Assembly (NCBI GenBank): GCA_963662275.1 | Contig: OY759316.1 | Span: 448,001-512,000 of the forward strand | Direction of reading: 5' to 3' | DNA length: 64,000 nt | Source: Candidatus Cloacimonadales bacterium | GTDB taxonomy: Bacteria > Cloacimonadota > Cloacimonadia > Cloacimonadales > DAONDQ01 | Shown: positions 1 through 64,000 of the stretch, piece after piece | Numbering within the stretch: the stretch's first letter is position 1 | Layout: the number at the start of each line of letters is the position of its first letter | Made by a program: the position numbers and the translations under genes | The notes under the pieces: model-generated | What the model was told of the DNA's origin: nothing | Database searches by the model: none | What the model saw: only the letters and a program-made list of their open reading frames with translations

Positions 1-2
1 AT

Positions 3-1421
3 GGGGAATTCAATGATCCCGTTGACTTCTTTGATTTCCTTCGCTCTCGATCAGGTTCCCAAGATGCAGAAATTCCCTTGAATAATGATGGATATGGCGT
101 AATTTATTATCAACGGGGAAGCTCAATAATTACACACAAACAGGAATTCTATAAGTCTGGTTTTGATACTTGGTACACTCCACGTCGCGATGAACCGATG
201 GATCTCGCTGAGATAGCTATTACGAATCCGATGAATGAAGCGACAATCGTACTAGGGCATGACCGGCTTGGCACAGGTGGAAGTGGAAACCATCCTTTTT
301 TATTTGATTGGAATGGGAACACATATACTTTTATGCATAATGGTAGTGTTGATCCCCTTGTATGTGATGCCTTTATGAACTATTTAGGACCGACTTGGTT
401 CGAAAATCATCCATCCAATTGGATGGGTGTTTATGGAAATCCGAGAACTTTTATTGATAGCGAACTGATGTTTCATTTTATCATGTCAAAGATCATTTTA
501 CGTGATGGTAACGTCGTTGCAGGGATAACGGATGCTTTGAATAGCAATGATGTTCTTGGAATCAACTTCGCATATAGGGTATTTAATGCAGAAACGGTCA
601 TGAATTTTGTTTTATCAGACGGTAAAGCACTTTATGTATTTCGAAATTCACCGTATCGGGATTCCATACATAATCTTTCTTATACTGTGATTGACGGTAA
701 GTTTATCGGTATAAAAACCCAGCGAGGATTGGCGAATATTCTAGTCAATAATCAACTGGTCATATTTGAACAAAATGGTAATATCTCGATTAATATGCTT
801 GATCCAACACTACCTGTGGAACTTACAAGTTTTACTGGAACTGTCTCAATTAATGGTCTTGTAACATTGAAATGGCAAACTGCTTCTGAAACCTGTATGA
901 GCGGTTTCAACGTTTTTCGAGGGAATACCGTTATATTTGAAGATGCTAAAAAAATGAATGTTGAAGTGATTTCTGCAACTAATAATGCAGGTGGCAGCAA
1001 CTACGAGTTCATTGATAATGAAATTATTCCGGGACAAGTCCTCCATTATTGGCTTGAATGTGTTGATTACGATGGGACTATCTCTCACATGTTGAATGTA
1101 ACTGTTACTGTACCTATTCAGGATAATTCGGATACCTCGATGCTCTCGCCTTCATCTATGTTACCAAATTACCCAAATCCATTCAGAAAAGGGAATTCAA
1201 CGAATATACCAGTTCAGTTAAGATCAAACGAATCGGGTTCTTTGACTATTTATAATTTGAAAGGACAGAAGGTCAGAGATTTTACAATCTTACCGGGAAC
1301 AAGTAATCTTGTGTGGGATGGACGAAATTCACGTGGTAATTTCTGCGCACCAGGAATATATCTAACCGATTTTAGAACATCTGATTATAGTACAAGCCGA
1401 AAACTGGTTATTGTTAGATAA
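3..1421 (+). CDS. Class II glutamine amidotransferase-like (Ntn) domain protein with C-terminal FlgD-Ig/T9SS-type sorting domain; 5'-truncated by the window edge
   Basis: Frame is open from position 3, so the start is probably upstream. NNDGYGV, GHDR, NHPF, FMHNG and DSE motifs of the GATase-II/EgtC type; LPVELTSF linker; NYPNPF...IYNLKGQKV...WDGRN...G.Y C-terminal domain. Confidence 0.7.
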   Translation, partial: GEFNDPVDFFDFLRSRSGSQDAEIPLNNDGYGVIYYQRGSSIITHKQEFYKSGFDTWYTPRRDEPMDLAEIAITNPMNEATIVLGHDRLGTGGSGNHPFLFDWNGNTYTFMHNGSVDPLVCDAFMNYLGPTWFENHPSNWMGVYGNPRTFIDSELMFHFIMSKIILRDGNVVAGITDALNSNDVLGINFAYRVFNAETVMNFVLSDGKALYVFRNSPYRDSIHNLSYTVIDGKFIGIKTQRGLANILVNNQLVIFEQNGNISINMLDPTLPVELTSFTGTVSINGLVTLKWQTASETCMSGFNVFRGNTVIFEDAKKMNVEVISATNNAGGSNYEFIDNEIIPGQVLHYWLECVDYDGTISHMLNVTVTVPIQDNSDTSMLSPSSMLPNYPNPFRKGNSTNIPVQLRSNESGSLTIYNLKGQKVRDFTILPGTSNLVWDGRNSRGNFCAPGIYLTDFRTSDYSTSRKLVIVR

Positions 1422-1426
1422 TCCTA

Positions 1427-1831
1427 TTATTCATCCAGGAAAGAAATGATTACCTGTCTCGTTCGAGGACCGTCAAATTCGCAAAAGAAGATACCCTGCC
1501 ATTTACCTAAAACAAGTTCACCTTCTTGAACAAGAACCTGTGTCTGACACCCAGTAAGGCTGCTTTTCACATGAGCTGCGGAATTGCCTTCTCCATGTCT
1601 ATACTTCTCATCTGCTAACGGGACAATTTGATCTAAAGCATATAATACATCATGCACCACGTCCGGATCAGCATTTTCGTTGATAGTGATCCCAGCAGTT
1701 GTGTGTGGTACAAAGATTAATAATCTACCATTCAGACAATGGTTTTCCCATACAAATTTCCTGACGATCTGGGTGATGTTGATCATTTCATTCTGCTTTG
1801 TACTGCCAACTGAAGTTTTAATGAACTTCAT
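1427..1831 (-). CDS. yjbQ: YjbQ/UPF0047 family (secondary thiamine-phosphate synthase)
   Basis: HTTAGITINENADPDV, HGEGNSAAHVKSSL, LGKWQGIFFCEFDGPR; ATG at 1831 preceded by GGAGG. Confidence 0.9.
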   Translation of the reverse strand: MKFIKTSVGSTKQNEMINITQIVRKFVWENHCLNGRLLIFVPHTTAGITINENADPDVVHDVLYALDQIVPLADEKYRHGEGNSAAHVKSSLTGCQTQVLVQEGELVLGKWQGIFFCEFDGPRTRQVIISFLDE

Positions 1832-4175
1832 TGAAAACCTCCCTGATTTCTTCATTGTTTTCTATCATGTGGAAATGCGACCATTCACTAGGAAATAAGC
1901 GACGATACCTCAAGTGAGCAAACCGATCATCAATCAGCAGGACAACACCTTTATCCGTTTCAGAACGTATTACTCTACCAGCCGCCTGGAATACACGGTT
2001 GAATCCGGGGTACATATATGCATATTCGAATCCCATTCGATTTGTAGTATCAAAATATTCCCTGATTCTTTCCCGCTCCAGGCATATTTGTGGTAATCCG
2101 ACACCTACAACAACAGCACCAACAAGTTTATCTCCCAACAGATCAATCCCTTCTCCGAAAATACCACCCATCACTGCCATGCCAATCACAAATTGTTTGC
2201 TGTTTTCGTCGAATAATGCCAGGAAGGCTTCTTTCTCTGTTTCTGTCATTCCACTTTTCTGGATTTGCAGATTCAACATTTCATCCTTTTCAGTCAAATT
2301 CTCATAGATACTTTTCAAATACCTGTAGGAAGGAAAGAAAATGAGCAGGTTACCAGGATAATGAATTGTTAGGATTTGGATGGCATCAGCAACTTGATCA
2401 TAAGTGGATTCTCTTTGTTTAAAGTTAGTAGCGATTCCCTTATGGATAAGAAGCTGTAAATTATCTTTGGGAAAGGGAGAAGTTAGTTTCAAAATCTCAG
2501 GCTCTAAACCTGCTGCTAATAGACTTACATAATAATCCATAGGAAGTAGTGTCGCTGAGAAATAAATCGTTGATTTCGCGCGTTTCAGAGCTTCTGCTAT
2601 CAATTTCGAAGGATCAAGGCAAAAAAGTTTAATAAGCAGATGCCTGTTTTGTATTTCATAGTAAGTGATATATTTATCATCAAAAAATTCTGCAGTTCGT
2701 AGGATAGCCAGACATCTGAAGTAAAATTCTAAAAGTAGTTTTGCCCAAGGTGTTGGAATATTTTGTACTAACCATTTCTCAGCGAGTACCAGGAAGCGAT
2801 TTACAGCATTTAGAAGTTCCTCAGGTAATGAAGTTTGCCATTTTTCATTTACTACTTCTTCCTTCATCTGCTTACGAGTATCCCGATACAATTTGATGAA
2901 ACGCTGTAAAGCCGTAACGATGTTTTTCGGTTCCTTTCCGATTGCTTGCTTCAATGTCCGGATCTCATCTTCCAACATATCCGCAGAATACATGTCCCGT
3001 GCTCTATCCGGTAGATTATGCGCTTCATCTACAAGAAAGACATAGGGGTCTTCCGGTATTTCAAAGAAACGGCGCAGATATACACGTGGGTCAAAAACGT
3101 AATTGTAGTCAGCTATGATAACATCAGCCCAGAGTGTCATGAAAAGGGTGAATTCAAAAGGGCAAATCCTGTGTTTCAGTGCATAAGTACAAATAATTTC
3201 ACGGGTCATGATATCTTCGAGGAATAGATCAGTAGCAGCAGCTTTCTCACGATCATAGTATCCTTCCGCGTATTCACATTCTTCCGGATTGCAAGCACAA
3301 CCTGGTTTGAAGCAAATCTTCTCTTTCGCAGTTAGGGTTACACTCTTACATCGCAAGCCTTTTTCCTTCATGGAAGATAATGTGTTTTCGGCAATTACTC
3401 TACCGCTCGTACGGGCGGTTAAATAGAAGATCTTCTCTGTTTTTCCTTCGGGAATAGTCTTTAATGCCGGAAATAAGGCAGCTATCGTTTTACCTATACC
3501 TGTTGGAGCTTGGGCAAAAAGAACTTCTTCCCTGGATATGGAATGATAAACAGATACAGCCATCGAGCGTTGTCCATGCCTGTATTTTTCATAGGGAAAA
3601 GCAAATTCTGTGATTGCGTTATCTCTTACTAATTGCCAATCTCTAATGGTTCTAGCCCATGCAAGGTATTGGTTAACGATGGAATAGAAGAATTCCGTTA
3701 ATTCAGTAATTTGAAAGAGCTGAACCAGTTCTTTGATTTCATGAGTATCCAACTGATAATACGTGAGTTGTATCCGAATGGAAGATATTTGATTTTGAAT
3801 TGCATAAATATAACCGTACATCTTTGCCTGTGCCCAATGAAGTGAACGATTATTTACTTCAATCATCTCAAGAGAGGAAGTTGTTGATTTGATTTCTTCA
3901 ATCAATACCCCCTCTTCTTTTTCCCAAAGACCATCAATCCGACCGCTTATCTGTAAGTGTAAATCATCTGTTTCAAAAAGATAACTAACAGTTACTTCAG
4001 CGTGATAACCTTCGGGACGTGATTTTTGTATCTTCTGATGAGCCTTTGTACCGGCAAGAGCTTTATTCATACTAACAAAAGCAGAGATAATATCTCCACT
4101 TGATAGTACGAATTCCACTAAGTCACGGACAGAAATATGTATAACATGATTTCCTGAGCTATCTCTGGATTTCAA
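1818..4175 (-). CDS. Rad3/DinG-family Fe-S DNA helicase with N-terminal PD-(D/E)XK nuclease-like domain
   Basis: GRIDG...IEEIKST...HWAQ nuclease motif; QAPTGIGKT Walker A; Cys cluster CFKPGCACNPEEC...CPFE; VDEAHN; FSATL; QAAGRVIR. Confidence 0.85.
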   Translation of the reverse strand: MKSRDSSGNHVIHISVRDLVEFVLSSGDIISAFVSMNKALAGTKAHQKIQKSRPEGYHAEVTVSYLFETDDLHLQISGRIDGLWEKEEGVLIEEIKSTTSSLEMIEVNNRSLHWAQAKMYGYIYAIQNQISSIRIQLTYYQLDTHEIKELVQLFQITELTEFFYSIVNQYLAWARTIRDWQLVRDNAITEFAFPYEKYRHGQRSMAVSVYHSISREEVLFAQAPTGIGKTIAALFPALKTIPEGKTEKIFYLTARTSGRVIAENTLSSMKEKGLRCKSVTLTAKEKICFKPGCACNPEECEYAEGYYDREKAAATDLFLEDIMTREIICTYALKHRICPFEFTLFMTLWADVIIADYNYVFDPRVYLRRFFEIPEDPYVFLVDEAHNLPDRARDMYSADMLEDEIRTLKQAIGKEPKNIVTALQRFIKLYRDTRKQMKEEVVNEKWQTSLPEELLNAVNRFLVLAEKWLVQNIPTPWAKLLLEFYFRCLAILRTAEFFDDKYITYYEIQNRHLLIKLFCLDPSKLIAEALKRAKSTIYFSATLLPMDYYVSLLAAGLEPEILKLTSPFPKDNLQLLIHKGIATNFKQRESTYDQVADAIQILTIHYPGNLLIFFPSYRYLKSIYENLTEKDEMLNLQIQKSGMTETEKEAFLALFDENSKQFVIGMAVMGGIFGEGIDLLGDKLVGAVVVGVGLPQICLERERIREYFDTTNRMGFEYAYMYPGFNRVFQAAGRVIRSETDKGVVLLIDDRFAHLRYRRLFPSEWSHFHMIENNEEIREVFNEVH

Positions 4176-4208
4176 TTATAGTACCAAGGTTATGAACAGA
4201 GTTTTACG

Positions 4209-4934
4209 TTATTTCTCTTTTCTCAATTTCCACAATTGATCAAGACTCTCCAATAAAGGTTGAGCTAGTTTTTCAGGTTTATCTGTCTTCTCCGGCATAT
4301 TGGGAAATACGATGTAAGGAACCTGTATGTTATTGATTGTAATATGGGTAGGATTGGAAGCAATCAGTTCATGAAAGTCAATTTCCTTGTAGAGTTTTTC
4401 CATCTTATCCATGGGAAGACCATGTTCCAGGATACTATCAGGTTTATCAGGATTATAACGTCTTTGGTTCTTACGTACTGATTCTTCAAAAGTAACATCA
4501 ACATAGAGAATAGAAGCGCGGGAAAGAATATCATCTGATAAATTAGAAAAAGCACTTTTATATCCGCCATGTTCTGAACCACGGGAGAACTCAATAAGAG
4601 TAGTATGTTCGGCATGGAAGTCTGAAGAATCACGCAACATCTTCTGATACTCAATATTCATTCGACGGATCAGGAGGTCCCATTGGTAATTGAATAAAAA
4701 CATGCCATCCGGATGCGTATGCATCCTGGGCTTTCCCATCTGACGGGAAAGTATGTCATCTTCTTCAAACCAAGTCCACAGCATTGGAAAGTCATCAATT
4801 TCACGTATCTGACCTAAATGATAGAATTCTGTCCTTGTGATTGGTGCTAATTTCTTCACAAAATCAATAATTTCGGACTTACCTGATGCCGGTCGTCCTA
4901 ATAAGAGAAGGATATCAAAATGTCCTTTTGCCAT
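4209..4934 (-). CDS. Uncharacterised P-loop (kinase-like) protein
   Basis: LLLLGRPASGKS Walker A near the N-terminus; ATG at 4934 follows AAAGGAG. Confidence 0.6.
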   Translation of the reverse strand: MAKGHFDILLLLGRPASGKSEIIDFVKKLAPITRTEFYHLGQIREIDDFPMLWTWFEEDDILSRQMGKPRMHTHPDGMFLFNYQWDLLIRRMNIEYQKMLRDSSDFHAEHTTLIEFSRGSEHGGYKSAFSNLSDDILSRASILYVDVTFEESVRKNQRRYNPDKPDSILEHGLPMDKMEKLYKEIDFHELIASNPTHITINNIQVPYIVFPNMPEKTDKPEKLAQPLLESLDQLWKLRKEK

Positions 4935-5278
4935 ATTTATTACTCCTTTGTATTGAAATTTGAAACGATATCCAGGCATATCATCATTTTTGTATAGGGA
5001 CTTTGATCGCACAGCCTGTTTATCCTTTTCAATCCTTTCGAAAAAGATACATAACAGTCTTTTTTGTTTTTTGTAAAGAAGATTCACTATCTAATATCAG
5101 GATTTATGTCAATGAACTTATCATGTAATTTTATTATGACAATAGAGGAATTAAAAAATCAGGTATGAAACAGGAGTATGATTGATTAATTTATTGACTA
5201 TCAATAAACTATAACTATATTTTAATTGTGGAACAGCATGTGCAGTTAGTATTACCAAAGAATTGATTGGGGGAGAGA

Positions 5279-5893
5279 ATGAAAAAGATCAATATTTGGA
5301 AAATGGTAATGTTAGTTATGATGCTATTAGGATTTTGTATTGCAGCATTATCTGCTGATACAATGGATCCTGCTACGGCAAAATGCAAGATATGTGGTTG
5401 CGACATGAAGTTTGATCAAGATTGTTTCATATCTTGTGTTCAAGAAGGTAATACTGACCTCGTCAATCTATTCATCTGTGCAGGTATTGACCCGAATCAG
5501 GTTGATAAGAACGGAGTCACACCTTTGATTTATGCGGCTGAAAATGGTCGTATTGCAGTTGCAAAACAACTGATCAATAGCGGTGCAGACGTTAACAAAA
5601 GAGATAAGGATAATGGCACACCACTAATGATGGCTTCTTGGAGTGGAAAAACGGAACTGGTTGATTTCCTTATTAAGAAGGGTGCTGAAGTGAATGCAAA
5701 AAGTGCTGATGGCTGGACACCTCTTATGTTAGCTGCCTGGAATGGCTATAATGATACCGTTCGTGTTCTGATTTATCACAATGCCGATGTCAATATGCTG
5801 AATAAAACAGGTGATTCTGCCTGGTGGTTGGCTGCCTCTCAAGAACATGAATATACGGCTTCTCTGTTAATAGTAAAAGGCTCTAAGAGATAA
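5279..5893 (+). CDS. Exported ankyrin-repeat protein
   Basis: Signal peptide; repeated G.TPL..AA..G...V..LI..GA.VN units. Confidence 0.9.
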   Translation: MKKINIWKMVMLVMMLLGFCIAALSADTMDPATAKCKICGCDMKFDQDCFISCVQEGNTDLVNLFICAGIDPNQVDKNGVTPLIYAAENGRIAVAKQLINSGADVNKRDKDNGTPLMMASWSGKTELVDFLIKKGAEVNAKSADGWTPLMLAAWNGYNDTVRVLIYHNADVNMLNKTGDSAWWLAASQEHEYTASLLIVKGSKR

Positions 5894-6105
5894 ATAACTC
5901 ATCCAAAATCTCCACATTGCGAACCAGAAAATGGGATTTTCTAAAGAATGCTTTGCGGTTGAGCTTAGTATCCCCTTGCTACAGTTCAACGTAAAGAAAA
6001 TAAGAAAATCCTATTTTCTTTTTTAATAAAGAACTTGCTAATGATAATGGATTTTGTTTTATTGTATAACACATCATGAATTAATAATGATCTTCATGAA
6101 AGGGG

Positions 6106-6555
6106 ATGAACAAGATGAATGACAAAATCTTTAAGAATTTACGCGGTATCCAACAAGGTATGCTCAAAATACTTGGTGAAGTCACATCTCTCACAATTCA
6201 CCCTGTCCATATGGATGAAGGTATGGAAGAGATTTGGCATCCGCATTGTGATATCTATGAAACGAATGAAGAATATCGTATCATGGTGGAACTTGCCGGT
6301 GTCGATAAAAGCTCAATTAATATTACTTCTACGAATGAATATCTGCGCATCTCCGGTGTAAGAACTGTCCTGAATCCAAATTGCAGTATCTGTTATCATA
6401 ACATGGAAATTGAAACTGGGAAGTATGAAAGACTGATTCCAATTCCTTCTACGCCTATTGAAAATGAAAATCCAAAAGTCACTTATGAAGATGGTATGCT
6501 TGTGATCATTTTCAAGATCAAGCCTATTGTGGAGAAGATCATACACATTGATTAA
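6106..6555 (+). CDS. Hsp20/alpha-crystallin small heat shock protein
   Basis: P.CDIYET.EEY.IMVELAGV; EIETGKYER; YEDGMLVI. Confidence 0.85.
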   Translation: MNKMNDKIFKNLRGIQQGMLKILGEVTSLTIHPVHMDEGMEEIWHPHCDIYETNEEYRIMVELAGVDKSSINITSTNEYLRISGVRTVLNPNCSICYHNMEIETGKYERLIPIPSTPIENENPKVTYEDGMLVIIFKIKPIVEKIIHID

Positions 6556-6560
6556 GTCAC

Positions 6561-7340
6561 TTAAATATTTGCCAGCAAACTCAAGTAACCATTTATCAAC
6601 TGATTACCGACCAGTATATGTAGTAATGCAGCAACAATGATAAATGGACCAAAGGGAAATTGTTTACTCTTGTCTTTTTGTATGATAAGGATGGTAATGA
6701 CAGCCAAAACTGCTGATAGAACGATCACAAAAAGGGCATCCGGAAAACCGAAGAAGGTTCCTACTGCGGTTATTAGCTTGATATCTCCACCACCCATGCC
6801 ATCATTCTTCTTTAACCAATAATACATGAAACTTATTCCATAAAAGAACAGGAAACAAATGAATCCACCGATAAGTGAATTTTTAAAACTCACGTCCATA
6901 CCGTGTATAAGTGAAGCAAGCAGACCGATAGCGATCAATGGTAAACTGAGTACGTCCGGGATGATCTGATGAAAGACATCAATGAAAAAAATGCTGATAC
7001 CAAAACCGAAGAATACTATATACTTAACAAAAATTAACCAGTCAGGTGAATGCAAACTGAAATACAGAGCCAGAAAGACTAATGGCGTAACTAATTCTAC
7101 CAGGAAATAATGCCAATGTATCTTCGCTTTACAGTAATGGCATTTTCCACCTAAAAGCAGATAGCTTAAAATGGGAATATTGAGCCAAAAAGGGATTGGT
7201 CTGTTGCAATTCGGACAGTGAGATGCAGGAAATGCAATGGATTCCTTTCGCGGAATTCGATAGATGAGAACATTGAAGAAACTGCCAAAAGCAGCACCCA
7301 ATATGATGATAAAACAAATTACGATGAGGTCAAAGCCCAA
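6561..7340 (-). CDS. pilD: Prepilin peptidase (A24)
   Basis: GSFFNVLIYRIP, SHCPNC, GKCHYC, GMGGGDIKL, PFGPF. Confidence 0.92.
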   Translation of the reverse strand: MGFDLIVICFIIILGAAFGSFFNVLIYRIPRKESIAFPASHCPNCNRPIPFWLNIPILSYLLLGGKCHYCKAKIHWHYFLVELVTPLVFLALYFSLHSPDWLIFVKYIVFFGFGISIFFIDVFHQIIPDVLSLPLIAIGLLASLIHGMDVSFKNSLIGGFICFLFFYGISFMYYWLKKNDGMGGGDIKLITAVGTFFGFPDALFVIVLSAVLAVITILIIQKDKSKQFPFGPFIIVAALLHILVGNQLINGYLSLLANI

Positions 7341-7342
7341 TA

Positions 7343-7795
7343 CTAGGGTCTCCAGAAATTGTCATCATACTGTCCGTAATCGTACACCGAACGCTGCTGG
7401 TATTCAAAACGCACGGTAAATGATTTACTTGGCTGATACATGAGAGAAAATTCAGGTATTATCTTATTCTGATTATCTCCATTGCCTTTATAGTTCATGT
7501 TTTTTTTCCAACTGCCAGTTCCGTTATTCACAAAATTCAGATTCACATTCATGCTTAACTTAGGATTAAACTGGTATTGCATGTGGTTTGTATAGACAGA
7601 CTGATAAAAGCTATGATTGTTGGACATCATTGTGGAGAAGGAAGCCGAATTCGATATATGCAATTTACTGGGATTCAATAAGCTTCCCTGCCAGTTGGAA
7701 GAGCCAAAAGGGTTCGAAGGCTGAAAAGCGGAAGTTTGAGCTTGAAGTACAGAAAATACATATATTAGAATGATTAAAATCATGAATCGTTTCAT
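7343..7795 (-). CDS. Exported hypothetical protein (beta-rich)
   Basis: Signal peptide, GAGG RBS, 150-aa ORF. Confidence 0.6.
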   Translation of the reverse strand: MKRFMILIILIYVFSVLQAQTSAFQPSNPFGSSNWQGSLLNPSKLHISNSASFSTMMSNNHSFYQSVYTNHMQYQFNPKLSMNVNLNFVNNGTGSWKKNMNYKGNGDNQNKIIPEFSLMYQPSKSFTVRFEYQQRSVYDYGQYDDNFWRP

Positions 7796-8104
7796 AAATT
7801 CCTCCTTTGAGGATCAATATTAATGAGTACTTAAGATGCTACACATCTTTCTATACAAACAGTTTCCCAATTTCCTGCATTCAATCTGCAAGAGTTATTC
7901 TTTGTTTAATGCTATTATTATATTTCGATTATATGATATTGATTTCTAGATTATTGTCAAGAAATCGTTTATCTCATTATTATCAGATATTAATCTCCTT
8001 TTTAAAAAAAATTTAAGAAAAGGAAATTCAGATTCCTGTCATATTTCGTTTTCGCACATATCTATGACAAAACCGCACAACACTGTCATGATAATATGCC
8101 ATAC

Positions 8105-9334
8105 CTAATTCTTATGAGATATCATCTCGCCCTTAATCAAGTCTGCAAGCCGTTTTATACCTTCTTTTATCTGTTCCAGGCTTGAGTATGAGAAATTCAA
8201 ACGAAGAGTATTATATTTTTCATGACCTTCTGCATAGAATTTGCTGCCTGGAATGAAGGAAACTTTCTCGGTGGCTGCTTTATGAAACAACAAATCAGCA
8301 TTAATATAACCTGGCAGAGTAACCCAGATAAAAATACCACCGACCGGTTTCGTCCACTTCACTTCAGTAGGCATGTTTTGTGTTAGAGCATCTAGCATTG
8401 TCTGCAAATAGGGACGATAATAATCAGTGATCATTTTCAAATGAGGCTTCAATTTACCGGAAAGAAGGTAATGGGCGATTACTCGAGAAGTGACTCCATC
8501 AGGACTAACCGTTACTTTCTGTTGCCAACTGCACATTTTGGAAATCAATTCTTCCTGTCCTAAAACATAAGCACATCGAAGACCGGGACCCAGTATCTTT
8601 GAAAAAGACTTAACGTGTGTCACGAGAGATTTCTGTGTCTCTTTGTCCTGTGCCAGTTCATAGATTGTAGGAATTCGTTCATTTTGGTATCTTAACTCGT
8701 TATAGGGATTATCTTCCAAGATAGGAACCTGGTATTTTTCTGCAATTTCAAGCAATTGCTTTCGTTTAATGAGACTCATAGAGATACCTGATGGATTCTG
8801 GAAATCAGGGATCGTATACAGGAATTTGATTTTCTTTCCGGCAGTGTGCAATTGCATGATCTCTGCTTCCAATTCTTCCATGATAATTCCATCATCATTA
8901 ATTTCAATACCAACAAGTTCAGCACCGAATGCATCAAATGCAACTAGAGAACCAAGGAAGCTTGGAGCTTCATAAAGAATGACATCCCCATCTTCAACCA
9001 GGGAGCGAGTATAATAATATATGGCATTCGTTGAACCGACCGTGATCAGAATCTCATCATCTGTCAGCCCATGATATCCTTCTGTTTCACGGATTGCCTG
9101 TTTCAGGAGTTTATCTCCTTCACTAGCTCCATATTGAAGGACATCGTTGCCTTCTTCAAGAACGACGTTTCGATATAACTCCGCTAAGTCTGCCTTGGGG
9201 AAAGTGTTTGGTGAAGGAAATCCACCGGCAAATGAAATCAAACCCGGAATACCTTTTGTGGATGCCACCAATTCACGGATTAAAGATGTCTTCATAGTTT
9301 TCGTATGTTGTGTAAATAGTTTGCTATAATCCAT
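8105..9334 (-). CDS. PLP-dependent class I/II aminotransferase (LysN/2-aminoadipate transaminase-like)
   Basis: ISFAGGFP, YTIPDFQNPSG, EDNPY, SFSKILGPGLR, LRLNFS. Confidence 0.9.
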   Translation of the reverse strand: MDYSKLFTQHTKTMKTSLIRELVASTKGIPGLISFAGGFPSPNTFPKADLAELYRNVVLEEGNDVLQYGASEGDKLLKQAIRETEGYHGLTDDEILITVGSTNAIYYYTRSLVEDGDVILYEAPSFLGSLVAFDAFGAELVGIEINDDGIIMEELEAEIMQLHTAGKKIKFLYTIPDFQNPSGISMSLIKRKQLLEIAEKYQVPILEDNPYNELRYQNERIPTIYELAQDKETQKSLVTHVKSFSKILGPGLRCAYVLGQEELISKMCSWQQKVTVSPDGVTSRVIAHYLLSGKLKPHLKMITDYYRPYLQTMLDALTQNMPTEVKWTKPVGGIFIWVTLPGYINADLLFHKAATEKVSFIPGSKFYAEGHEKYNTLRLNFSYSSLEQIKEGIKRLADLIKGEMISHKN

Positions 9335-9559
9335 GCTAAATTCCTTTATCTTTTATTTTTTTCTGATGGCAGAATAAATGTAGATAAAAGTTAGTCAAAT
9401 GATTTGATAAATAGAGGACGCTTCCAATAGAAAGCACCATAAATCTCATTTAGACAAGATGTAGTTAAATATACGATACTATTTCTTATTTCAATTTTCA
9501 AGAGATAAATTCGCATGATTTGACGTAGGCTACTTATCAAATTTGTCAAAAAAATAAAC

Positions 9560-9588
9560 TTGACTTGAAATTGAAACAATCTTATAAA
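9560..9588 (+). promoter_or_regulatory. Putative sigma70 promoter
   Basis: TTGACT-17 bp-TATAAA about 50 bp upstream of the ATG at 9640. Confidence 0.45.
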
Positions 9589-9639
9589 CTGCTATTGTTA
9601 TTGTTTATAATAATGACTGCAATTATTGAAGGAGGAACT

Positions 9640-10524
9640 ATGAAATTCATCTTTCTAATTTGGCTAGTACTATTGACATCTTTTCTATGTGCACAAGCTC
9701 AAATGAATGTGCATACTACAACAGGCACTACTACGATTAATCTTAATGAAATTACAGATATCACTTTCAGCCAGGGGACAATAATGGAGGATATGATATT
9801 CGTTCAAGGTGGAACGTTTAACAATGGAACTTCGAATGTTACAGTATCTTCTTTTTACCTGGATAAGTATGAAGTGAAACAAAGCGAATATCAATTAGTA
9901 ATGGGTAATAATCCTTCGCAATTCTCAAACGTAACGAATGGACCTGTGGAGCAAGTTAACTGGTACAGTATCATCGAGTATTGCAACAAACGGAGTATGA
10001 ATGAGGGATTGACTCCTTGTTATAGCTACAGTACCTATGGGACAGATCCAATGAACTGGCCTACTTATTGGAATTCAGCGAATGAGAATCATATCAGTAT
10101 ATCCTGTAACTGGGGAGCCAATGGTTATCGACTTCCTTCTGAAGCAGAATGGGAATTTGCAGCTCATGGCGGAACTCAGACTCACAATTATACGTACAGT
10201 GGCAGCAATACGCTTGGAGATGTAGCCTGGTATTTTTTAAACTCGGGAATGGTTACCCATCCCGTGGGAATAAAAGCCGCTAATGAACTTGGTTTATTTG
10301 ATATGAACGGTAATGTTTGGGAATTTGTATGGGATATCTACGAAGATTATTCAAATGAACCCCAAAATAATCCACACGGTCCTGTAACAGGAGATTACCG
10401 TGTTGTCCGTGGGGGAGGTTGGGATGATATTGCAACCAATTGTCTGTTAACACTCAGGGCAACTAGTGAACCTACGATGTATGGGCACAATGTCGGTTTC
10501 AGAGTATGCAGGACGACTCCTTGA
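9640..10524 (+). CDS. Exported FGE-sulfatase (SUMF1)/C-type-lectin-fold protein, paralog 1
   Basis: GGAGG RBS + ATG at 9640; signal peptide; YRLPSEAEWEFAA, NELGLFDMNGNVWE, RVVRGGGW, GFRVCR. Confidence 0.9.
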   Translation: MKFIFLIWLVLLTSFLCAQAQMNVHTTTGTTTINLNEITDITFSQGTIMEDMIFVQGGTFNNGTSNVTVSSFYLDKYEVKQSEYQLVMGNNPSQFSNVTNGPVEQVNWYSIIEYCNKRSMNEGLTPCYSYSTYGTDPMNWPTYWNSANENHISISCNWGANGYRLPSEAEWEFAAHGGTQTHNYTYSGSNTLGDVAWYFLNSGMVTHPVGIKAANELGLFDMNGNVWEFVWDIYEDYSNEPQNNPHGPVTGDYRVVRGGGWDDIATNCLLTLRATSEPTMYGHNVGFRVCRTTP

Positions 10525-10535
10525 TTGTTCCTAAG

Positions 10536-10561
10536 GATTGCCAAATTCCAATTTGGCAATC
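10536..10561 (+). terminator. Hairpin after FGE paralog 1 (terminator or REP-like)
   Basis: GATTGCCAAAT-TCCA-ATTTGGCAATC, perfect 11-bp stem without a clear U-tract. Confidence 0.45.
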
Positions 10562-10719
10562 ATAGATTTACAAAGAATCTTGTCCCCCTTGTGAAGAGAT
10601 TAGGGAAGGGATTTTTCATTGTTCAATAAGAGTAGCTTCCAATTCCTTCTTTTCAGCACAAGAGAACAACTGGAAAACGACAGTTAATAAACACTCAAAC
10701 GATGCCTATAATTCTCTCA

Positions 10720-10774
10720 AATCCTAAGAGAATCCTACGTGAATCCTTAGGGAATCCTGAGGGAGTCCTGAGGG
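10720..10774. repeat. Five 11-bp tandem repeats (AATCCTNNGNG)
   Basis: aatcctaagag aatcctacgtg aatccttaggg aatcctgaggg agtcctgaggg. Confidence 0.8.
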
Positions 10775-10916
10775 TAGTGTCTTTGCAGTATTTCTTTAGG
10801 AATTTAGAAGTTGACATCAAATTGATATTGATCTGAAATAATAAAGAAAATAAAGTATTCTTGTTAGAAATATGATTGATGGATGATATCCAAGACTATC
10901 CAATAGGGAGGTTTCT

Positions 10917-12389
10917 GTGCGTAAAAGTATTCTATTTATCATCTTGGTCTTTCTCGCATTTGTTTTGGTCAGTTGTGATAAGAAAACGACTGAACCAAAC
11001 ACAACCCCGGATTTCGAACTGAATGGAACCTGGACTGGAATAGATCCTACAGGTGGTAAAGAACCTGTTGAATTTCTTCTGAATTTAACAAATACGACGA
11101 GTGAATGGGTATATCCAACTTTTACGGCAAATGCTGGTATTATTCAATACAATAATGATACAAATACTATGATATTACTTTGGACTAATCATCCTGCAGG
11201 TAATGAGATGGTAGGGAAATATATGAAAGTGATATGGAGTGATGCAAAATCGACTGTTGTCATTATCCAGCCATATACTCAACAAGCTACTCTTTCTGTT
11301 GCATCAAGTACAACAGATACTGGTAGTTACCCAGCAATTACGCTCACGAAAACTGCTACCAATACCTGTGCCACTCCCACTTTCAATCTTGCAGGCGGAA
11401 CTTATGCTTATGCTCAGAATGTCACGATATCTTGTGCCACGAGTGGAGCAGCCATCCGCTATACAACTAATGGCAGTGATCCAACAGTATCCTCCACATC
11501 ATATTCCAACCCAATAAATATCGCATCAACAACTACCTTAAAAGCAAAAGCCTTCAAATCAGGATGGACTGATAGCGCAATTGCTGCTGCCACTTACACC
11601 ATCGGGACAACCCAAGGGCAGATGGTATTCGTGCAGGGAGGGACGTTTACTATGGGTGATACTCATTGTGGCGAAGACTTAAATGAATTGCCTACCCACA
11701 GTGTGACAGTATCATCCTTCTACATGGATAAATATGAGCTGACACAGTCTGCCTACCAGGCTGTGATGGGCGTAAATCCATCTCATTTTACTGGTGTAAC
11801 AAATGGACCTGTTGAACAAGTCACCTGGTTCAATGCAGTAGAATACTGTAATAAACGTAGTAAGAATGAAGGTATCACACCCTGTTACAGTTATAGTACT
11901 TATGGCGCTAATCCTGCCACTTGGCCTGGGGGTTGGAATTCCGATTACAACAATCATATCAATTTATCCTGCAATTGGACGGCAAATGGCTATCGCCTAC
12001 CGACAGAAGCAGAATGGGAATTTGCCGCTCATGGCGGAAACCAATCTCACAATTATACCTATAGTGGCAGTAACACAAAAGGTGATGTGGCTTGGTATTG
12101 GGATAACTCAGGCAGTACGACTCACACCGTGGGTACCAAGACAGCCAATGAATTAGGCTTATATGACATGAGTGGCAACGTCTTTGAGTGGAATTGGGAC
12201 ATTTATGGCACGTATTCAAATGGTGCGCAGACTAACCCGCATGGTGCTGTGAGCGGGTCTGGTCGTGTGTTCCGATGCGGAAGCTGGGGACCCGATGCTG
12301 AGAGCTGCACTGTTTCCTCTCGGAACGCCAGCGTCGCCACTAACAGCGACTACAATATGGGCTTCCGCGTGTGTAGGAATTCCCCTTGA
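10917..12389 (+). CDS. Lipoprotein with chitobiase/FN3-associated domain and C-terminal FGE/CLec domain; probable DGR target protein
   Basis: Lipobox LVSC; ATPTF...GGTY...VTISCATSGAAIRYTTNGSDP domain; YRLPTEAEWEFAA, DMSGNVFEW, GFRVCR; NNC-rich 3' end. Confidence 0.88.
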   Translation: MRKSILFIILVFLAFVLVSCDKKTTEPNTTPDFELNGTWTGIDPTGGKEPVEFLLNLTNTTSEWVYPTFTANAGIIQYNNDTNTMILLWTNHPAGNEMVGKYMKVIWSDAKSTVVIIQPYTQQATLSVASSTTDTGSYPAITLTKTATNTCATPTFNLAGGTYAYAQNVTISCATSGAAIRYTTNGSDPTVSSTSYSNPINIASTTTLKAKAFKSGWTDSAIAAATYTIGTTQGQMVFVQGGTFTMGDTHCGEDLNELPTHSVTVSSFYMDKYELTQSAYQAVMGVNPSHFTGVTNGPVEQVTWFNAVEYCNKRSKNEGITPCYSYSTYGANPATWPGGWNSDYNNHINLSCNWTANGYRLPTEAEWEFAAHGGNQSHNYTYSGSNTKGDVAWYWDNSGSTTHTVGTKTANELGLYDMSGNVFEWNWDIYGTYSNGAQTNPHGAVSGSGRVFRCGSWGPDAESCTVSSRNASVATNSDYNMGFRVCRNSP

Positions 12390-12408
12390 TTTTCCAGAAT
12401 GCTGGATC

Positions 12409-12732
12409 GTAACATAGTTTGGCAAACTGTTGTATTAGACAATGGTATTGTCGAATGCTGCTTCCATCGGGGATTACCAATCCCATTATACAACAGAGTA
12501 CCACTCTATGCAACAACGGTGGTGATTACTTTAGGAATCGTGGCAGTATCGTTTATGTTGCTTTCCTTTAGAGAAACAATACCTGAAGGAATTTCCACAC
12601 AGCTGAAGGAGTAGCCACCAATGGCAGTAACATACATTGGTAATGTGTTGTAACTGACAATGGTATTGTCGAATTGTGCTTCTATCGGGGATTACCAATC
12701 CCCTCATACAACAGAGTACCACTCTATGCTAC
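12409..12732. repeat. Two ~106-bp direct repeats (218-bp period), each an inverted doublet of REP-like hairpins
   Basis: 12409-12514 and 12627-12732 align with few mismatches; terminal units GT(A/T)(A/G)CATA-N4-GG(T/C)-N4'-TGTTGTA; internal GGGGATTACCAATCCC hairpin. Confidence 0.85.
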
Positions 12733-13072
12733 CCCCGAGGTTACAAACCATCGGGGGATAACATAATAAGCATTTCCCATCATAGGCATGATTGGATATG
12801 CTGTTGAACAAGCTCAAGTAGCAGGGTGATTTTGAATATGTATTTGGAAATTGCTTTTTGAAGATTTCTTGGGTTGAATTGGATTTTTACAATTTTAGCA
12901 GAGTCTTTTACCAATGGAAGAGATGATTTTCTTTTCAGAAGTTATCAAATCACTTTGAGATCAGACTTTTTGTGTATGGGCTGATATTGTTTTCAAGTAT
13001 TTTAGCAAATTGCCTGTAATATTTCGGTTGTTTCTATAATTTAGGCAAGACAATCCCGTCGGTAAAATTAAC

Positions 13073-14215
13073 TTACAGTTTACCGCCATCAAAGCAATTT
13101 GCCAAAAACAACAGCGACCAAGGCGGTGATCTTGGTTTTCCGGTAATTGAAGCATGCTGTGTCATCTTTGATTTGCAATTAGGGCAGAGGTCTTTTTCAA
13201 ATTTGGGAATTACAAAAGTTTTAGCTGTCTGATTCTTGTCATTAGAATCGGACTTTGCTGGGAAAAAGCTGTTGACCATCTCCCAGACAGATTTTGCCGC
13301 CGGACTGAGAAATCCGTAGTATCTGATTTTCTGAAATCCCTGCGGCAGAACATGCATCAGGAACTTATTGATAAACTCCACGGAGTCGACGCTTTTAAAG
13401 GCGAATTTAGCTGAACCTGCCGGCTTGTATTTAAAGGTTACCAGCCCGTCCTTTTCCCAAAGGATGCGATTGTTGGTGATGGCGGTCCGATACACATAAT
13501 TGGCCAAATAAGTCAGAGCCTCCCGACCTTTTCCGACGGGTCGGGAGTCTGTGACAAACTCTTTTTGCTGCCAGACTAGCGGGGATATCCGACCAAACAG
13601 ATGCTGATTTTCCAGTCGAAGCAAATCACGGAATTTTGCCCGGTAAATCACCGAAAGAGCTTTGACCGGAATCAGGAACTTATTGCCTGCTTTTTGCCAT
13701 TCCTTTCGTTCTTTATTCCAAGCTCCGCCGGGGACTATATAATGAATATGAGGATGATATTCAAGCTGCCTTGTCCAGGTATGAAGTACCCCGGTAAAGC
13801 CTGAAACGCCACCGGCATATTTGGGATCTGAAAGCAATGTCTTTAAGGCTTCAGATGATGCTTTGAACTGAAGATCATAAAGCAGTTTCTGATTTGACAG
13901 GCATGTTTTGTGCAGTTCCCGGGGTATGGTGAAAGTTACCATGAAGTACTTAACCGGCAGCAGTTTGGCAAGCTGCTTTTCCAGCCATTTCGCTGAATCA
14001 TTACGGCCACACTTCGGGCAGTGACGGTTTTTGCAGGAATGATAGGAATAATGCAGTTCCGCACATTCCTGGCATAAATAGACTTCTCCGCCCAGTTCAG
14101 GTGTCCGGCAAAGGAGAATATCTCTGATCGCTCTTAAATGGCTTTCCGGTGACTGGTTTCCATATTTTTCCAGATACTCGGACAGGTTGTTTTTGAGAAT
14201 CCTGCTAAAATCCAT
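13073..14215 (-). CDS. IS91-family (Y2 HUH) rolling-circle transposase
   Basis: CRT..LGG, SCKNRHCPKC zinc domain, FTIP, LHTW...HPHIH (HUH), YLANY, HVLPQGFQKIRYYGFL. Confidence 0.93.
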   Translation of the reverse strand: MDFSRILKNNLSEYLEKYGNQSPESHLRAIRDILLCRTPELGGEVYLCQECAELHYSYHSCKNRHCPKCGRNDSAKWLEKQLAKLLPVKYFMVTFTIPRELHKTCLSNQKLLYDLQFKASSEALKTLLSDPKYAGGVSGFTGVLHTWTRQLEYHPHIHYIVPGGAWNKERKEWQKAGNKFLIPVKALSVIYRAKFRDLLRLENQHLFGRISPLVWQQKEFVTDSRPVGKGREALTYLANYVYRTAITNNRILWEKDGLVTFKYKPAGSAKFAFKSVDSVEFINKFLMHVLPQGFQKIRYYGFLSPAAKSVWEMVNSFFPAKSDSNDKNQTAKTFVIPKFEKDLCPNCKSKMTQHASITGKPRSPPWSLLFLANCFDGGKL

Positions 14216-15088
14216 TTACATCTTATTCATCAGTTCATTGATGATTTTACATGACTGCTCTCGGGAAACGTTAGTCAAATGCACGTATACCATGGTCGCT
14301 CTAAGACTTTCGTGCCCGAGCAAGTCTTTGATGATGATGATACTGACACCTGCTTCCAATAAATGTGTGGCATAAGAATGTCTGAGTGTATGACAGGTTA
14401 CATGCTTAGGGATGCGTGTCTCCTTTAAGGCTGACTTCAGAGCTGACCGAAGAGTTTGGACAGAAATCTGGTTCGAGGTTGTCATTCTGTTAATATCAGC
14501 CTGTCTGGTGCTTCTGCTCGGGAATAAAAGCTGTCTGTTCTGATGGGTTTTCCAATATTCCCGGAGTTCCTGATACAATTTTTCAGGCAGAGGTATTGAC
14601 CTGTCTTTGTTGCCTTTGGATTGCCTTACCGTGATGGTCATCAATTCCCGGTTGATATCGGCTATTTTAATCTTGACTGCTTCCGAAATCCTTAATCCGC
14701 ATTGATAGGTAAGAGTCAGTAAGAGTCGATAATCATAAGTATGAATGCGGGAGATAAGCATTCTAACTTCGTCTGTGGTCAGAATCACAGGAAGTTTGTG
14801 CTCAATCTTTGCCTTAAAAAAGGTAAAATCCTCTTGCCTGAAACCAACAACATGGATGAAAAAAAATCTGATGCCATAATAGGCTGATTTTAAACTCTGA
14901 GGACTATAATTCTTGACGTTATGCAGGTAGACAAAATATGTTCTTACCTGTTCAATAGATAGTGTGCCGGGGTCTTGACCATAATATGATGCTAAAGAAG
15001 TGACTTGTCTGATGTAATTGTATTTTGTCTCTCGGGACACGCCTCGAAGATCAAGGCACTCTAAAAAGCGAACTTCGTATGATTCCAT
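14216..15088 (-). CDS. Tyrosine recombinase (phage-integrase family) with N-terminal SAM-like domain
   Basis: GLRISE (R), SKGNKDR (K), HTLRHSYATH, LLGH, TMVY: complete catalytic set. Confidence 0.93.
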   Translation of the reverse strand: MESYEVRFLECLDLRGVSRETKYNYIRQVTSLASYYGQDPGTLSIEQVRTYFVYLHNVKNYSPQSLKSAYYGIRFFFIHVVGFRQEDFTFFKAKIEHKLPVILTTDEVRMLISRIHTYDYRLLLTLTYQCGLRISEAVKIKIADINRELMTITVRQSKGNKDRSIPLPEKLYQELREYWKTHQNRQLLFPSRSTRQADINRMTTSNQISVQTLRSALKSALKETRIPKHVTCHTLRHSYATHLLEAGVSIIIIKDLLGHESLRATMVYVHLTNVSREQSCKIINELMNKM

Positions 15089-15234
15089 ACTTACCTCCAG
15101 TTAATTTTGGGGGTAAGTATGCTTTTAGTGAGGGTTCAGTATATCAATAGTTTAAATGCATGAAACACGAGTTTACTGCGAACGGTACTGCTGCTTGCAG
15201 CTTCGTTCAACAAGATACATTCTTATGATACAAC

Positions 15235-15747
15235 TTATGGCGTTGTGGTTGGTGGCGTGAAGATTCTCGTCAATGCTTCCGCATCCAGCATCATCAGACC
15301 GGAATATTCTGTACCCAGGTTTTTCAGTTTTACTCTCATTCGATCTGTATTCTGCTCTTCTTCCACTTGTTCATCCACATAAAACTGAAGCATGCTTTGA
15401 GTTGCAGTATCTTTTTCCTGGATGGCGAGTTCCATCAGGTCATTGATCGACTTTGTGATATACTGTTCGTGTTCATAAGCAAGTGTGAATATCTGGAGTG
15501 GTGATTCAAACTCGAATTGCGGTTTTGCCAGTGCTTTTAATTCTACTATACCGCTTCTGCTGAGCAGATAGTGAAAGAACTTCATGGAATGGAACTTCTC
15601 TTCCATTTGCTGGATATTCATCCAATGTGCGAAACCATCCAGGTTCTGTTCCGTGAACCAGGCTTCCATGGATAAATAGAGATATTCGGAGTAAGTCTCG
15701 CGATTGATCTGTTCATTGATGGCATCTTGAATTTTAGGTGAGATCAT
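15235..15747 (-). CDS. ftnA: Non-heme ferritin
   Basis: INEQINRE.YS.YLYLSM, EEKFH, HEQYIT.SI, EQVEEE. Confidence 0.92.
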   Translation of the reverse strand: MISPKIQDAINEQINRETYSEYLYLSMEAWFTEQNLDGFAHWMNIQQMEEKFHSMKFFHYLLSRSGIVELKALAKPQFEFESPLQIFTLAYEHEQYITKSINDLMELAIQEKDTATQSMLQFYVDEQVEEEQNTDRMRVKLKNLGTEYSGLMMLDAEALTRIFTPPTTTP

Positions 15748-16928
15748 AATTCCTCCTTTATTTGAAGTATGTTCTCTTGTACTTTGTTCGTAATTTCTTT
15801 TAGTGTTTCCTCGTTTGGAATGTACTTGATCTTGATTTGATCCATAAGTTTAAAACCACACTTTGTCAGGCTTTCCTGCACCATATCGACACTCTGTCCG
15901 CTCCAGCCATAAGACCCGAAAGCTAGTCCAATCCTTCCTTTCGGAGCCAATCCCACCATATAGGCTAGGAATCCGGCAACACTGGGAAGTATGGAACCGT
16001 TCAGAGTCGGACACCCGACACAGATGTATTTGGCAGTAAGCACTAACGTCATGATATCAGAAATGTGATTTTTCTGCAGGTTATACATGATGGGATGAAT
16101 ACCCAGGTTTTCAAAAGAATCCTGGATGGCATAGGCAATCTTGGTTGTGGAATGCCACATGGAATCATAGATAATCAAGGCTTGTGATTCACTGGCATCG
16201 TTTTTTGACCAGTGTTTGTATTGCTCCACTATTTCTGCTATATATGAGCGCCAGATCAGACCATGACTAGTGGCAATCATTTCTATATCCAATGTAGCTG
16301 CTGCTTCCAAGACTTTCTGGACTTGTTTGCCATAAGGCATCACAATATTAGCATAGTATTTTTTAGCTTCTTCCAACGCAATATTGAGGGGATATTCATC
16401 ATCGAAACGCTGGGAAGAAGCTATATGCTGACCAAAGGCATCATTAGAAAACAGGATTTTTTCCTCAGGGCAATAAGACAGCATATTATCAGGCCAATGC
16501 ACCATAGGGGCAAGCAGGAATTGAATTGTACGCTTACCTAAAGAGATTGTATCACCTGATTGAACGACATGGAAACTCCAATCCTTTTCATAATGCGCCT
16601 TGAGTCCTTTTTCTCCATTGGGTGAAGTAAAAACAGTTGCATTTGGACAATGCTCCATGATCATAGGTAAGGAACCGGAATGATCCATTTCCACATGATT
16701 TGAGATAACGTAATCGATTTTAGATGAGTCAATAATAGTGCTTAACCTTGCCAGCATTTCATCATAAAGATAACACTTTACAGTATCAATCAGGGTGATT
16801 TTCTCATCGATGATCAGATAAGCATTATAAGTGGAACCACGTTGGGTCACATAGCCGTGAAAGTCTCTTAAATCCCAGTCAATTCCACCAATCCAATAGA
16901 TTCCTTCTTTTAATTGTACAGGTTTCAT
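15744..16928 (-). CDS. fprA: Flavodiiron protein (FprA/NorV-like)
   Basis: G.TYNAYLI, NHVEMDHSG, HWPD, SNDAFGQH; flavodoxin domain with FGSYGWSG. Confidence 0.93.
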   Translation of the reverse strand: MKPVQLKEGIYWIGGIDWDLRDFHGYVTQRGSTYNAYLIIDEKITLIDTVKCYLYDEMLARLSTIIDSSKIDYVISNHVEMDHSGSLPMIMEHCPNATVFTSPNGEKGLKAHYEKDWSFHVVQSGDTISLGKRTIQFLLAPMVHWPDNMLSYCPEEKILFSNDAFGQHIASSQRFDDEYPLNIALEEAKKYYANIVMPYGKQVQKVLEAAATLDIEMIATSHGLIWRSYIAEIVEQYKHWSKNDASESQALIIYDSMWHSTTKIAYAIQDSFENLGIHPIMYNLQKNHISDIMTLVLTAKYICVGCPTLNGSILPSVAGFLAYMVGLAPKGRIGLAFGSYGWSGQSVDMVQESLTKCGFKLMDQIKIKYIPNEETLKEITNKVQENILQIKEEL

Positions 16929-16958
16929 ACTCTCTCCATTCATTTATTAATCTTCTAT

Positions 16959-17022
16959 GTTGAGTAGGATTCCGATCCTACTGAATCTAATATATTTCGT
17001 TGTACCACCTACTTTAGGAGGT
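16959..17022. repeat. Two REP-like hairpins belonging to dispersed families
   Basis: gttgagtaggattccgatcctactgaatcta resembles 44260-44290; gtaccacctactttaggaggt resembles the copies at 63728-63857. Confidence 0.65.
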
Positions 17023-17052
17023 AATGATTCCACAGATAGTAAGAACGGCGTC

Positions 17053-17859
17053 TTACTTTACTTGGCAAATTGGACAATAATATGTGGAACGTCCAGCAAT
17101 TTTTAATTTTTCTAAGACATGATGTTCAGGGCATTCTTTCTTTTGATAGACACGTAGAAAATGTTGAAATTCACCTGACTTTTCATCTACTCTCCGAAAA
17201 TCTGAAATACTCGTACCATTCATATCAATGGCTTCCTGTAATACTTGCTTAGTTTCTGCAACGATATTATCAAACTGTTTGGAAGTCAATTCCCTACCTG
17301 AAGTCAATGGGTGAATTTTGCTCCTATACAGAATTTCACAGGCATAGATATTACCTAGTCCAGCAATAATATCCTGTTGCAGCATCAGGCTCTTTACAGG
17401 AGCTGACCTGCTTCCCCAATGCTCCTTCAAATATTTTGCAGTAAATAGATAGGAAAGAGGTTCAACTCCTAATTTCATGATATCCGGTATACTATCTTCT
17501 TTTCTAAATATTTGTATTTTACCGAATGTGCGGATGTCATCAAAAATTACTTTATTCCCACCTAAGAGATGGATTGAAGCACGTATATGAGTTCCTTCAA
17601 GACCGCAAATACCGTCGAATACCAGTTTCCCTGTCATCCGTAAATGAATCAATAACACAAATCCGCTTGCGGTATCAATTAATATGTACTTTCCTCTTCT
17701 ATAAATGTCAGTAATCTCACCGAGTACGGGAAGCTTTTCTATACCGGTATGATCGACAACAGTGCTGGGATAATGGGATTCTATTCTTTCAATTTTCCGA
17801 TGTAGGATGCAGTCCCTTAAACCGCGTACAACAGTTTCTACTTCAGGCAATTCAGGCAT
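17053..17859 (-). CDS. mutM: Formamidopyrimidine-DNA glycosylase
   Basis: MPELPEVETV start at 17859, RRGKY, HLRMTG, GLGNIY, C-terminal zinc finger (YCPICQ). Confidence 0.95.
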   Translation of the reverse strand: MPELPEVETVVRGLRDCILHRKIERIESHYPSTVVDHTGIEKLPVLGEITDIYRRGKYILIDTASGFVLLIHLRMTGKLVFDGICGLEGTHIRASIHLLGGNKVIFDDIRTFGKIQIFRKEDSIPDIMKLGVEPLSYLFTAKYLKEHWGSRSAPVKSLMLQQDIIAGLGNIYACEILYRSKIHPLTSGRELTSKQFDNIVAETKQVLQEAIDMNGTSISDFRRVDEKSGEFQHFLRVYQKKECPEHHVLEKLKIAGRSTYYCPICQVK

Positions 17860-18838
17860 CTTGTTCCTTCCGGTTTTCAATATATTGATTGATCCAATGT
17901 GCCACTTCACATCCATCACCGACAGCAGTGGCAACTTGGCGAACCTCTTTTACTTCCACATCACCGGCTGCAAAGATACCCTCGATATTTGTTTGGTGAT
18001 GGGCATCGGTAACAATGAAATCATCCTGCAACGTCAGAATACTCTTAAAGATAGATGTATTTGGTGTCTCTCCAATAAAAATGAAAAGACCGTTGATTTG
18101 AAGCTCTGATTCAGAATGTGAATTCACATTTTCTAACATTAGTTTTCGATTTTCTGCCTTAGTGAAATATATCCCTTTTACTCTCGTATCAAACAGTACA
18201 TTGATCTTCGGATTAGCCTTGACCTTCTCGATCAGCATCGGTTCTGCGGTGAATTTATCCCTCCTGTGGATGATCGTTAATTTCCTGGCATACCGTGCAA
18301 GAAAGAGCGATTCTTGGAGTGCAGAATTTCCTCCACCTACAACTGCCAGTATTTTGTCTGGATACAATGGTCCATCGCAGGTTGCACAGTAGGAAACACC
18401 TCTTCCGAAGTATTCTTTTTCTTCTTTCAAACCTAATTGTTTTGGGGATGCGCCTGTGGTTATCAAAATTGATTTAGCTTTGTAGCTTGAATAATCAGTA
18501 TAAACGGTTTTAATTAGCTCCGTGAAATCAACTTTCGTGACATTTTCCCTTAACACTTGCAATCCATAGAGTTTTGCCTGGTTTTCCATATCGATGGCAA
18601 GCTGTTTGCCAAGAATTGGTTGTGGAAACCCAGGATAGTTCTCTACCCATTCTGTGGTTGCTAATTGTCCGCCACTCATTACCTGTTTCTCAATCATGAG
18701 AGTTTTCAGTCGATAACGGGCAAGATACAACCCGGCAGTCAATCCGGCTGGACCACCACCTACGATAATGACATCATAAAGATCAGCTTTTAGAAATGGT
18801 AAGTCAAGGCTGAGCGTAAAATTAAGTGGTTCAGACAT
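17852..18838 (-). CDS. trxB: Thioredoxin reductase
   Basis: GGGPAGL, GVSYCATCDG, GGGNSA, AAGD. Confidence 0.93.
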   Translation of the reverse strand: MSEPLNFTLSLDLPFLKADLYDVIIVGGGPAGLTAGLYLARYRLKTLMIEKQVMSGGQLATTEWVENYPGFPQPILGKQLAIDMENQAKLYGLQVLRENVTKVDFTELIKTVYTDYSSYKAKSILITTGASPKQLGLKEEKEYFGRGVSYCATCDGPLYPDKILAVVGGGNSALQESLFLARYARKLTIIHRRDKFTAEPMLIEKVKANPKINVLFDTRVKGIYFTKAENRKLMLENVNSHSESELQINGLFIFIGETPNTSIFKSILTLQDDFIVTDAHHQTNIEGIFAAGDVEVKEVRQVATAVGDGCEVAHWINQYIENRKEQDA

Positions 18839-19475
18839 TCAACGCAACTTTTATCTTATCAATCAGCATTTCTTCCGGTGCAGCACCATCCAGGAAATAA
18901 GTCTCATTAATCACAGTACGCGGAACACCTTCCACTTTGTATTTATTCATCAGGACAGGAAATTCCGAACCCTCGATCATATCAGCAGTCACGAAGTCTG
19001 AATAATACGCCATTTGATGAGCACTCATCACCATCATTGGACAATAGGGACATGTTGGAGAAGTAATCACTTCAATGTGAACAGGTTTATTAAGCGTATC
19101 CAGAAATGCGATGGTACCAAGTGTCAAATGCAGTTCACCCTTGGAAACCAGTAGAGATGATGCCATAAAGGCAGTAAATTCATAACCGGCGGGTATGCCA
19201 AAAAAACGAATTCCGTAATCTTTCTCATTTTTGATTATGATCGCAGGTAGTTTATCGATTTTCAGCGTCTCTGCAAGTTCATTTTCAGATTCCAGTTCAT
19301 GTATCTCCAGTTGTATCTTGGGGGAAAGAGCTGCCATTTCGTTTAATAATTCATGAGTTTCCTTGCATAAACCAGATTCGATTTTTAGTGTAAATAATTC
19401 TAGAGTAATCGGATTTTGCATTAATTCAAGTATCTTCTTCACTTCCTCGCGAGTCTGATCATTTAATAAAGGCAT
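18831..19475 (-). CDS. Protein disulfide oxidoreductase (two thioredoxin folds, AhpF N-terminal-like)
   Basis: RFFGIPAGYEF, CPYC, V.GVP; first active site reads SGLC. Confidence 0.85.
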   Translation of the reverse strand: MPLLNDQTREEVKKILELMQNPITLELFTLKIESGLCKETHELLNEMAALSPKIQLEIHELESENELAETLKIDKLPAIIIKNEKDYGIRFFGIPAGYEFTAFMASSLLVSKGELHLTLGTIAFLDTLNKPVHIEVITSPTCPYCPMMVMSAHQMAYYSDFVTADMIEGSEFPVLMNKYKVEGVPRTVINETYFLDGAAPEEMLIDKIKVALNV

Positions 19476-19640
19476 AATTCCTCCAATTATTTTTTCCTAT
19501 TCAATCATAATGTAGATCATGATACCGATCATGCTAATATTTTTTTACAATTTACTCCAAGAAACTGGATATTTTTTAAAGAAGTAACTAAAAGTATGCT
19601 TTGTGTTTTCAGCATGATTGGCATCATGCTCTACATCGCT

Positions 19641-20453
19641 TTAAACGCGACTTCGTATTTTAGAAACCAAAGAAAAAAGGAAAAGAACAAATAAGGTCAA
19701 AACAATACTCGAACCAGTCGGAATATTCAGCCAGTAAGAAGTTCCAAATCCTACCAGTGCAGAAATAATGGAACTGCCTAAACTCAAGAATATTGCCAGT
19801 TTCAAGCTCCTGGTTAGATTAAAGGCAACCATCCCTGGTAAAACAAGTTCAGCGGTGATCAGGATAACACCTATTACTTTGACAGAGACAACTATGTTCA
19901 ATGCGATCAGTATAAGGAATGCATAATAAACAGCATCAACAGGGATTCTAAATACGCGTGACATGGATTGATGATAAGTCATATAGAATAATTCTTTGAA
20001 GAGTAAAACTACAAAGAGGGTATTTACGACAAACAGAATTCCTAAATGATAAATGTCTCCTTTCGTTACCAAGAGAACATTTCCAAACAAATAGCTGGAA
20101 AGATCGACGGTATAGTCTTTTGCTAGGGAAATCAGGAGAATGCCAAGTGCCATGGAAACGGACAGGAAAACAGTGGTGATGTTTGTTTCTTCAAGATCAT
20201 AATGTCTGGAAATATAGCCAATGATCAAGGCTACCGCCACGACAAAACATAAAGCAGTCAGGTTCATATGCCAGCCAACAAACAATGCCAGGGCGATTCC
20301 GGCAAAAGAAACATGAGATAAAGCTTCACCCATATATGAGATACGTTTCAGGGATATGAAAGGGGATAATACGGCTGTTGCCAGGGAAGCAAGAATAGCT
20401 CCCCAAAAGGCTTTTACCAGGAAACTTGTATGCAGGAAAGAAATATCTATCAC
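19641..20453 (-). CDS. znuB: Zn/Mn ABC transporter permease
   Basis: ALSH..FAGIA, SYLFGN, GVIL; hydrophobic. Confidence 0.88.
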   Translation of the reverse strand: MIDISFLHTSFLVKAFWGAILASLATAVLSPFISLKRISYMGEALSHVSFAGIALALFVGWHMNLTALCFVVAVALIIGYISRHYDLEETNITTVFLSVSMALGILLISLAKDYTVDLSSYLFGNVLLVTKGDIYHLGILFVVNTLFVVLLFKELFYMTYHQSMSRVFRIPVDAVYYAFLILIALNIVVSVKVIGVILITAELVLPGMVAFNLTRSLKLAIFLSLGSSIISALVGFGTSYWLNIPTGSSIVLTLFVLFLFSLVSKIRSRV

Positions 20454-20454
20454 A

Positions 20455-21183
20455 TTAATAGCCTTTTTCTATCAGGTGCACAGTGTCACCAAAAGTACGA
20501 TGTAAAAGCTCTGCATTCACTAACTCAGTTCGTGTATGGCAATGCAAGGTTCGATTGAGGCAGATGAGAAACTGACAATAATTACTCAGCATATTTAAGT
20601 CATGCGAAACTGTGACAATTGTTTTTCCTTGCTTATGAAGAACGGAAAGCAGATCAAAGAAACTGGTCACACCATCCTGGTCAACGCTTGCCTCAGGTTC
20701 ATCCAGGAATAGATATTCCGAACCTGTGACCAAGGCACGAGCTAATAAAACTCTTTGGAATTCTCCACCAGAGAGTGTACCAATATAGTTTTTTTTCACG
20801 TGCAGGACACCCACCTGGTCAAGGGCTTCTTCCGCCAACAGATAATCCTGCTTGGTGAATGGATGAAACATACCTCGCATTCCAGCCAAACCCATGAGTG
20901 CAATATCGATGGCACGTGCGGGGAAGTTCTGATCAAATTCTTCATGTTGGGGCAGGTAACCGATGATATTCTGTTTCAGCCAGAGCTTATTATAAATACC
21001 TTCAATCTTGACTTCACCTTCATAATCTGTGATCAGGTTGAGGATGATCTTCAATAGAGTAGATTTTCCTGCTCCATTAGGACCGATAATGGCGACAAAT
21101 TCACCCTTCGGGATTTGAAGTTCAATGTTCTCAAGGATGTATTTATTTTTCTTTCTAAATTGAAGATTGGATATTTCGATCAT
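20455..21183 (-). CDS. znuC: Zn/Mn ABC transporter ATPase
   Basis: GPNGAGKST, LSGGEFQR, LDEP, SHDL. Confidence 0.88.
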   Translation of the reverse strand: MIEISNLQFRKKNKYILENIELQIPKGEFVAIIGPNGAGKSTLLKIILNLITDYEGEVKIEGIYNKLWLKQNIIGYLPQHEEFDQNFPARAIDIALMGLAGMRGMFHPFTKQDYLLAEEALDQVGVLHVKKNYIGTLSGGEFQRVLLARALVTGSEYLFLDEPEASVDQDGVTSFFDLLSVLHKQGKTIVTVSHDLNMLSNYCQFLICLNRTLHCHTRTELVNAELLHRTFGDTVHLIEKGY

Positions 21184-21212
21184 TCCTTTTTCCCTTATAT
21201 ATGATGTTATTG

Positions 21213-22094
21213 TTAAAATCCCTGCTTCAGTAATTCCCAGTTCTTGAGCAAAAATGCACTGATAGTATTTACATTCAAGGTTGTTCCTATCGGGTCATAT
21301 TTGATAACGGACAACTTATATTCTTTGCCGATGACTTCCGCCGGCTTTGGATTAAACTCCGGTTCAATAAATATCGCATGTACATTATACTGTTTGATCT
21401 TTGCCCCCAAAGCCAGCAATTCCTTTGGGGATGGTTCCTTACCGGGAGAGGATTCAACAGTTCCAATAAGCTTTATAGCATACCTATCATTGAAGTATTT
21501 GAATGAGTCATGAAAGGTTACGATTCCAAGTGTCCTGTATTTTGACCGTTCCATTTGAATCTGCTTATTAGCCTTGGTGATGTCAAGTTCCAGTTGTGCT
21601 AGATTCTGATTGAAAATTTCTTTATGTGAGGGATCTAGTTCTTCTAATCTCAATTCTATCCCTTTGGCAATGAGTACAATCATATCCGGATCTGTCCAAA
21701 GATGCGGATTAAAACTGGTATGTTCCTCCATATCCTGGGTTAGCATGTTTGGAGGGATGAAATCTGCGGAAAAGAGAACTTTGTTCCCAATCTCCTTTAA
21801 ATAGGATATCATGTTTGTTTCCAGGTTTAAGCCATTTGCAATAATCAAATCAGCATCATGTAATTTCTGAACATCCCTCGGAGTGGGGGAATATGTGTGG
21901 GGAGATGCGCTCCCTGGGATAAAAGTTGTCACATCTGCCAGGTTTCCTGCTATTTGCTGTGTTATTAATTGATACGGATAAATCGTGGCAACGATTTGCA
22001 GCTTACCATAACTGGTTTTTTTGGGTGTTGAACAGGCACTTAGAATGACAGCGATTGTTAGAAAAGCAAAGAAATAAAAACTCATTCTATTCAT
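21213..22094 (-). CDS. znuA: Zn/Mn ABC transporter substrate-binding lipoprotein
   Basis: Lipobox LSAC, SPHTY.PTP, NPHLW, FHDSF.YF. Confidence 0.88.
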   Translation of the reverse strand: MNRMSFYFFAFLTIAVILSACSTPKKTSYGKLQIVATIYPYQLITQQIAGNLADVTTFIPGSASPHTYSPTPRDVQKLHDADLIIANGLNLETNMISYLKEIGNKVLFSADFIPPNMLTQDMEEHTSFNPHLWTDPDMIVLIAKGIELRLEELDPSHKEIFNQNLAQLELDITKANKQIQMERSKYRTLGIVTFHDSFKYFNDRYAIKLIGTVESSPGKEPSPKELLALGAKIKQYNVHAIFIEPEFNPKPAEVIGKEYKLSVIKYDPIGTTLNVNTISAFLLKNWELLKQGF

Positions 22095-22377
22095 TGTATC
22101 TCCATAATTATTTTATACTTTAATTGAATAATATTCTTTATGAATAATCCAAATTTATTGGCAGGGTGTCAAGAATTTAAATACTATCTGGTTGGGCATT
22201 GTTCATAATGAAGAACATACATTTCTATTAAAAGATAAAATTGGATTCAAACTAAGCTCAAAACACATTTGATAGTCTCATATATGAAACCAACTATATT
22301 CCTACTGCGAGAAGCATGTATGCAGCATATACGCAATTTCTATTAACCTAATTCTTCATGGTATTATTCAACTTGTA

Positions 22378-24126
22378 TTAGATAGGATTAGGTTTATCTA
22401 GTGTTTTTCTGATTTGTTCAACCAAGTTCCTCGTATTATATGGTTTCATGAGGATATTCCTGATACCTAGACTACCGGCTTCTTCAGTTGTTATTTGTTC
22501 GATCATCCCGGTAGCAAGAATAATCGGAATATCCGGTCTGATACCGATGATCCGCTCAGCCAGTTCCATACCGGTTAATCCCGACATTGCAGCATCGGTG
22601 ATGATTAGATCATAAGAGGTAGGATTATTTTCAAAATTTGCTAAGGCTTCCTTACTATCAGTAAAACCTTTCACAAGATATCCTTGTTTGTTTAGATATT
22701 GGCTGGCAATATCAACAAGTCCTGATTCATCATCTACAAAAAGGATACGTTCGGAATTGCCAGTAATTTGAGGTTTAATGGCGAATAATTCATTTTCAAT
22801 AAAGGGTTCAAATCTTGGGAAGAGGATTGTAAATTTAGTTCCTACACCAACTTTACTTTCAACTCGAATCGCTCCCTCATGAGTTTTAACGATATTGCTA
22901 ATAATGGATAATCCCAAACCGGTACTTTCATTATGTGGCTTTGTAGTAAAATAGGAGTCAAAAATATGTTCCAGGACATCAGGTTGAATACCGCATCCCG
23001 AATCAGCAAAAGTCATTTTGTAGCAATGTATGGAAGTTAATTCAGGATAATTACCAATGGTATTTGGGTTAATATCTTCTTTTTCAAGTGTTACATCAAT
23101 TGTTCCACTTGCTAGTTTCATACTATTAGCGGAATTGATGCCTAGATTCATGATGATTTGATGAATTTGACCAGGAACAGCCATGATTTTGTCTTCACAG
23201 AAGCATAATTTATCTGTTATCTTAATAGATCTTGGAATAACAGCTTTGAGTAGTTTTAGGGCTTCCCTGATATTCGTTTGGAGATCGGTAACGATAGCTT
23301 TAGACTCTTCTTTTCGACTATATGCAACTAGTTGTTGAATTACTTCCTTACCTCTATTTGCTGAAAAAAGAATATCCCTCAATTTCGAATATGTAGGGGA
23401 AGAAGTAGGGACATCCTCAACGGCAAGTTCGGTATTACCAATGATGGCACTAAGTATATTGTTAAAATCATGAGCAATGCCACCGACAAAAGATCCTATG
23501 GATTCAAGTTTCTGCATTTGAATCATGCTTTGCTCACGTTCCAATTCCTTGGTAATATCATGACAACCTGCCAGGAGACTTGTAATATTCCCTTTTAAAT
23601 CATATATTGGTGAAACGATAATTTCTACAGTATAATCATGGCAATCCGGATGATGATTTGTAATTCTATCTTTCCAGGTTTTACCGCTAAGTACAGTTAC
23701 CCAGAATATATCTGTTTTTTCTGGTGAGGATGTTGGGGTTGGGATAGAAGTAAAATAACTCCCAATCAGTTTTTCACGGGAGACTCCGCTGATCTTTTCA
23801 TAACTTGCATTGACATATTGGATATGACCTTCTATATTCAGGATGACAACTCCCTCGGAAGATTGTTCAATACCTTGAGCTAAAGAATGGATTTCCTCGT
23901 CCGCTATCTTTTTCTGCATAGCAATGGCATTCACAGATTGAGCAATATAAAAAATGCCCATAATTTCTAAGATAGCACCAATAATAGCCAGAATCCCACC
24001 GATATCATTGTTGACTTCGAAATAGACACCCCTGGGTAGAAGACCCACTACTTTGAGGATAATGAACTGATAGGTAAAAATATATCCACAAATGATATAG
24101 ACTAAAGCTTTCTTAAGCTTATTCAT
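22378..24126 (-). CDS. Hybrid PAS sensor histidine kinase/response regulator
   Basis: N-terminal TM segments, PAS domain, GGIAHDFNNIL, FTTK...GLGL, receiver domain ILFVDDE...KP. Confidence 0.92.
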   Translation of the reverse strand: MNKLKKALVYIICGYIFTYQFIILKVVGLLPRGVYFEVNNDIGGILAIIGAILEIMGIFYIAQSVNAIAMQKKIADEEIHSLAQGIEQSSEGVVILNIEGHIQYVNASYEKISGVSREKLIGSYFTSIPTPTSSPEKTDIFWVTVLSGKTWKDRITNHHPDCHDYTVEIIVSPIYDLKGNITSLLAGCHDITKELEREQSMIQMQKLESIGSFVGGIAHDFNNILSAIIGNTELAVEDVPTSSPTYSKLRDILFSANRGKEVIQQLVAYSRKEESKAIVTDLQTNIREALKLLKAVIPRSIKITDKLCFCEDKIMAVPGQIHQIIMNLGINSANSMKLASGTIDVTLEKEDINPNTIGNYPELTSIHCYKMTFADSGCGIQPDVLEHIFDSYFTTKPHNESTGLGLSIISNIVKTHEGAIRVESKVGVGTKFTILFPRFEPFIENELFAIKPQITGNSERILFVDDESGLVDIASQYLNKQGYLVKGFTDSKEALANFENNPTSYDLIITDAAMSGLTGMELAERIIGIRPDIPIILATGMIEQITTEEAGSLGIRNILMKPYNTRNLVEQIRKTLDKPNPI

Positions 24127-24334
24127 GGATCCTCCATATATTAGTTTCAAAATTCATTATTAGAATAAAATGTCTCACTTTGCATGTCAACAAATTTCAC
24201 TCTCCTGTATAATTCCTGGTAATATGTGATATGGAAGGAAGTTAATTGACAAATAGTTGCTGACTGAATTCCATACAAAAAGTACTGTAATTGCATAAGT
24301 AATGAAGATTATTATAAAAGGTAGGCAAAAGGAA

Positions 24335-26023
24335 ATGAAACAGAATAGTCTTTTCATTCTGGCGTTGATTCTTGTAAGTTGTTTATTCTCTCAATCAATT
24401 GATAAAAAGATATCGGATATTGCATTACGAGCAGAAATTAGTGATACTTTAACTGTCATTCAAAAGCCTTTAATTAACATTCCAGCTATCGTGATTCCAG
24501 GGGAGAGCTTAACAATCGAATGTGTTGCACCTCAAACCACAGTTAATTGGACAGCGCAACTCAAAAAAAATACGCATATCGTGGACATGAATATTACAAA
24601 CAGTATATATTCTACAAGCCCACCACGCTGGGTTATTACAGCAACAGTCCCTGCTGTACAGGTTTATGAACTATATGATTTATATGTTACTGCCTCAGGT
24701 GGAATATCGGATAGAACCAAGCATAGTGTTCAAGTTTTACCTTCAAGAAAGACCAGCTATTATTTTGCTCAAGTAACCGATGTTCACTTGCCATCTCCAA
24801 TCTTTTCACCCAATACAGGTTATGATACCGATTCGACTTCAATAAATGATTTTCGCGAAGTAGTAAAAGATCTGAATATCATCAGACCGGAATTTGTTGT
24901 AATTATAGGTGATTACATCAATGAAGGAGAATTGGAAGATTATCAGAATCTTCACTACGTTGCGAAAGGGAAAAGAATCATGGCTGAGTTGGAGGTTCCT
25001 GTCTACTTAATGAGTGGAAATCACGACATTGGTGGATGGACTCAAACACCGCCACCAGCGGGTTCATCTCGCAAATTCTGGTGGAAGTACTTTGGGTGGA
25101 GTTGGTTGAATAATTCGTCAACTTCATGGGCATATCATACCCAGGATTATAGTTTTAATTATGGTTCAACTCATTTCACATGTTTGGAAGGATATCTCAA
25201 TTACGAAGATTACTTGCTGAATATTTATGGAGATCAGAGTTTCACTACTACTCAAATGACTTGGCTACGAAACGATCTGAGTACCTGTAATGCTATGACA
25301 AAAGTTCTTTTATATCATTACGATTTCTCCAGCCAGATAAATCTGTCTACTCTCGGTGTTCAAATGGCTCTTTGGGGACATATGCATAGTAATTCAGGTT
25401 CCATTACATCAACACCATATAATCTAGGACTAAAAAATTGTTCTACAGGCAATAGGGCATATCGGATAGTGAAAGTGAATAATGGAATATTGCAGCCGTT
25501 TGCTCCATGCACAGCAGGTAGTTCAGGCAGTCAAATCAGTATTGCATATTCTCCCAATAATGCTGGAATTGCAGATAGCATCAGAGCTACTTTAGTTAAT
25601 AATCAATCCATCGCTTTTGAAAATTCTTTAGTAAAATTTATTATGCCTCCTGGAAATGCAGAATATGCAGTTTTAAACGGCACGATAGAGCAGGTGGACA
25701 GAACTTCCATTTATAATGTTGTTTATGTGAAAACATCATTATCAGCTAATTCAACGAAATATGTCAGCTTGTGGGTTAATGGCGTAGGATATCCGGAGGA
25801 AATGGATATAACGGTCAATAATTCAAATGAGAATGCGACTATCAGTTGGAATTCATCATGGGGGCATCCACTTGGTTATAGAATATATCGATCCACTACT
25901 TCAAATTTTATTCCGACACCGAATTTATTGATTGGAACTTGTCCTGCAAGCCAGACATCTTATATTGATGTTGGGGTCACACATACAGGTAATTACTTCT
26001 ATCGGGTTGTTTCATATAAATAA
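24335..26023 (+). CDS. Secreted calcineurin-like metallophosphoesterase with C-terminal FN3-like domain
   Basis: TDVH, GDYIN, GNHD, WGHMH; C-terminal W...GYRIYRS...YID...YFYRV. Confidence 0.8.
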   Translation: MKQNSLFILALILVSCLFSQSIDKKISDIALRAEISDTLTVIQKPLINIPAIVIPGESLTIECVAPQTTVNWTAQLKKNTHIVDMNITNSIYSTSPPRWVITATVPAVQVYELYDLYVTASGGISDRTKHSVQVLPSRKTSYYFAQVTDVHLPSPIFSPNTGYDTDSTSINDFREVVKDLNIIRPEFVVIIGDYINEGELEDYQNLHYVAKGKRIMAELEVPVYLMSGNHDIGGWTQTPPPAGSSRKFWWKYFGWSWLNNSSTSWAYHTQDYSFNYGSTHFTCLEGYLNYEDYLLNIYGDQSFTTTQMTWLRNDLSTCNAMTKVLLYHYDFSSQINLSTLGVQMALWGHMHSNSGSITSTPYNLGLKNCSTGNRAYRIVKVNNGILQPFAPCTAGSSGSQISIAYSPNNAGIADSIRATLVNNQSIAFENSLVKFIMPPGNAEYAVLNGTIEQVDRTSIYNVVYVKTSLSANSTKYVSLWVNGVGYPEEMDITVNNSNENATISWNSSWGHPLGYRIYRSTTSNFIPTPNLLIGTCPASQTSYIDVGVTHTGNYFYRVVSYK

Positions 26024-26287
26024 TACAGTTTTGCCTGTTTGTTGATAAGTATTTAAATAAAAAATAGAGAAATTGTATGAACAAAGTGAATAGAGATTGT
26101 TACTTATTATAACCACTGCTTCAAGAATCATATACGTCTTGTAAACAAGCTTTTACGATGATAGATATCTATATATTTTTAGCCAAAATCAGGTATTTTA
26201 TGCAAGTACGGAAAAAATATCTTGAACGATTTGAGCGTTTCTGCGTTTTTGATTTTCTCAGAGTATGATCTAATTATAGGAGTCGAT

Positions 26288-28084
26288 ATGTTAGAAGACT
26301 TAAGGAAACGGCAAAAGTACGTTATTTGGGTTGTAATCATCGCTTTCGTCGTTGGTATGGGTGTTATGGGCGTAAGCAGCTTGGATTTCTTCAAACAAAA
26401 GAATGTCGTAGGTAGCGTGAATGGGAAAAAAATCACCTATCCCGAATATGAGAAGTTGCTGCAAAATGCAATTCAGAACTACATGCAGGGTAATCCTGAT
26501 GTTGAGTTGACTGAAGAAACCATACAATCAATCAATGATCAGACTTGGGATCGCTATGTGATGCGAACTTTATTAGATAAACAGTTAAAGAAATACCATG
26601 TTACTGTAACAGATAAAGAAATATTGGATAAGATGAAGAATAGTCCACCGGATGATGTCAAAGGAAGCCAGTATTTCCAGACAAATGGTCAGTTTGATTA
26701 TCAGAAGTATTTATCAGCACTCACCAGTAATGAACAATTCGCAGCAGCTATTGAACAGAATGTTCGTGAAGGTCTTCCCTATGAAAAACTTGTTAAAGTG
26801 ATTAAAGCTCAGGTCAAGATTGCTCCTGATAGTGTACGTCGCGAATATACCAATAACAATAATTCGGCTGATGCACAGATTATTTTCTTTGATAATCAGA
26901 AAGCAGGTAATTTTGAAGTATCTGATGCTGAAATCAAGACATATTACGAAAAGAATAAAGAAATCGAATTCAAACGCAAACCAGCTTCTAAAATTCGCTT
27001 TATCCAATTGAACCTTGAACCGAGTAATGAAGATTTTAATTCCACCAAACGTGATATTAATGACGTTTATGAGCGAATCAATGCAGGTGAGGATTTTGCC
27101 AAACTCGCAGCAGAATTTTCCCAGGATCCGGGAAGTAAACAGAACGGTGGAGATTTAGGCTTCTTTAAACAAGGACAAATGGTTCCTGAATTTGATAAAG
27201 TGGCTTTTAGTTTAGAAATCGGTCAAATTTCTCAACCTTTCAAAACCAGCTTTGGCTGGCATATTATGAAAGTGACGGAAAAACGTGTTGATGATAAAGG
27301 TGTTCCTGAAGTTAAAGCCAGTCATATTCTCCTCAAGGTGAAAGCAAGCCAGACAACAAAAGATGAATTGCAGGTAAAGGCTGATGCTATTCGTAAATTG
27401 ATTAAGAAAAATGGAATTGAAGCTGCTGCTAAGAAATACAAAGTGGAAGCTCCCGAATCAGATGAAATTGCTAAGGATGCCAAATATCTGCCATATATAG
27501 GTAAAAATGATAAGTTACTTGCTTGGGCTAAAAAAGCTCGTTTACATTCTATTTCTGAAGTAGTTCATACACCACAAGGCGCGCTTGTCATTGCACAGAT
27601 CTCTTATAAAGCAGGTGATCATTATGCCGTTATGAACGATCTCCTGAAATCACAAATCAAAGCTTCTGTAGTGAAGGAAAAACAACTTGTCGCAATGGAA
27701 AAGAAAGCCAAAGAATTCATGGCAATGTACAAACCGGATCAGTATCTGGCAATGGCAACAAAGGAAGGAATTCAAATCATTGATGCCAAAAGTGTCAAAT
27801 TATACCAGGGTATGCCGACGATTGGTACTCAACCTGAGTTGACAAAAGATATTTTGAAAACAAATCCAAATCAGTTCACACCTCTGGTAAAAGGAAAGGA
27901 AGGTTTATTCCTGGCTTTTGTCACTAGCAGGATGATGCCTGATATGAAAGCATTCGATTCCCAGAAGGAAAGTCTTTTGAAGAATATGCAGAATCGTGAA
28001 GAAGAAGCATATACGAATAAGTGGTATACAGACCTGAAAGAAAATGCAGTTATCATTGATAACCGTGCAGAATTCAGTTTCTAA
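26288..28084 (+). CDS. PpiD/SurA-type parvulin peptidylprolyl isomerase
   Basis: N-terminal [41 protein letters not shown]. Confidence 0.88.
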
Positions 28085-28099
28085 TAAATAATCATAGAC

Positions 28100-28128
28100 A
28101 AAAAGCCGATGGTAACATCGGCTTTTTT
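28100..28128 (+). terminator. Rho-independent terminator
   Basis: AAAAAGCCGATG-GTAA-CATCGGCTTTTTT. Confidence 0.85.
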
Positions 28129-28219
28129 CTTCATACAGCCCAACAGGAGATAATATGAGTAAAATAACTTCTAATCAATCATGTGGCATAAGATTCCTAT
28201 CTTATGGAAGTGAGATAAT

Positions 28220-29563
28220 ATGAGTAAACTCATGGTTAGTGTTTCAGGGATTCGAGGGATTTTTGGAGATACATTCACTCCTGAAATCGCTTTTCAATAT
28301 GCTTCGCATTATGGTATGTTTTGTGGTAAAGGCAAAATTGTTGTTGGACGTGATTCACGAACTACCGGTGAAACGATCTATCATGCCATCGTATCAGGTT
28401 TACTAAGTGTTGGATGCAGCGTGGTAAATCTGGGGATAGCATCAACTCCAACCGTCTTGCTTACGGTAGAAGAATCAGACGCAGTAGGTGGTATTGCCAT
28501 CACAGCTTCACACAATCCGGCTGAATGGAATGCATTAAAAATCGTTGGTAAGAATGGATTATTCCTCTATCCCGAAGTTGCCCAGGAATTCCTATCTAGT
28601 ATTGATACTCCCCTGGTTTTTACAAAATGGAATGAGATGGGCACAGTTGAAGAGGACTATGATGCAGGTTTCAGGCATATTCAAAAGATTTTATCAATTC
28701 CCTATCTTGATTTGGAAGCAATCAGAAAACGTAGATTTAAAGTTGTCCTGGATTCTGTTAATGGAGCAGGAGGCGTAATTTCTCCAACCTTATTGTTAGA
28801 GCTTGGGTGTGAATTAATTGAATTGAACTCGGAACCAAGCGGTTATTTTGCTCATACTCCAGAACCTCTTAACCAAAATCTCAAACAATTGGAAGAAGCC
28901 GTTAAAATACATCATGCAGACATAGGTTTTGCTACGGATCCGGATGTGGATAGACTAGCTATCGTTTCAGAGAAAGGCGAATGTATTGGGGAAGAAATGA
29001 CTGTCCTCATGGCAGAAGAATTTGTCCTGCGAAAGAAAAAAGGCGATATTGTAGTCAATCTTTCATCTTCGATGGCTTCTGAAGATATTGCTGCGAAATA
29101 TGGATGTCAAGTACAGCGTACAAAAGTGGGTGAAATAAACGTCGGAAAGAAAATGCAGGAAATCAGTTCTCCTATTGGTGGTGAAGGTAATGGCGGTGTT
29201 ATTTGCCCAGACGTTCACTATACTCGTGATGCTTTAGCCGGCATGGCATTAATTCTTGGTTTACTTACTGAAGAAAAGAAAACTGTATCCTCTATTATCG
29301 AATCTATTCCGCATTATTATTTTGCTAAGGATAAGATTACTGTTGCTCATGAAAAGCTTGATTCAATCATGAAGAATGCAGAAACTATCTATGCAGGTCT
29401 CAAGCAGGATAAACAGGATGGTTTAAAAATACTAGGGGATAAGTATTGGATTCATATCCGTAAATCAGGGACAGAACCCATTATTCGTGTTTATGTTGAA
29501 AGCGAGAGTCCTGAACGTTCAATAGAGATTTGTCAATCAGCTATCAAGAAGCTCTTGGCATAA
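28220..29563 (+). CDS. glmM: Phosphoglucosamine mutase / phosphohexomutase
   Basis: SGIRG, ITASHNP, DPDVDR, GGEGNGG, RKSGTEP. Confidence 0.8.
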   Translation: MSKLMVSVSGIRGIFGDTFTPEIAFQYASHYGMFCGKGKIVVGRDSRTTGETIYHAIVSGLLSVGCSVVNLGIASTPTVLLTVEESDAVGGIAITASHNPAEWNALKIVGKNGLFLYPEVAQEFLSSIDTPLVFTKWNEMGTVEEDYDAGFRHIQKILSIPYLDLEAIRKRRFKVVLDSVNGAGGVISPTLLLELGCELIELNSEPSGYFAHTPEPLNQNLKQLEEAVKIHHADIGFATDPDVDRLAIVSEKGECIGEEMTVLMAEEFVLRKKKGDIVVNLSSSMASEDIAAKYGCQVQRTKVGEINVGKKMQEISSPIGGEGNGGVICPDVHYTRDALAGMALILGLLTEEKKTVSSIIESIPHYYFAKDKITVAHEKLDSIMKNAETIYAGLKQDKQDGLKILGDKYWIHIRKSGTEPIIRVYVESESPERSIEICQSAIKKLLA

Positions 29564-29571
29564 GGATGAAG

Positions 29572-30591
29572 TTACTGGCTCAAAACTCTCAGGGCATTGC
29601 CATTGAAGATAGAGTGTTTTTCATTTTCCGATAAGCCCTTATAGCTAAGGAATTCGGATATTCCAGGATAACATGTAGGGTCTTCCAAGCCTGGCTCAAT
29701 GTCAATCAAGCCATCAAAATCTGAACCTAATGCAATGTATTCAATACCCCAATGATCAATAATCTCAGCAATTATGCGATATAACAAATGATATCCTTTC
29801 GGATAGCCATCACTGGGTATGATCTCGTTCTCAATCGCTAAAAAATCAGGACAGAATGTTAAACCTACTACTCCCTTTCTTTCCTTGAGCATATCCATCT
29901 GAGAGTCAGTCAAATTGCGAGGAAACGGATTTAATCGTATGATATTGGCATGGGATGCAATGACTGGAGTATATAGAAGATCTGCTATTTCCAATGAGGC
30001 TTGAGCAGACATATGGGAGATATCCAATATGAACGATAACTCATTCATCTTGGCAGCCAAATCCTTCCCTTTTTTGAACATACCACCACCTTCCAGGAAT
30101 GAAGGGACATAAGGTAATATTCTATTCCACGTAGGGGCTATTATCCGGATTCCCAGTTCAGCAAAGATATCCAGTAAATCCAGATTACCTTCAATTACTT
30201 CTAAACCTTCAATAGTGATATTGATTCCCGTTTGATTGTCATCCCAATGTGAAATCAAGTCATTTGAATTTCGAATCATGAACCAATCCGGGTTATTAGC
30301 AATATCCCTTTTTATCATTTGAATCATCTGGAGCGCATTATGAAGTGCTCCCTGCAAACTGTAATTTGCTAAGTACAAGGATTGTGCCTGCATTTTAACA
30401 TGTCCGGCTTTGAGCTTATCAGGAGTGATTGCCAATGTATCTTCGGCTTTCATCAACTGATTGGGTTCATTGGGCTGAGGAAACATAGCTCGTTTGAGGA
30501 AGCGTTGTTTATAAAACAACAACTTCTTAAAATAAGTATCAGCGTGAAGATCAATAACCGGAATAGGTTTTTTATTCATTCTCATCACCAT
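29572..30591 (-). CDS. Membrane dipeptidase (M19)
   Basis: IDLHAD, EG, DISH, ASHAN, LGSDFDG. Confidence 0.85.
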   Translation of the reverse strand: MVMRMNKKPIPVIDLHADTYFKKLLFYKQRFLKRAMFPQPNEPNQLMKAEDTLAITPDKLKAGHVKMQAQSLYLANYSLQGALHNALQMIQMIKRDIANNPDWFMIRNSNDLISHWDDNQTGINITIEGLEVIEGNLDLLDIFAELGIRIIAPTWNRILPYVPSFLEGGGMFKKGKDLAAKMNELSFILDISHMSAQASLEIADLLYTPVIASHANIIRLNPFPRNLTDSQMDMLKERKGVVGLTFCPDFLAIENEIIPSDGYPKGYHLLYRIIAEIIDHWGIEYIALGSDFDGLIDIEPGLEDPTCYPGISEFLSYKGLSENEKHSIFNGNALRVLSQ

Positions 30592-30632
30592 CCCTTATTC
30601 AACAAGAACGAAGTCTTGCTCAACAATAAAAT

Positions 30633-32789
30633 CTACCTGCGTGAAAACTGGAAAACATCATAATCAAATCCGAGTGATAAGTAATAATTTACAGCGCTGT
30701 CTTCATTATAACCGACACCTAAACGAAGAGGACCAACTGCGCTCTTATAACCAATGATTATACCTCCACCCAATGTGAAATTTTTAAAAGGAGTCCAAAT
30801 ATCTGAGTTGGCATAGTTAAGACCAGCAATCTGTTCATCGATAAATAAATCATGGCATGCTTTCACCCTAACTGTGAAGGTATTGATTTTATAGAAGGGA
30901 GCACTCTTTTCAGAGCGTTGATATCCAATAAAGCTATCCAGACCACCAAAATAGAAGGGGTCAAATTGAACTACATCCATCTCTTTGAAATAGGAACCAT
31001 ATTCAAATCGATATAAAACTGAAACTGATTTTATGATAGGAATACCCAACCGGATAGTCGTTTTAAATTTCTTATATGTTGCATCACTCCAAACGCCTTT
31101 TTCTGCGACGGAAAATTTAGCTAAAAATTGTGATCCCTTCATCGGAAAGAGATAATCATCCAAGGATTCATGATACAGTTTCACACCTAATCCGGAAGAT
31201 GTAAATTTCTTATTATTGACTTCCTCAGTAGAGATATCCCTGTAAAGACGCATGTTATATGAGAAGCCATATCCTTCAAGGATCAATATCTTTTTTGCAA
31301 AGATACCTACTCCTGTTGTAGAGCCATATTCCAGAGACCGGACACTGCCGGTCTTTTCATGCTGGTCGTTATATAAATAGAGTTTGTTTTCTTCTATATA
31401 GGGAAAAACTCGTAAGTAACCTCCCCAATATTGTCCGAAGTTTTTAGCATAATCTACACTAAATGAATGCTTCCCACCAATTTTCATTTCTGCAAGGAGT
31501 TTAGAGTTCTTCTGTGTCAAGTTAGTAAGACTGAATACTACTCCAGCTATCAGTTTGTCATCCTGGTTATAAGTAAGATTTAAAGCAACAGTCTTTCGAG
31601 CTTTTTCTTGCACTTTGATATCTATTATATATCCATAACTTGTTTTCAAGATGACTGGATAAATCGTATCAAAAAGCTCGAAATTATAGGCATCCCTGAT
31701 GTGTTTAACAATTTCTTCCTTGGTATAGGCTTCATCTTTTTTCAGTCCTGAATATTCTCTCACTTTATTAGCACCAAGATATTCATTTCCGCTTACCGCA
31801 ATACGTGAAAATCTGAGCGTATCAGGAACAACTGTCAGAGGTTTATGTGAGAAGGGTTCTTTCTTTCTTATAGCAGCAAGTTGTCTTAAATCATCTATAT
31901 GGAGACGAGCTTCTTGCTCACCGCGATCAATGATATCCTTAATTTTAGTAAAATCCGATGAACTGTAAGGATCAAGATCTGGTTCTATCAGGATACCACA
32001 ATTATCTATGGCTTCATTAACCTTGGAAGTAATTCCTATATTGATTGTCTGATCAAGTACCTGGATAATATCCGTGAGATTTTTCTTACTTCTCAGCTTG
32101 GAATTGACTTTCAATCCAACTATATGATTCACATTTAAATCCGCCAGGATATCAGCAGGCATATTCTGGCTGATTCCACCATCAATGTAAAGCTGACCAT
32201 CCAATTCATAAGGATGAAAAATACTGGGAATTGACATTGAGGCTCTAATTGCTTCATTGAGTGGACCTGAGGAGAATACTTTTTCCTTGCCTGTGACAAG
32301 ATTCGTTGCTACACATCTGAATGGAATAGGAAGATCATCATAATTATTGATGTTTAAAGCTGGATAGAACAGTTTAAACAGTAATTCTTCAATCCGTTCC
32401 CCGGGAATGAATCCAGAAGGTAGATTAGGTATAAATCCATTATTAATGGTGAATGAATAATTACCGTAAGGTGCCCAGCGTTTCTGGCTAACAGATAGAT
32501 CAGCACGTGAAATTGAATCATCAAATAATTGATCCCAATCAACATGAACGCAGAGACTCTCAATCTCGGTCGCTGAATATCCCATCGCATAAAGTGCACC
32601 AACAATAGCACCGATACTTGTTCCAGAGATAGCATCTATGGGAAGACCAACTTCATCGATCACTTTCAGCATCCCGATATGTGCAAATCCCCTTGCACCA
32701 CCACCGCTTAGGGCGAGTCCAATTCGCTCAACTGCTCCTAAAGAACTTAGGTAGAGTAAAATCAAGACAAGAATAATGACTTTATTCAC
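30633..32789 (-). CDS. Patatin-like phospholipase with POTRA and Omp85-like barrel (PlpD/type Vd architecture)
   Basis: LSGGGARG, GTSIG, DGG; POTRA-like segment; C-terminal GP.RL...Y.SLGFD. Confidence 0.82.
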   Translation of the reverse strand: MNKVIILVLILLYLSSLGAVERIGLALSGGGARGFAHIGMLKVIDEVGLPIDAISGTSIGAIVGALYAMGYSATEIESLCVHVDWDQLFDDSISRADLSVSQKRWAPYGNYSFTINNGFIPNLPSGFIPGERIEELLFKLFYPALNINNYDDLPIPFRCVATNLVTGKEKVFSSGPLNEAIRASMSIPSIFHPYELDGQLYIDGGISQNMPADILADLNVNHIVGLKVNSKLRSKKNLTDIIQVLDQTINIGITSKVNEAIDNCGILIEPDLDPYSSSDFTKIKDIIDRGEQEARLHIDDLRQLAAIRKKEPFSHKPLTVVPDTLRFSRIAVSGNEYLGANKVREYSGLKKDEAYTKEEIVKHIRDAYNFELFDTIYPVILKTSYGYIIDIKVQEKARKTVALNLTYNQDDKLIAGVVFSLTNLTQKNSKLLAEMKIGGKHSFSVDYAKNFGQYWGGYLRVFPYIEENKLYLYNDQHEKTGSVRSLEYGSTTGVGIFAKKILILEGYGFSYNMRLYRDISTEEVNNKKFTSSGLGVKLYHESLDDYLFPMKGSQFLAKFSVAEKGVWSDATYKKFKTTIRLGIPIIKSVSVLYRFEYGSYFKEMDVVQFDPFYFGGLDSFIGYQRSEKSAPFYKINTFTVRVKACHDLFIDEQIAGLNYANSDIWTPFKNFTLGGGIIIGYKSAVGPLRLGVGYNEDSAVNYYLSLGFDYDVFQFSRR

Positions 32790-32818
32790 AATACCTACTT
32801 CCTTGAAGAAGAAAACGA

Positions 32819-33382
32819 CTATCGTTTATCTTCTGTAGGGGGTTCATTGGTTGGCGTTTGAACCTTGAAATTTATTTCTCCAAATACTGCATTTGCTTCA
32901 ATTCGCATGACTTTAAGCGAATCATTATCTGATTTGATCTTATAAGTATCCTGCCCAAAAAAGCTGATATCACGGGTAGGAAGATGAACTTGTCCAAAAA
33001 CGGTATTCACATCAATTTCCGTGGGAATATTCTCATTCAAAAGAACAGTACCTGAACCGAAGATAACATTGATCTCTCTTTTTTTAAATTGGTCTAATGC
33101 ATCTCCCTTTGTCAAATCGATTAAACCAGAACCAAACACAATATTAAAATCTCGGTTCATGCTTGAGCTTTCCCAGTGCCTGTCATCGAAAATAGTCGCA
33201 GAACGAATCTTAGCTCCAGACACTCCCATAATGATCTTGATACCAATGAGAATAATGATCAATCCAAAAAAGATTCGTAAGAGCGGTAAATTAATATTGA
33301 ATGCTCGCAGTATGATGCCGAGTCCTATTAATAAGATGATCATACCCCAAAAAAAGGAACCAAATACAAAATGCATCTTCAT
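32819..33382 (-). CDS. LiaF-like membrane protein
   Basis: N-terminal TM pair and repeated (I/V)VFG beta motifs. Confidence 0.65.
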   Translation of the reverse strand: MKMHFVFGSFFWGMIILLIGLGIILRAFNINLPLLRIFFGLIIILIGIKIIMGVSGAKIRSATIFDDRHWESSSMNRDFNIVFGSGLIDLTKGDALDQFKKREINVIFGSGTVLLNENIPTEIDVNTVFGQVHLPTRDISFFGQDTYKIKSDNDSLKVMRIEANAVFGEINFKVQTPTNEPPTEDKR

Positions 33383-33446
33383 TTCCTCTCCTGAATATTT
33401 GTTAGTGTGTGATCCCAGTTAACTCAAATAACCGGGTATTAACATA

Positions 33447-35657
33447 TTATAATGGAAGACCTTTCTCCCAGAGCTGTTTCATTTCTTCTACAGGAAGAAA
33501 TATATTGCTGTCAACAATTAGATTTGAAGTAATGACTTTACCAATAATTAAATATGGATATTCTAGTTCTTTAATCATGGTTTCAACCTTCTTTATATTC
33601 ACAGGATTTATTGATATGACAATCCTGCCGTGGGATTCGCCAAAATACTCGAGATCAGGACGATACACCGGATTCAATATGATTTCAGCACCCAGTATCG
33701 TACCATCAGCTTTCAGGCATGACTCAGCGATAGAAATAACAAGTCCTCCATCTGAACAGTCATGTGCAGATTGTAAAAGTCCTTCATGATTGAGAGATAT
33801 CACTAATTCATGTAACCTTTTTTCCTGTTCCAAATCAACAAAGGGCGGAAAACCAGCCACCATACCATGAATCGTTTTTAAATATTCTGAACCACCTACC
33901 TGATCATTTCTATTTCCCAAAAGAATGATCATATCACCCTCTTCCTTGAATTCCTGGGTTAGGATATGATCAATGTCTAAAATTAATCCCAACATTCCAA
34001 TCGTTGGTGTAGGGTAGATAGCTCCTTTTGGATTTTCGTTATAAAAAGATACATTCCCTCCAGTTACAGGCGTATTAAAAGCTCTACATGCATCTGACAT
34101 TCCTCTTATCGCTTCTGAGAATGTCCAGTATACTTCCGGCTTGTAAGGATTTCCAAAGTTAAGACAATTCGTGATTGCCAATGGTTTGGCACCACTACAT
34201 ACTACATTTCTTGCCGATTCAGCTACAGCTCCCTTCGTTCCTTCATAGGGATCAAGATAACAATGACGTCCATTACAATCCGTTGACATTGCTAATGCTT
34301 TACGAGTACCACTGACATGAACTACAGCAGCATCAGAACCAGGCTCAACCATTGTATTCACTTGCACCATGTGATCATATTGCCGGAAGATCGGACGTTT
34401 ACTTGCTAAATTGGCAGATGAAATTAATTGTTTTATAACAAGATTATAGTCCGCTGGTTCCGGAACATCCTGTACATTCAATTGGTTCACTATCTTTAAA
34501 TAGGAAGGCTTCTGCATCTCTCTCTGATATACGGGAGCATCACCACCCAGGACAAGCATTCTTGCCGGTAGTTCAGCTTTCATAATATCATTTTCCATGA
34601 TTCTCAGCATGCCATCATTCGTTACCTTTCCGATAACTACCGCTGATAAATCCCACTTATGAAAGATGGCTTCCAGAGCCTTGAATTTCTCTGGTTCAAC
34701 AATAATGAGCATCCTCTCCTGTGATTCAGAAAGCATGATTTCATAACTGCTCATGCCAGTTTCTCGTTTGGGGACTAGAGCTACATCAAGTTCAATTCCA
34801 ACTTCTGTCTTTCCAGCCATTTCGCTGCTGGAACAGGTAAGACCGGCTGCACCCATATCTTGGATTGCCACTACCAATCCCTGCTGTATGACTTCTAATG
34901 TAGCTTCCAATAGGAGCTTTTCCATAAAAGGATCACCCACTTGAACAGCGGTTCGCCTTTCTTCCGATTCCTCTGTTAACTCAACGGATGCAAATGTAGC
35001 TCCATGAATACCATCGCGTCCTGTTTTTGCACCAACGTAAACAACACTGTTACCTATTCCCTGTGCCGCTGACTTGGCAAGATGTCCTTGTTTAAGAATA
35101 CCCACAGCCATGGCGTTAACTAAGGGATTACCTTCATAACTATCTTCAAAATATACTTCACCACCAATAGTTGGTACACCGAAACAGTTACCGTAATCAG
35201 CAATACCATTCACAACTTCCCGAATCAGGTGTTTTACCTGCGGATCATTAGGATTACCAAAACGCAATGAATCCAAAACAGCGACTGGTCTTGCACCCAT
35301 TGTGAAGATATCCCTTAGAATGCCTCCAACACCAGTTGCTGCCCCATGATACGGTTCAACGGCAGAAGGATGGTTATGGCTTTCGATTTTAAATGAGACT
35401 GCCAATCCATCACCGATATCAACGACCCCTGCATTTTCTTCCCCTGCTTTTACTAAGATAGCAGACCCATCTTTGGGAAGGGTTTTTAGAAGACGAATTG
35501 AATTCTTATAACTTGCATGTTCTGACCACATGACAGAGATAATACCAAGTTCAGTAAATGTTGGCACACGTTTGATGGTGTTCAGTATTTTTGTATATTC
35601 TTCTGAATTGATACCATGTTCCCTGATCAATTCTTCGGTGATTGTGGGTTCTTGCAT
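33447..35657 (-). CDS. purL: Phosphoribosylformylglycinamidine synthase subunit PurL
   Basis: [42 protein letters not shown]. Confidence 0.97.
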
Positions 35658-35667
35658 TGCCAGCCCT

Positions 35668-36747
35668 TTATTTCTGATCTATTTCAGTCAGCATTTTAAT
35701 GAGTACGTTAATCCTGTCACTGATGATATCATAAGTGATTCTGTAATCTTCAATTTCTTTTTGATAAGGATCATCAATATTACCTTCAAAGCCAGTAAAT
35801 TCATTGAGTGAAAAAATCTTATAAGCGTATTGCGGATAGAGATTGCGCAAAAATGTCTTCTGTTGTATTTCCATGGTTAGGATCAGCCAACTTGAACTGA
35901 GCTGGTCTATATCCAGTAGATGAGAAAAATGCTGGCTGGCATTGATCTGATTTTCCATAAGAACTTGAAGAGAGTTCCTGGAGATAGGAACTCCACTATT
36001 AATCATACCTGCTGAAGAGGTTCTATAGGGCATTCCTGTTCTTTCAAAAATCATTCTTGCCAAGTATTCTGCCATGGGGCTGCGGCAGATATTACCAGTA
36101 CAGGTAAATAGAATCTGGGGGTGCTGAAAAGATGCTTTTATCTCATAGTAGTGTACTGAACCTTCCCGATGACATTTCAACTGATTATTTTGGAACTCAA
36201 TGACGGTTGAAGGTTCATCTTCCGTGATAATTTCACGCTTTGAAGGTAGAAAACCAAGATCAAACCAGCCAGATACTTTTTTCCGAATTTCATTGATATC
36301 AGACATAAATGGCATACCGGCTTTATTTACACTTGTAGAGACTATTGGCTCTCCAATTGAATAGATGAGTTCCTGCAGCATAGGTTGATAAGGAACTCTT
36401 ATCGCCACCTTTCCATTTTCGGTCAGATAAGTTATCCTTTCATCTTCACAGGGGATAATAAATGTCACATTTCCAGGCCAATATTGTTCGATAAGTTTGG
36501 TTTCTTCATTTGTTCTCTTGATATTCAGTTTATCCAGCCATGTGATATCCGGAATCAGGATGATATATCCCTTACTAGAAGGTCTTTGTTTCAGCTTGTC
36601 AATCTTTTCTATACTTTCTTTATGAAATGCTGAACAACCGATGCCGAACAAATTTCCAGTATAATGCAGAAATATGGCGTCTGCAAACCATCTTTTTTTT
36701 AGCAGACCAGGTATTTCTTCGGGGGTTAAATTTTGAAATAGCTTCAA
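35668..36747 (-). CDS. TsaC/Sua5 (YrdC) domain fused to a low-molecular-weight protein phosphatase
   Basis: K.R, WPG, VAIRVP, STSVN of YrdC; C-terminal CTGNICRS P-loop and DDPY. Confidence 0.85.
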
Positions 36748-36762
36748 CGCATCCCCTTTCTT

Positions 36763-37896
36763 TTATTGTAAATAGACCAAAGGATTAACGGGTTTACCGT
36801 TTTTTCTAAGCTCAAAATGCACAGATGGTTCTTTTGCTGAACCTGTTTTACCGGATAGGGCAATGGCTTGCCCTTTCTTAACTTGTTGACCCTTACTAAC
36901 ACTTAGGGAACTGTTGTAGGCATAAAGTGAATAAAAACCATTTTTATGATCAATAATAACGAGCTTCCCCTGTCCTCCAAACCGATCTGCAAATACAACT
37001 TCTCCATTATCGACCGATCCAACTGTGGATCCTTCAGGAACGGCAATATCAATGCCATTGCTGATAATACTTGTATCATACAATGCATTCTTTTCTTCCC
37101 CAAAATTCCGGATGATATTTCCTCTCACAGGCCAAGGTAGTCGATTCGAGCTAAACTTATATGTTTTCGGTTCATTACCGGCTTCAATATCCAGCTTTGA
37201 AATCAATCGCTCCAGTTCCCTGGCATCCTGGCGCAACTGATCTATTTTCTTCAAATACTGAGTTTTTTCTTTTTCCAGACGACCAACTTCTTTCTGGAGA
37301 TTTTTCATCTGAGCCATATACTGAATGCTTTTCTTCGTCTCTTTGATCTTAGATGAATGAATTTGAGTAAAGACTGCCTGCTTTTCCTGTTTTACTTCCA
37401 GAAGCTCATTGCGTTGCGTAGTCTTTTGATGTATTGATTTGACTGTCGCACTTGCCAACAGGGAAAGAAACATTTTATCAGTTGTCTTTGAAGATGAATA
37501 TCTATCCTGGTAATCCAGGTAGAATAATTTGATGAATTCTTCACTGCAAACACGCTGTAAAGATTCCAGTTCAGTCTCTGCAAATTGAAGTTCACGAGTA
37601 GATTGCACTAATGTTTTCTTGGCTTGATTCTCAACTACAGCTAACTGCTTCACTGTTTTATCAATGACCTGCTTCTGGTTTTTTACATCGGTCACTTTCT
37701 TGGAATTCAGTTTCTGCTTATCTTCAGCTTTCCTAATTGCCTCTTGATTTTTTTGTATTTGATTTTCAATCTCTTCCAGTTGACGCTTTTTGTCATCCAA
37801 ATCCAAGGCATAGAATGACTTGGATATTGACCATAAGAGAAGTATATAAAGAATCATTCGACATATAGAACGGAAAGACAAAGTGAAACTCCTCAT
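36763..37896 (-). CDS. envC: EnvC-like murein hydrolase activator (coiled coil + degenerate M23)
   Basis: Long coiled coil; LPWPV.G, NGIDI, IIDH, HFELR. Confidence 0.8.
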   Translation of the reverse strand: MRSFTLSFRSICRMILYILLLWSISKSFYALDLDDKKRQLEEIENQIQKNQEAIRKAEDKQKLNSKKVTDVKNQKQVIDKTVKQLAVVENQAKKTLVQSTRELQFAETELESLQRVCSEEFIKLFYLDYQDRYSSSKTTDKMFLSLLASATVKSIHQKTTQRNELLEVKQEKQAVFTQIHSSKIKETKKSIQYMAQMKNLQKEVGRLEKEKTQYLKKIDQLRQDARELERLISKLDIEAGNEPKTYKFSSNRLPWPVRGNIIRNFGEEKNALYDTSIISNGIDIAVPEGSTVGSVDNGEVVFADRFGGQGKLVIIDHKNGFYSLYAYNSSLSVSKGQQVKKGQAIALSGKTGSAKEPSVHFELRKNGKPVNPLVYLQ

Positions 37897-38023
37897 CAGG
37901 AGAACCTGAAATTTACCCGTAAATGGTTATTAACAACTATGATCTTAGTGAGTCATCCTTTGCAGAAGTAAGGATCTTCTGCTCTGCATCCAACCTGGCA
38001 CCTAGCCCCTTCTGCATTTGATT

Positions 38024-38476
38024 TTACATTTCCTTCAAGACGACTTCATCATAAAGCTGTTCAAAATAGAGCTTGTGCTGTTTTTCTTCTTGGGAAAGAC
38101 GTTGAAATAGCTTCTCCAATTCTGAATCCTGGAAACGTAATGCCATTTCTGAATATAATTTCAGAGAGTTCTCCTCACGCTTCATCGCCGTGATCAGGAT
38201 ACCTTGGTAATCAAGATTTTCCAGTCCTGGCTCAGCACTGATAAACTCGCTGATATGCAGGTCTTTCACATCCTGGAGATCAACTTTACTAATTCCCTTG
38301 TGTCGTAACCCTTCAATCATTTTGATATGACCCTGTTCCATTGTCTCCAGTTCTTTAAGCATTTGAATCATACCTTCAAATTTGGCTTTCTTCTGTAAAT
38401 CCTGGTAGAACTTCACTGCTTCTTTCTCACGATCAGAGGCAAAAGTAAGGATTTCATTAAATTGCTCTTGTGTCAT
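38024..38476 (-). CDS. Rubrerythrin/ferritin-like di-iron protein
   Basis: Two E..A..FY / E..H helix pairs (REKEAVKFY, EQGH, REENS..LY, EEKQH). Confidence 0.8.
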   Translation of the reverse strand: MTQEQFNEILTFASDREKEAVKFYQDLQKKAKFEGMIQMLKELETMEQGHIKMIEGLRHKGISKVDLQDVKDLHISEFISAEPGLENLDYQGILITAMKREENSLKLYSEMALRFQDSELEKLFQRLSQEEKQHKLYFEQLYDEVVLKEM

Positions 38477-38557
38477 TTTTACTCCTTATCGCTATTTATC
38501 TTTGTTTCATAGATTGAAAATGAGGGAATTTTGGGCAAGAAATTTCTCTGATTACTA

Positions 38558-38626
38558 TAACTCCACCTTAAGAAAGTTGGTAACTCCGCCATTAGAAAGT
38601 TGTTAGCTCCGCCTTGAGACGGTTGA
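38558..38626. repeat. Three 23-bp tandem repeats
   Basis: taactccaccttaagaaagttgg / taactccgccattagaaagttgt / tagctccgccttgagacggttga. Confidence 0.75.
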
Positions 38627-38676
38627 AAATTGGAGCGCTGATTTCTTATCGGCGGATATGTCGCATTCTTTGCGAC

Positions 38677-38910
38677 CAAGTCTGGAACGCCTCACCCCGT
38701 GAGGTGGCAAAACGCACCCCGTGCGTTTCAATCTTTAGTAAATCACTCAGTTCTTTTCTCATCTACGAACTCTAAATCACCAGTCAATTCATCAAGATCT
38801 TTCAAAAAAATAAATCTAACGTATTGTTCACTTGCAGCAGTGGTACTCATCAGTCTCACAGCGCACGGGGTGCGCTGTGCCACCTCACGGGGTGAGGCGT
38901 TCCAAACTTG
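38677..38910. repeat. REPIN/MITE-like element with 52-bp GC-rich terminal inverted repeats
   Basis: 38677-38728 vs reverse complement of 38859-38910: 47/52 identical; each arm holds two CCC-loop hairpins. Confidence 0.88.
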
Positions 38911-41900
38911 CTTCCAACTTCCTCATATATCTCATCTATCTTCACCTGCACTTCCATGGTTTTATGTAAAGCGGTAATAACCTTCTCATAATGGATGATC
39001 TCATCTGTGGAAAGGATTCTATGCTTCCTGTCTTTCAGCCATTTCTCAGCCACATGGTAACCACCGATATGATATTCCCAAATCTCAGGACTAACAGGTT
39101 CGAAGTACTGCGTTGCATTGATATAAACTCGACTCTCTTTATAAACAACCTTATCTACGGTATTAGAACCGGATATTGGGTAAGTAGCAATTGTCTGATC
39201 TAATGAAGCATCTTTCAATAAATGCAGATTTGAAAGCTTCTCACCTAATTTGGATAACTGCATAAATACTTGATATGAATCTACGAAAGGTATACGAGGG
39301 AAATCCAGTCTAAGAAATTCAGAGTATTTGGTTCTATAAATTGTTGAATGCAAGATAGATACACAATAGTAGAAAATATCCTCTGGGTTAATATCCTTCC
39401 CGTATTTCGTTTTGAGACTATTTAAGAATGCTACAGGGATATTGGAATTGTCACTTGGATCTAAATCAGAAATGAAAGAACCTTCTTCTGCCTTATGGAA
39501 ATAAAGAGGAAAAATGTAGCTATACCCCTTATTGCTTAACGTTGTACGACTGTCAGCTATGTTCTCAGTGACAATTATGTGGTTAAAAATACCTTCTGCA
39601 ACCTGCCTAACAGTGAGAATAGCTAAATTCGGTTTTAGCATATGTTGCATTACTTCATTTCTTGGAGTACAATGAAAACCACGAGATTTGCCTGTGTAAT
39701 AAGTAAAGCGAATATCGAAAGGTCTGTATAATACAGGGACTATCTTTTTCCTGTCTAATCCCGATGATTTCAAATCCTTTTGAGCAAATTCAACTTTCCA
39801 GTCCCTAGTATCTTCTCCTAAATCATACGCTATTCTTGCTTGTTCTATTGGCATATTCGCAAATTGAAGAACAGTATTCCAAGCCTGTTCAGGTGTAAAT
39901 TGCATTGTGAGATGATCCCGAGCAGTTACTATGCCAACACCATTTACGTCGAAAATATCTGTAACACTCGGATATTTCATATATTCAGAATACAAGACCT
40001 GGTTCGTCTCTTGAAGCAGATAGAAAGGTGTAACAGGTACGATGTCAGTCCAAGTAGTTGAATTGATATTATTCTTCTCCAGATAGTCATATTTTGATTC
40101 ACGCAAACCAAACAGATCAGCATGCTTGATTGTTTTAGCCTTCAGAGGCTTTGGATATTTGATAAGAAAACAAATCGCTACTCCTTGCTGTATATCAAAG
40201 ACATTTTCATCTTTACTGCCATCAGGGCTTTTCTCTTTTTTCTTACTGTTTCCATGCAGATCAAGGAAAAACATTTCATCAAAGCTCTTCATCAGTGATT
40301 GTCTCATTCCTCTAAAAGTGGGGTTATCCAAATAAGCATGATTCGTAATGAAGCCAACAACACCCTGACCACTCTGATCTATTTTCCATTGAGCAAAACG
40401 AATGAATTTTACATAATCGTCCTGCAAGCCTTTTGAGTTAGTTTCTTTCAAAGGTTTACCATCTATCTGAAAATATGCTTGGATTTCAGTTTCAGTCCAA
40501 TCCGTAACATTATCTGATTGCCCGGAATACGGTGGATTTCCCAAAACAACTAATATTGGTAATTGCTCTTTTACCTCCAAAGCTAAATCAGATTCCTCTG
40601 CAATGGATTGCATGATATTACGCATATCCGACTTTATTTCTTTTGTATCAAGCGTATTAGTCAGATAATACTTGAATCTCTCATCTTCCTGCATTTCGTA
40701 ATCATGTTCTTTCAGAATAAAAGCCATCTTCAAATGACCCATGGCATAGGGAGCCATCATCAGTTCAAATCCGTGAAAATGAGGAAGGATATGCTCCTTC
40801 ATCAACCCTTTGACAAGCCCTTTGCCAAATGCCTTTTCCTGTTCTTCACATGCGACCTCAATAGCTTTCGATAAAAAACCAAGTGTCCCACCGGCAGGAT
40901 CTAACAAAGTAACTTGTTTATCTGCCAATCCTGTTTTCTTATTAAACTTTTCTTTTAAAATGAGATTCAATGATCTGACAATATAGGATACAACAGGTTC
41001 AGGAGTATAATAGACACCTTTCTGTTTTCTTTTATCAGGATCATAATGATAGAGGAAAGTCTCATAAAAATGAATAATAGGGTCTTTGCCTTTTCCCTGT
41101 TCATAGAATTTATCCAGAATCTTATTTACGTCAGTGACAGCCAATACTTCCGAAATATCATCAATAATGGATTCCAATTGCGGTGGTATCTTTGCCAGGG
41201 AGATAAAGCTGAAAATATCCTTTAACACACCTATCGTTTGAGGAATATAGGAATATGCTGAACGACGATCGAAATCTTTTGCCTTCGTTCTTGCTGCAAA
41301 AAGACCATATGCGACAGTTTGAGCATACAAATCACTGAATTCTTCTTTTTTCAGATTATGTAAAAGTAGTTGTTTGAAAGCATCATAAAAGCCATGAAGG
41401 GGTGAATCATCATTTGCCAGTTCTTCAATGACAATCTGATCTTTTAGGAACTTAGCACGATTTGCCAATTCAATTGCAAGCTGCTTGGAAGTGGTAATTT
41501 TGGGTAAGGAGAACGAGAAGTAGAATTTCATCAATTCAAGCCATTCTGCTTCATTCTTGACAATTGGTTTTATACTTTGCCAGGAATAGAAATCACCAAC
41601 TATCACTTGATTCACTCTTTTCCCGTTTCTATAAACCCTAAACTCTATGAAATTTGTGAGAATGAGATTAGGGAAGGTATCTAAGTATCGCTTTAGCTGT
41701 TCACTTCTTTCAATTACATTTAAATCAGTGCCCAATGTTTTTGACTCAATATACCCAAAATAATGCAGCTTTCCATCCCATACCCTGAAATCGGGATTAC
41801 CTGCCTCTGTTTTCTTGGGGAGAATTGTAATATCAAAGTGTTTAAGATGCAAATTATCAGCTACAGCTTTCATAAGATCTGCAAGTTCAGAGTAAAAGCT

Positions 41901-41963
41901 TTCTTCCCGAGCATCACCACGTATATAAATGGCATAGATATTATTGAAATATTCATTCAGCAT
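38856..41963 (-). CDS. Single-chain Type IIG/IIL-like restriction-modification enzyme (nuclease + N6-adenine MTase + Type ISP-like specificity domain)
   Basis: GNPDF...IESK PD-(D/E)XK; GVYYTP; LDPAGGT; GNPPY; C-terminal YRPFD, FPRIP, IGGY. Confidence 0.88.
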   Translation of the reverse strand: MLNEYFNNIYAIYIRGDAREESFYSELADLMKAVADNLHLKHFDITILPKKTEAGNPDFRVWDGKLHYFGYIESKTLGTDLNVIERSEQLKRYLDTFPNLILTNFIEFRVYRNGKRVNQVIVGDFYSWQSIKPIVKNEAEWLELMKFYFSFSLPKITTSKQLAIELANRAKFLKDQIVIEELANDDSPLHGFYDAFKQLLLHNLKKEEFSDLYAQTVAYGLFAARTKAKDFDRRSAYSYIPQTIGVLKDIFSFISLAKIPPQLESIIDDISEVLAVTDVNKILDKFYEQGKGKDPIIHFYETFLYHYDPDKRKQKGVYYTPEPVVSYIVRSLNLILKEKFNKKTGLADKQVTLLDPAGGTLGFLSKAIEVACEEQEKAFGKGLVKGLMKEHILPHFHGFELMMAPYAMGHLKMAFILKEHDYEMQEDERFKYYLTNTLDTKEIKSDMRNIMQSIAEESDLALEVKEQLPILVVLGNPPYSGQSDNVTDWTETEIQAYFQIDGKPLKETNSKGLQDDYVKFIRFAQWKIDQSGQGVVGFITNHAYLDNPTFRGMRQSLMKSFDEMFFLDLHGNSKKKEKSPDGSKDENVFDIQQGVAICFLIKYPKPLKAKTIKHADLFGLRESKYDYLEKNNINSTTWTDIVPVTPFYLLQETNQVLYSEYMKYPSVTDIFDVNGVGIVTARDHLTMQFTPEQAWNTVLQFANMPIEQARIAYDLGEDTRDWKVEFAQKDLKSSGLDRKKIVPVLYRPFDIRFTYYTGKSRGFHCTPRNEVMQHMLKPNLAILTVRQVAEGIFNHIIVTENIADSRTTLSNKGYSYIFPLYFHKAEEGSFISDLDPSDNSNIPVAFLNSLKTKYGKDINPEDIFYYCVSILHSTIYRTKYSEFLRLDFPRIPFVDSYQVFMQLSKLGEKLSNLHLLKDASLDQTIATYPISGSNTVDKVVYKESRVYINATQYFEPVSPEIWEYHIGGYHVAEKWLKDRKHRILSTDEIIHYEKVITALHKTMEVQVKIDEIYEEVGSKFGTPHPVRWHSAPRAL

Positions 41964-42158
41964 ATTGCACTCCTGAAACTGAAAAAGAAATTAACTCTTT
42001 ATGATGGCAAGGAAAATTTTTTAAAATGTGTGAATGACGAAGTATGAAATTCGAACCGGTAGCTATTCCTTTAGGTTTTGCACGGAGAGACTTCTTATGC
42101 GAAAAATACCTTGACTGAAAATTAGTGTATGAATTGAAATAAAAGAAAAGGAGTCGAT

Positions 42159-43400
42159 ATGAAAAATCATTTACATTTGTTCTGTATTTTACTTGTTTTG
42201 TTTTTTAGTGCGTGTTCATCGATTCGGTCTGATTATTATAGTGCTAAAAAAATCAATTCAATAGAAGGATATAAACGATTTTTAAAAAAACACCATTACT
42301 ATGATATATATGATTACTTAAAGCAAAATGATAAATCCCAGGAATTACTAAATAATGATGAGGTTAAATATTCTGTTGAAGTACGATCGATTTTAGATAG
42401 TCTTGAGTGGATACAGGTTAAGTCAAATTGGGAAAATTCCATTGAAGCTTATAAACAATATATTACGGAACATGAATATTGTAATTTCAAACCAAAAATT
42501 GTAACATTGATAGATAGTCTGGAATGGAATCAGACCAAACAAAGCAATAACCTTACTCAAATCGATAGTTATATTATGAATCATCAAAAATCAGCTTACA
42601 TAAAACAGGCTGAAGAGTTTCGAGAAAAACTTGTTGAAACCACTGCTTGGAATGATTGTTTAAAAATTAAGTCTTTAGAAAGTTTCGGGCAATTTAAAAG
42701 GAATTATCCCAAATCATTTCATATCAAAGAAATAGATCAATATATTGGTTCTATGGAGAATTCTGAATGGGTTAGACTGTCTGTGAAAGGCAATATAAGA
42801 GATTTGTATTATTTCCTTGAGCTTTATCCCAATTCCAATCATATTAATGATATACAAAAAATAATTCAAGCTTTCAAACAAAAAACAAAAGAACAAATAC
42901 CAGATTATATGGATGCATTATCTCAAGCTTTACTGTCATCATTTTTTGCTATTGACATAATAGATCCAAATAATAAATATATTGGAGTAAATCATCCATT
43001 GATTTTAATTTTTAATTCAGTTTCTTTAGATAAACAGGATAATGAAAATGAACTTCCTTCTATTGGAATATTTCGAGATCTAAAAGTATGTGGCAACCCA
43101 TGGAAAGAAGGTATTGCACTGAAAGGAAGTCCCGTTGATTCTATGGGAAACTCTGTGGAAACTAGGGTATCTTTCAACTCTCAAAACGAGTTACAATTTT
43201 CAAAAAGTCTCACAACTATAGATGATCCAGTTAATATCAATAAAGCATATTCAGTGGATGGTAACTACATTCTTTTTTCTACAGGAAGCATAAAGTATTA
43301 TTCTAAGAACGGATTAGGTGATTTCAATATGGGTACAAAATGCCAAATTAACAATTTATCCATAGAAAAAACAGATAAAGGGTGGACAGTTATTGATTGA
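42159..43400 (+). CDS. Lipoprotein with repeated helical W...(S/N)..Y..(F/Y)...YP.S units
   Basis: Lipobox FSAC; about five repeats of roughly 35-40 aa; very AT-rich. Confidence 0.65.
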   Translation: MKNHLHLFCILLVLFFSACSSIRSDYYSAKKINSIEGYKRFLKKHHYYDIYDYLKQNDKSQELLNNDEVKYSVEVRSILDSLEWIQVKSNWENSIEAYKQYITEHEYCNFKPKIVTLIDSLEWNQTKQSNNLTQIDSYIMNHQKSAYIKQAEEFREKLVETTAWNDCLKIKSLESFGQFKRNYPKSFHIKEIDQYIGSMENSEWVRLSVKGNIRDLYYFLELYPNSNHINDIQKIIQAFKQKTKEQIPDYMDALSQALLSSFFAIDIIDPNNKYIGVNHPLILIFNSVSLDKQDNENELPSIGIFRDLKVCGNPWKEGIALKGSPVDSMGNSVETRVSFNSQNELQFSKSLTTIDDPVNINKAYSVDGNYILFSTGSIKYYSKNGLGDFNMGTKCQINNLSIEKTDKGWTVID

Positions 43401-43458
43401 TATCTCATTATTTAACAGAAAGATGAAATTTTCATTCAGCTCGTAAATGGAGGAAAAC

Positions 43459-44268
43459 ATGTTGGTGAACTTTGTTGAAATCAGCAGTATCGACCTTGGA
43501 GATGAGCAGCATTACTGGGGCTTGATAGACGGGGGACAGCTTGTATTCCTGAATAAAGGAAAAGACTTATCCCCGTTAATAAAGAAAGAACCTACCCAGT
43601 GCCAGGAATTCACGATCATGGATGAGACTGTCAAAATATCTAAATGGATGCTGAAAAAGGTCAAAAATATGGCAATTCCCCAGGATAAGCTGTTAGAAAC
43701 GGCAAGACTGCTGATCTGCGACCGTAAGGGACTCTATACGCTGTTTCACCTCATCTATGCCAAACTGGATATGCCTCTCAACAAAGAAGAACTTTTCAAA
43801 CATAACAAAGATGACTGGTATAAATTCCTTTTTCATGAGCTTTATGAAGAATGGAAAGCCTATGATGAAGAAAAGGAACCTGACGAAAAACTGCGGATTT
43901 TGGAACTGGATGAATACTGGCAGCGGACAACCAAACCGGCTCTCTTTCAAAAGTGGATGAAAACAAACCCAGCATTTGTACTGCGTTGTGTGGGAGATAA
44001 ATATCACCTGGAAAAAGACCAGATCAAGCTGTTAACTCCAGGGCAAGCGATTAACCTTCTTTTAGAATCGCATAATGACATGGATAACCGCGCAATCAGC
44101 ATCTATTTACCAGATGGAAAACAACTTGGCTACTTGCGGAAACCTGTGGCACGTAAACTTTATGATCGCTTGAATTATGAAAAATGGACGGCTTCAATAT
44201 CCTGGGTGGATGCTGAACAATACGCAAATTACCGTATCATTGTGGCTTTGGATTTCTGTGTGGAGTAG
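43459..44268 (+). CDS. HIRAN-domain protein
   Basis: C-terminal L..E..N..D..AI.I...G.QLGYL...A motif; GGAGG before the ATG at 43459. Confidence 0.72.
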   Translation: MLVNFVEISSIDLGDEQHYWGLIDGGQLVFLNKGKDLSPLIKKEPTQCQEFTIMDETVKISKWMLKKVKNMAIPQDKLLETARLLICDRKGLYTLFHLIYAKLDMPLNKEELFKHNKDDWYKFLFHELYEEWKAYDEEKEPDEKLRILELDEYWQRTTKPALFQKWMKTNPAFVLRCVGDKYHLEKDQIKLLTPGQAINLLLESHNDMDNRAISIYLPDGKQLGYLRKPVARKLYDRLNYEKWTASISWVDAEQYANYRIIVALDFCVE

Positions 44269-44388
44269 GATTCTGATCCTACTAAACCTATCGTTCCTGT
44301 TAAAATGATCGTGAATGATGATTCATAATCATTATGCTGATTTGAAAAAAAGTAGTAAATAACAATCCACTATCATTCCACATGAATT

Positions 44389-44499
44389 ATACCAAGTTAA
44401 ATCCAAGTTCATACCAATCCCATACCAATCACATTCCTGTTTAACGAAACAGGAATGAAACTGGTATCAAACAGGATTGAAACAGGATTGAACAGGAAT
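44389..44499. repeat. Palindromic array of ~11-bp units (5 forward, 5 inverted)
   Basis: ataccaagtta aatccaagttc ataccaatccc ataccaatcac attcctgttt-aacg-aaacaggaat gaaactggtat caaacaggatt gaaacaggatt gaacaggaat. Confidence 0.8.
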
Positions 44500-44874
44500 A
44501 AATTAAGTGGTTCATAAGAGTCGCTTGTTTATAATCGATTAATTATAGGCGATACGTACTTTACATGAAAGCTGAGGATTTGGAGTTCAAATGCCCTAAA
44601 CAAATTATCATTGAATACTTGATTAAAAGGGCATTCGGACTTCAAACCCGACCTTTCATCATCGGTAGCGAAAACCAGTTTTCAGGGAAGTTCAATATTA
44701 CATTTAACTAAACAATAGATTATTATCATTTTAAATCGTTAATTTTCGCTAATGCCGAAGTCCGCAATTCCTATAAATTGGTAGTAGTATGGTTGTTTTC
44801 GTAGGAATTTTGAACTCCGGCATGCTTGTCTGGACTTTTTTCCACAGAGTCGAATTTCATAATTTGTAATTATG

Positions 44875-44907
44875 AAAAAAGAGCAGACTTTTCAGTCTGC
44901 TCTTTTT
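44875..44907 (-). terminator. Bidirectional-type intrinsic terminator after rubredoxin
   Basis: AAAAAAGAGCAGACT-TTTC-AGTCTGCTCTTTTT. Confidence 0.88.
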
Positions 44908-44917
44908 ACATAATGAG

Positions 44918-45058
44918 TTAGTCTATCGGTACAAACATATCTTTTCCAACTCCACATTCCGGGCAAACCCAGTCTTCGGGAAGGCTATCAAAAGATACAT
45001 TAGCATGTTCTGCGGGATCGTAGATATAACCGCAAGCTTCGCATTGATATTTTTGCAT
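44918..45058 (-). CDS. rub: Rubredoxin (46 aa, absent from the ORF track)
   Basis: [55 protein letters not shown]. Confidence 0.95.
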
Positions 45059-45073
45059 AATATTCTCCTTGTG

Positions 45074-45667
45074 TTAATAATTTTCAATGAACATTTCAAA
45101 AAATGCTTGTGGATGTGCACATACAGGACAAGTGATTGGTGGTTCAGCACTTTCAAAGATATAACCGCATTCACGGCATCTCCAGAATACTTTCCCATCT
45201 TTCTTAAAGACTTCATGATTCATGACATTGTGCAAGAGTTTCTTATATCTGTTTTCGTGTTGCACTTCCACTTTCGCAACCATACGGAAAAGTACCGCAA
45301 CATCACGAAATCCTTCATCTTCTGCGATATCAGCAAACAGAGGATACAGATAAGACCATTCCTCATTCTCGCCTTTAACTGCAAATTCAAGATTTTTCTG
45401 TGTGCTATCAGGTGCCCAGAAAACGGGATAAGCTGCTGTGATTTCAATCCCTTCTCCGGTCATTCCGTATTCAACTAATTTGGAAAGAAAGAGTTTTGCA
45501 TGTACTCTTTCGTTATCAGCGGTTTCAAGAAAGATACCGGCGATGTGTTCAAAACCTTCTTTTTGGGCTGTTCTTGCTGCATAAGTGTAACGATTTCGAG
45601 CTTGAGATTCTCCGGCAAACGCTTTTAATAAGTTTTCCGCAGTTCTTGTTCCTTTCAGATCTGACAT
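45074..45667 (-). CDS. rbr: Rubrerythrin
   Basis: NLLKAFAGESQARNRY, NERVHA, WRCRECGY...CPVCAHP. Confidence 0.95.
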   Translation of the reverse strand: MSDLKGTRTAENLLKAFAGESQARNRYTYAARTAQKEGFEHIAGIFLETADNERVHAKLFLSKLVEYGMTGEGIEITAAYPVFWAPDSTQKNLEFAVKGENEEWSYLYPLFADIAEDEGFRDVAVLFRMVAKVEVQHENRYKKLLHNVMNHEVFKKDGKVFWRCRECGYIFESAEPPITCPVCAHPQAFFEMFIENY

Positions 45668-45680
45668 ATATGATTACCTC

Positions 45681-46061
45681 CTATGAGTTGATCCATAATC
45701 CGTGTACGGTACAGTATTCACGTGCATTTTTTACATCTTTCATTTCGATAGGGAAAAAAGCTTCAGGTTTCATTCCGGGTTTCAAATCTTCACGTAGCGT
45801 CAGTAGTTCTGTTGTAACTTCGATCCAGGCAATATAATGTTCAGCCAGCATCGGGTGTTCTTGGGAGCCAACCTTAACCAAGATTCCACCTGGGGCAATT
45901 TCGATGACGGGAATGTGTTTTTCTTTAGAAGCTTCAACAGTATTTTCCACTAAAAGATGCATTTCTTCACCGCAGCAAACCGGTATAGGTCCTCCGGCGA
46001 CAAGTATTTCTATTACATTCCCACAGTGTTTACATTGATAGACTTGTTTGATTGCGTTCAT
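45681..46061 (-). CDS. dfx: Desulfoferrodoxin (2Fe superoxide reductase)
   Basis: YQCKHCGN...CCGEEM, EKHIP, HPM..EHYI, YCTVHGLW. Confidence 0.95.
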   Translation of the reverse strand: MNAIKQVYQCKHCGNVIEILVAGGPIPVCCGEEMHLLVENTVEASKEKHIPVIEIAPGGILVKVGSQEHPMLAEHYIAWIEVTTELLTLREDLKPGMKPEAFFPIEMKDVKNAREYCTVHGLWINS

Positions 46062-46387
46062 TGTTCCTCCATTTTTTAGTCTTTTTAATAAAATATGCTA
46101 TTCTTGAGGAATATGCCAACCTAATTTTGAATTTAAAAATCTTATTTTATTCTTTCATTGTCAATGAGAATTATTCATGATTCTTCGAAATCCATGTGTA
46201 TGAATCTGTATAGTCTTCGAGAAAAAGAGGAAATATAGAAAGAATGAACAACAAACCAATAGAGTTCGTATATATTTTTTCATGTAATAAAACCATAAAA
46301 ATACTTGACTAATTTAATGCAATTACTAAAAATAAATTTGTTTCTATGTAGGGATAATATAACAGAATATACTAGGAGGGAGTTAAA

Positions 46388-47746
46388 ATGGATAGTCTTA
46401 TCAATCTTACCGCGTTTCTTTTAATTCTAAGCTTAATCACAGAAAAGATTTCTGATTTCATCAAACTTCATTTTAAAGACTTGGCAATGGAAAAGACAGA
46501 CCCCGTAGCGGAAAACGAACGTCAAAGAACAATCCAGAGAGTCACCATCCTCATAGGAATAGGTGTCTCTTTGACTGCAAACGCAAATTTCTTTTCCTTT
46601 TTCAAGGAGATCATCAGTCTTTCCTGGTATCAGTTTGCACCTGTTAATCACATATTGAATGTCATTGCTTCTCTAATAGGTTGCATCCTGACTGGGTTTT
46701 TTCTAAGTACAGGATCCGTATTCTTTCATGACTTGTTGAGTATGTTGTTTGAGGTGAAGAATTTGAAGAAAAAACTCAATACTCAAGCAGCAGAAGAATT
46801 CAAGAATATTAAGGAGGTCGACCAATTTATTCAAAGAGATGAATTCGAATTTCTCCAAAAAGTTACTGAAGATTTTCAGAAAAAACTAATGAAAATCGAA
46901 AATGTCGGAAGTGTGACTTTACCTTATTGTGAAGATAAACCATCTATCAACGTCTATGTAAACAGCCAGTTCAATACAGACACTCTGATACCTAAGAAAT
47001 TCCCTTATGCTGATTTGAATGGAAAACTCAAACAAATTGATGTCGTCATTATCAAAGACTTTGAACCTGTTTTACATGCAACTATTTTAAACCCGGGTGA
47101 TCGTATTATGAATCAGGTTCCCTATCCCAAGAATGCCGGTTCGCTGGGAGGGAGAGTTTTTCATAACGCAACAAATGATGCCTTATTTTTGACTTGTTAC
47201 CATGTCGTAAAATCTCCAAATCAATTATGGAATAATTTTAATCCAAAATGCGCCCCCAATGTTGTAGATAATAATGTGAATATAGCTTCCTGTGGGCGCA
47301 TTGTATTTGCTTTACGAGATATGTATCTGGATGTTGCTGTTGTTCAACCTGCACCAGATGTTGTGATTTCTGATTTGGTAAATGGAATTGGTATTCCAAT
47401 TCATACCCGCCAACTCAATGGTAATGATAGGTTCTATCACACAAGAGTCAAAATGTTTGGAATGATGTCAGGATTGAAAGAAGGGATTATCTATGACTTT
47501 GGTAAATCAGTTGAATTACCCTATCAGGCAGATCCTGTCACACCCAGTCATAAACATACTTTATACAACGTCATTGTTATCCAGGGGAAAAATGGTCAGT
47601 TTTTCTCTCAAGGTGGTGATTCAGGTTCGTTTATTATCGATGATCATAATTATCTAATTGGAATTTTGGTCGGAGGCTATGGTAATTTAAGTTTCGCAAT
47701 GCCAATAGAAACTATATTGACTGAGACTAATACGAAAATCATTTAG
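46388..47746 (+). CDS. Membrane-anchored trypsin-like serine protease
   Basis: Three N-terminal hydrophobic helices; AGSLGG, LTCYHV (His), LDVAVV (Asp), GGDSGS (Ser). Confidence 0.75.
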   Translation: MDSLINLTAFLLILSLITEKISDFIKLHFKDLAMEKTDPVAENERQRTIQRVTILIGIGVSLTANANFFSFFKEIISLSWYQFAPVNHILNVIASLIGCILTGFFLSTGSVFFHDLLSMLFEVKNLKKKLNTQAAEEFKNIKEVDQFIQRDEFEFLQKVTEDFQKKLMKIENVGSVTLPYCEDKPSINVYVNSQFNTDTLIPKKFPYADLNGKLKQIDVVIIKDFEPVLHATILNPGDRIMNQVPYPKNAGSLGGRVFHNATNDALFLTCYHVVKSPNQLWNNFNPKCAPNVVDNNVNIASCGRIVFALRDMYLDVAVVQPAPDVVISDLVNGIGIPIHTRQLNGNDRFYHTRVKMFGMMSGLKEGIIYDFGKSVELPYQADPVTPSHKHTLYNVIVIQGKNGQFFSQGGDSGSFIIDDHNYLIGILVGGYGNLSFAMPIETILTETNTKII

Positions 47747-47754
47747 GAGGATCT

Positions 47755-49074
47755 ATGAAACACTATCTCTCTTTTATCCTTTTATTTAGTTTATGTTCTT
47801 TTTGCTTTGCTGTTTCGAATATGTTTGAAGTACAAATTGTGAAAAAAGGAACTCCACAAGAATTCAGCCTATTAGGTAATCCATATTGGTACGCTGATTT
47901 TGGGTCAAATATCACCGTGAAGAATGTTGGTGATATCAAAGCAGAATTCACAGTAAAGAGTGAAAACATCACTAACGTACAATTTAATCAAAAAGATAAC
48001 AGTGTTACCTTTAAAGTGAAGGATGATATTAAGGATCCAATTGAAGTAACATTAGAAGCAAATGGTGTAAAAACATATCAAAACAAGATAACAAATACGA
48101 ACGTTGACAAGCCTGATCCTGATAAACCACCTGTGACAGAAAATCAGCTATATATTGATGACACTGTCATCAATAGCTTTGGATTATCTTGGAGCAATTA
48201 CCAAATAGAAAATAACAGAGCTACCTATCTTTTTGATATGAATGGTCAATTATGGGGTAGAGCTCCTGTAAATGTCGATGCGGATGATAGTATTGATGTG
48301 TATTTGATAGTTCCCGATACAACATATGCGATCAAGATAAATGGTGAATATTGTGCAACTCCAATATCCATTCAGCCACATGCTGCTTATAATGCCAATC
48401 TTGAGGGTACCGGTGATGAGCCTATTGTTGTAAATGGGTTCAAATGCTTACATCACACATACGGTCCATATACATCAGACCAGATTGACATAATTTTGAT
48501 TCATAATAAGAAGCAGTTTTTACAATTTCCAGTAAAAATCAACAAATTGTACAATGTGGCTATGGGAGTTTCATTTGTTTCATCGAATCTACACAGACCT
48601 AAGTTTGTCATTGAATCTCTGACAACTACTTCAAACACTATCAACAAAATAGATGCCAGCAGCAGATCATTAACGATTTTGAACATTATATTCTACTGGA
48701 AACCAACATATGATTGTGTTCATGATTGGTTTAGCCATAATCGTCGAGATAGAAGTATCACTAGAGGCAGAGATGTTTTGAAGGAACCTCGCTTCATGGA
48801 AAGAATAAACCCCACATTTGGAGTACCCATAAGCAAGGAATGGAAAAATGGATTATTTACTGGTTTTACATTGGAATTTGCACGCGGAGGTTCATTCATT
48901 GCAGGTGGACATTATGGTGAGATTGAACAACTAGCTAATCAGGATTTTAAACTCGGAGAGGATGAATTCATAGGAACAAAAGATGATATTCAACTCACTC
49001 ATGTATATAAATGGAGTGGTTTTATTGGCATTTCTCTCGATACAAGTGTGTTGAAATTACTTTTCGAAAAATAA
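47755..49074 (+). CDS. Exported hypothetical protein with probable C-terminal beta-barrel
   Basis: Signal peptide; beta-rich N-terminus; amphipathic strands NPTFGV, LFTGFTLEF, SFIAGGHYG, GFIGISLD. Confidence 0.6.
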   Translation: MKHYLSFILLFSLCSFCFAVSNMFEVQIVKKGTPQEFSLLGNPYWYADFGSNITVKNVGDIKAEFTVKSENITNVQFNQKDNSVTFKVKDDIKDPIEVTLEANGVKTYQNKITNTNVDKPDPDKPPVTENQLYIDDTVINSFGLSWSNYQIENNRATYLFDMNGQLWGRAPVNVDADDSIDVYLIVPDTTYAIKINGEYCATPISIQPHAAYNANLEGTGDEPIVVNGFKCLHHTYGPYTSDQIDIILIHNKKQFLQFPVKINKLYNVAMGVSFVSSNLHRPKFVIESLTTTSNTINKIDASSRSLTILNIIFYWKPTYDCVHDWFSHNRRDRSITRGRDVLKEPRFMERINPTFGVPISKEWKNGLFTGFTLEFARGGSFIAGGHYGEIEQLANQDFKLGEDEFIGTKDDIQLTHVYKWSGFIGISLDTSVLKLLFEK

Positions 49075-49345
49075 GCAATTCTGAAATCAACATAATATAG
49101 CAGCGTGTAATAAGGTGAGTCGGAGGGCAATTTAATGTAAATATTCTCATCTTTTACATGTGCAATTCCTGTGTATTCAGAAGTTCTTTTCAGTATATTC
49201 TAGATTAAGATAATTTTTCTTTACAAAAGTGTGAAATTCATTATTATTCATTTCGTATTAACTTATTATGTTTTAAGTAAGTAGTATTTATGATACTCAC
49301 AGGAGTGAATAAAAGATTCTTTTAAACAAGAAGAATGGAGGTCAC

Positions 49346-52231
49346 ATGTTACAAAAGAGTATATTGATTACGGATATTGGTAGTACGACAACAAAAACAC
49401 TTCTTTTTGAGAAAGAAAAAAACGATTATGTTCTTCGGGGATTAGCGAATTCTCCGACTACTGTGGAAAAACCTGACGAGGATGTTAAAATTGGGATATA
49501 CCAATCGATTCGGCAACTGGAGAAATCCACAGGTTCAGAACTGTTAAGTTCGGATTCCAATCCACAACAAATGAAAATATCAAAGGAAGTAACTTTCCTT
49601 GCTACCAGCAGCGCCGGGGGTGGATTGCAGATATTGGTGATCGGTCTGACTCTTTTCGAATCCGGAGGAAGTGCAGAACGAGCAGCATTCGGCGCCGGAG
49701 GCGTTCTCCTGGATACAATTGCAATCGATGATAAGCGTTCTGCCTTGGAACAGATGCAACTGATGGAATTCCTGCATCCGGATATCATTCTGTTTTCCGG
49801 GGGAATAGACGGTGGAGCACTTGCAGGTGTGATTCGTTTGGCAGAGATTCTCTCCATTGCTGATCCAAAACCCAAATATAGCATTAAAAACCAAATTCCC
49901 CTGATATTTGCAGGAAATAAGGATGCTCATGAATTCATTGAATCTGTTCTCGCGGGTAAGTTTGACGTGCAGTTGCTACCCAATGTAAGACCCACGATGG
50001 AAGTTGAGAACCTTGAACCTGTCACAGACAAGATTCATGAGATATTCCTGGAAAATGTGATGGAACAGGCTCCCGGCTATGCAGCCGTGAAACAACTGAC
50101 ATCGGCTCCAATCATTCCAACACCCTCAGGAGTACTGAATGATATGCGTTTACTTCAACGCTTTGAAGGAGAAAACATATTGACGGTCGATATTGGTGGT
50201 GCGACAACAGATGTGTTCTCTACCATACTGGGAACATGCTATCGAACTGTTAGTGCTAATTATGGACTCAGTTACAGCATTGCCAATGTTTTAAAAAACT
50301 GTGGAATTGAGAAAATATCACGGTGGCTTCCTGCCGATTTATCCCCAGTGATTATTCGTAATTATATCTACAATAAAATGCTGTTTCCCACTCACATCCC
50401 AACCGATGACCTGGAACTTGCCATTGAACAGGCAACTGCCATTGAAGCGATCAGGATGTCCGTTGAACAGCATCTGACAATGCATTTCAATATCCAGAAT
50501 TTGGGTTTCTTGGATAAACTGAAAAATAGGGATGTCGATCCGTTCGTAGAGCAGATGTACGTTGAGAAATCCTTGGAACACCGTTCTTTCCATTTAAGAG
50601 AAATACATAAACTTATTGGGTCGGGAGGAATCATTTCCCATGCTCCTGTTAAAGAACAGGCAATGGCAATGCTGATCTGTGGTTTCCAACCGGGCGGGAT
50701 CACTGAATTATGGAGAGATAAGGATTTCATCTCTCCACACTTGGGAATCCTAAGCAATCTTGATCCCGAATTAGCGTATCAGCTATTAAAGAAAGACTGT
50801 TATGAAAAGCTTGCGATTCATGTAAAACCATATATGAAACAAGGTCACTCAAATAAAACTATTCTTACACTTGAAAGCAAGAGCAATGGCAAATCATTGA
50901 AAAGAGATTTCGGTGTTGGGTGTTTTGAGATCATCTATACTGAAAACGAAACTATATATGCAATTCATACACATGAAGGTAACTATCTGGATGAAAAGAA
51001 GCATGATTCAGAAATTAAAACTACGTTACCACTGATCATCGATACCAGGCTGGAAAAAGACCAGGATTCCTGGAATTATCTGAAACTTCTTGGTAAATAC
51101 AATATTGCTGATTCGAAATCAATAAATGTCGGATTCCATGAAGTAAAGAATGATCAAATCAAAATTACAACAGGTATTCAAAGTTTGGAATCTTCTTTAC
51201 CCTATCCTGGTGATATCATGGTTAATTCTGGAGTGAAAGTGAAACCAGACACTGTGTTGGGACAGAATTCCTATGGACCACCCCGGTTATTTGTTGTTCA
51301 AATCATGTCACTCCTTGGACCTGTCTTCACTCCTGAAATGATGGAATCGGGTTTAAAAGTCCAAAGAAATGACAAGGTGGAAGTCGGACAGGTGATTTAT
51401 AAACTCACGGTCGATGGATTTATCACTGGACATACGTATGTATATGATTCAAATGTGAGAGGAACCATTGTTAATATCGATACTAGTACAGGAACAATCA
51501 TCATACGTGAAATTCAAGATTATTCTACCAAGCCATACACGATCAATATCGCAGAGCATCTTTGCATGATGCCGAAATATGTAAAACCATATCTGAAAAA
51601 ACACCTGGGTGATTTTGTAAATGCCGGAGAAAAGCTGGCTGTTGATATAAAACGTGGTGTTTGGGTAGAGTCCACTCATACAGGAACAATAACGAATATT
51701 GACTGGAAGAAAGGGACGATGACAATTCAATACCTCCATGATCCGCATGTCTTGATGGCGAATATTCATGGTGTTGTGAAGAATATCGAAAATGAACGTC
51801 ACTTCCTGTTGGAATATGAAGGAACGAGTATCACAGGAATTATTGGATTCGGTCAGGATGCCGGTGGTCCTATTTTCTATACAGAGACACCTACAATCAC
51901 AGAATATTGTGAGGATGGCATTCTTGTCTATACAGGAAAGCCAACTCATGCTGATATTGATGAGTTTGCCCGGAAAGGAATCAACGGACTTATCATACCA
52001 GCAATTGATGGGGATGTTCTCTCCAAATACATTGATGGAGAGATTGGCGTTGCTTTGACAGGGAATGAAAAAATACCATTCCCGATCATTGTCATGGATG
52101 GCTTCGGTGATATGAAGTTTGCAGAAGATGTACAAGGGATGCTGATGAAAAATCAGGGCAAACATGCTTATATGAGACCAAAAACTCAAATACGGGCTGG
52201 AGTGATAAGACCTCAAATAATTATCACATAA
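49346..52231 (+). CDS. GlmL/MutL (glutamate-mutase reactivase-like ASKHA ATPase) fused to an uncharacterised C-terminal module
   Basis: TDIGSTTTK, TSSAGGGL, SGGIDGG, DIGGATTDVFS, RTVSANYG; extra ~350 aa ending TQIRAGVIRP. Confidence 0.8.
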   Translation: MLQKSILITDIGSTTTKTLLFEKEKNDYVLRGLANSPTTVEKPDEDVKIGIYQSIRQLEKSTGSELLSSDSNPQQMKISKEVTFLATSSAGGGLQILVIGLTLFESGGSAERAAFGAGGVLLDTIAIDDKRSALEQMQLMEFLHPDIILFSGGIDGGALAGVIRLAEILSIADPKPKYSIKNQIPLIFAGNKDAHEFIESVLAGKFDVQLLPNVRPTMEVENLEPVTDKIHEIFLENVMEQAPGYAAVKQLTSAPIIPTPSGVLNDMRLLQRFEGENILTVDIGGATTDVFSTILGTCYRTVSANYGLSYSIANVLKNCGIEKISRWLPADLSPVIIRNYIYNKMLFPTHIPTDDLELAIEQATAIEAIRMSVEQHLTMHFNIQNLGFLDKLKNRDVDPFVEQMYVEKSLEHRSFHLREIHKLIGSGGIISHAPVKEQAMAMLICGFQPGGITELWRDKDFISPHLGILSNLDPELAYQLLKKDCYEKLAIHVKPYMKQGHSNKTILTLESKSNGKSLKRDFGVGCFEIIYTENETIYAIHTHEGNYLDEKKHDSEIKTTLPLIIDTRLEKDQDSWNYLKLLGKYNIADSKSINVGFHEVKNDQIKITTGIQSLESSLPYPGDIMVNSGVKVKPDTVLGQNSYGPPRLFVVQIMSLLGPVFTPEMMESGLKVQRNDKVEVGQVIYKLTVDGFITGHTYVYDSNVRGTIVNIDTSTGTIIIREIQDYSTKPYTINIAEHLCMMPKYVKPYLKKHLGDFVNAGEKLAVDIKRGVWVESTHTGTITNIDWKKGTMTIQYLHDPHVLMANIHGVVKNIENERHFLLEYEGTSITGIIGFGQDAGGPIFYTETPTITEYCEDGILVYTGKPTHADIDEFARKGINGLIIPAIDGDVLSKYIDGEIGVALTGNEKIPFPIIVMDGFGDMKFAEDVQGMLMKNQGKHAYMRPKTQIRAGVIRPQIIIT

Positions 52232-52242
52232 CTTGTTCCCCA

Positions 52243-52275
52243 ATTCCCCTCACTTGCTTTCAGGTGAGGGGAAAT
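52243..52275 (+). terminator. Hairpin downstream of the GlmL fusion
   Basis: TTCCCCTCAC-TTGCTTTCAG-GTGAGGGGAA. Confidence 0.55.
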
Positions 52276-52417
52276 TAAAGCAATTTAGACTAAAATATCT
52301 ACTGTGATGATGATTTCTCTTAAAAAAGGAAAATAAAACTTGTCACTTAAATAAGGTTATAATTTGATAACTTATTCAAAAAAATAGAGAATCCTGTTTG
52401 AAATGGAGAAGAAATTA

Positions 52418-52840
52418 ATGAAATGGATAACACATACGCATATTCATGTTGATAGAGCTGCCTGTCCTTGGCTGATCCAGAGGTTTGTTGATGCTCAAGC
52501 TGAATTTCTCTTTGTGGCAAAAGATATTCTCCTTGAAATGGCGGAAAAGGAAGATGCTATTCCGTACGATATTACGGGAGTGGATTTGGGGCACAAGGAT
52601 GGTCACTGTAGTTTTATTTCGATTATGAAAAAATACAGGATCAATGATCCAGCAGTTCTTAAGATTGCAGAAATTGTTAATGCTGCTGATACTCATGCTT
52701 TGGAATCAAATCCTTACGCACCAGGTTTGGAAGCAATCGCTTCGGGCTTTTCACTTTTGTTTCCTGATGACCATATGAATCTTGAACAACAATTTATTGT
52801 ATACGATGCCCTATATGCAATATTTAAAACGAAGCAATGA
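52418..52840 (+). CDS. ChrB C-terminal domain (ChrF-like) chromate-resistance protein
   Basis: MKWIT...HVDRAACPWLI.RFVD..AEF, H..GHCSF, APGLEA, YDALY. Confidence 0.85.
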   Translation: MKWITHTHIHVDRAACPWLIQRFVDAQAEFLFVAKDILLEMAEKEDAIPYDITGVDLGHKDGHCSFISIMKKYRINDPAVLKIAEIVNAADTHALESNPYAPGLEAIASGFSLLFPDDHMNLEQQFIVYDALYAIFKTKQ

Positions 52841-52888
52841 TCTGTTAAGTTGCGGAGCTTGATGGAATTTGATATAAATTTTTAAGGG

Positions 52889-54190
52889 ATGTTTATGCAC
52901 GAATTGACACCACTTCAAAAGCAGGCTAATGAGTTTAGAATTGTCGGTAATTATCGACAAGCCTGTATTATTTATGGAAAATTATGGAATGATACATCCC
53001 AGGACGCAGGTGATTGGGATGGCTGGGGTTTTGCTTTTTGCCTTCTTAAGTTAAAAAAATACGCTGATGCACTTACCATTTGTAAGCAGGTTCGTAGACG
53101 CTTCCCGGAATTCAATGGTATCCGCGGTGTCTATGCTTGGTCAATTTATCATACAGAATTGAAGAATCCTGAAATTAATGATGAGGAAAGATTTCTCAGC
53201 GCAGCGGACATGATCACGAAAATCACTACCCAGGATGATACCTTTTCACCTTACACTCACACGGTTCTGCATGTTTTACACTATCTTAGTGAAAGGAAAC
53301 CCTATCCTTCGGAAATGATTATCAATTGGACTGATAGATTGAATCCTGAGGCTCTCAGTATTGAACCATTCAAGTTTAAATCTGCTACTGGAAAACAAAG
53401 AGAACATTCTTCCCAGCGTGAAAAGTATTATTTATATCGGACAAAAGCTCTAAATCTTCTTCATAAGCATGATGAATGTATTGATGCATGTATCAAAGCT
53501 CTGCAGGAAATTACTAATTACCATGATGGTAATAAATTTTGGATACTGCGCCAGGAAGCAATTGCTCTACGAACGAAAGGTATGTTACAGGAAGCTGTGA
53601 TACGTTACCTGGAAATACTCAGAGATAAAAAAGATTGGTATGTTTTGAAAGATCTGGCAGAAATTCATATGACCTGGGAAATATGGGATGAAGCTCTTCA
53701 TTATGCGGTATCTGCTGCCATGGCTACCGGAGATGGAGATAGAAAAGCCATCGTATATGATCTCATTTCCAATATTCTTCAAAAGCTGGATAAACAATCC
53801 TTATCAGATAAACATATGGCATTAGCTTATATGATCAGAACCAGGAACCGTTGGAACATTATACCTGAAGTACAAAAAAAGTTTGCACCGATAATTTCTA
53901 GCTTCCCACCTGAAAAATCATTATATTCAGAACTTAGGAATTACTGGGAATCAATTCTGTATGGTAGTTCAAGTCGGATGAAAGGTAAAATTATCAACAT
54001 CCTTGCTAATGGGAAATCAGGCTTTATTGAAACTTCTGATGAAAAAACCTATTATTTCTCTTTCTTGAATGTCCAGGCACGAAAATATGAGATTCAGGCA
54101 GGGAAAACAGTTTCATTCAACCTGGAGGATAGCTTCGACAAAAAGAAAAAAGAGCCTTCTGTCGTTGCGGTTAATGTAAGGTTGGGATAA
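52889..54190 (+). CDS. TPR-like helical protein with C-terminal cold-shock (OB-fold) domain
   Basis: Helical repeats; C-terminal KGKI...GKSGFIE...YYF...G..VSF...AVNV. Confidence 0.7.
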   Translation: MFMHELTPLQKQANEFRIVGNYRQACIIYGKLWNDTSQDAGDWDGWGFAFCLLKLKKYADALTICKQVRRRFPEFNGIRGVYAWSIYHTELKNPEINDEERFLSAADMITKITTQDDTFSPYTHTVLHVLHYLSERKPYPSEMIINWTDRLNPEALSIEPFKFKSATGKQREHSSQREKYYLYRTKALNLLHKHDECIDACIKALQEITNYHDGNKFWILRQEAIALRTKGMLQEAVIRYLEILRDKKDWYVLKDLAEIHMTWEIWDEALHYAVSAAMATGDGDRKAIVYDLISNILQKLDKQSLSDKHMALAYMIRTRNRWNIIPEVQKKFAPIISSFPPEKSLYSELRNYWESILYGSSSRMKGKIINILANGKSGFIETSDEKTYYFSFLNVQARKYEIQAGKTVSFNLEDSFDKKKKEPSVVAVNVRLG

Positions 54191-54215
54191 GAATACTAAC
54201 AGATTTGGAGCTATT

Positions 54216-55202
54216 ATGTTAAAAATTGGTGTCGTCGGAGTTGGTCATTTAGGTCAGCACCATGCCCGAATATTTAAATCTATTGCATTTTGTGAACTCA
54301 CTGGAATTTACGATAAAAATGAAGAACGTGCCAGGGAAATTGCTGGTAAACTTGGGATAAAAGCCTTTCCCACTTATGAAGCATTACTTGATTCAATTGA
54401 AGCCGTCGATATTGCTGCCACAACAATTTATCACTATGATTTAGCTAAACAAGCCTTGGAACACGGGAAACACGTATTTGTGGAAAAGCCAATCACAGCA
54501 ACAGTAGAACAGGGACGTGAACTCGTTGCTTTAGCAAAAGCAAATGATCTCAAAATTCAAGTCGGTCATATTGAAAGATTCAATCCGGTTGTGCTCAAAG
54601 TGGAAAAAGAAATTGATGAACCTATGTTTATCGAGTCTCATCGGCTTGCACCATTTAATCCGAGGGGAACAGATGTACCCGTAGTTTTTGATTTGATGAT
54701 CCATGACATTGATCTCATCCTTAGCTTTGTGAATAGTCCTTTAGTCGATATTCGTGCCAGCGGTGTGGGAGTATTAACGCCGAGTATTGATATAGCAAAT
54801 GCGAGATTGGAATTTAAGAATGGAGCAATTGCAAATGTTACTTCCAGTCGTATTTCTATGAAACGGGAAAGAAAGTTACGCTTCTTCCAAAAGGATGCCT
54901 ACATTTCTATGGATTTCCAAGGACAGAAGGTTTCTGTTTTGCGTAAAGCAGAAGGATTAAATAAAATACTTCCGGAGATATTATTAGGAAATACTGACTT
55001 TTCACCTGAAGACCTTGTGGATATGCAACAATATGATTGTTCAAAACCAGAAAAAGATGCTCTGACCATGGAATTGGAATCATTCGTTGATGCCGTTTCC
55101 AATAATAAACAACCCATAATCAGCGGTGAAGATGGACTACGTGCATTAGAAGTAGCGATGCTGATCATGGATAAAATCAATGCAAATTTGAAATTGTTAT
55201 AA
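54216..55202 (+). CDS. Gfo/Idh/MocA oxidoreductase (GnnA/UDP-GlcNAc 3-dehydrogenase-like)
   Basis: GVGHLGQHH, HVFVEKP, VGHIERFNP, DLMIHDID. Confidence 0.85.
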   Translation: MLKIGVVGVGHLGQHHARIFKSIAFCELTGIYDKNEERAREIAGKLGIKAFPTYEALLDSIEAVDIAATTIYHYDLAKQALEHGKHVFVEKPITATVEQGRELVALAKANDLKIQVGHIERFNPVVLKVEKEIDEPMFIESHRLAPFNPRGTDVPVVFDLMIHDIDLILSFVNSPLVDIRASGVGVLTPSIDIANARLEFKNGAIANVTSSRISMKRERKLRFFQKDAYISMDFQGQKVSVLRKAEGLNKILPEILLGNTDFSPEDLVDMQQYDCSKPEKDALTMELESFVDAVSNNKQPIISGEDGLRALEVAMLIMDKINANLKLL

Positions 55203-55215
55203 ATGAGGTAATCTA

Positions 55216-56511
55216 ATGCAAACAGCATTTGTAAAAGACTTGGCTCAATATATTGGACAGGAAGTAGAATTGAAGGGTTGGGTGCGTAACGTACGCAGCA
55301 GCGGTAAATTACTATTTATCATCTTTCGAGATGGTACCGGTGATGTCCAGGCAGTTGTATTTGGTCCCGGTATCGGGGAAGTGAAATTCAATGAAGCCAA
55401 AAAGCTAACTCTTGAATCTTCTGTTATCATTCATGGTCATGTAAAAAAGCACCAAAAGCTTGAAAGTGAATACGAGATTGATGTTACAGATGTGAAGATT
55501 GTCCAGATTGCTGAAGATTATCCCATTGCCAAAAAAGAGCATGGACCAGATTTCCTTCTTTCCAACCGGCATCTATGGCTGCGTTCATCAAAGCAATGGG
55601 CAAACCTCAGAATACGACATACCGTCTATTTTGCTATCTGTGAGTATCTGAATCAGAACAATTTCATCCGCTTTGATTCACCTATTCTTACTCCGAATGC
55701 TTGCGAAGGTACAACCACCCTTTTCGAACTTGATTATTTTGATGAAGGCAAAGCCTATTTATCACAATCCGGTCAATTATACCTGGAAACAGGTATCATG
55801 AGTTTTGGTCGTGTCTATGACTTCGGTCCTGTCTTTCGAGCAGAACGCTCTAAAACACGTAAACATCTCACTGAATTCTGGATGATGGATGCAGAAGCTG
55901 CCTATGTTGAACATGCAGAGAATATGCAGATACAAGAAGGTTTGATTCGCTTTGTGATTCGAACAGTACTGGAGAAATGTGCTAAAGAACTGGCAATTTT
56001 AGAGCGTGATGTTGAACAATTGAAGAAAGCTGATGCACCTTTCAAGATCATGACCCATTATGATGTGGTTGAATACCTGCGTTCCAAGGGTTCTGAAATC
56101 TCTCACGGTGATGATATGGGTGCGGCAGATGAAGCAATGCTGACAGAAGGTTCCGATGTACCAATCTTCATAGAGAAATGGCCCAAAGAAATAAAAGCTT
56201 TTTATATGAAGCGTGATCCAGACAATCCGAATGTTGTTCTAGGTTCCGATCTAATCGCACCGGAAGGCTTTGGAGAAATCATCGGTGGTTCCCAGCGCGA
56301 AGATGATCACGATCTGCTCCTCGGTCGTATGCAGGATGATAATATGTGTATTGAAGATTACCAGTGGTTTCTTGATCTCCGCAAATACGGCTCTGTCCCT
56401 CACAGCGGATTTGGTATTGGACTGGAACGCCTGACCCAGTGGATGAGCGGAACTCAGCATATTAGGGAAGTAATTCCCTTCCCCAGGATGATCTATAGGA
56501 TTTATCCATAA
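55216..56511 (+). CDS. asnS: Asparagine--tRNA ligase
   Basis: GWVRN.RSSGK, RHLWLR, YLSQSGQLY, FRAE.SKTRKHLTEFW, PHSGFGIGLER. Confidence 0.93.
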   Translation: MQTAFVKDLAQYIGQEVELKGWVRNVRSSGKLLFIIFRDGTGDVQAVVFGPGIGEVKFNEAKKLTLESSVIIHGHVKKHQKLESEYEIDVTDVKIVQIAEDYPIAKKEHGPDFLLSNRHLWLRSSKQWANLRIRHTVYFAICEYLNQNNFIRFDSPILTPNACEGTTTLFELDYFDEGKAYLSQSGQLYLETGIMSFGRVYDFGPVFRAERSKTRKHLTEFWMMDAEAAYVEHAENMQIQEGLIRFVIRTVLEKCAKELAILERDVEQLKKADAPFKIMTHYDVVEYLRSKGSEISHGDDMGAADEAMLTEGSDVPIFIEKWPKEIKAFYMKRDPDNPNVVLGSDLIAPEGFGEIIGGSQREDDHDLLLGRMQDDNMCIEDYQWFLDLRKYGSVPHSGFGIGLERLTQWMSGTQHIREVIPFPRMIYRIYP

Positions 56512-56555
56512 ATGTAAGGGTAAACTTATAAGTTTACCTAATAAGTAAGTTCGAT

Positions 56556-57092
56556 ATGAAATTACTGATCCATACTTGTTGCGCACCCTGTCTTGCAGCC
56601 CCCCTGAAGCATGTGCAGGAGCAAAAGAACATTGATTTCACCATATTCTGGTATAACCCAAACATACATCCTTATTTGGAATACAAGCATCGATTAGATA
56701 CACTCAAACAATTTGTAGAAAAATACAACCTTCCTGTGATATATGAAGATGTGTATGGTCTTGTGCAATTCACACGTGCCGTGTCCGGTGCTGAAGCAGA
56801 ACGTTGTGATTATTGCTATGAATCAAGGCTGCAGGAAACAGCTAAGCTAGCAAAAGATAAGCAATACGAGGCGTTCACTACCACGCTTTTATACAGTAGA
56901 TACCAAAAGCATGATCGTATCAAGGAAATTGCAGAATCAGTGGCTAAACAGTATGGTCTTCAGTTTTATTACCAGGACTGGCGGATATACTGGCAGGAAG
57001 GGATTACCATCTCCAAAGCTGAGGAGATGTATCGTCAGCAATATTGCGGATGCATCTATAGCGAAATGGATAGATATAAACCCTCAAAGTGA
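56556..57092 (+). CDS. queH: Epoxyqueuosine reductase QueH
   Basis: HTCCAPC, YNPNIHP, RCDYC, YRQQYCGC. Confidence 0.93.
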   Translation: MKLLIHTCCAPCLAAPLKHVQEQKNIDFTIFWYNPNIHPYLEYKHRLDTLKQFVEKYNLPVIYEDVYGLVQFTRAVSGAEAERCDYCYESRLQETAKLAKDKQYEAFTTTLLYSRYQKHDRIKEIAESVAKQYGLQFYYQDWRIYWQEGITISKAEEMYRQQYCGCIYSEMDRYKPSK

Positions 57093-57152
57093 ATGTTTAT
57101 TCATAACCATTAGATCGAGATTTGGGTAAATCTTAGGAATAAGATTTTATGA

Positions 57153-58532
57153 TTAGTTTTTCAACTTTTCCAGTAACTCTGGTAGGATACTATCCTTCAC
57201 ATGTTCCAGGGCATTCTCATATGCTTTGATACCTGCTTTTGGTACATCGAGATTAATGCCCTTAACATTAGAAAGAGCATTCTTATATATTTCTGCATCG
57301 GCAGCAAGGGAAACCAGTGAGATATTCACATCCACAAACGCAATATACATAGTGTTTGTTGGAGTTGGATGAATTGCAGAACCTTCCCTGGTATTCGCAG
57401 TTATTTTAATTATATAATCAGCATCTTTTATTGAATTTGAAAAGTGATAGCCTCTTGCTGCTAATGTTTCTTTTACTTTAGGCTCAATGATGGGCATAGC
57501 TAGGGGTTTATCAAACATGGATTCATTCGTTTGGATGCAGATGATCAATGGACTGACGGAAAGGTAAACCATTTGTTCGGGAACCGGCATTGTTTTCAGG
57601 ATGGCTTTGAAGATAACTGAACTGCTGTCAGCATTAATCAGTTTTGGCATATCAATTGCAGTTTTCAGGATTTGGACATTATCTTCAGTTCTTACTTTAT
57701 TAATACGAATTTGAGCGATCCCCTTCTCATCCGTGATTGAATTAGGAATGAAATCCAATTCACCTTTATTCAGTATGGATATGAGGGGTAGGTTTTGGAT
57801 GTAGACAATTTTATTATCTTTAGAGAGAAAACGTGCAATAACGGCTGGACTCGGGCTTACAGCTAATCCTATTTTTGCTGCCCAGCTTTTTTTATCAACT
57901 GCAAGTTGTATTTTGGAGATTGTATTCTGTAATGAAGAATAAATCTCATTTCCCAGGTAGATGGATTTTCCCTCATACTCTGTTTGCAATGACTCACCAA
58001 AGTAATCTTCAATCGGTCTGATTGCTTGGTAATAGTAGCGGATTGCTTGGGTAATATCACCGTCTTTTTCACTATTTTTTGCTTTCGTGTAAAAATCGAG
58101 AGCTAAGTTCATGGCTTTTTGTCGAATATCAAGCATTTGCCTTACATAGACAGGTTTCGATAAGTCGTAATATACCCAGTATTCTGTTTTGCTTTCATAT
58201 GTATCAATCAGTTCATAACCCGTTAATTGTGCTTGAGTACTTGTACGGATTTGAGATTCGATCTCTTCTTTGACGATACCGGATTTCTCCATGACTTCAC
58301 TGAGTACTTCACTGTTTACCGTTACTTGTATTCCTGATGAAAGATCCTTGAGAGCATTATCCTGGGCGATTTGCAGATAATCCCGATTCTTTGAACTCTT
58401 CATTGACATGCCAATACCAATATAGTATCCTTCCTTTACAGGTCTCTTCTTTACCCAATCGGGAATACTCTCCGCACATAAAAAAGAGATCATTATCAAT
58501 ATCATGCTAATAAGAGTTATTCGTAGAGACAT
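57153..58532 (-). CDS. LPP20-domain exported protein
   Basis: Signal peptide; P.WV...YYIGIG...A..NALKDL..I.V.V. Confidence 0.7.
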   Translation of the reverse strand: MSLRITLISMILIMISFLCAESIPDWVKKRPVKEGYYIGIGMSMKSSKNRDYLQIAQDNALKDLSSGIQVTVNSEVLSEVMEKSGIVKEEIESQIRTSTQAQLTGYELIDTYESKTEYWVYYDLSKPVYVRQMLDIRQKAMNLALDFYTKAKNSEKDGDITQAIRYYYQAIRPIEDYFGESLQTEYEGKSIYLGNEIYSSLQNTISKIQLAVDKKSWAAKIGLAVSPSPAVIARFLSKDNKIVYIQNLPLISILNKGELDFIPNSITDEKGIAQIRINKVRTEDNVQILKTAIDMPKLINADSSSVIFKAILKTMPVPEQMVYLSVSPLIICIQTNESMFDKPLAMPIIEPKVKETLAARGYHFSNSIKDADYIIKITANTREGSAIHPTPTNTMYIAFVDVNISLVSLAADAEIYKNALSNVKGINLDVPKAGIKAYENALEHVKDSILPELLEKLKN

Positions 58533-58545
58533 CGAGTTCTCCTTG

Positions 58546-58572
58546 TGGAGCAGGAACAGCGTCCTGCTCTAC
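58546..58572. repeat. REP-like hairpin
   Basis: gtggagcaggaacagcgtcctgctctac: GTGG followed by a GAGCAGGA/TCCTGCTC stem. Confidence 0.6.
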
Positions 58573-58584
58573 AATCAATCAATT

Positions 58585-59739
58585 TTATTTAAAATACACA
58601 ATTCCTGATAAATACATGGTCGAATTGGAGTATTGGGATTTAAAATAGTTTCCTATTTTTTGCTCATAAGCTCTTCCAGTGATTGTTAAATCAAAGGAAA
58701 AACGATCTGTAATAAAACCGGTACCAATGGCAACTCCTGATCCAATAACCTGATCCTTGCGTGAAGAAGTCTCCGTATCTAAATCAGATTCCCAATTGCT
58801 GTATATCGTAGGAACTGATTGGAGTCCTAATCGTAAGGGTATCCGAAAATTTGAGAAGAGCAGCAGGTATTCTCCACCCAACCGTAACTGATTTAAATCG
58901 TATTCTGATATTTTTGAAGATTCCTCGTCAATATCTTTGTTTACTAATTTGCTCTTCGAATACTGGCGATTTTCTATATCTAATGCTAATGTGAAAGTAT
59001 CTCCAAAACGGTAGGAAGTACCTATACCAACCATCAATGGCATGGAAAGCTTATAATTAGAATCCGTTTCACCAGTAGCTGTGGTTTTTTCATTCAAGTC
59101 AAAAGGAGTGCGGATTGTCAGTCCTAGTTTTAAGGGAAGAGGTTTTGAACTTGAAGAAAAATCAGCCATTCCTCCAACAACAAAATTAAAACCGGAATAC
59201 TTACTTGTCCCATTATACAGATCCTCTGGATCAGTATTTTTGCTTTTCATACTTCCTGTCCAAACATTCCCGGTCAATCCAAAGGAAAAAAGCTTGCCCA
59301 GTGGCATTGCAGCACCAATAGAGATAGCGTTAATTCCACCTGAACGTTCTTGTGTATCTTGCTTGTAATAGCCGTCGATTTCCTGTTGCCAAGCCAATGC
59401 TCCCACGATTTTATTCTTGTTCAAGGGAGAGGCAAAACTGAGAAAATCCAAAGCGCCATGTGTCTGAGTTAAAGTAGCAGAATATAATGTTCCTTTGTTA
59501 TCGATCTTTGTCTCTTCTGATACTAGTTTACTTACAATGGATGCTTCTGGCTTTTCCAGTTGAGTCAATCCCGCCGGATTCCAAACAATTGCAGTAGCAT
59601 CGTCAGCAACACCAATAAAAGCACCACCAAAACCAGCAGCACGAGCACCTGCACCTGTGATATTCCAATCAATTTCTTGAGCTGCAAGTAGAGAAATACT
59701 CATGATGCAGAAAATGAAAACATACATCCTGATTTTCAT
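58585..59739 (-). CDS. OmpP1/FadL/PorV-like outer-membrane beta-barrel
   Basis: GARAAGFGGAF.GVADDATA..WNPAGL; amphipathic strands; aromatic C-terminus. Confidence 0.82.
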   Translation of the reverse strand: MKIRMYVFIFCIMSISLLAAQEIDWNITGAGARAAGFGGAFIGVADDATAIVWNPAGLTQLEKPEASIVSKLVSEETKIDNKGTLYSATLTQTHGALDFLSFASPLNKNKIVGALAWQQEIDGYYKQDTQERSGGINAISIGAAMPLGKLFSFGLTGNVWTGSMKSKNTDPEDLYNGTSKYSGFNFVVGGMADFSSSSKPLPLKLGLTIRTPFDLNEKTTATGETDSNYKLSMPLMVGIGTSYRFGDTFTLALDIENRQYSKSKLVNKDIDEESSKISEYDLNQLRLGGEYLLLFSNFRIPLRLGLQSVPTIYSNWESDLDTETSSRKDQVIGSGVAIGTGFITDRFSFDLTITGRAYEQKIGNYFKSQYSNSTMYLSGIVYFK

Positions 59740-59760
59740 AATATCTCCTTATAATTTGGT

Positions 59761-61188
59761 TTATTTTACGACGACTTTATCTCCTATCTGAATAGTACCT
59801 TCTTTATTTAGAATCTTGGCAATTGCCATCTTTTCCTGTACTTCTGCTACACTGATCTCTCCCATTTTCGTGACTTTTTTCCCGATAACCTCACCTGTTT
59901 TCGGATGCTTGATGACTTCTCCTTCCCTGAAAACGATCAATTTTGTGCCTTTTCGAAGACCATGAGCACTGCCGATATCCAAGTAGACCTGGTCATCTTC
60001 TGTATTGATGATACCACCTTCCACTAATGGAAGTGCATTATAGATCATAATAGCTACATTTTCGACAAGATGGTCAACATTACTCATTTCAGTATTTTGT
60101 GTGGAAGCATCCTTTGCGACAATTGTTTCTGCTGTTTCTGTGTCTATACAGCGTGCCGTCACTTTCACAAACCCCGTGGAATACGTGATACTGCCTAGAA
60201 TTATCATATCTGCTCCTACTAATTTACCTACTCTGGCAGCCGTATTCTCATCCACAACCCCCGACATTCCGAGGGTTTGTTCATTCATTATTTTATCCAT
60301 TGCATTTCTTTCTATCACCCGGAATCTGCGTAAGTTTACAAATTGGGTAATTAACTTCTCTGTCAATGAATTGGTAATATTCTGCCCTTCACCATTCATA
60401 GTGAACGGCATCACTGCAACTGCAAGTCGCGATCCAGCCTGTGTGACTTTAGAAGGATCATATGTAAGGGCACCTGCGGGTAGTTTTTCAGAAGCATTGA
60501 TTCTCTGTCTTTGGTCAGCAAGACTCTTTTTCTGTTTTTCCAAGTCTGCCTTTTGTCGATCCAAATCTGCTTGTTGCTTTTTCAGCTCTTTTTGTTCATC
60601 TGTGTTTATGGGTTTTGACTCACTTTTAGGTAATTTGGAAACTTCCGGTTTCATCTCTTTGGGGTTTTCTTCCACTTTGGGCTTTTCTATTTTGGAAGGT
60701 TTATTTAGGACAACGATCTTCTCGTCTGTAACACCTGCCCCAGGAGGTCTTGTAGCAACCACTTCAGCGGGTAAATCCGATGCTCCAAATACTTTTTGAT
60801 AGTATTGCTCAGCCTCAGGTGTTCTATAATAAGCAAGGGAAAGATCTAATTCTTTTTTTGCCAGAGATGATTCACCCAAGTAGTAATATGCAATCCCCAT
60901 TTGTTGATGAGGAAAATACTTTATGAAATGAGTTCCATAAGTACGTTTGGATACTTTATCTTCAAATTCGAGTGAAGCTGCACTTTTGAACTCAGTGATG
61001 GCACGTTCCCAATCCTGTTGCTGCATATACTTTAATCCACGATCATAATAAGTATAGAACTTGTCTTGAGCATTCAATGTCCCAAGGAAAAATGTAAAAA
61101 GCAGAATGAAAAAAAGTATATAAGACAATCTGTGAAACAGGTACCTGTGTGAGAAAATAACCATATTATTCCCCTTCATTACCAGCAT
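59761..61188 (-). CDS. TPR + coiled coil + CsgG/HfaB-like + FlgT C-terminal-like protein
   Basis: TPR pair; RLAVAVMPF, RFRVIER, GKLVGAD..ILGSI; VYLDIGS..GL..G, HPKTGEV.G. Confidence 0.75.
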   Translation of the reverse strand: MLVMKGNNMVIFSHRYLFHRLSYILFFILLFTFFLGTLNAQDKFYTYYDRGLKYMQQQDWERAITEFKSAASLEFEDKVSKRTYGTHFIKYFPHQQMGIAYYYLGESSLAKKELDLSLAYYRTPEAEQYYQKVFGASDLPAEVVATRPPGAGVTDEKIVVLNKPSKIEKPKVEENPKEMKPEVSKLPKSESKPINTDEQKELKKQQADLDRQKADLEKQKKSLADQRQRINASEKLPAGALTYDPSKVTQAGSRLAVAVMPFTMNGEGQNITNSLTEKLITQFVNLRRFRVIERNAMDKIMNEQTLGMSGVVDENTAARVGKLVGADMIILGSITYSTGFVKVTARCIDTETAETIVAKDASTQNTEMSNVDHLVENVAIMIYNALPLVEGGIINTEDDQVYLDIGSAHGLRKGTKLIVFREGEVIKHPKTGEVIGKKVTKMGEISVAEVQEKMAIAKILNKEGTIQIGDKVVVK

Positions 61189-61244
61189 GTATAATTTATG
61201 GAGATATTCTGATTATATTTTTATGAGTCAAGAAAAAAGACAAA

Positions 61245-61276
61245 ATAAAAACGCCGCATTACTGCGGCGTTTTATT
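61245..61276 (-). terminator. Intrinsic terminator
   Basis: AAAACGCCGCA-TTAC-TGCGGCGTTTT with an A-run on the left (U-run on the minus strand). Confidence 0.8.
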
Positions 61277-61284
61277 AGATGGTT

Positions 61285-62865
61285 TTATTTTACTATAATT
61301 TTATCCCCGACATGAAAGCGTCCGTTTCTGCTAATGAATCTTGCCGTGGAATTATTTGGCAGGAGATTATCGATATATACTTCACCGACTTTATAAATCT
61401 TTTGACCCAGGTATTCTCCTGTATAGGGATGGCGAACTGCAACACCTTCACGGTACACCACACATCTTGTACCAAGAAGAAGTCCATCATCGCTGCCAAT
61501 GTTCACATCAACTTCTTCTCCGTTAATATCTGTGATTGTACCTTCCGCTAACGGTAAGTCATTATAAATGAGAACTGCAAGATATTTCACTAAACGGTCA
61601 ATACTGTCAGAGTCAGTGTAATCTGATGTTGCCGTTTCAGTGATGATCGTTTCTCCTGTTATTGGGTCTATACCTTGGATAGTTAAAGTAAAATGATCTG
61701 AAGTCTCATCGATTGAACTCATCAGTACCATATCTGCACCTGCATATTTACCAAGACTTTTCGCAGAATATTGATCTGTAAGATCGTTTTCATTTATGTC
61801 ATTTCGAGACATAATCAGGTTGACAGTCCTGCTTGAAATGATATTAAAACGATGCAGATCAGTCAATGCAGCAATCAGATTATCTGCCAGGTTGCTATCG
61901 AAGTGTGTATTATCATTTTCATCAGTGAAAGGCAAAACAACTATAGAAAGACGTGAATCGACAATCACATAGTCTGTGGGATAATAGTAGAGATAATTAT
62001 GTGGGAAAGAATAATCTTCATTAAAACCTAAGCGAAATGAGAAGAATGGATAACGGTCATGCCAGTCATGTCTGCGTCTCCCGAAGTCATGCTGGTTGTA
62101 ATCATGATAATAGCCTCCTGAAACGATATGTTCGTGATTGTGGTTCCCGTGATTTTCATACCAGTTATAACCGTGATCATCAGGTATTTGAACGCCATGT
62201 GCATGAGGAGAAACATTTTCATCATGATGCTGTACTATTGCATCAGGTACCAGCGTACCCTGGTTAGACTGCTGCACACGATCTAAAGGTTTAGGAGAGA
62301 TCACATGTGGTCGTTGGTTTTGGTCACTTTGGATTTTTGTCTTGTTATCCTTCGTTTCTGGAACGGGAGTATTTACTTCAGTTTTCGGTTCGACCCGTGT
62401 TTTGTTATTGATGGAGTTATTTTGTTTCTCAGGAACTGATGTACTTGGTTTTACATTACTATTTGTTCGGCTGCTGTTACTTGGTTGTTCTTTTTGTGGT
62501 TCAATCTTTTTTGTACTTTCCCCGACAGCTTTTTGTGATTCTATCTTTTTTGTATTCTGTTCATCTGCTTTTTCCGAACTATTAGAGTTTTCCTTTACTT
62601 TAGCCTTCTTTCCAGCTTGTTCTAAAGCTTTGTCTTCCTTTTCCTGCTTTTTATCCTTTATTTGCTGCTGGTCACTTTTATTAGACTTGGCGATGATTTG
62701 CATATTATCGCTGGAATTTGATTTAGGTGCAGATGAGACATTGTTCTTATCACTCTGCGCGTATAATGAATTATATAGAAATAAGGTCACTAATATGATC
62801 ATGACAGTCATATATAGCTTGATCATATTCATTGAACGCACTTCAATCAAATTTGAGGTAAACAT
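61285..62865 (-). CDS. Exported protein: low-complexity K/Q/S/N region, His/Tyr-rich segment, CsgG-like + FlgT C-terminal-like domains
   Basis: C-terminal half is paralogous to 59761-61188 (IVVLPF, GKYAGAD, LIYNDLPL.EG, HPYTGE.LG, GDKIIVK). Confidence 0.72.
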   Translation of the reverse strand: MFTSNLIEVRSMNMIKLYMTVMIILVTLFLYNSLYAQSDKNNVSSAPKSNSSDNMQIIAKSNKSDQQQIKDKKQEKEDKALEQAGKKAKVKENSNSSEKADEQNTKKIESQKAVGESTKKIEPQKEQPSNSSRTNSNVKPSTSVPEKQNNSINNKTRVEPKTEVNTPVPETKDNKTKIQSDQNQRPHVISPKPLDRVQQSNQGTLVPDAIVQHHDENVSPHAHGVQIPDDHGYNWYENHGNHNHEHIVSGGYYHDYNQHDFGRRRHDWHDRYPFFSFRLGFNEDYSFPHNYLYYYPTDYVIVDSRLSIVVLPFTDENDNTHFDSNLADNLIAALTDLHRFNIISSRTVNLIMSRNDINENDLTDQYSAKSLGKYAGADMVLMSSIDETSDHFTLTIQGIDPITGETIITETATSDYTDSDSIDRLVKYLAVLIYNDLPLAEGTITDINGEEVDVNIGSDDGLLLGTRCVVYREGVAVRHPYTGEYLGQKIYKVGEVYIDNLLPNNSTARFISRNGRFHVGDKIIVK

Positions 62866-63085
62866 AATTACTCCTTTATTATAATAACATTTATATTTAA
62901 GACATCCAAATCAGCAGAATACTTCAAATAAAGTTTATACTCTATATTCTAGTCTTTATTTCCCAGTTTCAAAGATAAATTGATTTTTGTGAATCCATAA
63001 CATAGAGCAAGAAGTATTTTTAATTTTGTTTTTCTTGCTTGTCAGGACATAATGAGGATTTTGGTCTTTGAAAGTGAGGATTTTC

Positions 63086-64000
63086 ATGAAATTTGATAAA
63101 ATAGAATTCCAGTCATTGCTGTTTAATGTTAATAAACCTTCCAGATATATCGATCACGAGATCAATACCTGTCATAAAACTCCTGGACTTGGTTCCGTTA
63201 ATTTTTGCCTGGCTTTCCCCGATGTTTATGAAGTCGGGATGTCACATCTGGGTTTGAAGATACTCTATAGCATACTGAATGCTGAGAATGATGCCATGGC
63301 AGATAGAGTATATGCTCCCTGGGTTGATTTTGGTGATGCTTTAAAGAAAAATAATATTCCATTGTTCGGTGTGGAAAGTAAAGTGGCTGTATCTGATTTT
63401 GATATTTTAGGTTTCACTCTTCAATCGGAATTAAATTTCTCCAATATTCTTTATATGCTGGATTTGGCTAAGATTCCCCTGCTATCTAAAGATAGAAGAG
63501 ACCATGATCCAGTTGTTATTACCGGTGGTCCTTGCGCTACAAATCCCGGAACCCTTTCTCCCTTCATTGATGCGTTCCTGATTGGAGAAGGGGAAGAGGC
63601 AATTATTGAAATCAAGGATGCGATGGCTGCTCATAAAAATGGCAGCAGGTCAGATAAACTGCTGGCATTAGAAAAGATAGAAGGAATGTATGTTCCCTCA
63701 GTTGTAGAGAGGAACTCCTATCCAGCGGTTGCACCTACTTCAGGAGGTTCTTCCCCGAAGTTCGAAGTTCGAAGTGCGAAGTGTGAAGTACAGAACCAGA
63801 ATAATGTAGCACTCACTACAGCAGGTTCTTATGTAGTACCTACTCTAGGAGGTTCTTCTAAACATACTGTGAAGATAAGAAAATATGCAGGATTTCCCGA
63901 TTATGAGAATACTCATGACAAGCAATTGATTGCCTGGCAGCATGCTACTCATGACCGTTATGTAGCAGAGATCATGCGTGGTTGTACACGAGGCTGCCGT
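63086..64000 (+). CDS. TIGR03960-type radical SAM protein, 3'-truncated by the window edge
   Basis: Hand translation: KPSRY...LAFPDVYEVGMSHLG...GGPC.TNP...GEGEE...EIMRGCTRGCR. Confidence 0.88.
   Translation, partial: MKFDKIEFQSLLFNVNKPSRYIDHEINTCHKTPGLGSVNFCLAFPDVYEVGMSHLGLKILYSILNAENDAMADRVYAPWVDFGDALKKNNIPLFGVESKVAVSDFDILGFTLQSELNFSNILYMLDLAKIPLLSKDRRDHDPVVITGGPCATNPGTLSPFIDAFLIGEGEEAIIEIKDAMAAHKNGSRSDKLLALEKIEGMYVPSVVERNSYPAVAPTSGGSSPKFEVRSAKCEVQNQNNVALTTAGSYVVPTLGGSSKHTVKIRKYAGFPDYENTHDKQLIAWQHATHDRYVAEIMRGCTRGCR

Follow-up and report, generated by a model that had tools for sequence, protein, structure and literature searches.

Organization of the locus

The window analysed here is a stretch of 64,000 nucleotides from a Candidatus Cloacimonadales genome assembled as a single 4.38-Mb contig, which is 99.97% complete and contains no N. 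The gene at 10917-12389 encodes a 490-residue protein made of an N-terminal hydrophobic stretch, a CHB_HEX_C/Fn3-associated domain (PF13290) and a C-terminal FGE-sulfatase domain (PF03781). The hydrophobic stretch ends in LVSC, which, judging by eye, we take to be a lipobox. The top PDB match of the product is the DGR variable protein TvpA of Treponema denticola (2y3c, E=2e-43). A second FGE gene neighbours this one, and a REP-like repeat cluster and an IS91-like element follow it (Table 1). The 5.8-kb block formed by these features is lacking in another genome of the same genus, G001, where the flanking housekeeping genes sit side by side. G001 has nine FGE matches; neither a DGR cassette nor a close match to the variable repeat described below was detected in it, so that no ancestral cassette of the genus was found.

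Table 1. Features at and around the gene 10917-12389 (positions of the window)
Feature	Position	Strand	Basis or remark
5.8-kb block: two FGE genes, repeat and IS	9412-15234		missing from same-genus genome G001
Neighbouring FGE paralog with erased scar (internal negative control)	9565-10524	+	domain scan, comparison with template repeat
TvpA-like, probably former DGR target; predicted lipoprotein, 490 aa	10917-12389	+	domain scan, PDB match
FGE-sulfatase-like (CLec-fold) domain, residues 234-486	11616-12374	+	domain scan
Putative fossil variable repeat	12252-12376	+	likeness to template repeats of relatives; limits approximate
IMH-like end and start of T-rich trailer (..TCCCCTTGATTTT)	12377-12393	+	common to cis targets of relatives
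5-bp hairpin TCCAG-AATG-CTGGA	12393-12406	+	sequence, folding; at junction with the repeat
REP-like repeat cluster (palindromes 12438-12452 and 12470-12484)	12405-12735	+	where the cassette hairpin is expected
IS91-like element (Y2 transposase 13073-14215, tyrosine integrase 14216-15088)	12758-15200	-	domain scan, copy search

The 3' end of the gene bears the codon scar of a DGR

The original prediction took the end of this gene for a DGR variable repeat (VR) because of its high GC content and its NNC/NNT codons. The GC content is indeed 0.58 at 12241-12390, compared with 0.317 at 11101-11160; the part of the FGE domain upstream of the tail, at 0.455, is a fairer baseline, and only 0.09% of the 132-nt windows genome-wide reach the value of the tail. 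The repeat had been placed at 12258-12407. Likeness to the template repeats (TRs) of related genomes does cover the first part of this interval, from about 12252, and stops at about 12376, short of the predicted end. The VR is thus located, as in DGR targets, at the 3' end of the gene and in the C-terminal CLec/FGE domain. Beyond 12393, the remainder of the trailer that follows the targets of relatives is missing, and so is their GC-rich hairpin.

The VR was compared with the TRs of relatives, which belong to another family and do not include the cognate TR. Against one of these (L040), positions 12264-12368 differ at 20 of 37 A and at 10 of 68 non-A positions (p=3e-5). Since TR adenines coincide with variable residues in any case, protein constraint partly confounds this comparison, and a third-base test was therefore added: a DGR changes positions 1 and 2 of AAC/AAT codons and leaves position 3. 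The template third base was retained in 8 of 11 changed codons, where the third-base composition of the upstream sequence predicts 3.2 (P=0.003). Hence the codon pattern is present beyond chance. The third-base test is the cleaner of the two, yet with 8 of 11 codons the evidence that it provides for this gene is moderate. In the neighbouring paralog 9565-10524, 32 of 68 non-A positions are mismatched and the third base is kept in 3 of 12 codons. Together, the adenine-biased differences and the third-base retention support the view that the tail of 10917-12389 was written by a DGR.

Six changes in the VR are explained by none of 14 TR alleles, and all of them lie within its 5' 48 nt (6/33 versus 0/32, p=0.024, for one of ten genes tested). 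This hints that the latest rewrite may have covered the 3' half of the VR only. The 5' boundaries of VRs are described as variable (PMC5758913).

DGR cassettes are present in related genomes

A search of relatives with the tail revealed a DGR cassette in genome G003. Five more TRs were obtained with a pattern guessed from the paralogs, a search which is circular; an independent RT search found a DGR-type RT in 45 of 203 genomes of the order, with the same kind of TRs adjoining. TR/VR-like DNA occurs in 98 of the 203, many of them fragmented, and the excess over the RT count indicates that targets are often separated from cassettes. The cassettes of relatives are ordered as target, T-rich trailer, hairpin, HRDC, avd, RT and TR. 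Their hairpin is a GC stem of 9-10 bp located about 80 nt past the stop codon, and TRs are highly conserved across relatives.

In cassettes with an intact RT, eight of nine cis target-TR pairs show 0-1 non-A mismatches. The ninth pair (L106, genome G060) has 5, and L106 is also the sole intact-RT cassette with a mismatched hairpin; this single case is consistent with a need of the hairpin for diversification. An RT-deleted cassette likewise shows 5 non-A mismatches between target and TR. With its 10 non-A mismatches, the VR of 10917-12389 is judged to have drifted. The 6 nt past the GFR codons are identical in TR and target in all nine intact cassettes. Two decaying cassettes were also seen in relatives: L041 has lost avd and most of the RT, and L024 has HRDC fused to a partial TR.

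FGE paralogs of the genome carry graded scars

Tblastn gave 48 FGE matches in the genome, 45 of which were taken into scoring; since one of these (1700742) failed to align, 44 domains remained. Their scars range from near-pristine to erased. The four freshest paralogs retain the third base in 44/44 changed codons and show 4-8 non-A mismatches out of 68; the two freshest have two changes each without a match in known TR alleles. About 16 domains have 17 or fewer non-A mismatches, 10917-12389 ranks seventh in freshness and many domains show no signal. The series includes a 3333-aa ORF (G000:C1:2908029-2917568; G000 is the present genome) with ten FGE domains, two internal ones bearing fairly fresh scars (10 and 11 non-A mismatches). 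The VR of another gene (G000:C1:3267897-3268685), followed by a REP-like repeat, resembles a second TR type with a Pro codon instead of Ala.

In 13 fresh domains, identity at 4-fold synonymous sites upstream of the VR averages 42%. Where residues differ, their third bases are identical in 697 of 965 VR codons (72%) versus 1574 of 4078 upstream codons. The contrast between 42% and 72% indicates that template copying into the VRs postdates the divergence of the genes. The 6 nt past the GFR codons exist in at least five versions among the paralogs; given that TR and target agree at this site in cassettes, this suggests several successive TR alleles.

Quick trees of the domain without the VR, of modest support, place 10917-12389 in a group of eight genes from this genome (SH-aLRT 93). 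The 11 sampled targets of family f3 make up a clade that includes none of this genome's genes (SH-aLRT 95), and one orphan from genome G040 groups with two genes of this genome. A single clade of the 12 fresh genes was neither shown nor rejected by the AU test (p-AU 0.126).

No DGR machinery is detected in the genome

The original prediction proposed that the gene is diversified in trans and expected a non-coding copy of its tail near an RT and an avd gene. Blastn of the whole genome with the tail returned only paralogous gene ends and no TR. In an ungapped genome scan tolerant of differences at A, the best non-self site had 25 non-A mismatches to the VR, and the same scan with five other VRs gave no site below 13. 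A genome search for AAC-rich windows hit VRs of paralogs and one simple tandem repeat but no TR. Two sites considered as TRs, at 615354 and 1953187 of this genome, were rejected as truncated or broken target genes.

No DGR RT was found among the 18 RVT_1 matches of the genome, which consist of 17 group II intron RTs, falling in two sequence groups, and one RT-Cas1 fusion; this typing was made on 8 of the 18 ORFs, covering both groups and the fusion, the others being equal-scoring copies. The DGR RT of a relative shares at best 24-29% identity with them. The fusion (G000:C1:3092718-3095408, 896 aa) has an RT domain and ends in a Cas1-like part; its N-terminal part is probably Cas6-like, both Cas parts being recognized by eye. 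All matches of the avd model in the genome stayed below the cut-off, and four-helix-bundle genes considered as avd were rejected because they are sub-threshold for Avd and score as 23S_rRNA_IVP. The genome contains no homologue of the HRDC protein of the relatives' cassettes and no copy of their hairpin; the Rfam search gave two sub-threshold matches only.

Contigs spanning the VR show 0 differences in 4/4 runs from 2 studies, with one contig per run among the matches listed; rare variants are dropped on assembly, and the genome may itself stem from the sample of the best run. When a relative's cassette (L044) was compared with four runs at 80% likeness, only pieces of 37-48 nt at the TR start were covered, which does not prove that the cassette is absent from them. 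With RT, TR, avd and HRDC missing from the genome and a VR that has drifted at non-A positions, diversification in trans is not borne out. The VR is likely frozen, since the genome no longer encodes a DGR. The idea of an orphan target that has lost its cassette is, by the same searches, supported at the level of the genome: the VR matches the TRs of other genomes at non-A sites, and both RT and TR are absent from its own.

A small hairpin, REP-like repeats and an IS follow the gene

The hairpin that had been noted after the stop codon is present and is predicted to fold, but its reading as a DGR feature does not hold: it is absent from the paralogs and differs from the hairpin of intact cassettes. 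Hairpins of DGR targets have been described as GC-rich stems of 7-10 bp with a 4-nt loop, downstream of the VR (PMC3240598), longer than the 5-bp stem found here, which is probably incidental.

The REP-like repeat ends the cassette trailer before the hairpin position. It occurs at 49 dispersed loci and is restricted to the genus among the 41 genomes searched. Most of its palindromes are rich in AT and have 3-nt loops, unlike DGR hairpins; stems covary, and one array adjoins a Y1_Tnp gene, with 15 Y1_Tnp matches genome-wide. REP/REPIN repeats are intergenic palindromes that cluster next to a gene for a Y1 (RAYT-like) transposase. Among the 32 FGE domains with a nearby stop, the repeat comes immediately after 11 of the 14 gene ends with no more than 17 non-A mismatches and after 0 of the 18 others; as this cut-off was picked post hoc and the genes are related, the p value of 3e-6 overstates the association. 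Another paralog family likewise has the repeat downstream at a constant spacing, so that co-duplication may explain the association. The fresh gene ends followed by the repeat span different N-terminal architectures and include the one VR that resembles a second TR type. A role of these repeats in the control of DGR editing, either by destroying the hairpin and freezing a selected variant or by offering a substitute cruciform for rewriting in trans, is conceivable and in our opinion rather doubtful. If true, the FGE family would amount to an archive of binding sites left by successive visiting DGRs. The exchange of the hairpin for a REP-like repeat offers a testable lead on target retirement.

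The loss of the cassette had also been tied to the adjacent mobile element. The IS91-like element exists in 13 copies with 99.9-100% identity and is thus probably younger than the drift of the VR. No cassette remnant was found beside it and most of the other scarred paralogs have no such element next to them. It is a bystander, and the proposed link is not borne out.

A probable former DGR target in a genome without the element

Taken together, these data make it highly probable that the 3' end of 10917-12389 was once rewritten by a TvpA-type, HRDC-containing DGR, that it is now likely frozen and that the element is gone from the genome. An ancestral multi-target DGR, probably with several successive TR alleles, would have resided in the lineage and would have delivered A-mutagenised cDNA to paralogs scattered over the genome, long after the divergence of these genes. 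Its loss would then have left a fixed repertoire of predicted binding-site variants.

Alternatively, the gene could have arrived already diversified and without a cassette, in a lineage that never ran a DGR. The absence of the 5.8-kb block from G001, the several templates implied by the versions of the 6 nt past GFR and the frequent separation of targets from cassettes in the order would fit such a transfer. The conservation of TRs also makes the scars left by a single resident DGR similar to those expected from several donors. However, eight genes of this genome, including 10917-12389, group together with independently randomised VRs, and the sampled f3 targets group apart, so that we regard transfer as improbable. 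It would alter the history of the gene, not its frozen status.

Still less probable is that the gene continues to be edited in trans by a DGR of a sub-population or of a replicon missing from the assembly. Remote targets of DGRs are known (PMC5758913), and the scarcity of changes unexplained by known TR alleles in some paralogs (one or two) indicates that loss of the DGR is recent or has not yet happened. This reading is nevertheless opposed by the lack of any DGR component in an almost complete single contig, by a VR with 10 non-A mismatches where intact pairs have 0-1, by the missing hairpin of the lineage behind the VR and by the invariance of the spanning contigs, among the matches listed, in all four runs.

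Ordinary binding-site divergence within an enlarged FGE family, without the action of any retroelement, is largely refuted and hardly credible: it would account for variable residues that coincide with TR adenines and for the many domains without signal, but not for third bases kept despite amino-acid change here and in the four freshest paralogs, next to near-saturated synonymous sites upstream, a combination that does not come from protein selection, and the homologous genes of relatives are proven cis DGR targets.

We consequently favor a rewritten and then abandoned target. A DGR-like tail followed by a small hairpin does not, by itself, show ongoing diversification, a caution that applies beyond this gene, and the whole genome constitutes a natural series for the fixation and decay of DGR output after loss of the element.

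Comparison with known systems

Cloacimonadota DGRs receive only passing mentions in the open-access literature, in which we found neither leftover targets of this lineage nor a link between DGRs and REP repeats; the supplements of PMC5758913 and PMC8144416 may list DGRs of this phylum. By sequence, TvpA is the closest structural relative of the 10917-12389 product, which differs by its extra N-terminal domains. The cassettes of relatives, with HRDC, avd, RT and TR, resemble the HRDC-containing DGRs (architecture C) described by Wu et al. 2018 (PMC5758913); unlike these, the present genome has targets only. In cyanobacteria, CLec paralogs at scattered loci are reported to retain traces of TR-VR homology, e.g. 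all3226 of Nostoc PCC 7120, and removal of the machinery after selection is proposed in the same article (PMC7517822). There as here, the family is expanded and VR/TR homology varies, but the cyanobacterial genomes, as described, keep a DGR and the present one has none.

The closest parallel is found in T. denticola, whose isolates without RT or TR keep 'leftover' targets, six of them in isolate al-2, with VRs that differ from the TRs of other strains mostly at adenines (Nimkulrat et al. 2016, PMC4891356). The gene 10917-12389 is most likely a leftover target of this kind, already published for Treponema. The FGE/CLec lipoproteins, several per genome, the HRDC-type DGR and the repeated gain and loss described in that article are matched here. 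The present case differs from that description by its phylum, by more scarred genes (about 16 domains), by a graded series of decay and by a REP-like repeat where the hairpin would be expected.
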